Made by a program: the position numbers and the translations under genes. A stretch of DNA of 56,788 nt, counting the filler, from Platydemus manokwari (taxonomy: Eukaryota): NCBI GenBank assembly GCA_037951405.1. It is 5 parts of 5 records of this genome, joined end to end, with 100 filler letters (N's around TTAATTAATTAA, not from the genome) between each part and the next. Parts side by side here need not be neighbours in the genome. Positions count along the whole stretch, not along the records: positions 1 to 14,649 come from JBBMOY011425866.1; 4 more parts are not named here. One strand, 5' to 3'. Shown here one piece after another: positions 1 through 56,788 of this stretch (the first letter of the stretch is position 1; every line of letters starts with the position of its first letter). The notes beneath the pieces are model-generated. The model saw only the letters and a list, made by a program, of their open reading frames with translations, did no database searches and was not told where the DNA came from.

Positions 1-932
1 TAATTAGTGTATCTTTGTAATTTTTGTGCTAGCAATAAATTTGTATTCGTAATATAGTAGTGTTTTTATTTTTTCATTGGCAGGTACCAAAGGTCCTATA
101 TCATTTTGGTAAATGACATCATCTTCAAAATCATCTCATTACCTTTGGTAGGATGCTGTTGAAGCAATTAGAAGTTAAAAGTTTGGTAAATAATCGTAAC
201 TTTATGAAGCAGTGTCTAGAGCCACTCATTCCGTCTCTACACGTTGATTAGAGTTGATCCAGGCGAAAGAACATCATATTATTAGGCCAATTGTAACCTT
301 TTCGTGCTTAGAACTCAGACATTACTCAAATGTATCAAGAGTAATAATAATAATGATAAAATATCGATATAGACCACGAATACAACGTAATAATGATTAT
401 AAATGATTTCATGAAATAAATTATTTAAGTTAATTATTTTCTTAATTATGTTTGAAGTTAAATAAGTACATAATAAAAATAGTTAAATCAAATGCTGAAG
501 TTATAACAGCTTAATTTTCTGAATTTGCCATGCTCTTATACCCTAACCCAAATTCATATCGTTTTAGTGTAATTTTACTTTTGAAAAAAGTTATTTTAAG
601 TTTCAAGATTTAATGTTATAATAATTTTTGAAAAATTTCGCTCTAGTTTCGAAATTACATGGGAAGGTAGCTTTTAGGTAATAATTATAACGTGAAAGAT
701 TAATAAATTATTTAAAAATAAAAAATAAATTTAATTAGAAATTATAATTATTTTAAGTTGTTACATAAGAATTAAATGTAAATAATTAAGATAAGAAAAT
801 AAAAATTCTAAGAAGCAATGTTTTTATCAAAAATTTAAATTATTTGACATTGGCGAAGAACAACGATTTTAATATCTCAATACATTATTGTTTAATTAAT
901 CGCTTTTATTAAGAATATAAACATTGAGAAAC

Positions 933-2362
933 ATGTTCAAATTAAGTGTTTTTTCTTCAATGATTTTCAGCAATATTAATTTTTTAAATAATAAGATTGG
1001 TATTAAATTAGTAAAACATATACATTGTACTATTCAATGTAATGTTAAAACCAGAATCCAAGTTAATAGTTACTTATTCAATAGAAATGTGCCGGCCTCA
1101 GAATTATTAAATAATTTAACAGAAGATGATGCTAAAAAATTAGACCAGATAAAGGTTCAACATCAGTTCTTGTTATCAAAAGGATGCTTAGTTCCAAAGT
1201 TACTTCGAGATTATGATTATTTAGAACTGCTCTGCTTATCTAATAGTCAGCAAATGAAATATTATAAATTTTTAGCTAAAAAGGAGTTTATAAAAGAAAA
1301 TGAAGTCATTAAAAAATCTGTTAAAAAAACTCCAGTAGTGTTTGAGGAAGTTAGTGATTTGTGTTATTGATATTGTAATTTTTAATTAATAGGAGCTTAC
1401 ACATGCCAAAAATCAATTTTATCCGAAATATTCAAATAAAACGGTGAAAATTTTGGAAACAAATCAGTTATTCCAAGCGATTAGACTAAATTATCAAGAG
1501 ATTATAATTGACGTATCGTTTGAAGATGACATGTACCGAAATGAAATTAAAAATTTAGCTAAACAGATCAATTATTGTTATGCATCTAATAAAGATTTAG
1601 CTGAACCTTTTCAAATTGTAATTCCTAATTTACGGCCTAATAGTGTGACATATTTCGATTTAGCGAATACATTTATTCCTATTGATACGGTTAGTAGTGT
1701 AAATCATTCTTGTTATATTTGTATCGCTATATATATAGTGAGAGAGAGATGAATTTTGATTTGTTATTTGTTGTGTGTGATGAATTGTGAATGAAATAAA
1801 TAGCCATTATTATTATTATGATGATGATGATGTGATGTGATAAAATGAAATCTATTTTCTTGTAGACTAATTGCCCCTTTAAAAAATTAGAAGATTTGCC
1901 ATTAATAATCAGTGAGAAGCATTATTTAGATTTATATCCTGATCGCAGATTAATATATTTGTCACCCGATTCCACGAATTTCTTTCAGGAAGGCGAATAT
2001 GATCACGATGCGATCTATATTATTGGAGGCATTGTTGATAAATGCTCCAATGCACCTTTAAGTTTGTCTAGAGCAAGGAGAGAAAGTATGTCCTGATTTG
2101 TGTGTTGCTGTTGTGTGTTTGAGGATGAAAATTCAATAATGTAGGAATCGAACATCGATGTTTTCCCATTGATCGATATGTTGAATGGAAAACTGGTAGA
2201 AAGGCACTCACTTTAGACCAATCATTTAATATTATGAAATTGGCTCGAGAATCAAATGGTGATTGGCGTTCTGCTATTATGTCAAGCATTCCCAGCCGAG
2301 CATTGATCGATAATTCCAACATCAAGTTCAATAAAGGATTCAAAGCATTTCGAAAGAAATAA
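933..2362 (+). CDS. TRMT10C: tRNA methyltransferase 10 homolog C / mitochondrial RNase P protein 1 (MRPP1), 4 exons, ~383 aa
   Basis: Exons 933-1349, 1393-1689, 1866-2085 and 2145-2362 join through GT-AG introns (43, 176, 59 nt) into an open frame of 1152 nt. Trm10 SPOUT motifs are present: IIIDVSFEDDM, LIYLSPDS, IYIIGGIVDK, FPIDRYVEWKTGRKALTLDQ, GDWRSAI. The N-terminal transit-peptide-like extension and the YYKFLAKKE helix favour the mitochondrial paralog C. Confidence 0.9.
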
Positions 2363-2941
2363 AGATTTTATTTTTTTGTTTTAATTTATTGGATAATGGC
2401 GCGTGAATGAAATGGTGACAAATAATCTCGTGATTGTGTTTGTGATTTATGGCGTAACCCCAGTCATCGGCGTGTGTGTGTGGTGATAAAATATCGTGAT
2501 TAAATGATATTCTATTGGTTGAAATATGTGATGGAACATGTAATTGTGTTATGTTGCGTTTGAGAGAAATATCCATGATATTACAATATAAAGGAAGCCA
2601 ATTTTCAAAAAGATTTTATTAAAATTGCAAGTCAAATATAATCAGGCAGCACAACTGGTTTTTGAATCGATTCGTGTATTTTTGTGATTGATTTATTCGG
2701 AAATGGGCACAGGGGATTTGTGATTCTGATATTTTGGTAATCACCTCGCTTTTGTTATTTATAATACTCTTTATTCTTGGATATCTTTTAACGAAAGATT
2801 TAAAAATCTATTACAATTCAAAAACAGGTGTTAATGGAGTTCTCATAATAATGAATAATCTGAACTATTAAACGATTTGTGAAGCTAAAATATGAAACTT
2901 GTAGATGAATCAATTCTAAAATATTATCTGATCATTATGTG

Positions 2942-2957
2942 TGTTAGATTTTGACAT
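2942..2957 (-). repeat. Candidate outer end of 3' LTR (TGTTAGATTTTGACAT)
   Basis: Same 16-17-mer as 14579-14595, in the same orientation, starting with TG. The following sequence aligns only with an indel (tacata..aaacaata.aataaa). No TSD or PPT identified. Confidence 0.4.
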
Positions 2958-3299
2958 GGGTGTACATACTAATACTGACTATTGAGACAGACCTAAACAA
3001 TATAATAAATTATATAAGATGAAAAAGTCACATTGAAACAGACACTAATATTGTCAATTGGAGGCAGGCTTGAATTTGAACATCTACGCTGTCTATAATC
3101 AGGATTATGATGATTAATTGTTTGTTATATTACTATATGTATAATGGGATTATTTTTATATGATTTGTAGAGCTGCATAATAGAATTATATTATATGATT
3201 TGTGAGGTGTTTGTTTATATTGTAGGATCTATAGGTGCTTTGGGAGTTTTTGGGGTTTTGTAGGGGTGACTCCCAATATTATTTCGGGGCTCGAAAAGC

Positions 3300-3833
3300 C
3301 TCGTCCTTGTGGCTTTGAAACAATTTTCGGGGCTTGCCACGGTTTTTAGCTTTCTCTTTATTCATTTTCAGGATGATTGGCGGGATATGTGCCAATCGGA
3401 TACTACTGTCTATATTCACATCTGATGTGGCATCCCATAACTCCATTGTCGATGTTGCTACCTCTTGTCCTTTTCAACTTTTCTCCCCCCTCCTGTTTTC
3501 GGCGATGGTACTGGTGTCTCCACTTCCAGTTTTATCTCGAAGTCTTCTTCCTCGTCTATCTCCAGGACTTCCTCCTCTTCCGTTTCTTTCTCCATTTACT
3601 CATTTTCTCTTACCCACTCATTGTATTTCTTTATTGTTAAATTCATTTTCTTCGCTTCTTCATGCATTTCTTTCATTTCTTTCTGATCCTGTTGTAACTC
3701 CTCTATTCGTCCTTGTATCGTCTCCACATTGTCCCACTTGTTTTTCATTTCATTTGCTTTCTCCTCAAATTCCCTCATTTTCTCTTTAATTTCTTCTACC
3801 TTACTTTGCATTTCCTTCATTTCTCTCCTCGTC
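3300..3833 (-). pseudogene. Coiled-coil/acidic C-terminal segment of retroelement polyprotein (where integrase would be expected)
   Basis: MKEMQSKVEEIKEKMREFEEKANEMK... heptad-like E/K helix, then an acidic stretch (ETEEEEVLEIDEEEDFE) and a basic RGKPRK patch near 3330. No HHCC or DDE motif. Confidence 0.5.
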
Positions 3834-5160
3834 TTATTTTCCTATTCGGATTCTTCTTATTTCTAATATTGATTTTCCCTCCTTGCATTCTGGTATTCGT
3901 GATAATGAATCTGCATTGGCGTTTGATTTTCCTGATCTGTATACTATTATTATATTATGATCTTGTAGTTTACGTGCCCATTCTATTAACCTGCTCGATG
4001 TATCCCTATGCTTCATAAGGCTCTCTAATGGTTGAAAGTCTATTTTTAATATTATTTTCGTTCCATATATATATATATATTGTCTGAATTCTTTCAATGC
4101 AAATATTATTGCTATACATTTCATTTTTTCCACTCTCTTTAGCGATCTGCTGGCGTAAGCTATTGTGTGATCCGATTCTCCCTCGTCTTGCTGTCCTAAC
4201 ACCGCTCCAAAAGCGTCTCCACTTTCATCGGTCATTATTCTAAACGGCTTCTCCATATTTGGGTATCTTAATATTGGGGCTTGCGTTAGATTTCGTTTTA
4301 ATGTCTCAAAAGCCTGTTGCTGCTCCTTTCCCCATTTTATCCTTAACCGGCTTTCCGTTTTACTGCGTTTTCCTTTTCCTTTTCCTTTTTCCTTTTCAAC
4401 TCCTTCTTTTTTATCTTTTTTATTTCTAATCTGTTTATATTCTTCTGCTGCTTTCTTCACCGGGTCATAAATTGGCATCGCAATACGTGCTTTGGCTCTG
4501 GGAACTTAGCTATTTTTCCTACTTTTGCCGGGTCTGGTGCTATTCCCTTTGTTGATATTATGTGATGGTTTTGCCCATTCACATTTAGTGGATTTTATTT
4601 TTAATCCCGACTTTTTGAGCCTAAAAATACTCTTCCTATATCTACAAAATGGTCGTCAAAGTTTTCGGAATAAACTAATATATCGCCTATGTAAACCATA
4701 GCATGTGGTACATCTGTTAACACCGTATTCATAAGTCGTTGAAACGTTGCTGGTGCTCCTGTTAATCCAAAAGGCACCTTTATATATTCATATAATCCCT
4801 CTCCTAGACAAAAATCTGTTCTTTCTATGTCTTCCTCGGTGACTTTACCTGATTATATCCTTTATTTAAATCTAACTTGGTATAATATTTTGCTCCGTTT
4901 AACTTATCAAATATATCCCTCATATTTGGCAACGGGAATTCATCCTGCTTCGTTTTCTTATTCAACTCCCTGTAATCTACGCATAATCGCACTTCTTTAT
5001 CTTTCTTCTTTACTGGAACCATATACGTTTTATATTGTGACGAACTTTTTCTTATGAATCCAAACGCTTCCATGTGTCGTATCTGCTTTTCTGCTTCTTC
5101 TAATATCTTGTATGGTATTCTTCTGCTTAGTAACTTAATAAGTGTCTCATCTGTTGTATG
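3834..5160 (-). pseudogene. pol: pol remnant: Ty3/Gypsy reverse transcriptase and RNase H
   Basis: RT motifs RRIPY, VKKKDKEVRLCVDYRELNKKT, FPLPNMRDIFDKL, KLDLNKGYNQV and YEYIKVPFGLTGAPATFQRLMN; the catalytic YIDD is mutated to YIGD (4682-4693). RNase H motifs FRIMTDESGDAFGAVLGQ, IAYASRSL and YRSGKSNANADSLSR. Frameshifts and short deletions are present. Confidence 0.95.
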
Positions 5161-5164
5161 ACTT

Positions 5165-6227
5165 CCGTCGTTCAAAATTAATACATTCGCTCTTGATTTC
5201 TTATCCTCCGTAGACACCCATATTCCATCATCCGTTTTAAATACTGAAGACATAACGTTTGAACACACCTCTATTCTCGCGGCTTTGTAATTTTCGCTCA
5301 AGATGATTCTTGTTACTGGTTGTAAAAATTCTTTTTTGCGTTATATATGATTGGCATATCGTTGGTGCAGTATTCATGTTTTTTGACCAATAAGTTGTTT
5401 ACCATTTTACACTGGAAGGTATAAATGACTTCCCCTACTACTCTAGCGAATGTTTTAGTTTCCTTAAATATTTTTCCTTTAATTTCTCTAAATTCCGTCT
5501 TCTTGAGCAACGTTAATGGACATTTGTATGGATTACTCTTGTACATTATTAATGATTCTCCCGAATCACATGCTGAATTGTCATATTCACAATGTGTCCA
5601 TGTAGTCATTTTCCTGGTTTTTGCATCCAAGGTGGTTTGATATTCTTGCAATTCTATAATGTAGTGTCCATATGCCATTTTTTACTACCTTTCCATCTAT
5701 CATGTAGTCACCTCCTTTGCAATATCCTCCATGACTAGACCATCCTTTTTGATTTATTGTATTCGTCCTGGTGATACCACTACTTGTATTCCTTTTGGTA
5801 TTTGATAAATTCCCTTTTCGAATGCAGCTTTACAACTTTCCACTGAAGGTATTTCTAGTACTGTCAGCCATGCTTGTACCAGTGTTACTGTGTATCCTCC
5901 TCTCTTATATGAACAATGGAAAAGCATTTCTTGATATGCAATTTTGCATTCCCTTGCTTTTTCAAACAGAAACTCTGATTCCTGATACACATACATTTCC
6001 TTTGGTTTTAACTGTGTAATATTTACTGGATATGCCTCTGAGCATTGTTCAATATCCAATAGAGAATATTTCTTCCCCCATCGTGGTTTGCTACAATCAT
6101 ATCCACTTATTCCGAAATTTGCTCCCCCTATACTGCTTATTACATATATCGCGAATAGCGTCTGAACTATTGTGGCCAATGTTAACCCTACTCCTAGTAC
6201 TGGTTGTTCACGTTTTGGCTTTTTCAT
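5165..6227 (-). pseudogene. env: Envelope-like glycoprotein, chuvirus G / class III (gB-like) type; internally deleted and C-terminally truncated
   Basis: Hydrophobic signal (VLGVGLTLATIVQTLFAIYVISS), then GYDC..KYSLLDIEQC, YVYQESE..RECKI..FHC and SVESCKAAFEKG. Bridging the frameshifts gives GWSSHGGYCKGGDY, THCEYDNSACDSG, ARVVGEVIYTFQCKMV, CTNDMPIIY, FLQPVTRII and C..VFKTDDGIW. This cysteine/motif order matches my recollection of chuvirus-type glycoproteins (GYDC..SLL...C; AGEV....C.PV; C.NELPV; FL.P.TRIL). Confidence 0.8.
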
Positions 6228-6249
6228 TCCCTTTAATAACGTAGTAACT

Positions 6250-9200
6250 ACTGGAGTCCATCCCCCAACTCCTTTACCATGTCTTCGTATTCATCGTATA
6301 TTATTTCTGCTCCTTCGTCTATGTTTATTACACTCTTATACACGTGATTACTTAATGTTCTCAACGTGACTGCTATTTTTCCCACTGTCTTTTCCCCTTC
6401 ATTTAAAGATTGCATCACTATTTTTAATTCATCCTTGTTATTGCATTGTTGCATTTCTTTTAATGAATTCTTAATTGGTTTTGTTAGATTCTTTAGTATA
6501 TTTACTTGTTCCTGTTCGTTCCATTTAAGCATGCATGGTAACTTGTTTACTGTCTCATCTTTTCCATCTCCTTGTCTCCACTTTTGAGTTTATTCTCCGA
6601 CTGATGCTGAAAGGCTGGTGCACTGGTGCTTGGATTATTATCTTCTACTCTGCTTGAGGATACCCTGACCGGCTCTGGGTTTTTTGCTTTGTTTGTTGAT
6701 CCTACTGGTCTCCCCCTAGGTTTTCGTGTGGATATGCTTTTGTCTTTGGTTTCTGCATTAGTTTGTTGTGCCGTATGTGTTTGTTGGCTTTCATTTAATA
6801 ATTCTTGATCAAAATATTGGAATAGTTCTTCATGATTACCATATCTATCATGATTTACTTCTCCCAGCACTTCCGGCAACTCCTCCTCTTCTTTTCTTGA
6901 TGGCTCTATTATCTCTTTTTCTTGATCACTTATCTCCTCTAATATGACGTCCTCCTCTTCTTCTATTGTTTTACTACACTCTCCTTCCCTATATGGATAT
7001 ACTATTTTCTTCCTCGATACCCCTTCCTGTTTTCTGCTGATACTATTTTTTAGTGCCAGTGACGCTTTTCTTTCTTCTTGTATTTGTTTCATTACATTTT
7101 CTCGTAGTTCCCTTTCCCTGCTGTACTTTTCCTATTTGGGTATTTATGTTTTTGCTTTCCTATGCATCCTAAACACAAATATTTCTTTTCTACTTATTTT
7201 TGTAGTTGATTCTTTGGCACTCTTTCCACCATATTCATTATGCTGTTTTCTTTCTTTGTTCTTAATTCTAGTGCCTTTAGGAAATCCTCATTGGAATTTA
7301 ACTCACTTCATTTAGAGTTTGCTGATTTTGGAGATTTCTCCTCACTACTTTTTGTTACCGGAGTAACTTCTTCTTCATCCAAATCTACCCCTATTATCTG
7401 ATTAGCATTTATATATAGCTCCCTTTTTTCTTTTTCGACCGGTTCTTTATTAAAACTCCTACTTCTACATTTAGACTTCTAAATTGTTTAGAATTATCCG
7501 GTTTAAATGGTATTGTTCTAACAGATCCCTACTTTTCAGTCTCATCCCCTTATTATAAAGAGTAATGCTTAATTTATTGACATGTTCTGTCATTAAAAAG
7601 TTTTGTCTAATATATTCCTTCATTGTTTCCTTCTGAGCTTTCCCTATTTATCATGTTAAATTCTCTTGGCCTCTTCTGGTATTATATCGATGGCTAAACA
7701 TGAATCTCCCTTGTCATTTTTTATGTATTCTCCTATACATTTCCATTCTGCCATCCTTTTGTCCTTAAACCTCAATTTCACCTTTCCTTTTATTTTTTCC
7801 AACTCCCCGGCTAATCCAATATTATCAACTTCCTAATCAGTTGAACTGATGTAGACATATGTAATTCCATGTCTTATTGCATTTGCTCTCCCTCACTATC
7901 TTTTAGGTAAATTTCCTCTTAATCCCGTTACATTTATCGGTGTCTCCTTGAGGAAATTCTCTTTCCCTTTCCTTTAGTTGTTCTCTTTGAGCCTATCTCC
8001 ATAACTCAACTTGTTTCCCTTGCTCATACTGTATTATTAGTTTATTTAATTCATATATAATTTCCTCTGGCATACTTATCCTTCTTAACTTCTCCCGTAT
8101 CCTAATGAATGTCCTTCCACACAGTAAAGGGTTTGGGTAGTATTTTCTCTCCTTAAGTTGTAAATACTTGAATGCTATTACCTCTTGACTCATTTTGATT
8201 GCATCCGTCCTTGTTAGTCCCTTTTTTACTAACTTTTCTTCTCCTTTTTTCTTCTCCTAATATTGATATTATTGCCTGCACCCGCTCCATTTTATCTCTT
8301 GCATCCGGCCTCTTGACGCAACTCATCATATTTACTTCCTTAAACTCCTTTTTTCTTCCTTCCGCCATTCGCTTCTTTTTTTATAATAATACGCACTATA
8401 ATGCGCAATTTCATGCGCACTATTATGCGTTTTATGCGTCATCCCTAAATCACTTAATATTACCTCTTCTGTGACTGGTGCTTCCTTATGCCATGCTTCC
8501 ACTCCGCATTCGGGATGTTCTTCGTTTGGCCAAAAACCTAATGCCCATTGCAATATTTCGCTTATGCTTGTATTTTCATCTACCGTCAGTGCTCCCCCTT
8601 TATTATTTCTTAAATTTCTCTCTTCGTGCATTAATTTTTCACAATGACTTCCTGGATATAACTTTACTATCCCATTTTTTATTATTCCATTTGGATATCT
8701 CTTTGGATTTTTCAGTACCACTATTCTGTATATCTGTCCACGTCTTAACCTCAGGTCTCTTGTCATCATGAGTTGTCTTCCTTGCATAAACATTATTATT
8801 TCATCTTCACCCGACACCCATTCATCTGTCCATCCTGTATATTTATATTTCCATCTCTGCTCCATTAACAATTAGAATTCTAGTACCGTCTCTTTTCCTT
8901 TAGTAGTTATCCACTCATAATGACTATCCTCCTCTTCGCTTACCATTTGGAACTCTATTATCACTTTTCCCTCTGTTCTTCTTATATTTTCTCTTCCCCT
9001 TTCTATATCGTCAAATGCTACTCCTCCTCTGACTGTGATCTTTATTTGTTCCCTATGTCCGTATACTGGTTGTGTTCTTATCTTTATTTGCTCAGCTTTC
9101 CATAACACTGGACATCGTTTAGCTATATCTTTGTATATCTTTTTCATTGAATCATTGAAGTTTATTTCCACATGAATTTGTTTTTTAATTCCATATCTAT

Positions 9201-11100
9201 CTTCTACCAGGATTGCTAATTTGTATTCTCCTTCTTCCGCATCCCTTCCAGGTTTTTCCTTGTCGTCCATTTTATCGTATATTCCTTTGCTTTCTAATAT
9301 TTCCATCATTAATTGTTCTCCCCACGTTTTTTATCCAAATAATCTGTTACTCCTGTATTTACCCATTCCGGATGTGTCACCAGTGTTATATCTCTTCCTC
9401 GTGGTATTGGCAATATCTTGCATTTTCCTATTATCTCCCCTCGTTCTTCCTTTTCATTTATTTTTTATGCCCGTTCTTCCATTATTATTTTACTTTTTGT
9501 CGCTGTTAACTGAATCAATGAGTATTCTGCTCTCTTTCTTAACGTTTTGACTCCTTCTACTATTCGTTGGAATTCAATTGCATTATTTTTCCCGAAAAAC
9601 GGCATTCCTATCCTCAACTTTTGTCCATGTGTTAGCAGTATTTTTAATCTTATTATTACACTTGAAGGTTCTAATTCATTTTCCCGTATGTAATCTTCTG
9701 CACACTCCACTATCTTCCATACCTGAGTATCAAAAGTTCCTTCTGTTTTTTCTCTAATTCTCTTTTCACTTGGTGTTTCATCTATTAATTCTCTAAATAT
9801 ACCTATCAGCGTTTGCACATTAATGTGATCCCTATTATCCTGCGTTAGCTTCATCCACAGCCCGTCTTTGTCTCCATATTTTCACATTCTCGTAGTCTTT
9901 CTACAAACTCGTCTATATTCCGATAGTCAATTTCCCTATTGACTAAATATTGTCCTAGATAATCCAACTTCCCTATTAGTTGTAAAATGCCCTTGCATTG
10001 TTACCAATTTTGATGGGACATATACTGTTTAGGTTCCTGGCACGTTTAATACCTTTGGCAATATTTTTTCAATTATCGGCATTGTTAAAGCTGGTTTTAC
10101 TGGTATTTTTTCTAATATTAGTGCTACTGCTACCTTGTATTTCTTTTTTCGTGTTATCTGGTCTTATTGCACATCTTTTTCTTTTAATTTTGTTACATTA
10201 TCTCTCTCCTTTTTATCCTGTGATTTCTCAGTTTCCAATTCTTGGCTCCTTATGCACCATTTTACTGGTCTCCCTGTCTCCTCTGTGACATCTTATGATT
10301 GGAGATTTGGTTTCTTTTCCCAAATCTCATTGATTTCATCTAGTGAACTGACTCCTTTCATATCCGATTTTGATTCCACTTACAGTATTGTGCTATTTTC
10401 GTCCGCTAATGCCCTGTTCGACACTTCTTCCTCACACTCTTCTTTTTTAATCAACTGCTCTTCTGTCTCCACCAGCTTGAATTCTTCTTTACTTTTATTT
10501 TTAGGTTTTAATGCCGGCAGCATTATCGGGCTTACAAACCAACGTCATAATGGGTTTCCATAATGAACAACTCATCCATTAGGTTCAGCTGCAATTCCTT
10601 CACTGTGGGTAGATTTTCTAATATTTCTATTGACAATTCCACTTTCTCTCTAGCACCTTTCTGCCTCATTGCCTCCATTTCTTGTTCGCTATTAATCATG
10701 CATATGTTGAGAGCTTCATATTCTTCCAAATACAATGTTTCTTGTCCGGGCTTCAAATTGTTCACTGGTGGTTTTAGCATTGGTTTGGTGTGAACTATTG
10801 CATACATATTGTGTCTCATATTGTGAAAAACCTTGATCTATTATATAAGCACTATCCGGTAATTCATCGAACTTAAGAAATATCTACATATTTTTCACTA
10901 TCTTATTATTTTCTTTTTCCATATACTGTGTTACTAATTTCCGTATTTTTCCGACCTTTGCTCATGCATTTCATGTAACTTTTATTTTGTGCTCCTGTGG
11001 CCCCTCCGTTGCCCATATGTTTATCCTCAGCGGTTTTTGCAATGCTGTTTTATGGGGGACTAATCTTCCCCATCGAGCTGCTTGCTCCACCTATTGATAG
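6250..11100 (-). pseudogene. ~4.8 kb of unrecognised retroelement-encoded protein sequence (fragmented ORFs), includes AT-hook RKPRGRP at 6706-6726
   Basis: Abutting minus-strand ORFs 10532-10819, 9465-9854, 8872-9309, 8332-8871, 8153-8368, 7993-8193, 6547-7092 and 6248-6532 share the purine-rich codon bias of gag/pol. Several join by single stops or frameshifts. No family recognised. Confidence 0.6.
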
Positions 11101-11129
11101 GTTAAATCATCTGCCATTAAGACGTGATC

Positions 11130-12960
11130 TTACAGCTTAATTAATATTTCTTTTGCCTGAGATATTTCATCCTTCTCCACTAATTGTACCATCTTATTTA
11201 CTTTCTCCACTATCGTTAATGGTTTGTTTTCCTTATTCTTCTTCTTATTAAAATCTTCATATTCTATATTCATGCACACTACCTTGGGATCGACTACTTC
11301 TGCTAATCGAGTTGATAAATTTGCTAATTCTTTCCTTAACGTCTCCACATCGCTATGCGCCACTGCTTCTATTGCTTTTTGGGATTCTTGTGAATTATTC
11401 TGCCTTTGCCTGCATGTGGTTATGGTGTGTCCAAATTTGTTACAACATTCACACTGGATTCTTTTGTTGCTATTCATCCTGTCTCTCCCATAATTAATAT
11501 ATTTTGTTTGATTGCTGTTATAATTTCTCTTATTGTATCCTTCTGCTGACTGACTTCTGGGTCTATTAGCCCTTTGCATTTCATTATTATAATAATTATT
11601 GTAATTGCCTTTATAGTTCCTCCCTTGATTATCAAAATTTTGACTGTTAAATTGTGCATACTTATTGTTATTCCCCCTGGAAATGCGATTATTCGCTGGG
11701 CTTCTGCTCACATTATCATTATTATTCCTATTTTGACATCCATTTCTATCACCGTTATACCTATTGTCACTATATCTTTGGTAATTTCGCCTATAATTAT
11801 TATTGTTATATCTTCGATATCCATTATCATTGTATCTTCGATCACTTTGTCGATAATTAAATTAAATAATTACTATAATTATTATTCCTATTGTTGTCCT
11901 GATTTCTCGCGTACTCTTTATTAACATTCCACTTCGGGCTATCTTGAAATTGTGTCAAAATTCTACTCAATTCGGACCATTTCACATTCAAATCAGGGTT
12001 TTTTTGTCTTCCTTAGTCACCCTTTGACTCGACTTTGGCGGCGAGCTTAATCGCTCCGGTTCCGCAAATGTTATGGCATTCACCGCAGGGAAACTCATCC
12101 CACAGTGAGGATTTGTAGAAAAACCCATGCCACAAGTTAATTTCAATTGGCGCGCTTTTAATATCAAATCTTCTAATGTTGAGCATTCTGCTATTGCCAG
12201 CGTGCTCTTGAATGCACTGTTAATTCCCCTTTTAAATTGGTCCATAATTATTCTTCTTCTTCCATCTTTTGTGATCAATGTATCATCATATGCCTTTTCC
12301 GCTAACTTGGTCAACTCCATTGCATATTCTTGTTCTCCTTCTCCTGAACGCTGATATCGATCCAAAAATTGTCTGACATAATATTCGAATCCAATACTAT
12401 TCCCTTAATTATATCCTTAAAAGTTACTTCTTTCCCTTGTAAATTTTTATCTGCCTGCATCATCTGTTGATGCTCTTGGAGGGCATAGCCCTTTAAATAT
12501 AGCGGCAACCGCATTATTTTATTATTATTATTCCATCCATAAGCCGTAGCAATCCGCTCGAACTCATCAAAAAAATCGACAAACAATTCTTGCAGACCCT
12601 CAAATGGGGTTATAGGCAAATAAATTAATTTACCGAACTCATTGTTAGACATATTACTATTATTATTATTACTATTATTCTAATTATTACTCTCGTTACT
12701 CATATCTTCGTCTCTATGTATTTCTATATCACTATCAATTATTATTTTTCGTAAACTTAAATCACTATTTTCTTTAGAATTTGAATTACTATCCCCCGAT
12801 TGTGTCGTGTGTTCACTTATATCACCACTTATTTGTATTTCGTTTAGACTATACGTTGATTCAGTATCTATTTTTTCCCTTGCTAACGATTGACTTCTTG
12901 ATAAACTTCGGTTATTATTCGAGTATCTTGTGCCTCTTTTATTAACTTCGCTATATCACT
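11130..12960 (-). pseudogene. gag: gag (capsid-like domain, N/R/Y-rich linker, CCHC zinc knuckle)
   Basis: ITPFEG..FFDEFERIATAYGWNNNNKIMRLPLYLKGYA and QRSGE..EYAMELTKLAEKAY..DQFKRGI are Gypsy capsid signatures. CECCNKFGHTITTC is a CX2CX4HX4C knuckle at 11412-11453. Frameshifted. Confidence 0.9.
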
Positions 12961-14578
12961 TATAAATTCCCTTCTCTTAGACAGTTTGACTGTATTTATT
13001 ATACCAGTATAACAATATATAAAATAATATGTATGATTACGTAATCAATAACTTTCAAAATATAGAATATACAATTTTAGTTCTATCAAGCAAATATTTG
13101 CAAATATTTTAATAAACACTTGATTTATTATCTACTCAATTGATTACTATTACAATCGACTGACTCAATTGATTCAACCCTAATCTGGATTCAATCAATT
13201 CAGCTCACATTAAATTTAATCAATTCAAGCAATTTATTGCTCCTCTTCTCCCTTAGAAATAAGTTCGAGGCACCACTTTTTATTAAATAAAATTTTTGTT
13301 TTTTTTTGTTTTTTCGAGTCGCGCTTGGGGCTTCAACAACCGGTATTGAAGACCGAACTGTTGGAAAATAGTTTAATATTAAGTTGAGAATTGAGCGCAA
13401 AGGAAACTGAGTCATTTTGAGCCTGAAAAGTAATCATATGTGATTACGAAAACCTCTCTCAATGATTATCAGCCAAAATAATAAATGATCTGTTTAAATA
13501 TGTGATGTTATGATTCTCCCTTGATCAGCTTTTATTTGTATCAATAGATTCAATGAATTATATAGAAACCGAACGCGATGATGGGTTTAAAAATATCTAT
13601 TTGAGAAAATTGAGTTGAACAATTATTATGAAAAAGAGCGTAAAGGTATTGGAATAATATCCCGTCCTCGCCTCAGCGATTAACAGGTAATCCATGCAAC
13701 GGACGAAGATATTAAAAAAATGCGGAGAGAGTTATTATCGTTAGCACTTCTAATATAAAACCAACTGTAAAGTTAGAATTAATTATCAATGGTTATAGTA
13801 TTATTATAAATGAGCAAAATATTAGTGATAATTGACTTTATAAACTATTATTAACAGACACAATAATTATTCTAAGTGAGCAATAATGAATAATGAAAAC
13901 AAAACAATAAGGTTAATAATTCTTAATATTAGCTCTTGAATGAAAGTATCTCCCAAATAAAAACTCCTATTTCGATAAATATCCACTTAGCGTCGTTAAA
14001 TTTCCCGCAATTAATCTTTTTTTTCCGGCCAAAAAGTCTCTTCGCTTTAAAGTGCTTCTTCATTTAATACCAAATGCTTCTCTTGATAAGTTGTAATAAT
14101 TCCTTTCTATTCTGTCACAACTTAACTCGTAAATTAATGTGTTTGTTATGGATATTCTTCTATGACCAGCGCCGCTATTTATACGCGCCTGGTCATGTCC
14201 ATTTTTCTCTCACAGCTTTTCATGACGAATTTTCTCACTTAGCTTCCTGTTTAATTTTACTTTGTTTGATTTTTCTCACCGATTTTTCACTTACAGTTCA
14301 TGTTAAATTTTATTTTGATTAATTTTTCTCATCAACTTTCCTTCATATTCCAACTAGATAATTTACCGGCTTTACCTAATTTAACCTTATTATCTATTTT
14401 AATTAATATTTCTTATATTAACTTGCCTTCTTTTAACTTTGGTATTTATTATTAATGTTATTATTTATCTTTATAAGTTATTATCAATTTTATTATTTAT
14501 TATTTTGTTTATTATTGATTTTATTATTTATTATTTATTTAACTATTTTAACCTCTTCGCTTCGTTCATCTCCTCCGT

Positions 14579-14649
14579 TGTTAGATTTTTGACATAATAC
14601 ATAAAACAATAAATAAAACACTCAATAATAAGAGAACAATTCAATACCA
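14579..14649 (-). repeat. Candidate inner (U5) end of 5' LTR, truncated by assembly gap
   Basis: TGTTAGATTTTTGACAT matches 2942. The adjacent minus-strand CGGAGGAGATG resembles a tRNA-Ala PBS (TGGTGGAGATG) with 2 mismatches. Confidence 0.4.
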
Positions 14650-14749
14650 NNNNNNNNNNNNNNNNNNNNNNNNNNNNNNNNNNNNNNNNNNNNTTAATTA
14701 ATTAANNNNNNNNNNNNNNNNNNNNNNNNNNNNNNNNNNNNNNNNNNNN
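14650..14749. other. Assembly gap with TTAATTAATTAA linker
   Basis: N-run flanking an all-frame-stop linker; same layout at four sites. Confidence 0.98.
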
Positions 14750-17170
14750 GATATGGAATCAGCGTCCGAAAATCTACCAGAATAGATATAAATGAACCAA
14801 ACAACTAAAACCATGTCTACCAGTGTAATACAAAACAATAAAATATATTTGCTTTATTTAAAATGAATTTGTAACATCTAGCAGATCATATATAATTCTG
14901 TAGTATAAGCACAGTAGCTACTAGAGAAAAACAAAGAGCTTGGTAATCGGACAAGCCTCTTTATAACAAATACAAGTGGAAAATCAAAGAGTAAGTTGTT
15001 TATCGGATTTTAAAAGATCACAAGGTAAGAAATAGTTAAGTATAGCAACAACAACATATTAACTCATCTGCTTAAAAATCTTTGGAATGATTTCTTTTGA
15101 ATAATAAATAAAATTACACTGCAAAAGAATAAGGCAATAATAATAGGATTCGTTCGAATAAATTTTCAAATTATGCTATGCCTAAAATTTCTGTAAGTTC
15201 AGATTTGTACGATACTTTTTGTGGATGGATTGACTAGTGTCAATCTATTAAAATTTTTATTCACATATTATTTCAATTTATTTCATGTATATGTTTAATG
15301 TTAGGTCGCAATTTTTAATAATATTCTATGTTTAGTATCATGTTACTATTTTTAGTGCTCGACATATATAAGTTACTGTTTTAAGGTAAAGTTGCTATTT
15401 ATAGTAACATTTGTAGTTATTTTATTTTTGGACATGACATGGCTTTTATTTTTCGATTTCGGTCGAGTTTTTTTAAGATCTTGAGGTCGATTAAACAATT
15501 TTTAATTTTGATGCTATCAAACAAATTTTAAAATTTTACGTTTTTTATTTGTTCAAAAATTTAATTTTAGTCTTATTCTATTTCAAGATATTTTAATACT
15601 TATTACTTGTGATTAATTGTGGCTCAGATGGCTCGGATGATTTCACACAACTCAGACTCCAGTTTGTTTTTTACGTTGACTTCGGCTTCGATTTTATAAC
15701 ATAATACAATAAATAAAAAATATCTAAGCAGCAGATATGAGATGTATTTATAATTCAGAAATCTTTATAGCTTATAATTTCTAGAAATTCATCATTTGAA
15801 AGAAAATGTAAAATTAAAATTAATTAAATTATTTAATTCTAATTTAAATTAATTTTAAAGGAGTTGTAGTTTTTATTATTGAATAAGTTCATTTATCTTT
15901 TTATTTCAGTTTCCATGATACATATTTTAATATTCTATCGATTTATTACAATATTAATTTATTAAATTAAATATTCAAATAATTTAATCAATACATAAAT
16001 TTCCAACTAATAATTTTAATAACTTATTAAATGATTACATCACATCAAAAATTATGAAAATCTTATTCATTTAATTATAAAATTTAATTAAATTCAAAAT
16101 AGGAAAGAGTGGTTTCAATCTTTTAATTTTTACATCACAATTAAACTCCTCGGTCAAGTCATGGACCCCTATTGTTATTACATTTTGAGTCAACGTAAAC
16201 ATATTTGTCAAAAACAAATTTGTCACTATTATAGAACGTCCATTTCAAAACAGCGATTTTGCTTGGACTACCAACTTCAATAAAATTGAAATAAATACCA
16301 CTTGTTCAAAACAGACAATCGGTATTCATCTCCGGTGACAAATCATTATAATTTATTTGCATAATTATAACAAATAAACATCAATGTTTTGATAAACTCG
16401 ACAAGCAATAATAAACTTCAATTTATTATGATGAATTTTTGTCTAATAAGAATAAAAGATTCCGTATCAAAAATTTTTTAGATTATTTTATTATTAGATT
16501 CTATTATATTAATTTTATCGGGGATTTCCTCACAGAAATTTCAATTATTTCCATATTTAATCACGGTACAATAAATTCAATTTCAACAATTGATAAGGAA
16601 AAGACTTATTTGACTTATTTGATATGGAAACGGCAATGTCTTTCATCGACTTGCTTTCATTAATTACCATTAACAATGGTTAAATAATTGCGACAAAACA
16701 TTGTTCAACAAAAGAAAACACAACTGAAATATCAATTTAATTAATTAAAATTTTGTTTGAATGCAGTTGAATGATGAAATATTTTATTCCAATTTTCCGT
16801 CTATTAGAGAATGAGAGTGAGTCATTCAGTCAATAATTCTCATGCTATCTTTGAATCGACGAACCAGAGTTGTTTGTATTCAGCTTCACAGGTCTGATTA
16901 CACCGCAATACGTTTCGGAACCATAGCAAAATTATTCTAAAATCAATATTTTAAAAATATATTAAATACTGCTTATTAGATCGATACGTGCCTAACATTT
17001 ACCCAGAGTAAATTAAATAATGAAAAATTTACCTAATTTAATCAGAAATTAAGGAACAAAAATTGCGAATAGAATCAAAAATAAAAACTAATAAAAAATT
17101 AAAAAAAGTGAAAAAGTATTCAATAATATGTGAAGTATTCATGAAATGCAAAAGACAAAAATATTATTAC

Positions 17171-17495
17171 TGTTGGGTCTATTTTCGGCAGAGCGCAAAA
17201 AATACTGGCTAGTTCCTATCTGACTCCAAAAATATAGTGTTGAACACTAAGACGTATTTTTAAAACAATTTTACAAATCGTTCGTTAATATTACAAACAA
17301 AACACAATCAAGCCTCAACCCTTATATACAAGTCAAATCACGGAACTAGTTCGCTCAAAAATTTGGGCTACCGGGCTAGGAGATACTCATGGCCTATACT
17401 ACAATACAAGCGTGCATAACTATAGTTACTGACACACTACTCTAACTTCTTTCTGGTTACCGATATTCGGGAATGACATCATCGAATATCGCACA
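17171..17495. mobile_element. Solo LTR candidate (325 bp)
   Basis: Starts TGT and ends ACA. Flanked by ATTAC/ATTAT (4 of 5 TSD match). GC-richer than its flanks, with a TATA-like cttatata. Confidence 0.6.
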
Positions 17496-19702
17496 ATTAT
17501 ATTATAAAGTCTAATCGAATTATTTAAATTAAATTAAATTATATTAAATTAAATTAAATTATATTTAATTACACAATTATATTTAATTATAATTATTAAA
17601 ATAAATTAATATATAAAAACGAATTATAAAATTTTATAAATTCCTCATTATTTTGAAATTCTCACAATATTAAAAATATATAAATATAAGTAACAGTTAT
17701 GTCTATATCGAACCTGAACTCGAAGGGATGTGCGATGAAAGTTAGTATTAAAAGAGTGGTGGCAATTCGTTAAAATTATTATTCAACCTGTTTACGGAGG
17801 CATAATAAGATGTATTATATAATATAATATTATTTCAACACTAGCACTTTATTACTGTGAAGTTGTAGAGAGAGTATTTGTCAATGCAGAACTAACGTTA
17901 TTGTAACAAGAGCATCGTGATAGTAACCAAAAGGAGACTCTGTGCTAGTATTTCCAACAGAAGTGTCAGGACCAGGTCCTTGTTAATCAACCAGGTTTCT
18001 ACACTGGTGATTTTGTTTAATTTCTCTATGATTACTATAAATACATGTTATTTTAAATAGAAGCGTTTGTTTTTACTGAGTATGTACTAAGAAAAGAAAT
18101 GAGCCACATTTAAAATAAATTAGAGCCGCTAAGTTTGATGATTTTCAAACTCATCGAAATAAATAAATATTATCTGCATTAATATTTAAATAATAAAACA
18201 AAGTTAGTTCCATTCTTGTTATCAATTAATACATTTATGACGATTTTAATCATAATAAATTTAATTTTTTTGTTTTTTATATATGTAAAATTTTATAATA
18301 AAATAAAATAAATAGTTTACGAACAATGAAACTGTTTTACTGATAAATACCAGTAGATTTATTTCCATATTTTATTTCAAATAATATTATCAAATATGAA
18401 ATAATAAAAAAAACAACTCATCAGATTACTGACTATTATCAATAGAAACTAAAAGTTTATTTAGTGTTAAGTTGCTTAGTGAATCCTTATATTTAATAAC
18501 AAAAATTATGAGCTAACATTGCCTCGATTTTATTTCTATTTAATGATTATTCTATATTATCAGTTAATTTTCTTCATACTGTGGATATTTGTGTCGACAA
18601 ACCTCTTTGGTTTCTTTCAGTGTAATGGTGATTTAAAAAAATACTCAAAAAGATCTAAAGAATTCGAGATATACATTAACTTTTCAAACACCCTTCATGT
18701 AATATTTTTTAAGAATTCCTTTTTGTTTTAATTTCATTATTATTTCGTTTTTTCTTGTTAATTTTAATGAAAAAAGAATTTTAATAATTTAATTTAAAAC
18801 CAAGATTTGTTTTACCACCTCATTATAAATAGATACAATGTAATACATTGATTTGTACGTCCGCACAGGTTTATGGTACAATATGAATACTAATAAGAAA
18901 TATACAAAGTATATACATATAAAACAATGAGCTGATACCTATCACCAAGTGTAATGTTAACTGTGAATTCAATCTCAAATTTACGTCCATTGGAATTTAT
19001 AACTGCAGGACAATGGAATTATAACATGAGGAACAAAAATGAACTTTTTATTAGAAAAAACAAATATGATGACAATATAATTTAGTAAAAAGACAATTAA
19101 TAAAATAAAACTCGACCAATGCGGTCATTAGGCCTGTCGTCATACAGGAAGTTATTAAAAAATTTAATTTATTTAAAATTAATTTATCTTATTTGTCCTT
19201 TGAAGAAATTCATTTACCAATTTATTTTCTAAATTATCTTTTCGAGTAATATTTTGAACTGCGATATATTATGTTCCTGACCACAGTATCTTCTAATTTC
19301 TTTTAGAAATTGTCATCTTTCTACTACCGGTTAAATTGTGCTCTCTGATTGATTTTGCAACTATCAATTACTTTTGTTCCTTGTCCGTTATTACTTATCA
19401 ATTCATTTTTATTTATTGGCTCCAGTTTCTCTTATCTATTACCAGCTGGTATCAAATCACGCAATCTATAATGTTTATTTGATTTATTGTCTTAAGATTT
19501 TGTGCGATATTAATTCATTTATCACACGTTCTTTGGAATATTTTAGACAGCTTTAAATTTATTCTCGTGCCTTAAATTTCCATCTTTATATTTATTAACA
19601 TCAATACAAAAATTAAAATTTTTCCTCACTAATATTTAACTAAATGCTTAATAAAATTATTTTCCATTAACTAAATTACTAAAATTATCCTTTAATTAAA
19701 TA

Positions 19703-19750
19703 GTCTTAAGTTAAGAAAAGGGGTTCTTTGACACATTTTCGTAATAATGA
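19703..19750 (+). repeat. Orphan terminus related to the Merlin family TIR
   Basis: GTCTTAAGTTAAGAAAAGGGGTTCTTTGAC matches 24519 and the termini at 45267(-) and 56346(+). Confidence 0.5.
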
Positions 19751-21800
19751 ATTTTTTCACTTAAGATAATTTTATAATTTAATTTCATATATAATTGCGT
19801 TGTTTGATTTATTCGAATAATTCAGTTAATATCTCATTTTCCAGGATGTTAATTAGGAACAAAAATTATTTTTTAAATCAAATTTTTATTCCAATCACAA
19901 CATTTCTGTGTAATTATTTGACTACAGACATGCTTAATAATATCATTGCTTATTTTTATAAAATTATTGTAAAAATTCAGAGTATCTCTCAATTTTTTTT
20001 AATGTAACAAAGACGTTCACTCTAATTTTCCATAAATTGCAACTTGATATACTTTGATCTTTTTTTATCAAATAATCAAGTTTTTGGTGATTTTTAAGGT
20101 CTAGTGTATTTAATATTTTATTACAAACAACTAAAATTCTTCTTAAATACTTAAATCATAAATTCAAATTTTTTTTAAAGAATATAATTAAATAAACTAA
20201 CTGATTTTTACAATGCACTCAACAAATTTAAAATTTTATTTTTGTCAGCAATTCTTATAATTGTAAGAAACCACTATAATTATCAACATTTAATAATGTC
20301 AAATAGTTAAGAGTCATAATAATAGGAATGGAAATAAATTGATAATTTCTGTTATTTGGAATTTTCGTCATGAAATTTACGATCACATAAATCAAGAGAT
20401 AACCTCGAGCTATAGGCTATTATGGTTACTCTTGAATTTCGAAATGCAATCAATCTAATCCGTTTCATTTTTAATTTCCCAGGCTAGATCATACTTATTT
20501 CAGATATTATCATGCTGAACACCATCAATCTTCGTTACTTAATGTTGCATAGGCTTAATGGAAGATTTATTCTATCAATTCAATTGTATCTCGTATCCTT
20601 TAACAATACCATTTGAAAATTAAATCAAATATTATTAATCTCCATTTCGACGATATCCAGTGAAATGATACTCACGATTTAATGAAATATTATTTAATGA
20701 ATCTTCAGTGGTCATGCAAGGGTTTCAATTTTAATTCGACAAATTGAAATTTTTTCTAATTTCTCATCTTGAGCTTTATTAAAATTTATCTTACTTTAAA
20801 ATAAAATTTATGAAATTCTTCTGAATTTTATCGATTAAATTTAAAATATAATATTTCCATTTTACGAAAGGCTTTTCGTGGAAAATGTAGAAATGATAAT
20901 TTTCTATTGGCCCAGACTCATTGAAAAGGTAATCAATAATTATATATATATATACACCAGGTTTTTGTTTAAATTTCAAGTACTTGTTTTGAATGTTTGT
21001 TTTATAGAGATGCTCCTATCAACATGGTATCAATTTTATCCAGCTTTTTTGAATAAATAAATTATCATAATAATGATCATAAAGCTCAATTTTTACGGGC
21101 ATTTGAGGCACAATGGTAAATTATAGTAAGATTTAAGAAATTTTTTCAACCCATCAGTTAAATACAAATGAAGAAACAGAGTCAAGGTTCTTTGTAATAC
21201 TAATGAAGTACTAGAAAGAACATAAAAGTTGCTCTTGCCTATCAGTTGGGATTGTTATTAGTTCAGACAACGGAAGCTCATAATTATAATACAGTGACCA
21301 TGTTCACAAAATATTGAAAATGTGACAGACAACCGAAGCAAAGAAGTTTGAAATAAAAATGAATTGAGACTGTGGGTAGAAAAAGAAAAAAATTCTAAAA
21401 CAAAATAAGATATTCGTCTTACTACAAATTGGACATCGTTCATCAAAATGTCAAGATAATAATTTTGGTTTGAAATTCCAAATAATGATTTCAAATTTCT
21501 TCAGAATGATTGGGATTGAAGAAATCAATCTCACTTCAACTGGTGGAAATTCACGTGAACTCAAATAATAAACGACAGGAAATCATCAATCTCATTCGTA
21601 ACAGATCCGAAACATTCCACGAATAACTCTTTATTAAATAAAGATACATTTTTGAAACATTGTTCCAATTCAGGCAGAATTCAATCTATTTTTCCTAGTC
21701 AGCATTAATTTAAAATTTATTTAAATTTAATATTAATTTACTAGAAGCATAATGTTTTCCAGGAAATGTATGATTTTATCATAATAATTTTCTATACATA

Positions 21801-22663
21801 CCGTGTGATTCATAACTCTCTGTCTCTTAAACTAAAATAAAACAACAAAACACTATATAATTAATACTCACATATTTATACTCATTGATATTAATTATTA
21901 TTCATTGATTAATGTACTTTATTTATTATTTCTTATTAATCAGTTACATTATTGCAATATGGCGGAAGCAGCTGATGATGTTAAATTTTCGCTTGCTGGG
22001 AGAGAGTTTATAGTTAGCCATGCAATAGTGTACCAGAGTAGTGTCAAAGCTTGCCAAGAATTCCAACAACATTTTAATCGCACACCACCAGCTAGGGCAA
22101 CGGTACAATATCGGAAACAGAAGTTTGAAGACACTGGAAACTTATCCATTAGGTTGCAATCATGAAGACCGTCTGATGAAATCATAAAGGAAAAGGTAGT
22201 AAATTTTGTAAAAGAGAATGATGTCATATATCAATGAGAAACTGCGCGAGTATGAATGACATCACAAATGAAACCTCTCAAATAGTCTTTTAATTAAGCA
22301 TTTGGAGAAGATGATCCCAATAGGAGGGTTGAATTCAGTTCTTGGATAGCCAATGAAAACAATGTCAATTTCCTTAGAAGCATTATTGTCTCAGATGAAG
22401 CTTCGTTTTGTACGAAAACACAATCCATTTTATTACGCTAAAGAGAATAAACATCGTGTGTTATGTGTACCGATTAAATCTCCTTGACTGACCGTTTGGG
22501 GAGCTATGCCGTACGATCTTGGTGTAACATTGAGTATCAGTATTGAAACAATGAACAAAGACCTGTATGTCATTGTTTCAAATCAAAAGTTGTTGCCATT
22601 AATTGGAAATGACAATCGACATTTTATTTCAGTTTTAGAGATGGAAACTTATGAATCACACGG
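21801..22663 (+). mobile_element. Internally deleted Tc1/mariner element with DUF4817-type HTH transposase remnant
   Basis: ~42-bp TIRs with 15 bp perfect (CCGTGTGATTCATAA), TA on both flanks. Transposase fragments: ACQEFQQHFNRTPPARATVQYRKQKFEDTGNL, DDPNRRVEFSSW, IIVSDEASF, LTVWGAM. The rest of the catalytic domain is missing. Confidence 0.88.
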
Positions 22664-24475
22664 TATATATACACATTTAATGTCTTAATTAAATCGTAGA
22701 GAACAGTTTCCAACCAATATTTAATTTTAAGCTGATACACTTTTGTTACATTATTTCTTTTCTTCATTATTCTAGTCTGTTCAGACAATTAATCTCTTTT
22801 GGCTGAGTCACTACAATTATCTCTTTGTGTGCTAATTTATGACCTATGTATATTAGCCATATATTTATTGTGCCTTCGATTCGACATTCGAGCAGTAATG
22901 TAGAGAATACGGTTATGACAAAAGTAGTGATTAATACATTTTGAGTTAATTAAAAGATGCTTTCATCTCCAATTTCTATGAAGGTGATAAATTTTATAGA
23001 TTAATTTATAGATAAAAATTTGTAGATAATGATGTCAGCCTTAACACAGTCTCAATGAACAACGAAAACCCTTTACAAATCAAAGATTTTTTAAAATAAA
23101 ATTAAACTTAGTAGCTCCACTGTCAAAATTGTACACTATGACGATAAATTCTCGAAAAGAGACCGAGTTATAATCCCTTCGTGATTTTTGGGATAACTTA
23201 AATTTCCGAACTCAGCTATGCTCAACAACAATTAAATATGCAAAACGGTATAGGTGGCATTATGAGATTTTACAAAAGAATACTCTTTCTTTGGTTGAAT
23301 TGATATTTTGATCGAATTGAACGAATATTGAAGATTGCTTTTCAACTTCTGGACATACAAAATGATGTCTTCGATTCCATAACACTGACGAGTATCGAAT
23401 AATTTGAACATCTGTAGCTGATTCATGTGGTTAACAAAATTGGGGAGTGTGTACTTATTGATATTGCCAGTTCATTTATAATTGTTATTTCGTCGAGTAA
23501 ATAATGAGAGTAATTATTCAGAAATACTATTCAGTATTTTAATAATAATCATGTTCCAGTTGCCATATAGATTAAGTACGGTTTTTAATCATGTCAATTT
23601 TGTTACCGAATGGGAAGGTGGAAATTATACACGGATGGCTTTCGACTAAATGAAGATTAGATAGATTTGATATAAGGGTGATTTTCTCACGTAATCTTTC
23701 TGAAAGTATTTTCACAAAATTACAAAATTAATTATGACATTTTTATTCATTCGAGATGTCCAGGAATAATCACTTAACACTTATCAATCAATGCGATAAA
23801 ACATTTCATAAAACACAGTCTAACACTTGGTCTTCAGCTGGTATTTGGCATTTTTACATCGATATTTATGCTTGAGACTTGCCTGTAATTTTTGTATCAC
23901 GTTTTGATTTGATCTTTTATTTCTTAAGTTACTTTTGAATATATTGATTTTTTAATACTCGGGATTGATTGTTTTTGATTATTTTCAATAAAAGTATGGA
24001 TGGAATTTGATGACATCTGTGATAATTTATTAACTGTGATGGTCGATATATGGTTTTGTGTTTGACTTCGAGTTATATATAACAATAAAAATTTTTGAAA
24101 ACGAATAAATTTTATTTGATTATCAATGCAATAGGATATACAATAAGTTATACAATAAGTTATACAATAAGATCATTAAAATCCTAACAATTACAAATTA
24201 TCTAAATTGTGTTATCTTTAGACTACGAGATAAAATATTAGATCACCAAAAATGTACTATAAACCAGTTGTAATTTCATTATTGCTACTAGCATAATAAT
24301 TGCTAATTACTGAAGTAGAGCACATAAAATAAACATAATCAATATAAAGTTTCGGCTCAGTATCAAGTAATTTTAATTATTTAATTTCTATATGTTAATC
24401 TCCACATCATTGTAAACACCTTCCACGGTGATAATCACACCAGTGAACATAAACTGTAAATTTAGCAATAATGCA

Positions 24476-24506
<31 letters not shown>

Positions 24507-24518
24507 TAAAGAATTTAA

Positions 24519-24570
24519 GGCTTAAGTTAAGAAAAAGGGTCCTTTGACCCAATTTTAAAGAAATGACTTT
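24519..24570 (+). repeat. Orphan terminus related to the Merlin family TIR
   Basis: GGCTTAAGTTAAGAAAAAGGGTCCTTTGAC; the element runs into the gap at 24751. Confidence 0.5.
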
Positions 24571-24750
24571 TCGTGAGTTTTTTATATTAAAATTTATTTC
24601 TAATGATTTTTTAATGAAATTTTTACATAAAATTCAATTTTAGATATATAACCAAAATTGAACTCTAACAGTAAAAAACAATGTATTCGATGCCCGCTAC
24701 TATTTTTGGAACTTTGAAAACATTCCTCGATGATTTCTATGACTATACTT

Positions 24751-24850
24751 NNNNNNNNNNNNNNNNNNNNNNNNNNNNNNNNNNNNNNNNNNNNTTAATT
24801 AATTAANNNNNNNNNNNNNNNNNNNNNNNNNNNNNNNNNNNNNNNNNNNN
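24751..24850. other. Assembly gap with TTAATTAATTAA linker
   Basis: N-run with artificial linker. Confidence 0.98.
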
Positions 24851-25235
24851 AAGATAGCCATCTAGGCTACTTTTACTATTTCTGGCTTTCATGCGCTCTA
24901 AGCTGTCAATCATTGAAGGTGTTATATAATCTGAGTGATGAAAGCTTGACTGCTTGTTGCTGCTGTTCATGTCAGAATTCATTTTGAGGCCAGAAACAAA
25001 ATTATCTTCAGACAAATTATCTAAAAACTTGACTTCACTTCCTGTCAGATATTGTTGCAGTTCACCTAAACTAACAGAAGAGGAGGTAATCTCTGTGGGT
25101 AGGCCTGATCTTTCTAAACTTTCTTGTTTTAATAGTTTCAACTTTTCATCTATCTCCAGATCTGCCTTTTGTTCTTCACTCATTTGATGAACTGGAGAAT
25201 TAGATGACAATGGTTTGTAATTTGAAAAATGTTTT
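24851..25235 (-). CDS. Partial exon of unidentified host protein (Ser-rich, charged), cut by gap
   Basis: An open frame of more than 120 codons with protein-like composition (EEQKADLEIDEKLKLLKQESLERSGLP...) and raised GC. No domain recognised. Confidence 0.55.
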
Positions 25236-27992
25236 TCTTATAGTGAACGACTATAAAAATTTATTTGTAACCTTAATAAATTATTAATAAAATTTTATTT
25301 GTTTATCAAATCTTAGATAGCTTATTTGAGACTGATATTTAGAATTTTATATTTAGTAGAAATATATAAAAATTTAATATCGGACTCATGCTATTGTGGT
25401 TTGTTAATAACTAAAGTTATCAAGTCACAACCGAATACAAAATGCATAAATTTGAAAAATAAAAAATTAATTAAAAATACAAGTTTCAACGAAATCCTGA
25501 AAACACATGTAAACCAAAAAATTGGAGACACAGTATGTGAAACAATTCTCGATAAGAATGCTTACAGGCAATGACAACAGTGCAACCACCTGAGTAAATA
25601 TAAGTTAGTCAGAAATATCAATGCAAAGGAACATTTATAAAATTCTAACATTTTATTCAATAAAAATTTTTAGCAAACAATTACTACTTAATATTTTCTT
25701 TTTCTATTCATAAGACTTAAAATTTGAACGTAGAAAATGATGACGACACTAAATTTTTCAAATCAAATCACTGAAAAAATTTATTTATAATTTTTAAACA
25801 TATTTTAAACGTTAATTTAATTTGTTTACAAACCCTAACACCTACTTAGCAACCCTTGCAGTTTTAGCAAGATTTTTTGTTATTGTTTTACTTAGAACAT
25901 TCTTATTATCTATAAATTATTACATTGTTGATAAATAATTGGTATATTATTGTAGAATACTACCATAGACAGTATATTACTATCTCATGATATGTTGATA
26001 TAGAGATCTTTAAACGTATTTTTGCAAAGCCGTTCATATTCCGAATTTATATCAGTTATGAGTCACCTAACTTAATCTTCATACTAAGTTAGAAGTCCCT
26101 AAGGAAATAAATTAGTAATCATATAAAGTAATCTGTCATTAGCAGACTAAAAAATATTATAAATATTTATCCTCGTTTTCAGGAATATCATTGTTTTTAT
26201 CAGTGCTGTACTGAAAATATATATTATATTTGATATTTTGATTTCCAGATATACTAACCAAGTACATTCTAATGATGATTAACCGAAATTATAGTTTACA
26301 ACATAATAAAATATTATACTGGAGAAAGCATAGTAAGCCACGAAAATTATTCAAAATTGACAATAAGTAAAACTAAAACAGGTTTAATTCATGTTTAAAA
26401 CAATATATTTGCACATCAACATTGAGTCAAAAATTCCAGATAGTTTTAAGACAAGTAATGTTTATTAATCTAAATTAAATCTCCGTGACTATAATTTACA
26501 CAATCATTGTGGCCTTCTATCTTAAACAAAATTGCTAATTCAAATTACTAAAATTAATACAAGTTAATTAATTTTTTAATAATTTATTTTATATACCGAA
26601 ACTCTAAATTCACAATTAAATTCATCGTTATCTGAAAATTTAAAAAGTTAAATCTTGAGGCCTGAAAATGATTTTATATTCAAGAATATAAATGCCAATG
26701 TTAATTTTAATTTTTATCACGAGCGTGATCATCACCAAAAGTTAACATTGTTAAACGACCAAAATTACTTACAGATAATTATTAACCATATGAAAGAGCA
26801 ATTCTCAATAATTTATATTCATAGCTGAAAACCCGGAACAAAGCAGCTAACCATATTTTAATTTAGAATTAGAAAATAAGTAATCCCTGAGCTGCCAAAT
26901 ATAAAAATCATTATTTAAAATCAATTATTTAAAATATAAACTAGCAATAAGGACTCTAATTCACTGGATAAAGTCTTTGTATTGTTTGAGTCAGAATGTG
27001 TGTTATTTGGTCTTCTAAACAAATATTTACTTATTTAATTTTGATATTTTTGTGATATTTTTCTTGAAATAATATTAAAATAAAGTAATAACCGACAACT
27101 GCAAATATTGAATTATAGAAAATAATTTAGATACTGGATGTAAATATTTAACGTTTTCAAAACCATTCGCTAAACATAGAACTTAAATTCCAACACGTGT
27201 TGAGTTGCAAGCGATTTTATAGAAACACAATTCATACCGTAAAACAGAAACTATACATCCTCATTATATTAATATTAATGCGTTCATATAATTATGCCCG
27301 TATAATATGTTAATACCCCCCGGCATCAACTGTGACTCACTTTTAAGAATATTTTCATTTTTATTCCGATTTTTTGAAAAATATTTATAAGTCTAAGGAG
27401 AAAGTCAAGGATAAGTGAATCAATCTTAATGCCCAGCAATTCAAAATATGTATATAATTAAATAATTCATTTTGGATTTCCATGTCAAATTTAGATATCC
27501 AAATATGAACTGACATAATTTGATACAACCTCATTCATGAATTTAAATAGTTTAATGGTAAGAAAATGTACATTTTAGTAAAGTTTAAAATATTATTAAT
27601 TGTCCTACCGCTTCTTAAATCTTGGCAAAATTGTCCAGAGTAGTCCCAATGCAATACAACTGTTCTAGATTTAAAAAGAAATCTTATTTTATTACAGAAC
27701 GAATGTGAAAGAACTAGGAAGTTGTGATTCAATGGCATACGCTCTTGATTACTGTTTATGAAATAGGTAATACAAAACTTATTTAATAATCACAATGAAG
27801 AAGTCTTCTTACAAATAATTTGATTTTTACTCTAGATACGCGTCATTTGGGAATAGTAACTTTAGAGGATTATTATTGGATCCCCGTATAAACATACATA
27901 TATGTATAAATATAATATAATAATTAAACATAATAATTATAAATAAAAACATGATTATACATATTAAAAAGTTTTACAAAATAAAATTACGT

Positions 27993-28665
27993 TGTGGGCA
28001 ATAATAAAATAAAGCAGTAACCATGATTAATTCACGTTGCTATGGAAGCAAAGTAATTCGAATTTAAATTTAAAATTACCATGGCAACGTAGGAAATTAC
28101 TATAGTAAATGGAAAATGAATAATCCACGCAAACAACCACAACCTCAAACAGTATAAAAGAAAAAGTAATCAACACTTATTCGCACAAAACTTTATCCTT
28201 ATATTCGACGTTCAGCGTATTACGAAGTTTCAAATCATTTATAAACACTTTCTTATTTTGCCATTGTATGGAGTTCGCTCAAATTACGCATTCAGTTACT
28301 GGATCAATTCCAATTATCTGTTTGTTGTTTATTTCGGATATTTTGCATTATTCAACGTTCAAACAATGGTAATTACGATTATTATTATTATGCAAGTCAC
28401 TGATCTTCATCAATCTCCGTTAGTTTAATTAAGAATTATTAATTGCAATATTCACAAAGTCTGAATAGAATTTATTGGAGTTTTAAAATCATAATCTTTC
28501 ATAGTTTACACATCGAAATAGAGAGCCACTTAATACTCTCCGTCAATTTTGATTACTCTTGAGGTCACAATACTACTGCTTTTAAAATCAAGCATTGCAA
28601 ATTTATCAATTATTATTATAATCAATAAAAGTATTGTTCATTTTTATTTATATTAGTAGCACACA
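27993..28665 (+). mobile_element. Solo LTR candidate (~670 bp)
   Basis: Imperfect terminal inverted repeat TGTGGGCAATAATA / TATTAGTAGCACACA, TATAAAAG at 28153, and AATAAA at 28624 shortly before the CA end. TSD not convincing. Confidence 0.5.
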
Positions 28666-30479
28666 ACTAATTATCTGTTAGTTGTCAGATCCTTGGTGGA
28701 AACTTCAATAATCGGCTTCTAACCACTTAAAACCTATTAACGATTTGAATCATCGATAATACCTTGTTGATTTGTACCTATTAAAATCACCTAATTGAAT
28801 TCCATCAATACACATTACCTTGAGAAATTCAATAAAAATTCAAAATTAAAAAATCAGTCTTTAAATAAGATCCAATAATTCAGATAAATATCATAATATA
28901 TCAATGGTATGTTTTTATAAAACAATTTAATTTCTAATTTCATTTGTCAACTTTAATTTTTTACATTTGTAAACAACACAAATAAATCATATATTTTAAT
29001 ATATTAATTGTTTTTGAATTCAAAAAATTTGTAATTTTTTAAAATCTTGAGTAAAATGCCATTTAAAAACTGAAATGTTAAAATATTTTAGAAAATATTT
29101 TTAAAAAACAGCTTGCAATGTTAAACATACCGATTTTTGCATCATGCAAGTAGATGGGACTTGAAATTGGAAGTAAAATTTGCAAAGGTGCCCCTGTGAT
29201 ATATCAGATAGATTAGAACAAATTCGGAACATGTAAAGAACAAGCTTTTGGAATTGTGATAGAGAATACCGCGAGTATGGTAAATTACAATTAGCAAATT
29301 AAAAGGAATTTGCAAGTTCTTAGCACCTTGTACGAACAGTTCAAGAGATATTTTTTTGATGAAATCAACAGCAAATTTACTTCAATCGATATTAACCAAT
29401 GCAATTCATTACAAGTTTGTTGAATTTTCCTTATCCGTTTTTTATAATTGAGATAAAAACCTATAGATAAATATAACAATCTAAGTTTCTTGATATTTAA
29501 TACCAATTTAAAAAAATTTTAAAAAAATTTATAATCAAGAGAGCATTATAAGTGGGGTGATTCTACGATAAAATAAACCTTGAGTTAATAAGTTATCAAA
29601 TGCAAAATCTAATAAAATATGAAATCATTCGTGTTAAAAATGATTCATTATTAAACATATATTAAATTTGACGAGGCCATCCAAGTGAAGTAATTGATTA
29701 AAAATCTCGATATATTATTTATAATTATCTATAAGAAAAACTAAAATATCTTAAAGACACTCTATGATCTGTCAAGAATCAAAAATGTTGGCCTAATAAA
29801 ATACACCCCAAAATGAGTCAGAAATGAAATGTTTCATGAATTCCATAAAAATTAATAAAGCATTAACTAATATAAAAATACTTCACAATCATAAACACTA
29901 TTTAACTATAATGAATGATAATGTTTTATGATGCCTAAATGATAATTAATTATCATTACCAACAAAAATAAAAACATTATTTAATATCTTAAAATAATCT
30001 TAATTTATTACCATTATTACATTATAAATTTTACAATATTAAAAATTTCATTATAAACTAAAATCGTATGTATTACTACAGTAACTTTATTGCACAGTAA
30101 TAATAATTTAATTAATCAAATAAAGAATATACAAAATATAAATATTAAAATATTATAAAAGTAGTCTAACCAATATGGTTTGCATCAAAATATTATTTAT
30201 TCTAAAAGTATTATAAATTACATTAACAAAAACATGGCTGATTATTGGAAAGATATATAAACAAACATTCATTGTTGAATTGTAACATTTTTGTTATTAT
30301 GAAACTTATTAATTTTAGATAAAAATAAAAGTTTAAAATCAATAGTTAAAATTAATTTTTCACAAAATAATTTATATTTCATAAAATTAAGAATCGTAAT
30401 CATTCTATTTTGGTATTCATATCTCGGTTATATTTATATATAGAGTGCAAAGGATGTTGGTTTCATATTTAATAATTCC

Positions 30480-31020
30480 AATATTCTAGGTTGGAAAACA
30501 TTGTTTCAATATTTATCGAGGGATACGCTTTTTCAATATTCAGAAATGCTATTTGTAAGTTATCTTTTTTTCTTATAGTATAGCGAGTAAGAAAATGTGG
30601 AGCCACTTGAAGCTCCTAAACGTTTTTTGTATTTGGTAGAGGATGTTATTTACATCGATCTATTCCATCATATTTTTACGAAGTCGTGGTGTATGACTGA
30701 CCTCATTGGGGTAACATAATTATAATTCCAATGTTTAATACGTTTTAGGATAATGTCTGTATTGTATAATTTCCACTCATTTGATATTCTTCTTTGCTCC
30801 ACACATTTTGAGATTACTTTGACCAGAATTTCAGTGTGCGGTTCAGTACAGGGCATGTTTTTATAATTTCGCTAGATATGTTCCCTATAAAATCATTTTT
30901 TTGGATCGTATTTAATTATTTTATTCTTCGCAGTTTTGAAGTTCAACCTCATCTCTTCTTTATAAATCGGGGTTTTAGCTAAATCGCTCATTTATGGTGA
31001 ACTTATAATTTTCTTTCTCC
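30480..31020 (-). pseudogene. Non-LTR retrotransposon (LINE) RT remnant
   Basis: KCVEQRRISNEWK (LINE C....IP.EWK block) and QIAFLNIEKAYPSI (AFLD..KAFDSV block) occur in the expected order. Heavily decayed. Confidence 0.7.
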
Positions 31021-31559
31021 AAATTTTTTACTTTATCAGTAGTTAGATTCTATATTTATTGCAACTATTTCATAGGCTTATGGAGAGTTTAAAAAACCTT
31101 AACTGAATACCTGTTAGTTTTATAATATGTTTCTTGTCTTCTCGGATATAGTTTACCTGCAATAAATGAGATTAAAAAGTATCAATGAATATTGATGGGA
31201 AAAATTATAGCATGTCAGATTATACGTGCATATATTACTGACATGATGAGATAAATGTAAATATTTGATAGTATATAATGTGTGTTGTCTTCTCGAGGTA
31301 GAAACACTTATATTCGAGGCTATAACAGCAGCTCAATATAACCATTATGCCGGTACTACCTTTATCAACTATATGTTGTAAATTATTCTTATAACAAAAA
31401 TTCATGGTTTTTACTTTGTACCTTTATTCTAAAATTCTGGATGCATTATTTGATTTGTTGGAGTCTCAACCGAACAAAATAAATCACCACAAATAAATAA
31501 CAAATCACAAACCCCTTAATCTATGTACATAAGAGCTGATCAAACCCTATAAAATATGA

Positions 31560-32596
31560 CTATGTGCTGATCTCCTGCGCGATGTGGACTTTTCTTCTAA
31601 CCACAGAAAACAATAAACAACAATCAAACAATCCAAACAGTTGATGCCGATGCCAATGTGCTTAACATTATTTTATTAACATTGTTTTGTATTATCCTGT
31701 GCGGTGTGCACAGTAAACATTGCATGTTGTTGTTTATAATTTAACTCAAAAAATATTCCATATTTATTGATATTTATATTGGCATTGATGTTTGTTATTT
31801 ATTTCTAAAAAATTGTCTGTCATATGAAAGGTTTTATTATTATGTAAAGGCAGAGAGTTAGAAGAGGAATTGCGGCTAGTAATAAGTAGTAAATATAAAA
31901 AAATCAAGCAATTTAAAATAAATATTGTGATTCCTATAGATAACAGTGTCCACAATTATTGCATGTACAATTCACAATTCAGAATGTACAATAATAGCTG
32001 ATATCAAGAACATATTAAAACCAGGATTACATTACATCAGATGAAAGAACATCACATGTCTAGAATCATAAAAATTTAACATGCTTGATATTCTGCAAGT
32101 TATAACAAAGATAATTAACATAATCTTACTTATACATTGGAAAAATACATACATTTGGCTACAAATTTTCTAAACACCTCGAATCTTTTCCACATATTTT
32201 AGTTCTATATCTACTGGTAAGCAGACCTTGAAATTCACAAGTTACCATTGTCCCATGTTGAGTTGTATTCATGTTGTTTATATTCTCCACTGATAGTACT
32301 GAAGGGGTACCAATTTAATTTATCATAAACTCGTTTGGCGAAATGTGTTGATTGATGAGTATATACTATCAAGTGTTCCACTGGATGATATTTCTTATTG
32401 GCTTGTACTCATTGATAGTATATTATTCCTAACATTGACTCCAAAATCTGCCCAAGTCTTAAATGGATTTGGGATATCCATAGCGCAATTAGATTTCTCT
32501 TTAGCCACCTCATCGAAATATATGCAGGTATTTATACCTTCACATTATTTATACCATATGTAACAGAAAGATAATAGCACTAAACAACGAATGCAT
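31560..32596 (-). pseudogene. Possible decayed Cys-rich secreted/type-I membrane protein gene
   Basis: Fragmented frames give a signal-like MHSLFSAIIFLLH, Cys-rich pieces (TCEFQG..KICGKDSRC; CNPGF; NCTCNNCGHC) and a hydrophobic LSTLASASTVWIV.LLFIVFCG segment. Many stops. Confidence 0.25.
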
Positions 32597-32956
32597 AAAT
32601 CTAAACCAGGAACATCAAGATATGAATATAAAAGGAATTATTACAAAAGTGTCTTAACAGGGTTCTTCATATAGTTTGATGGGGGTTTATTCATCATACG
32701 TCTCTTTAAATTTCGGTACTCAAATTTTGTCGATTTGGTTCTGTGTGATTCTTTCAAATTTAGATCATATTAAAATTTTAATGAAATCATAAGTGTTTGC
32801 ATTGTAATTCTGAAATCGATTCCTATAGATAACAGTGTCCATAATTATTGCTTGTACAATTCACAATTCAGAATGTACAATAATAGCTGATATCAAGAAC
32901 ATATTAAAACCAGGATTACATTACATCAGATGAAAGAACATCACATGTCTAGAATC
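31929..32956 (+). repeat. Direct duplication of 139 bp (31929-32067 and 32818-32956)
   Basis: The two copies differ at 2 positions; offset 889 bp. Confidence 0.95.
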
Positions 32957-34337
32957 GGGAATTTTTATATGCTTAGTGTTACGGTGTTCAAACTGAAGAA
33001 TCCAAACATTGATTAATTTTTATAAATATTATTTTTATAAAATCATCAACGATTAATATAAATGGATGTTCTCTACATTTATCAAGCGAAGTTCAAATAT
33101 CTTAAGTACTCTTTTAACTCTCCTGTGGAGCTTATTAACGAAATCTTCCAGAAGTTGTGACAAAACTCTTACGTTTCGTGTATAATTATGCTACAAATTA
33201 GCATTGTAATATTTGTGTTTTCATTATATTTAAAAATGAACTTCTTTGTATCGACATTTGGTTTTCAAATTACAACAAAGCGACCTAAGTTGTCATTCCA
33301 TTTGGATAAAAAGTTTTATTATTGTTGTCATTGAACCACCTTTTTGGTAAGTGTAAAATGTGATTAAACTTCATTATTAACGAGATTGATAAATCTACAT
33401 TTGATTCGATACTAATTTTAAACACAATTACAATAAGAAAATTTTGGAAAGTATTAACCGATAATATACATGTATGATTAAAGTTAGTTCATTATCCGAC
33501 ACATTTCACTTTGTCTTCACACATGCGATTGAACGATCGAGGCGAAGAAAGATAAAAAAAAAATAAGTTTAGTTACTGTCCGTGGATCATTATAACTCTA
33601 AAGACTGATATAAGCCGTAGGTGGTGTTAAGAAATGAAATCAATTCAGCAAAATATTTAAACAAAATATGATACCAATTGATCCCAAAAGTAACATATAA
33701 AAATGGTAGTCATTAAAACCTCTATTTATATGGCTAAGATTTTATTCATATGGTATTCACATTTTGTATACAATATGCACATTTTGATAACCAATCCTGT
33801 GTTCGAGATTGTCTTTTTATTTTGATTCTTTATCCACGAGTGTTTAATTATATTATATTCTTCTTTCTCTGTTTTCTTTTTGTATTTAGGTTCTGAATCT
33901 GTTGGTAAATTTTATTTTTACTTTTAAATTGCTTCTGATTTTGATCCTAATGAATTAAAATCTCTTAAAGAGGTTGTTTTTCAAGACTGAAACTTAGATA
34001 TTATTAGTGTGAGACTCCAGGAACTTTAACGGTCAGAGTATCAGTTTTATTAATCATTCGTGTAGCATTGATTATATACCAGTTTCTAGTTAGTTCTTAA
34101 TCACGAAGAGCCAAAACATTTGAAAGAAGTTTTTTGATTTTTTAATAATAATAATTTTAAAGTGCTCTTCTCAGTTTAATGAAGACAAAGATATTTTAAA
34201 AACAAATATTAAAATATTTATCTTTAAATAACTGGAATTAAAATGTTACAAATCTACAAAACTACTTCATATGTTTTAATGAATTAAATATTTAAATATC
34301 AGAGCTTGCTTAATAATTCTTTTTATCAAAAATCAAC

Positions 34338-34437
34338 NNNNNNNNNNNNNNNNNNNNNNNNNNNNNNNNNNNNNNNNNNNNTTAATTAATTAANNNNNNN
34401 NNNNNNNNNNNNNNNNNNNNNNNNNNNNNNNNNNNNN
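34338..34437. other. Assembly gap with TTAATTAATTAA linker
   Basis: N-run with artificial linker. Confidence 0.98.
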
Positions 34438-37400
34438 TTGATCTATCTTTAAGAATATACTATGTTCAATATTTACTACTATTATTGACGGTATATTTTT
34501 CATTCACATGAAATATAGCCAATATTCTTTTGATCAAACCCAATCTGAATGACAAAACCAATCGAAATATTTTTATAAAATTATATAATCATAGTTTCCT
34601 GATCAATATTTATAAAAATATTTCCGTTATCTAATTTTGGTTATTTGGCTTATGTATGCACATCAAGCTTATGCACAATAATAGTATAATATTCCCGTTG
34701 AAGAAATCATTATGATTATCATTATAACAATTATTAAATTATTATTTTTCTGAAAGGTCTTATTGTATAGGCTCTTGATTAATTCACTTTATTTCTAATG
34801 GTTTATTTTAATATTTGATGTTAAATAATAATTCTTGTCACTGGCTTTTTATTGATATCATTGAGAAATTGTATAATTCTATGGCGCTTATTGTAGGGAA
34901 TTTTATTTCTATAGCCTAAAACCTCAGGCTATTTGGTGTAAAAACCATTGATTTGAATTTTAAAAGCAAGACTTATGTTTCCTTTGGAGAAGACATTATT
35001 TATCAATATAGCAATAATCAATTTGGCGAATGTATTCTGAAGCGTATTGTCTTCATCGATTGTATCGAATAAAATCTGTAATGTGCCATGGTCGTATGTG
35101 TTGAGTAAAGATGAAATCACAAAAAATAAAATGATTTTGTACCATGAAACCCTTATTTCGACATTCTAATCATATGCATACCTGCATAACCATACATTCA
35201 CAGCAACCTGCCAATCAGAGAGGACTTAAATTGAAGATTCTAATTCGAAAAATTGAAATAACCACACAGTATCACACGCATATAAATTAAAGATTCCGGA
35301 ACAAAGAAAATCGATACATTCAATTGAGACTTGAGAAACAAAATATCTAATCAAAACGTGATACACAAATTACACACAAATCTCAAGTATAACTACTGAC
35401 CTAAAGATGGCCAACTACCATTTGTAATCAGAGTCTGTTTGAATTTGATTGGTGAAGTGCTTTTGATGATTTCTGGAGTTGGCGATTAGTATGATTCAGT
35501 GAAATACAGTTTTGCACCCTTAAATCTTGCGAACCCAATATATGTGACTGAGAACCTACGTTGTTATAGAGGAGATGTATATAGAGAAAAGTTTCAGATC
35601 CAAATAATTGAAGAAATGGCTATTCGTAATAGATTCTTATTATGCTTTTTGTTGTGCTTATTATTTAAATGTTTATGCTTTATACTAGGTTCTTAGCTGC
35701 GCTTTGAAGCCATGCTTTAATTTTTTGTTATTTTAATATCATATGCTGCAATTCACCAATGCTTTTGATATGCGGTTGATGGAGTGATCTTATTTTAATC
35801 TCCTGTCTCCAGCTTCGAAATACAAACACGTTTTTGTTTATTTGTCATACCAATTTATGGTTTCTATAAATCATTGAGGATTTTGAGGTTATTGAGCTGA
35901 AATAAGATTGATTTTTATTGAGATCAAATTACATGTGATTATTAGGATTGTTTAGGTGATTCTTTGACATGGAATAGGTAATATATCTAATTATAATATA
36001 TATATATATATATAAGTATTTTAATATGAATTGAATTTTAGTCTGTTCTGATTAAGATGACTTTAATGACTTGATTCTTTGTTTGACTTTAAGAATTATC
36101 TTCTCGCTGAAAAATTAACGAACTTTAGAATGGTCATTTCAAATGGAATACTCAATGAAAAATACGAAAGATTGTTCATTATTGTATGGACATCAAATAA
36201 ACCAACTAGTTGGAATACAATAATATTTTATTTATTTGGAATAAACTTAGATTCTGATTCGAATCTGTCATCCATGTCACTTATCGCAGCTTAATTAACA
36301 ACTTATCAGTCAAAATTTACAGAAGGTACACCAGTGCAGTTGTAAGAGAAATAAATCGAGATTACATAATCATGTTATTAATAAATCAGAAATCCAACAA
36401 TAAATGACTCGAATATTTAGAAGACAATCTAAACATAGAAAGTCTCTCTAAATGAGTAACTGAATTACTCATTATTTCATTTCCTTTAAAAAGGAAACAT
36501 CAACAGTTAGTTAAAATTCTTTGTATATTATAAATGTGTTTTGATGTGTTGTAATTTAATACTTTTAAATTGGTCTAGAAATTCTAATATTTTGGACAAG
36601 TTAGTGACTGTCAGAAAACTCGAATGGTCGGTGATCCGACTTCTTATGTTATTAGCGGTTTGGGACTGAGAAGTATAAAAAATATATTTATATTACAAAT
36701 AAAATAAATTCGTTGACTAATTCGCAGAAGTGTCGAGCTCTGATTAACAGTTATAAAAATGAACACATGCTCAATTGTCCTAATGTACCGTAGAAATTCA
36801 TTCATGTAAAATTCCATTTAAATTAACTTTAGAAAATTTTACTTTTTTTTATTGTACAAAAAACAAGAATATTAGGTTTAAAACGGTTAACTTTATTGCC
36901 GTTGAATTTAAATTTTTCCTCATAATTACAAAGCATCACAACAAGTACTTGTTTCGTTTAAAAATTTTGGTCCAGACTCATTATGTAAACCATAATTATT
37001 TATCCAATATTAAATAATATCTTATTACAGAAATGATGTCATTTAATTTTTATTTATCGATATTATTGATCACACATGATTATATTGAAACTCTTTTCGC
37101 AGTATATCCAGTTGGTAAATTGTATTTTTATAATTTTATTTGTTTATTTATTTTCTAGTGAGTCATATTTAAAGACAGACGATTTACCGATGTTAGTTTG
37201 GACATTTTTTGGATTTTTATTTGAACCATGGTGAGTTATATCTTATGTTATCATTTATAATAGAATCTATTATGGGCAGATAATAAGATCAGTTTGAATC
37301 ATCGACAAAAAAAATCATCGACATATGAACACGTTAATCTTCACAATACAAAATAACAATTAATCTATCTATTGAAATATCTCTACTCATTGAATTTGAC

Positions 37401-40400
37401 TGTCGATATGTCTACAAATGTACAAAAAGATATTTTCAAATTTTCCTCTGCTTTATTTAAATCAGCAACAATATTAAAAATCGAAATGGCTTCTAAATGG
37501 CTTGCTAATCTTCCAAAATTATTCCAATTTTGATTTATATTGAAAAAAGTATTTTGTGGAATATTTGTTCCAATAAGTTTCTCCGGAATATTTATACTAA
37601 AATTATCAGTGATGTCATGAATTTATTTGCTTAAAATTTATTTAAAAATGTTAAATATAATTATTTTCATTTCATTATATTATATTGTAAATCGGTTTGT
37701 TGAAATATATTTATCCATCTATAGATTTGTCACTGATTTATATCCTAATTTTGTTATTAAGTAAATCGAAATATATGTTGAAATATCAATACAATAATTC
37801 TGGATTAATGTCTTTGTTCAATTCAGTGTTGCTCCGCACTAACACAAAAATGACTCAAAAATGAATATCACTTTATTCGTCTTCAACGATGCAATTAAAT
37901 ATGTTTGTAAACCCGATGTATACCTGTGTGTGTCGTGTGTAATAAACTGTATGTGGCCTTGGATTTGCTAAATTGTGATCTTTTTTTCACACTGATTGTG
38001 ATTGGTTAGATATCACACTTGTATGACTGTTGAGGTATGGGTATATATTCAAAATTTTGAAACGGGTGTTCTAGTGGGAATCTTTCTTTCCGGACTAGAC
38101 TAATGTTTTTATCACAATGATCACATTTTAATGTAGTATATATATATTCTTCAAATATACATTTTTAATTTGAAAAACCTCATCATTTTATATCTATTTA
38201 AATTATAATACATTAATAATCTGCAATTACCTTGTAAAAATTAAGGATGTGCTGAATCCAATTGATTATTTTCACATTAATTTTAACATTTTTGTTAAAT
38301 CAGATAAAAATGAATTATTTTTAATTTATGAATATTGAATATTATCGAGTTCTGCTGTTATTACAAGTTTTGTAGAGATTCTAAAGTCAGATTTGGAAAT
38401 TGTACAATTACGGGTGTCAATTTTTCAACAAATGAAATTCTTTCATTATTATCCAATCATTTTTATAACAAGGTGATTTTTAATCATTTTATCTTTTCCA
38501 CCATTATGAGCATTTGCAATTACTAAATAAAATGTTTGTCTTTCTAAATTCGCGTGATTCTATATTCAGTATTTAATAATTTCTAATTTTGTTTCATTTG
38601 TTAATTTCGATAATTATAATTTACAATTTAATTTTTAATTTAGTATCTTTCTTTAGTTATTTTTTATCTTAAAACTTTATTATTATTACTATTATTTATT
38701 TATTTTCATTATCTTTTATTTTATTGATATTTATTTCTTGCTAGGTGTGCTGACTATAATGGTCAGATCCCGACCATTTTAGTAAATACGAATTGAAAAC
38801 CAATCAAGAACCTCAACTGAAACATATGGTTCATCACGAAATTTAAACAGATCGTATAAAAGTATTTTTTGGGGATTTTTTTTTAATTTAAATATATTTT
38901 TTTATATGTATTAATTATTTAAAAAATATTTAACAAAATTTTAAAATCTTAACAGTTCAAATTATGAGTTCATTGTTTACCGAGAAGCGAATTTTTTGCA
39001 AAAACGGAAACGAAGAAAATTAGCAAATAATTTCGTTAAAAAATTATAACTGGAAATATTTTACAATTTTTCTTCAACGAGCATGTGCATTTCAAGAAAA
39101 ACATTGAATGAAAAAATCCATTCCCAATTATCAATAATTTCACTTTAAGAAAAAATCTCAATCTTAATTTAGATTAGACTCACTTCATTGGCTATTAAAA
39201 TTGGATCTCTAAATTGTACATTTTCGTTTAATTTTTTATTAATGCTTTTCTTTATCGATAAGTTTTTTCAAACATTTATTTTTACAAAAACAATGACCTT
39301 ATATCCTACTTTATAAAATAATTATTATTTTATCTTGTGAATTACTTCTAAAGATGAGACAATTTTTCAAACCCCAACATCACGAGTTACATATTGTTTC
39401 TAATACCGAATGAAATATCCAATTATCTTTTTATATAAATAATATTAAAGACAGAACATAAAATTACGACCCTATAACATCTCCAGAAAGATTCTGAAAG
39501 ACTATCGAGAGTGTATAAATGGGAATTGAATATTTATTGGCTCAATTTCAATATTTTAAACATGTGGGTTTGCACATCATTAATAATTATCATCGATATT
39601 TGTTAACATCGCATTTATTTGATTTTAAATTTAATATTTCTCTATCACATTTTTTATCACTATCACGGTTATCGATAGTCAGGCAATATCAGTTTATATA
39701 TTCAGAATCTGATTGGTTGCTAATGATCAAAGATCAAGTCATTATTAATGTTTGATATTTTATTATGAAGAAATGTCAAAGAGCTGTGGAAAAGTTTTGT
39801 AGAAAGAAGAAAGCTGTTGCAGACGGCAGATAAGAGTTCTGGTTTTGTAAAACTTTTTCAAATGCCAAATCGATGTACTACAAAATAAAAGATCAAAAAA
39901 CGACAACATGTCAACGACAAAAATGAATGCTATAAGCTGTGTTTACGCTAACTGATCATTGAAGTGTTTGAAAAGTAGATATCAAATAAGAAGTTTGAAT
40001 GCTCACTTCGAGATAAATGCTTGATATAGAGTGAATAACGTACTAGTTATGTAAATGCTATTTAATCAAGAATTACTAAGATGATCTTCCAGTGACATGG
40101 TAAATCGAAAGTTTCATTGAACAATTCAAAATTAGTTCATTACATAGGATAAAGAAGACCATTCATTCAAACAATGATATTTAATCAGTAATTACGAAGC
40201 TGATAGCTTAAGTAGTGGTTTACATACTTGACAAGAAACATGTGCAAAATGAGTGAAATACTAGATTTGGATTAATTATCACAGATAGTAGAGAATAAAG
40301 TTGTATCAATCAACTGTGTTTATCTCGTCAGTTTGGTGGAATCCATTGGATGTTTAAATGCAGGTAGTTTGGAAGATGAAGATAGTGGCTTGGAGAAGAT

Positions 40401-43400
40401 GAAGAGTCATTAGTCGACATATCAGAAGGAATGTGCTAGGCAATGAAGCCTGGTGGAATGTAATGTATCACTGGTGAAGATATTTTGGGATTCACGTGCA
40501 TCGTTAACAATAGTGGGTAAAGAAGCTGGAAAATTATTGAAATCTTCATATTTAGATGTATGAAGTAAAATGAGCTCGAGTTTTTTCGGATAAACTTTAA
40601 TTATGATGAAGAAGAGATTTTTTTAGCGGAAATCAAAACGATCGATGATATTATTATATCATCATGAAACACGGTGATTAAAATGGAATCGAAATATCCA
40701 TGAAGAGTATTGGTGTTGGTAATAGCATTTCATTAAGAAATTGAATCTCAAAAAATGGATCAATTGTTATGGTTTCTCGATTCTACTTAAGAATAATAAA
40801 CTTGTAGGAGGTCTAAGAATTCGCTAATAGTAGTAGTTACAAAAGGAGATAGATCGATAAAAATTTGCATTATAATTTAGGAAATTTAATGAGAATATTT
40901 ACTTTTTCAGTACTGGATATTCATGTTTTACTGAATTCATTGATATTTTTACAAATATTGATTTATGTCACGTATTCTATCAATTCAAGTCGTTTTTTAA
41001 TAAGATGATTTTCGGAATTTTGACAGCTCAAGCAACTTTAAGAGATGGTTTTAGAATTAGTTTTTCCAGTAAAGGTCCACAATACACTATGTTTTAAATG
41101 ATAATTAAATTGTTATTGAAATAAACCAATATTTTCTTATAAAGCATATTGTTAGCGATAGCTGTCACGAAATTATTTGAATCCAGCAGAATATATTTCC
41201 AATAAACAAATTATTTAAACAGCTCATATATATTCGAGAAATTACAATAAAATAATAAATTATTATTTGATTTAAATTCGGCTAAAAGTTGATATTTAGC
41301 ACCTGATTTTTGCAAATAATATTTCTTTTCAAAATCGATATCCAATATTTAATTTATAAAATTAATAATCATTATTAATAATTTTAATTCGGTAATCAAT
41401 TTTTTCAAAATACAATTTTTTTAAAATATGAAAATCATTAGATATCTATAATGTCGCATCAGATAATTACAGTGCTATCAAAGATATCCTTGTTATAAAG
41501 CTGTGAATGAATAAGTCAAAGCATTGAGAATCAACACATAGAAACATTTAACAGAAAACATCATGTATATACTGGTATTTATCATATATTACGAGTTCTA
41601 ATCAATTGAACCATCAACTAATATTCCGGCTATTTTAAAATCGGATTACTAAATTTCAGTTCATTTTAAAATCCAATCTTCCTTTGAAACAAAATCAAAG
41701 TAGGCAGAAATTTATATTTGAAATTAATTTAATTGTGCTCAGACATTTATTCCTGCATTTTTGTGGTGGTTTAAATACCTAATGTACTTGTGTTGGGCAT
41801 CATGCACTGCCTGATAAATAAAGACAATAATAATAAGACGGAATGTTGGATTAAAATTCAACTCAAAGATTACATAATCTCTGACATTGTCGGCATTCCA
41901 AACATCAAGAATAACAATGGAGAGTAAAAAGAGTTGCCGATTTCTTCTGCCAATCTCAACAGACAAGATTTTTTACTGGTGTTTGCTATTTTTTCCTATT
42001 TAATCTGGATTTTTAAGCATATTGTACAAGATCTTGTTTTCATTCGAAATAGTGGTATTGCATTTCATCTGATTCCTAAAATTTAAACCAGGCCGAAAAA
42101 TGATTGAATCTAATAAAATATTGTGTCCCCTTTGTGTAATGTGCGATAAGAATGGGCAGTGAATGATATGAGATGGGATTCTACATGATTTGTAAATTCT
42201 TGCAACGATAAATTTATAATAAATTTATAACCCAATAATTATTTTATTATAAATGTACTAAACAGGTAAAATACAATATTAACAATCAATAATAGTCTTG
42301 ACCTAGATTTTAACAGAAATTTTATTCAATAATAAATGACAAACAAATAACATAATATTTATATTTTTCTTGATTTTGATATATTTTTATCTTTTCAACC
42401 TTTATTCATTAACATTTTTCAATAACGATTTATTAAGATTTATAAATGAGTTATTTCCAGCTTAAAATTGACTCGGTTATAAGTTTTACCATTCAGCCAC
42501 TACACAAATTTCTAATTTAATATTCTGAAAGATTTTAGAAATGGTAATCAAATAAATCTAAACAACCAATCGAATGTATTAATCATTATCATTTGAAAAT
42601 TTAAAAAGGGGTGATTTATCCCCACCATCTATGTTAATTTTAATTCAATTACGACAAATTTCATGGTAATGCTTGTGTGCATTAAAAATATTATCGACTC
42701 AATATGAAAATATAATTTTAAAGCTTATTTCTAATAATCTAATCAGAGTTATGAATTTTTAGTTAATAAAATAGCAAATCGTTAAAACTATTGAAACCTT
42801 TCACCCGTAGCTTTTTATGTAATCTATAAGCTAATTATCAAATGAGATGTAACGAATAAAATAACGGTTTCCAAATATAATATAATATTATAGGAATTGG
42901 GAAACATTTAATATGTTTTCAATACTTCTACATTTTTCCAAAGGAAAATTAATCCAGATCGTTAAAAACATTTAGTTTTTTAAATAAAAATAATTTTTCT
43001 TTGAATAAGAATTTATATTTTCTAATTATTAATGATCTAATCTTCAGAGAATAATGAAAATTTTGTTAATTTAATAATATATTTTCGTTATCGTAATAGA
43101 AAGTAAAAATAGAAAACAATCATTCTAAATATCATAAAATTTCAAGCTATTAACCGTTAAATGTTTATAAAAAATAATTTGTAAAAACCAATGACATGTG
43201 GGTGAAAGTTTTTTGTTTTGCAGAATTGGAATATCAGTAAATATTTCGACCTATAATCGGTTTTTGTAATCTTTTTTTTTTTAATATTTACCGTTTTAAT
43301 TTGTCAACAATTTTTTGTGACGATTTCAACCCGAAATTTACAACATCCATGGAAATTGCATTGTTTATCGATGGGAATCGCAACATTTTAATTGATCATG

Positions 43401-44149
43401 GCAAAGGCAACTAATTAACACTTCTGCCATGTTAAAGTAATTTTATAAAAGTCTAAGAGAAATATGATATTTACTTGAGTGCATTTTCGTGAAAACATGA
43501 ATTTATGTTTTGGTTTTCGAGAATTGGATAAAAATTAATTGCTGCTTATCCAAAAAGAAAACAAAACTAATTTTTATTCATCATGAACATAAAGTCTTTT
43601 GTGAAACAGTGGCACTAGACACCGATGCTGATGACATTTAGGTGAGTCCCAAATCTCGTTTTCTTGAAGACCTATTGGCCGCCATGAGAATATAATTCGA
43701 GAGGTTAATTGTTTGCCTGGTTTCAGGAGAAAGTTGGTGTTGAATTCGGTTCATTGAGGTCTACTGTCTCCCACACACCCTAGATAATCACGAATTCGTT
43801 TAATGTAAACACGATAAAAGTAATGCATGATTAAATCTAACATTTGGTAACCCATGTGACTCAATAATTGAATAACGATTGATAAAATTACAATTTGTCA
43901 GTAAGCAAATACCGACATCATTTTCAATTCATAATGATTTTTTTATAAGAAATGAAAATGAGATGGATCATTTAAACAATAAAATTAGAATTTACATCTC
44001 GACTGAGTTGAATTTAAATTTATTTTCTTGAATTGACTTTCAAGATACTTATTGATTATTTCACGTATGAGATTTGGATTGAAATTTTTATGAAATTTTT
44101 ACTTAAATTTCAATTTTAGATGAAAAAATTGAAAACAGCTAAATTCTAT

Positions 44150-45267
44150 CAGAAAAAACAACAATTACAATTTCAAGTCGATTCAATATTTTTGAGTAAA
44201 AATGTCTCTATTATCTGGGTACACAAAGGACTTCGAATGATTCACAGTGCCGTGTTGATAACCGATATTTCGAAGGTACTTATACCGACCTCCAACAATT
44301 CGTATATATGATGTATCCTGGTTTAACTCGTCTACAATTAAATAATCAATAAAATTTTGACTTTCTATTTACCTTGAGATTATTACTTAAAGAGTTATTG
44401 ACCTTCGGTTGCAAGGTGAAAATAAAAAACAATTCCTTTTATTTTTTTTCTAGTCCTCCAATAATTCGAAATTCAATGGCTTCTATTATATTTTATCATT
44501 CCAAAACATGCCTAATCAATTTTAATAACAATATTCCGACCATTGATTATTTTCTGATTCTTCGCTTTTTCTTCAAAGACGGAGAATTGCCAAATTTTGT
44601 ACCTTAATGTTTAATTTTAATCTGACAAATAGGATTACCATTTTGTAATCGTCGGTTGACTGACACAGGTAATTTGATAAAAAAAACTTTTGTGTTCTCT
44701 CAGTGAATCAAGAGACATAAGTTCAGAAAGTCTTAAAGGGACAAAGTAGAATTGTTGAATTATGTCCCTATTCGTTTTCCAAAACTTATTTTACATTCGT
44801 GACATCTCTACCTGTACGATCTATTAGATTTACAGGAAATTTTATTTGTATTAACTCATTGACAGGTTTTGGATCCTTTTCTGTTAAATGAACTCTAATA
44901 TATCCATTTTAAAACAAAACACCTAGCATGCTTGATTTATTTTCAGATCACTTTTCTTGAAAAATAAGTCTAAAATTTTTTAATAAAGATTCATTTTCTT
45001 CAAATGTCACTAAAGCGGTACTAGCTTATTTTTAATAAATTACAATTTGACCTTCTTTGACAGGTTTTCAAATAATCAATTTTTAAGATATTTTAGTCTT
45101 CTTTTTAACTTATTTTTGGATTTCAAAAGACTATAATTATTCCATGGTATTTAAATAATAATTTCAAAATGATTTAAATCAATTCTATTAAATCGACTGT
45201 TTAATTTTTTTCTATACACTTAACAAATTAAACTTTTATTTTATTACCCCATTTTTTAACTTAAGCT
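44150..45267 (-). mobile_element. Merlin (IS1016/IS1595-like DDE) DNA transposon, decayed, transposase with three short introns
   Basis: Spliced translation gives R*RCHECKISFGKRIGT*FNNSTL, TITKWY, GRNIVIKID*ACFGMIKYNR, IIGGLE, RRVKPGYIIYTNCW and GYQHGTVNHSKSFVYP..FTQ.IE, the Merlin consensus order. GT-AG introns at 44881-44922, 44603-44638 and 44332-44372. Terminus AGCTTAAGTTAAAAAATGGGG at 45267. Left end not found. Confidence 0.85.
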
Positions 45268-45763
45268 CAAAATTGTGTAGTTTATAATTTCATTTTATTT
45301 GTTTCTGATAAACAGTATCGAGTTTATTTGCCATGTTTTTATTTTGGGTTATTTCGGATCATTTTGTGAATTTATAATTTTTGCAAGCGCAGCTAAGCTT
45401 CTTCATTTAGAAATTTACTATTATTAACACCAAAGTTTTACGTTAATTATATGATACGTTTTGGGGTCACTCTTTTTAATGTTTTATTATTCTTTCTATT
45501 TGATTGATCGATTCTACGTCTTATCAGTACTCTGAGTCCGTTCTTGACGCTCAGGTAGTATTTAAACCTTGTGAAATTTATTATTTATTCGCCTCAACGA
45601 TCACAACTTATAAAGCGATAAGTGGATCGGCGTAGAAATCGATATTTAAATTTGATTTTAATCTCTGCCTCTAATTTTACTTTCCTCACTTCTTTTATCA
45701 GTCTCTTTTATTATTTTACTACACAAAATTATTCCCAATCGGTCATTAATGATATTGAAATAT

Positions 45764-45863
45764 NNNNNNNNNNNNNNNNNNNNNNNNNNNNNNNNNNNNN
45801 NNNNNNNTTAATTAATTAANNNNNNNNNNNNNNNNNNNNNNNNNNNNNNNNNNNNNNNNNNNN
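45764..45863. other. Assembly gap with TTAATTAATTAA linker
   Basis: N-run with artificial linker. Confidence 0.98.
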
Positions 45864-47324
45864 AAATTTTGTTTTGTTTGTGTTTTGTTTTTTTTTGTTT
45901 AGCGAAAAAACCGGAAAGGAATTACCGACACACCTGGTACTATTATCACCTCATGGATATTGAAATTGTTTAGGTTCACTTTATTGGTGATAGTATAACA
46001 ATAAACAATTTATTTATTTATTAATGCAGTAATCATAATCGTTGTTTAAAGTTTTATGTAACTACAAGAGAATTGCTAATCTAATTTTATTTCACCGTCA
46101 TCAAATATGTTTGTTAGTTTCTGTAGTGATGGAAATGTGTTTTATTAAAAAAATTAAGTAGTGTTCTGTTAATTTTATGTTTAATTTTAAGAATAATTAT
46201 AGTCATTTAAATTTTTTTTGAAATAGACGAAATTCAACCGATCGATAAGTCCGGCATATGAGCATTCAAATCTCAACTTATAAAACGAATGTAGCTTAAA
46301 CGAAATGTTAAAATTGAAATCTGCAAATTATAATTTAAACTACAATAATCACAAGTTTAAATCGACAATAGGTACAATTAAAATCGTATTTCAACACACT
46401 AGTAAATTATCACTCAAGACCGGATCAACACTGGAAAGCCGGTTACGGAATAGAAAACAATCAAAAAGACTGGCTATCGAAAAATCATACAAGTCACAGA
46501 ACAAAATGAATGTTACCGACCGAAAAGACTGGCATTTATTGTAAAAATGGGCCATTTTAAAATATTCTTAAAAACATTATTAAATTGATTCATTTAAACA
46601 AATCAAGAATACTCTATTAATTTTTATTTCTGATTTAAATAAATTATTAATGAATTTCGTTTACAATATTTCTAAGCATATCTATTTAGAATTTTTTAAT
46701 TATGTTTTTAAGGTTTATTTTTTAAATACTCTAATTGTACTAATTTTAAATCAAATGCCATTGTGTCATTCAGCATGAGTACTTCTCTAATTTATTATAT
46801 AATTTAATCTTCAGTATTATTAATATAAGCATAGCCTGCCAAAGATTGGATGAACTTTCGTAAATATTCTAACAGTATTTACCTTGATATTCATTGTTAA
46901 TTTAAATGATAATATTTCTATTTATTATAAAATTCAAGAATATTTTATAAATATTTATTTAATCTGTACACAAATTAACATCAAGTTTTCAAAATTTAAA
47001 AATTTTTAACCATTAAATTATTTATAATTATTTATTGATTTTTGTATAATTTTAATTATATAACATTTTATTATTTACAATACATTCATGGATATCCAAA
47101 CTCACATTTTCAAACTAACGAAAATCATTTTCTTATTGTAAAAATTAAATATTTTAAAAATAATTATTTTAAATAATTACAATTTTAAAACAAAATAATT
47201 AATTATTTGAAAACAATCTTTGTTTTAAAGATTAATTAATTTTTATTTAAGATTGAAATTTGTTTAAAATAAAACGATTATTTTGGATTTTTCAAAAAAA
47301 AAATTGAACGAGTACACTTTCATA

Positions 47325-49745
47325 ATGTTTGAATTTGAAAAGAAAACAAAAGACGAAATTAAAAATTCCAAGAATAAATATAAGTCGCAAGTAGCAGGAA
47401 ATTTCTTTAACAATCCTGTAAGTATTGTAATGAGATTTTACTTTTATTATGGATGTTTTATATTGCAGATAAAATCAAAATACCCATTAGAAAGGAATGT
47501 CTTAAAAGTAATTAGAATAATAATTCGAGTTCAATTTAGATTATTTTTCAACTCAGGAAATCCAAGGTTCAACGAATAGACCGATTTCAAATACGAAACC
47601 ATTGAAAGTAATTTCTAAAATTGTTTTAATTAATAAAAATATTATTAAAAAAATTAGTTATTCGATACGATTGAATTAATACACGATGTAAGGTTATTAA
47701 ATAAAAAAAAGTTGTAAATATTTGATTCCAGTCTAAATTAGATTTAATCGAATGTCCGAAAAATGAAAAGTGTTTTCAAACACTAATATTAAAGAAAGAA
47801 AAGACACTTAACATGCACAAATCTGAATCGCAGGGCAAGGAATATAATGGATTAATCAAACATTTTCAATTGTCTTCCGACTAGTAAGTACGGTTCTTTC
47901 AATGACTGATTATATTTCTCAATTAATTTAAAAGAAAATTTTATCTTATAAATTTCAATAATATCACAAATTTTGAAATCTTGTTTAAAAACTAATTGGT
48001 GTTGATATAATATTTGATGTTCTCTCAATAAATCCGCGTGAATTAATATTGCATAATGGGCGTATGTGGTTTTTGGTAAGGGTGTTAAAAATGAATTAAA
48101 TCCTGAAAAATAATAATTTGATGATTTATTTCGTCAATCGAAACAAACTTGTGGTCAGTTTTAAACGACTATAAAACAACAAGTGCTCACGACTATTAAT
48201 CAACAATGTCACTGATTTCCTCTATTAACTATATTATTGCTAACACATTTTTAAAAAAGTGATATCTAAAATAATAGTATTTAACATATTTAGCGACATC
48301 GAAAATCAATGCAAATTAAAAGAATCGAAAATTGTTTTATTACCAGAATTAGCGATTTGTCCCGACACAGAAGTGAGGAGATCAACCTGTAAGTTGTAAT
48401 CTTGTACTGAATTTGAAAGGTATCTAATAATCTCTTGTTTAAGATTGTTCCATTGTAATAATCAATTATGATAATCATAAAATGAATTGGCGTTTCAAAA
48501 TAGAAGAGCTGTTTATAAATGGTAAACCAACGGATTTGCGGGTGTTATCGAAATATTTAATATTGAAGATACCTAATAACTATGTCAACGGGGAATTATT
48601 ATGCGCTCCATCACCGAACTTATGTGCAATACCAATAAGAATACAGCCATTGAATATTTATGCCTTCACAATCATATTCAAATTTCGAATGAAGATTGAA
48701 GGCAGTAAATCATTCTTTCGGGAAGTTATAATCAGTGGTCATGTCTTTCCAATTTCAGTGAGATTTGTTTTATTTTTCTAGTTTTAACCAGTAGATCAGC
48801 GGTTCTCAACCTTTTTTTCTATGGCGACACATTTTTCCATTTTTAAGATTGTGGCAAACCAAAAGAAAATCAATATTACTAAAAATAAGTCATAACTCAC
48901 CATATTTAATAAAATCAATTTGCAACAAGTAATGAGTTACCTATAATAATAATAAGATTATCAGATAATAACATTGCCTATAAAATACTTAACTGTAGTA
49001 GTCAAGGTAATTGTGAAAAGAAGTAGTTTAATCAGCATCCCAAAGTATTTATTTAACAGCATCATAAAACACGATTTTTCACATGTAATGAGTTGTACAC
49101 CTAACATAATTAGGCGATCCCTTTAAAAATGCTTGCTGACTCCATTTGCTGTCGCTACCCCGGGTTTGAGAACCACTGCAATAGATAAGCTTAATTTATT
49201 TATGGAAAGATATTTAATAATTATATTTCTTAATATATTACGATTACTTTTTATCTCATTTGAACCATTTTCTGTTAATAATTTTATCTGAACTATCAAG
49301 AAATATTGAGAAAGTGATTTTATGAGAGTGTCTTATTAATTAATCTATAAAATATTTTTCGTAGTTATATTTTAACAATTATAGACACGGAATCTAATAT
49401 CAAACAAAATACCGGGCATCTCAGTGATAAACTCAATAATTGTATTTCAAAACGATCAGGGGAAAATGAAAAAATACATCGAAATTGAAAATACGAATAA
49501 TTTTCCAATGCAAATATATTTCACATCACCGCAGTGTCCATTTCAATTTGATTACCAATTTTATTCTTTGAGGTATAGATTTTTTTACGTGATAATCAAT
49601 ATATAATCGATTTAGGCCAAAAATCAAGACTCCCTTTGTTATTTCGATAGTTAACCCTGGTGATAAAAATATGAATGATTTTATTGTTGTTTCAGACGAA
49701 TACGGGAATTATCTAATTGTGAAAATTAGATTTATATTAAATTAA
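47325..49745 (+). CDS. CEP192: Miniature CEP192/SPD-2-like protein (two C-terminal ASH/PapD-like domains), 8 exons, ~353 aa
   Basis: Exons 47325-47417, 47469-47507, 47557-47607, 47732-47883, 48294-48388, 48444-48757, 49385-49572 and 49616-49745 join through GT-AG introns with consistent phases into a stop-free 1062-nt frame. CPDTE..IINY..MNW..INGK..R...Y..NGEL..IQP..IISG and IEIEN..IYFTSPQCPF....YSLR resemble the last two domains of vertebrate CEP192 as I recall them (FPETE..LENH..KW..VKG; NLRN..FLSPREPF....YSLR). Confidence 0.7.
48797..49178. mobile_element. Non-autonomous hAT (Buster/Charlie-type) MITE, 382 bp, in intron 6 of the CEP192-like gene
   Basis: TIRs CAGCGGTTCTCAA / TTGAGAACCACTG and an 8-bp TSD CAGTAGAT / CAATAGAT with central TA. 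Confidence 0.9.
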
Positions 49746-52700
49746 TATATTTTTTCATTTTTTCTATTATTAAGTCAACACCTTTGTCTTTTTTTAATTT
49801 TTCAAGCCGTTAAGATAAATACATTTTTCATAACTTTATTTTTAACAAAAACTTTTCATTTATATATATGTTACATTCGGGTCTTATGGATTTTATTATT
49901 TTATCAATCTCATTTCTATTTGATACCACTATTGTCTTAAACAGTCTCAATGAGTTATCGATTAAGGCCACAGGTGTAATCTTCCTTATTTTGCACAATC
50001 TTCGCCTCGCAAAACATTGTTGTGTGAAGACAATAGGTGTGTCAATAGTGATATATCTTAACTTTCGATTTCAGTTTATACACTTTATTTAAATTCCTAA
50101 AATCGCCGAGGCTCATGATAATTAGCAATAATTTATAATCCATATTTAATCAATAACTATGCTTGCAACTACAAATGTTTATTACTAAATAGCAATGATA
50201 CAGACTGGTTAAGAAATAAAATAAAAATTATAAATTGATTTTAATGGTACGTTACAACTTTTTGGAACAAGTCACAGTTAATAGGTCTCACACTCTTGGA
50301 GGAAAATCAGTCAACTCAGGGATTTGAGACACAGCTCGATAATAAAATATAAACGATTAAACTACAGTATTGATCAGTATTGTATAAAAAATTATTTTAC
50401 TGCTAGGTCACCCGGTAAAATACTGATATTGATCCTCAACACAGACTAATCTTTTTTTCTATTGAATTGTAGTCTCGATGTTGATACTATCACACTTGTT
50501 GAAACAATTAATCTGGTAATAATGTGTCGAAAAATGTGTCTCCTATACTGCGTCCGAAATTATGTCAGTGGAAATTGTGACTGAAGTCTTATATAGGCAC
50601 CCATGAATCAGATATTTTCTATGATTAAATTTAATGCCATACATGTATCACATTCTCGCTAGATATTATTTATAGAACAGAGAAATTCTCTATAAATTTA
50701 ATCGAATGAATATTTTATTCGCTGTCTGTATTTATTATGCCCGATAATCTGTGGTAATTTATTTATGAGTGTCACAGTGCGATAATATTTAGGGAATTAA
50801 CGGATTTGTCCTACATAAGCTCTACTGATATTATTATTTTAAATATTTATAGATAATAATTATAATAAACATTCAATATATTGCTTGATGAATATCATTT
50901 TAAACTGATTTCTCTAAATGGTTCCAAGAATTGTCAAGTCATAAAAAATAAACACTGGTTAAATAAAAATTAATACACGCGAAACACATATTGTCATGCA
51001 TTAAAATGCAAATGTCATAAAACTTGGCAATTAATGCTGTGCAAAGTTTAGTTTAATTTAGTTGTTTTATAAAAGAATATATATTGACTTAGATTGACTC
51101 AAAAATCAATTTTAAACTTTTTGGCCAATTAGGCTCAATCTCAAATATTTCAATTCCGAATATCTTCTACACAAACTCAGACTCAGTTTCCGACTTGATT
51201 CGTTCAATAAGAAATACAGCTCATTTTTGTACTATTGGCTTTGGACAAATTTAATTTTTGATTAAATTTGTTATTACAAAGTTTATTTACATAATGATTT
51301 TACTAATTCTGTGATTTATATAATATCACTGTTTTTTTATATAACGAGATATCACTGGTCGCGTAGAAACTAGTGATTATACTGATTGATATGTGAATCA
51401 CTTTCTAACATATACGCGAGTTCATTTTCACAATGTTAATAACTGAATTTGGAGAGAGATATAATTCTTATTCCAACCACATTTTTGTCTTTTCCAAAAG
51501 CTTTGTTCTTTTTTATTTTTGTATAATTTATAGTTCTCCTAAGTTACCGTAAGCCTTTGATTTTAGCAATCTTTCTTCCAAATATAGCTTCAATTAATAT
51601 CACTCAAAGTCAATTCGCATTTGCTATAAACTACTTGTAATTTATTTTAATAATTTTAATTTCGTTTAATAAAAAATTCAAGAAATTTGATTCGGTTATT
51701 GCACTGATGGCAAAAAATCAAACAACCTAGTTACAATTTACAATAAACAGCTAAAGGCAAACTATCTTTTTAGTTCGGCTAATCATGTAGAGATTACCAA
51801 AACCTATGTCGTTACATTTCTTGTATTATTTTGAAATCATATCTATCAGTTTTTCATTAATTTTTATTAGTTTTCTTGTCAATAGGCTTCAGGTGTATCT
51901 TAATAAAATGCATTTATGAACACTTTTAAGAATACATTTATTACAATATATAATGAGTCGATTGAAATATTATTTTTAGTGCAGTAGTAGATATTAGCCG
52001 ACATAAAGTGGTGACAGTTAATTCAGTTAAGTTGTTTTTTGTTTTGAATGAATTCAAATAAAAACAACTTTGATATTTTATCTGAAACCAATCATCGATC
52101 GATAATGATCATTTAAAACTGAAATATAAAACATCACAAGCTCCAATAAAAAGATTAACAGATTTCAACACACATTAGATTGCAAATATTATTTTTTTAT
52201 ATTATTATAAATATAAAAATTCTGGAATACATACTTGATACAAAATCTTTATTCAAAGTAACAATAATCGAGTATTTATATTTATACGAAATCAAATATT
52301 ATAAAAGAGACAGAAAAGATAGAATCAAAAAAATCGTACAGATAATTTTCCATAATCGTTATCAACTATATTACTGATAAGAAAATATTTACTATTGATA
52401 TGCTGTACTGAAAATTGGAAGGGTTCCAAATAAAGATATTCCACGATAAAATCTGAATGAATAAAATAATATGAATATATACATCTAGAAATCGGTAGCG
52501 ACAAGTAATCGAAAGAGAAATTCCAAATAATAATAATTCACGATTTATATTATTATATAAATCCAATAAATATACAAGTGAATATCATAATATCCGATCA
52601 TGAATTCAAATTTACTTCAATTTTTGTAATTGATGTAGTAAATATTATCTACAATATCACAAGGATTCGAAATAATTATTAAGAAATCTTCAATTATATA

Positions 52701-53242
52701 AAGTGTATGTTTTTGAATTTCATTGATTTTAAGTTGATAATATTACAAGTGTTACAAGACTGTCGAGTTTGTTTTACAATAAATGCGCATTTCCATATTT
52801 TACAAGCTTGGCAAAAACGTATAACTAAATAGTGATCTATTGAAAATAAAGTTTTTTTGTTGAGTACTTACAATATTATATCCTGAATAAGACTTTGACG
52901 AAATCTACGATGTATAGCAACCTTAATAATAATAATAATTAAACATTTCAATTCAAATCACTTTATTTAGAAATTTAATTTCTTTAAGAAAATCTCAATT
53001 TATTTTGTTATAAAATTTTAAAATAGAGTTCAAGTATATTTATTAAATTATAGAATCCATCCTTACAATGTAGGTCGTTGATTTTTATTGATGTCTTGGT
53101 AACGAATTTTACAATTACAAAATTTTAATTAATAATTTACAATTAATAATTTCAATGAAGAAAATTTTTAAGTGATGAAACAAGCAGACATGAAATATCG
53201 ATAAAGATTTATAAAGAATTGATTAACCTGATTTTATAAATC

Positions 53243-54342
53243 TTAGAATTGATATACTTTAACACTTTCATCTTCGGAAGTACTTGAAAATTCAGATGAT
53301 TCAGAAGAAGAAGGAATCCTTTTAGATGGCAGTGAATTGCATTTTTGAAGATATTCTTTCTTTGTTATTATCTGTTTATTGAATAAGGGTTTGTAACTTG
53401 GCGGATTTGATACTTTTGTTAAAGATTGTGAATTCGATTCTTTGGGAGTTTGGGAATCAGATGATGAACTAGTTGATGAAACTGTTTCATTTTGTGGATT
53501 AGAAACTGTGACTGGGGTCGGCTGAACTTTTATATTTGGTTTTCGTATAGGAGGCTTAAATGACGAAATTGTAATCAAAGAACTTGAACCATCTGGAGAA
53601 GCACAATGAGGTCGAGTCCTTTTTTCTTTTAAAACAGGTCTTTCAAGATAACTGCTGTCTGTTGTAACCGAATTCATAGAAGGTTCTCTTTGTAGGGGCT
53701 TTTTTAGATTTTTCGTATTATCCAAATCACCATAGTTAAGATTTATAGGTTCCGGTGAAGACTTCTTTCTTAGTTGTTTTTTCTTTACTTCGTTTGATTT
53801 ATTGACAACCGGTTCCTTTTTAAGGCTTGTTGTTGAAAGTGAAGTTATGAAGTCTGGTAAAGACTTATATTTCGTACGAATCTCTTCAGCATTATAATCT
53901 GAACTATAATCATTAACTAATGAATCCATGGATCCAAATTCTTGATCTGATGATACATATGGAATAGAATTAACAGGACTTAGATAAGATGGAACAGGTC
54001 GTGGTCTATTTGTCAATGGTCCAAAAAGTTTTCGTTTCATGAAACTATCTGTGTTTTTAATGACTGAAATGTGATCTTTGTCAATCTTGTATCTTTTAGG
54101 AGGCTTCTTTAATTTAATAGAATTAATCGGTGATTGCCTAGACCATTTTTCTGTGTACTCGTGGTAACGGGTTTCTATGATATCTCCAGATGAACCAGCC
54201 AGGCTTTGATTTATCGGTGTCAGATCAATTTTACCTAATTTACTTTCGAGACTTTTGGATTTTTCCCTGATTGGAATATTTTTGTTTATATTGATTGTAG
54301 GTAGAGTTTGATAACTACGCGACGCAATATTTTTATTCTTAT
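53243..54342 (-). CDS. Large exon (~365 codons) of unidentified Ser/Pro/Lys-rich, probably disordered host protein
   Basis: The frame is open from a TTTTTTAG acceptor (exon start 54342) through the annotated ORF to TAA at 53243, or to a GT donor just before it. No domain recognised. Confidence 0.75.
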
Positions 54343-56345
54343 CTAAAAAATGATAATTACAAAAAAATTTTAAAAAAATTTTAAGAAATTTTTAAAAATA
54401 GTTTTCATCTTTAAGATATTTTAAATTTTTTTAAAAAAAGATTATCAGGCATTAACGGGGTCCAATTATAGATTGTATAAAAGAAGCCGCTTTGTCTCTA
54501 TGACTGAAAGTTTAAATAATTCCTTGTATTGTTTCTTTTGGTTGTCAATCAACAATCAAATTAAGAAAAGAAAAATACGGTAATGTTTCTCATTTACCAA
54601 ACAAATTAGAATAATGCAATCTCAAGAAATGGTGAAATATTTATAAAGAAAATGTTTTCTATAACTTCGGTTCTACATTGACGCATTCCTAAGATATTTC
54701 TCCTACTAAAATATCTAGAATTTATGAAAAGGTTATTCCATATATTGGTATTCAAAAAATATCATCTATTATTAAATGCTATACTTAAAAAATAATATTA
54801 GAAATGTAAAACATTCTTAAATTACTTCAACTCATGATATATGATAATAATATTTTAGAATTTTGCACTTGGAATTTTTTCAATGACTGTATTTTAGAAA
54901 TTAAAATAATGTAATAGAAAGATAAATGTACCCCCCTTAATGAATACTATTATTTTAAATGATGCCATAAAAATGAAAACAATATCACAATTTGAAAGAT
55001 ATTAAAAGATCTTTTAAACTTGTCGACAATGTAAGATCTATTGATTGTTTGTGACGTTGTTTAAGGAATTCTTTGAGAAAATCCAATTTCGATAATGTTG
55101 AAAACTTCTATAAAGACAAGTGAAGGAAACAACTGTTTTTGCTGTAGAATCGATATCAAATTTTTAAGAAAATTATCTTCAAATATCTTTCTTATTTCAA
55201 ATATTCTAATTATTTGAGAAAAAATTGAAAGTAAGGTTGTTATAATTCTATTATAAAAACTGTGCTGTGCGAAAAAGTACATATTGAATTATTATATCAC
55301 ATCCCAAGATCTAGCAACACATGTGGTGATATCAATAATTTTCACAGGGAGTGATCGTCATTGGTAATGAAAAAGCAATATCAAATTATATTCTCAATTT
55401 TTTCTGAAATGACATCAAAGCGTGTTTATAAATTCAAATATCGTTGTGAATTTAATCTATAAATAAACAAGAGCGAATCGTATTTCATAAGGCATTTGTT
55501 GCAAGACAATTTATGCTCGTTGATAAATTTATGCGCATATTTCTACCCGTTTTAGTAGATATCGATGGAACTCATTGATTATCTCGCGACATAATGATGT
55601 TGTCAAATATTTATTGATCAAACTTAACTTCACGAATTTCATTTCTGATTTTGATTGTTTTCATCCAAGACTCGATACAAACAATTGTTATATTAATATC
55701 TCAGTATTAATTGATATTTTATGAATATATTTGCATTCTCTAATGTCAATTTTTTGAGTTTAATAAAATGTTTAAAATTTAATTTTCGGTACAATTTAAT
55801 TTTTGTAAGACAGAGCTAGATTTTTTCTAAATTAGCAGATAAAAACTTTTAAGTTTGATTTTATGAAATTTCAATTAAATCATCAGTACAAGTTCTTTAA
55901 ATAAATTCCATTTCAACATAGGCTAATTAATTTTTGATTGTTCATTCAATTGTTTAAAGCAAAGCATTTTAAATATGAATAATTTTAATTTATAATTTGA
56001 AATTAAATTTCAATATTAAATAATATTATGCTATTTAATTTTAATTATATTTAAAAACTAATTAATTAATAAAAATAATTTATCATTTATATAAGGTAAT
56101 ATAAGCAATTTTGAAAGTGAAAATGCTTTAATTTATAGTTTTTTCCAAATTTTGTTCTTTCTACACTAGTGCTGTCAATTATGTCAAAAATCACATAAAC
56201 ATACAAAATGATCTATCAATTTACAATTTATCTCAAATATCAAAGGCATTTCCTATAATCTCATTAAACAAATCTAATTTAATACTTCATTTTATAATTG
56301 TGGATTTTGTCATATCAGATCAATTCATTCAAATTAAAATGTTAT

Positions 56346-56788
56346 GGCTAAAGTTATAAAAAGAGTGCTAAAATAAAATTTTAAAATTATTCAGTGTATT
56401 GCAAAATTCTGTATAGTTTATTTAATTATATTCTTAAAAATCATTCTGAATTTTTTACTTAAGCACTTAAGAAGAATTTGAATTGTTTTAAATTAAATAT
56501 TAAATACACTAGAGCTTCAAAGTTTATTAAAATTTTATTTTCTGAGAAGTGGATTGAAGTATATCGAATTGTAATTTATTGAAAATTAGCGAGGACCTCT
56601 TTTTTAACATTAGAAGCAATTGGTATGATATCTAAAATTTTTATAGTTATTTTTTAAATAAGTGACTTCGAAATTATTGAGAAGTGCCAGGTACAAAATA
56701 CTTGATTTTTTTCTCAAAATAAGTATTTTAATATCTATTTAATAGATTGGATACATAGATCCAAAACCTGTCGATGTTGTAATGAAAT
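56346..56788 (+). mobile_element. Second, diverged Merlin copy (5' terminus and transposase N-terminus), cut by window edge
   Basis: Terminus GGCTAAAGTTATAAAAAGAG. 56567-56615 matches the reverse complement of ~45000-45050, and GATCCAAAACCTGTC is shared with 44862-44876. GT-AG intron 56691-56745 sits at the position equivalent to 44881-44922, followed by SKTCRCCNE. Confidence 0.75.

Follow-up and report, generated by a model that had tools for sequence, protein, structure and literature searches.

The window analysed here, 56,788 nucleotides in all, carries on its minus strand the remains of a large retroelement. The element lies in the first of the stitched contigs, within a purine-skewed block at about 3300-12950, and its parts are as follows.

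3300..3841, minus strand: coiled-coil/acidic tail
3888..4337, minus strand: RNase H (ORF 3834-4505)
4472..5151, minus strand: reverse transcriptase (RT), frameshifted
5154..5185, minus strand: env/pre-RT junction; the C-terminal part of env, its transmembrane segment (TM) and tail and the protease region are deleted
5185..6110, minus strand: env remnant, a class III fusion glycoprotein with no TM anchor left
5453..5466, minus strand: in-frame gap inside env, which is about 135-150 residues shorter than in relatives
6138..6194, minus strand: internal signal-like hydrophobic stretch before env
6251..6532, minus strand: X, a probable Bcl-2-like domain, parted from the env ORF by a frame break near 6262-6270
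6590..11130, minus strand: accessory region of about 4.5 kb, coding-like and broken
11133..12709, minus strand: gag, with a capsid-like part, an Asn/Arg-rich linker and a CCHC knuckle (11412-11453), broken into three ORFs

The gag call comes from tblastn with the N-termini of two related proteins, P0014 (E = 4.5e-23) and P0008 (E = 5.9e-14), and the knuckle was read from the sequence; Pfam gave no match on the window's gag ORFs. The accessory region shares its A-rich composition with gag and env and contains a motif (6706-6726) that we take to be AT-hook-like. A degenerate p53-like DNA-binding hint at 9034-9234 was non-significant (E = 0.33-0.8), found no match in Pfam and did not gain from reading one stop as X; among the 10 of 1,374 papers listed by a literature search for p53-like domains in retrotransposons, none used that term. 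A ubiquitin-like reading of ORFs 8335-9330 was dropped when testing gave it no support. RT was identified as RVT_1 (PF00078) on two ORFs, with a degenerate catalytic motif at 4682-4693, and RNase H by PF17919 (E = 1.8e-26) and PF17917 (E = 6.8e-23). Integrase is absent from the copy. Remnants of protease, RT, RNase H and integrase were sought 3' of RNase H and between gag and env (6301-11130), and none was found in either place. No 3' LTR was found, and a comparison of flank against flank gave no match; 14649 is the last position of the contig, and the element looks truncated at its 3' end. A neighbouring TRMT10C-like exon had 17 matches, of which the named top ones are bdelloid rotifer proteins at 46-54% identity, too weak a likeness to indicate a phylum.

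As in Ty3/Gypsy (Metaviridae) elements, a Gypsy-type RT is followed by RNase H (PF00078, PF17917, PF17919), with gag, recognized by similarity, upstream. Because the copy has many stops and frameshifts, a degenerate RT motif and no TM, protease or integrase, it is dead and non-functional. We regard it as a decayed Ty3/Gypsy copy whose intact form, judged from its sequence and that of its relatives, was very probably a single polyprotein with env before pol.

The env assignment is based on the match of ORF 5754-6290 (minus strand) to the Pfam family PF24664 (Monjiviricetes_fusion; E = 5.4e-10, better than the curated cut-off) and on collinearity with P0003-P0006, P0010, P0014, P0038, P0039, P0041 and L001. 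The reading frame of env is cut by a stop (5754-5756) and by frame changes near 5700 and 5330. The internal gap corresponds to jumps from residue 369 to 518 in P0005, 608 to 756 in P0038 and 704 to 842 in the L001 ORF. The hydrophobic stretch before env reaches a hydropathy of 1.91 over its best 19 residues; in relatives, a comparable stretch precedes env, with the TM about 550-570 residues further on. The preliminary description had placed env upstream of RT and in frame with it. The position was borne out, with a class III fusogen lying between gag and RT-RNase H on the minus strand. The shared frame was borne out in part: a stop-to-stop ORF (4825-5340, minus strand) contains both an env peptide (5218-5268) and a pre-RT peptide (5110-5160) and matches RVT_1 in its 3' part (E = 4e-8), but it takes in only the last 50 or so env codons, the rest being cut off by the stop, the frame changes and the gap. 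The five-G run proposed as the site of a frame correction lies at 6262-6266, not 6272-6276, and the segment taken for the env signal (6210-6277) looks instead like the end of the Bcl-2-like domain, the hydrophobic stretch being that at 6138-6194.

Relatives came from a full HMMER search in which the env ORF was the query and which gave 40 matches; with two cluster members added, 42 proteins were scanned against Pfam. P0002 was rejected as a spurious match to a repeat protein. P0011, P0035 and the best match, P0001, begin at or near the signal and may be stand-alone env ORFs. The env ORF was also run through a word-index protein search (379 candidates); this yielded nothing, which is weak evidence. 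Searches for related loci with the window's RNase H or env, also in viral contigs, found no relative; the same type of search with alignment A6 found one locus. An env tree of 31 rows (11 short rows excluded) did not place the window. The relatives are distant, with env identities of 24-45%, and the comparison rests on proteins from other sources rather than on same-species siblings. Their RTs are 42-46% identical to that of the window, a level that does not identify a lineage.

Env and a pol domain occur in one protein in 8 of the 42 relatives (P0003, P0004, P0005, P0006, P0014, P0038, P0039 and P0041), fusion in one protein being the only form in which a protein search reveals env with pol. 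The metagenome contig L001, with a stop-free ORF of 3426 amino acids, is a ninth case. Env stands ahead of the protease or pol domains in all nine stop-free proteins, which are not independent, P0006/P0041 and P0010/L001 being near copies. Five of them (P0005, P0038, P0039, P0041 and L001) run through env, protease, RT, RNase H and integrase without a stop, integrase following RNase H in each. Gag lies ahead of env in P0004, P0008 and P0014, and the gag of P0008 and P0014 resembles that of the window. The order gag-X-env-pol thus appears, with high likelihood, to be native to the lineage of the element. That the fusogen sits inside a single polyprotein, ahead of pol and following an internal signal-like stretch, had been offered earlier as one explanation of the locus, and this is what the relatives contain; gag-pol-env, given there as the normal order of env-bearing LTR elements, is not supported as a rule without exceptions.

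At the junction, similarity to relatives stops at 5185-5212 on the env side and begins at 5139-5154 on the RT side, in agreement with the position near 5160 given before. Across it, the alignment jumps from residue 601 to 1407 in P0005, 834 to 1352 in P0038, 803 to 1400 in P0039, 664 to 2460 in P0041 and 923 to 2109 in the L001 ORF. About 490-1,780 residues that are present in these five full relatives, including the env TM and protease, are therefore missing from the window; the preliminary description had asked whether full-length copies have the TM and protease between the two blocks, and these distant ones do. The simplest reading of the direct env-RT join is that it marks the scar of an internal deletion within an element that natively carried env before pol. 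Private deletions seem usual in the element family, because env has a second in-frame gap and because single contigs from run X1 leave out 46-1,777 bases of the element, at single-contig depth. The earlier proposal that a deletion made the join is thus retained, placed within one env-before-pol element; fusion of two copies is not needed to explain it.

Such a fusion, by a deletion between two gag-pol-env copies in tandem or nested, the env coming from one and the pol from the next, would suit an element that is multi-copy and deletion-prone, and env ORFs with their own signal start do occur among the matches (P0011, P0035). It would, however, require two further large deletions, one of pol between gag and env and one of the LTR, gag and protease after env, and the stretch from 6301 to 11130 is free of pol remnants. 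Moreover, the segment before env in the window fits the Bcl-2-like/signal layout of env-first relatives, and base composition is uniform across the join. We consider this origin very unlikely. Even less credible is the idea that the short env-RT fusion works without a protease, as an architecture in its own right. The reading frame is kept across the join, but one in three deletions would do this by chance, loss of the env TM would leave RT in the ER lumen, all five relatives with both blocks have the 490-1,780 residues with TM and protease in between, and the copy is full of stops.

A different kind of explanation is that the order is native while the animal itself lacks this particular deletion, the join being a chimera of short-read assembly across a repeat family. 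The window itself is made of stitched contigs with N linkers. In run X1, 1,318 contigs fall on the element and 158 of them at 99% or more; among the 15 of 52 joints and 6 of 347 loose ends listed, no row bridges 5160 and no piece covers the stretch or crosses the join, a comparison of contigs, which cannot give read support for a join. Against a chimera, exact-match X1 contigs occur along the copy at depths of 13-20 and the summed depth does not drop in the bin 5064-5407, both weak arguments given that X1 may be the source sample. We judge an assembly chimera unlikely, if less so than the two preceding alternatives, and retain the internal deletion as the reading of the junction.

The segment before env was compared with the corresponding segments of relatives. 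A BH2-like motif is found 57-87 residues ahead of the env start in 8 of the 42 relatives. A profile of six relatives with this motif matched Bcl-xL (E = 1.7e-4), and all 60 rows listed were Bcl-xL or Bcl-2; a profile built on the full set of 18 pre-env segments reached only E = 0.085. Pfam reported Bcl-2 in five relatives, weakly and always below the curated cut-off. phmmer with P0018 alone found no Bcl-2, and a word-index protein search with its residues 1-125 (88 candidates) gave nothing, which is weak evidence. For a structural model of P0018 (pLDDT 54.8), all Foldseek rows listed were Bcl-2-family chains, at E = 0.037 or worse. The window X ORF (6251-6589) occupies the same position as the pre-env domain of relatives and, among 462 window ORFs, scored highest against a profile of eight relatives (E = 0.031), with equally high scores in 8 of 2000 shuffles. 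It had no Pfam match to Bcl-2, and neither this ORF nor P0008 636-760 found a usable match in the ESM Atlas. Its model (pLDDT 79.8) is a four-helix piece to which Bcl-2-family chains appear only among many helical bundles: the best Foldseek hit (E = 0.76) was to a non-Bcl-2 protein, and Bcl-xL ranked ninth (Z = 7.2, rmsd 2.5 over 64 residues). The pre-env domain is probably Bcl-2-like, with good support in the relatives and weak support in the window ORF, and we take it as likely that X in the window is such a domain.

Starting from the domain order, collinearity and gaps observed, general membrane-protein topology suggests how the intact protein may have been made. The polyprotein would comprise Gag, the accessory region, the Bcl-2-like domain, an internal signal, the class III fusogen, a TM, one or more proteases, RT, RNase H and integrase. 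Gag and the accessory part would be synthesized in the cytosol; the internal signal would direct the fusogen into the ER lumen, where signal peptidase would release its N-terminus, and the env TM would halt transfer, so that protease, RT, RNase H and integrase would be back in the cytosol. The element's protease would then cleave the cytosolic parts. The signal could also serve as a C-terminal membrane anchor for the Bcl-2-like domain, and host cell death would be what this domain acts on; if the signal does double in this way, these elements would be a compact model of how a retroelement can block the death of its host cell during production of the fusogen. In the window copy, loss of the env TM and protease through the deletion would have joined env to RT in frame.

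The preliminary description considered that the locus might represent a new architecture, but this order has already been published. Burro/GYPSM1 are giant Gypsy elements of planarians (PMC6431247, citing Grohme 2018 and Jurka 2007), and Burro is described there as having the order gag-env-pol with a BCL2-like domain before env; in our literature search for Bcl-2 domains in LTR elements, this was the only relevant paper. According to that description, Burro/GYPSM1 share with the window element a CCHC-knuckle Gag, a long accessory region and env before pol, and in Burro the BCL2-like domain is followed by a mononegavirus-like env in frame with protease, RT, RNase H and integrase. The internal region of Burro measures up to 25 kb, whereas the window remnant, at about 9.5 kb, falls well short even with its missing parts added, and the window gag has one knuckle, unlike that described for Burro. 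The MATH/TRAF, BIR, ankyrin, SUMO-like and dUTPase domains of Burro had no Pfam match in six ORFs of the accessory region, a scan made on a broken region and with the protease-RT interval deleted. It is improbable, to our mind, that the element stands for a Burro-like gag-env-pol lineage outside flatworms, nematodes and bryozoans (perhaps rotifer) with two captured regulators of cell death in its single polyprotein, namely a Bcl-2-like domain for which the env signal peptide is the anchor and the degenerate p53-like domain.

Chary and Hayashi 2026 (PMC13524379) describe GAG-ENV-POL errantiviruses in Nematoda, Bryozoa and Platyhelminthes; for nematode elements with env and pol flipped they refer to Sacco et al. 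2022. Their 'HSV/gB-type' elements resemble the window element in the order gag-env-pol and in having a class III fusogen, which in theirs is flanked by a signal and a TM. In the window, a class III fusogen (PF24664, which we infer to be the gB type of that survey) lies between gag and RT with no pol remnant upstream; the signal-like stretch is present in the window, and the TM is deleted there and present in relatives. Unlike those errantiviruses, the window copy is not intact, and no LTR pair was found in it. L001 is also close to the window in layout, with a Bcl-2-like domain (341-417), env, TM, three protease matches, RT, RNase H and integrase in collinear order; it differs in that identity is only 28-44%, its 5' end is missing and an exonuclease ORF lies downstream. 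NERV, from chromadorean nematodes, reportedly has a single gag-env-pro-pol ORF with an RNA-virus-like glycoprotein, and is not known to carry a Bcl-2-like domain. The window element works like the published gag-env-pol elements; the copy by itself carries little weight, adding one more, broken example to a class already in print. The Bcl-2-env layout, in turn, is absent from the main text of the 2026 survey (no match to 'Bcl' in PMC13524379); it recurs in 8 of the 42 metagenomic env relatives and in L001, and may be a trait of a wider lineage.

The decayed minus-strand Ty3/Gypsy copy lies in the first part of the window. The following features were located in its flanks and at the boundaries between the parts.

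921-2362, plus strand: TRMT10C-like host gene (tRNA m1G methyltransferase), with an intron of ~56 nt
13000-14649, minus strand: candidate long 5' LTR region, with a TATA-like box near 14180 and a putative primer-binding start near 13275
14650-14749, 24751-24850, 34338-34437 and 45764-45863: N-run linkers

Because N-run linkers occur at these four places, the window consists of separate contigs stitched together; the first linker (14650-14749) was read as containing a stop in every frame. The host gene terminates near the element's 3' side. At the opposite end, the region 13000-14649 (-) is possibly a long 5' LTR, and its portion up to 13300 is repeated in contigs of sequencing run X1.

Within the broken accessory region between gag and env, a phmmer search with 9034-9234 (-), part of ORF 8875-9330, returned p53/p63 DNA-binding domains as four of the five top PDB matches (E 0.33-0.53). 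A Pfam scan of ORF 8875-9330 (-) gave zero matches, and replacing the next stop after the p53-like stretch by X did not improve the likeness, which is weak and is taken as a lead.

In several relatives, namely the env-family proteins P0005, P0039 and P0041 and the stop-free ORF of metagenome contig L001, the interval from env to RT holds two or three protease-like stretches, and integrase is followed by a long tail with hydrophobic stretches. P0041 (4844 aa) additionally has ankyrin and C2H2 matches. In L001, ORF 10617-12107 (+), 3' of the polyprotein, matches RNase_T (DEDD) exonuclease (E 1.4e-5). FAD-oxidase or MRP-L47 domains are joined to env in two other family members, P0022 and P0025; these fusions are probably gene-call chimeras at insertion sites. 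A further member, P0038 (HBK71150.1), is labeled in the database as a hypothetical protein from a Flavobacteriaceae MAG. It is in fact an env-PR-RT-RH-IN LTR polyprotein, and therefore this MAG bin likely contains animal DNA.

Follow-up and report, generated by a model that had tools for sequence, protein, structure and literature searches.

Positions 5165 to 6227 of a 56,788-nucleotide stretch of Platydemus manokwari DNA (assembly GCA_037951405.1; the whole stretch is referred to below as the window) carry the remains of a gene resembling those of viral envelope glycoproteins. The locus raises the question of whether this gene is a native part of the retroelement in which it lies and, if so, whether that element represents a new lineage or a further member of a known one. 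The evidence set out below indicates that it is very probably the broken env of a decayed Ty3/gypsy element (gag, cargo, env, RT and RNase H), likely a member of the Burro type, a membership for which the named Burro and Schmidtea sequences were compared by eye, outside the alignments and trees.

The envelope gene and its relatives

The original prediction identified the glycoprotein from a series of ordered motif blocks, and all eight were located in the predicted order on the minus strand: GYDC at 6104, SLLDIEQC at 6065, ECKI at 5951, FHC at 5921, GGYCKGGDY at 5730, GEVIYTFQC at 5435, CTNDMPI at 5369 and FLQPVTRII at 5328. The motifs span 6104-5302 in two reading frames, with three frameshifts near 5755, 5683 and 5330. 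The Pfam family PF24664 (Monjiviricetes_fusion) matches 5757-6290 with an E-value of 5.4e-10, above its curated cut-off; the same scan covered 19 further pieces, and besides env only RT and RNase H exceeded their cut-offs. A family profile of length 678, built from 13 full-length relatives, matches the first env block with an E-value of 1.1e-49, the env of the window covering only profile positions 9-250 and 390-476. Twelve of the 14 family-conserved cysteines are present, and the two missing ones fall in a deleted block. The description of a signal-peptide-led, cysteine-rich glycoprotein holds with regard to the cysteines, but the leader (approximately 6194-6138) is an internal segment of a polyprotein rather than the start of a separate gene, as it is in the relatives, where the same segment precedes the YDC motif. 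The env lies upstream of pol, whereas the usual place of env is downstream.

Searches of the PDB by sequence, with the env piece and with the env profile, returned nothing under an E-value of 0.6. An atlas search with 5757-6227 gave no usable match, and a word-index search with the env piece among longer proteins gave no match, which is weak evidence. Among 1.84 billion proteins, 59 relatives of the env were found at E-values of 0.001 or below, the best at 3.5e-43, and identity to the best 15 matches is 24-41%. PF24664 is carried by 22 of the 23 relatives scanned (E-values from 1e-62 to 1e-101). In the relatives the ectodomain is preceded by one hydrophobic helix and followed by one or two.

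The fold was modelled on the full-length relative P0126 as a stand-in for the env of the window (32-row alignment, pLDDT 75, pTM 0.49). The model has a gB-like fold with a long central helix at residues 444-491. Herpesvirus gB accounted for all 34 of the PDB matches listed, with a best E-value of 1.2e-13 and a low global TM of approximately 0.27. Amongst predicted viral structures the best match was the glycoprotein of Tacheng tick virus 4 (E 6.6e-40), which we take to be a chuvirus, and the other top viral structures are named as chu-related or chu-like. The structural comparison with herpes gB and chu-like glycoproteins thus bears out, through a relative, the class III-like character that had been proposed.

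Several further features of the relatives were observed. Aspartic-protease-like repeats occur in P0184, P0121 and P0124, with up to six stretches in P0184 (4,844 residues). Between its env and RT, P0184 also has a C2H2 finger as well as ankyrin repeats, the latter being listed for Burro too. Long extensions with further hydrophobic helices follow the integrase in P0180, P0183, P0184, P0124 and P0132, with an Ig-like match in P0183, and these extensions may constitute a further membrane protein encoded in the same frame. Two relatives, P0004 and P0132, are filed under bacterial bins (Turicibacter and Flavobacteriaceae), and are likely animal DNA binned into bacterial genomes.

Organisation of the element

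The element forms a block, from approximately 13,000 to 3,250, which is purine-rich on the minus strand and has a GC content of 0.357, against 0.264 in the flanks; its composition is uniform throughout. The 26% GC of the flanks is consistent with the A/T content of more than 70% given for planarian genomes in the available text of PMC11410931. The relative P0180 is colinear with the window, with gag, knuckle, both env blocks, RT and RNase H in the same order. The following features were assigned.

3250..13275, minus strand: whole decayed Ty3/gypsy element, ends approximate, in the likely Burro-type order gag - cargo - env - RT - RNase H
13264..13275, minus strand: weak candidate primer-binding site, 10/12 match to a tRNA end taken from the supplement of PMC13524379
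12146..12622, minus strand: Gag capsid domain with one frameshift (relatives-only profile, E 3.4e-13 and 1.4e-13)
11412..11453, minus strand: CCHC zinc knuckle, 3' of an Asn/Arg-rich stretch (motif at 11453)
10799..11260, minus strand: helical and likely ubiquitin-like module with three stops (relatives-only profile)
6800..10790, minus strand: broken coding pieces without assigned identity, approximately 4 kb (strand and composition match the element)
6706..6726, minus strand: basic motif, presumably AT-hook-like (motif position)
6250..6589, minus strand: likely Bcl-2-like domain, with a frameshift near its BH2-like end (profile tiles, relatives)
6138..6194, minus strand: hydrophobic leader of env, an internal signal or anchor (Kyte-Doolittle 1.91)
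5456..6173, minus strand: first block of the gB/chuvirus-G-like env, with two frameshifts (profile 9-250)
5196..5456, minus strand: env, second block (profile 390-476), one frameshift
4477..5175, minus strand: reverse transcriptase with two frameshifts (PF00078 and RT profile)
3888..4334, minus strand: RNase H-like domain (PF17919 E 1.8e-26, PF17917 E 6.8e-23)
3480..3880, minus strand: coiled-coil and acidic tail (only composition-driven Pfam matches below cut-off)

The Ty3/gypsy assignment follows from the RT and RNase H matches (PF00078, PF17919 and PF17917) together with the tree described below. The gag region is also matched by P0127, P0128, P0156 and P0180 in tblastn, and the zinc knuckle aligns with the knuckles of P0180, P0121, P0128, P0141 and P0156. 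A basic motif like that at 6706..6726 likewise precedes env in P0121, P0123, P0124, P0127 and P0180. The primer-site motif, which was picked post hoc, has its sole match in the window at this position, yet 13 of 100 shuffles yield one. A lysine-rich insertion 5' of RNase H (4380-4450, minus strand) is shared, among the sequences viewed, only with the nearest relative, P0001.

The relatives contain protease, RT, RNase H and integrase in that order. A profile of 60 integrase sequences found no match anywhere in the window, and a profile search found no protease in the element. An integrase considered at approximately 10.9 kb was dismissed, since the 60-sequence profile was blank there and the stretch fits the ubiquitin-like module instead. 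A repeat search detected no long direct repeat pair that could represent LTRs at the element ends; there is a sequence gap at 14650.

Cargo between gag and env

Downstream of the zinc knuckle, the profile of the ubiquitin-like module matches 11039-10799 (E 9e-7 over 570 tiles), with a weaker helical part at 11260-11113. The label of ubiquitin is based on a PF00240 match in P0127 (E 0.031) and on the annotation published for Burro (available text of PMC6431247). A second candidate for such a module, at 9228-9117, scores 4.2 bits only.

The knuckle and env are separated by 1,769 codons in the window, compared with approximately 220 to 930 residues in six relatives. Between 6800 and 10790 the open pieces are of 87-194 codons, and they have no Pfam, protein, atlas or PDB match. 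Within this region a PDB sequence search with a cargo piece gave nothing under an E-value of 0.6, an atlas search with 8335-8871 gave no usable match, and a word-index search with 8335-9330 among longer proteins gave no match, again weak evidence. MATH, BIR and ankyrin domains had no match in the window.

Directly 5' of the env leader, eight relatives have a helical domain with a W-x(4)-GGW-type motif at its end. The Pfam Bcl-2 family matched this domain in all four relatives given to it, with E-values of 7.7e-5 to 0.012, all below cut-off, and did not match the window piece. A Bcl-2-like domain was recorded in seven of the 20 relatives with at least 100 residues before env, the same seven from which the profile was built. 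With that profile the window part is the top of 570 tiles and lies in the expected place, at 8.8 bits, a score equalled by five of 2000 shuffles; unjoined, it has an iE of 0.56. When two window rows were added to the seven relatives, the resulting profile returned only Bcl-xL and A1 among the 60 matches listed (best E 2.5e-5). A model of the domain from P0147 gave Bcl-2-family proteins as all 38 of the Foldseek matches listed, none at an E-value of 0.001 or below, and in a wide fold search its top Z was 7.5, with none at 8 or above. From its sequence, the window likely displays the Burro-type order, with a ubiquitin-like and then a Bcl-2-like domain before env, the Bcl-2-like part being weak. 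On Bcl-2-like cargo in such elements nothing beyond PMC6431247 was found among the matches listed in searches of papers outside subscription.

Linkage of the envelope to the element

The association between env and the gypsy element was approached from pol as well as from env. A search with RNase H, which is blind to env, gave 180 matches, the best 120 of which are all gypsy-type pol proteins by their domains. The fifth match, P0005, is a single frame running from env through protease, RT and RNase H to integrase. The third, P0003, has as its cluster mate P0180 (3,735 residues), a gag-to-integrase frame with env in the middle. A single gag-env-pol frame is thus present in relatives such as P0180 and P0156, whilst the window copy is broken. 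Among the 65 env-bearing proteins collected, RT is present in 11 of the 13 having at least 500 residues after env, and a gag domain in seven of the 20 having at least 100 residues before it.

In a tree of RT and RNase H, made by a quick method from 107 rows after 23 short or overlong rows were dropped, the window falls in a clade of 15 rows (SH-aLRT 95) which contains all nine env-bearing rows of the 107. It was the env search that brought in most of these nine, and in other rows an env encoded in a separate frame would go undetected. The clade has five other rows, two of which are parts of env-bearing proteins and three of which are fragments starting inside RT. In the env tree, for which 42 of the 65 proteins were kept, the window lies among element-type envs, its inner place being weakly supported; it is separated (100/99) from three stand-alone proteins, taken to be viral, whose PF24664 scores are very high. 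This tree repeats the main RT groups. No locus was detected in viral contigs scanned with P0005, and of the 11 distant gypsy loci recovered in a metagenome scan none had an env.

The placement of the glycoprotein inside a Gypsy element by the original prediction is upheld by the in-frame env of the relatives, by colinearity with P0180 and by the position of the window RT with all nine env-bearing rows, to which the place of the window env among element-type envs corresponds. The gypsy element in the window has its gB-type env placed after gag and before pol, and the data support the view that this env is of class III (chuvirus-G/gB-like) and a native part of the Ty3/gypsy element.

Decay of the window copy

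Two blocks are missing from env. The first gap, of approximately 140 residues, corresponds to the region of the long central helix (residues 444-491 of the P0126 model) and to two conserved cysteines. The second, of approximately 690 residues in P0180 numbering, takes out what remains of the ectodomain together with the membrane helices and the region of the protease, so that the C-terminal membrane anchor present in relatives is absent and the last env piece is fused in frame to RT at approximately 5195-5175. The RT catalytic motif reads YIGD, at 4693; this altered motif and the in-frame stops are signs of decay. The window copy is unable to make a fusogen or to transpose. It probably lost its env blocks by deletion, either while being copied or later, after which stops and frameshifts accumulated.

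An alternative account of the two in-frame gaps is that they reflect an assembly join of repeat copies, or the copying of a non-autonomous RNA that had been spliced or carried an internal deletion. The window reads as a gapped draft, with four gap pairs, and both env junctions keep frame, which would occur by chance approximately one time in nine. However, the stops and the altered catalytic motif represent real decay, and of the words sampled from 3300-13200 a fraction of 0.70 occurs in one run, from which the assembly itself may derive. This account is considered unlikely, and it alters only how the copy broke, not the identity of the family.

Comparison with known elements

The original prediction started from the premise that gB-like captures are found mainly in BEL/Pao elements. 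This is out of date. The available text of PMC13524379 describes 1,512 intact Ty3/gypsy elements bearing an env, among which the gB-type is as common as the F-type, and also 114 gypsy elements found with a mosquito BEL/Pao chuvirus-like glycoprotein as bait. GAG-ENV-POL elements are described there in Nematoda, Bryozoa and Platyhelminthes, and do not form one clade. The mosquito BEL/Pao element Anakin has an env of the same broad fusogen family, but its BEL/Pao pol and arthropod hosts are unlike the Ty3/gypsy element of the window.

The closest published organisation is that of the giant gypsy-like elements Burro/GYPSM1 of planarians, for which PMC6431247 gives, in its available text, a frame of Gag, ubiquitin/SUMO-like, BCL2-like, env, protease, RT, RNase H and integrase, the env matching mononegavirus fusion proteins. 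Like the window, Burro has a Gag with CCHC knuckles and an env before pol, its ubiquitin/SUMO-like and BCL2-like cargo having a likely counterpart in the window, and decaying copies with stops and frameshifts are described for it too. There are also differences. The window copy is approximately 10 kb long, in contrast to 25-30 kb for Burro, and is without LTRs, protease, the dUTPase-like part and integrase. One knuckle was seen in the window compared with two or three in Burro; and MATH, BIR and ankyrin domains, which Burro1 carries, were not detected, whilst approximately 4 kb of extra unmatched cargo is present. Since this gag-env-pol layout has already been published for Burro, the window element is likely a new but dead member.

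Smed_errantivirus_1-6 (Platyhelminthes C1a in PMC13524379) resemble the window in having a Ty3/gypsy RT and a gB-type env before pol, although they are intact, at 1 to 215 copies, whilst the window copy is broken. Compared by eye, the six Schmidtea envs and that of the window have env motifs and a cysteine pattern in common, Smed_errantivirus_3 being the closest (23/42 and 14/24 identical residues in two blocks). The VYQE motif of the window occurs in five of the 230 rows of supplement 2 of the same paper, all from Schmidtea, in an alignment whose gaps can hide motifs. The main text of that paper makes no mention of Bcl-2 or ubiquitin cargo. Nematode non-canonical ERVs (Sacco 2022, as cited in PMC13524379) share with the window a flipped env/pol order in a gypsy-type element, but 18 nematode env rows from the supplement are unlike the window env by eye and VYQE is in none of them. 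Bryozoan and branchiopod env rows, likewise compared by eye, are also unlike it.

These comparisons bear on the idea of an independent capture of a chuvirus-like glycoprotein by a separate gypsy lineage. The scattered phylogeny of GAG-ENV-POL elements (PMC13524379, available text), the modest identity of the best 15 env matches and the chu-like glycoproteins found as nearest viral folds all favour such an event. The window env nevertheless nests with element-borne envs, apart from the three stand-alone PF24664 proteins (100/99), it has motifs in common with the six published Schmidtea envs, and its cargo order is likely the same as that of Burro, which together make a separate capture improbable. 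The original prediction was sound in recognising a class III-like fusogen, given the PF24664 match and the gB/chuvirus-G-like fold of a relative; its claims of an independent capture and a new lineage are not supported, as gypsy elements with gB-type env are widespread and the Burro order is published (PMC13524379 and PMC6431247, available text). That a gypsy element without an env received a fragment of a chuvirus glycoprotein by chance insertion is a highly improbable reading and one largely refuted by the single-frame relatives, for although chuvirus glycoprotein fossils often lie beside gypsy fragments (PMC10084718, available text) and the window copy is without the protease expected to link env to RT, relatives found by RNase H alone have the same env in frame, the window is colinear with P0180 across gag, cargo, env and RT, and composition is uniform across the block.

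Other features of the window

A host gene with short introns, of the Trm10-type tRNA methyltransferase, lies at 1050-2360 on the plus strand (PF01746 E 2.5e-7 on 1866-2045) and ends approximately 900 bases from the 3' end of the element. At 21776-22688, a short frame with a helix-turn-helix match (DUF4817 E 0.0026) lies between inverted arms that are 67 bases long and 79% complementary; this is likely a decayed DNA transposon. A direct repeat of 150 bases (95%) is found at 31929-32078 and 32818-32967, and a dispersed inverted repeat (79-84%) at 20065-20242 and 56370-56548. A serine-rich open frame of 382 codons, without a Pfam match, at 53243-54391 on the minus strand is likely a host exon.

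Implications for the family

The Burro-type family, of which the window element is likely a member, invites a model for how a working copy might operate. One long polyprotein would be made, with Gag and the cargo domains remaining in the cytosol. The hydrophobic leader would thread the class III fusogen into the ER lumen, and the later membrane helices would bring protease, RT and integrase back to the cytosolic side. Cutting by host signal peptidase and the element proteases would then free the parts of the polyprotein, so that, it is proposed, capsids would bud at fusogen-bearing membranes and could make their way into other cells. With the leader retained as its tail anchor, the Bcl-2-like domain would delay the death of the producing cell. 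It is plausible that intact gB-type relatives form such putative transmissible particles.

One may also consider, if only tentatively and with some doubt, that the Burro-type family is much wider than the few planarian examples, and that in it a Bcl-2 fold is joined directly to the env leader, which would serve both as the env signal and as the tail anchor of the Gag-ubiquitin-like-Bcl-2 product.

Taken alone, the locus carries little weight, for this copy is dead and elements of its kind have been described. Greater interest attaches to the family, since the available text of PMC13524379 states that membrane fusion and particle formation have as yet been shown for no gB-type retroelement env, whilst that of PMC6431247 calls the role of the apoptosis-type cargo of Burro worthy of testing. 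In at least eight relatives a Bcl-2-like domain immediately precedes the env leader, which provides a concrete and testable model of topology. If this model is true, these would be enveloped retroelements that anchor their capsid precursor and block host cell death with one and the same module.
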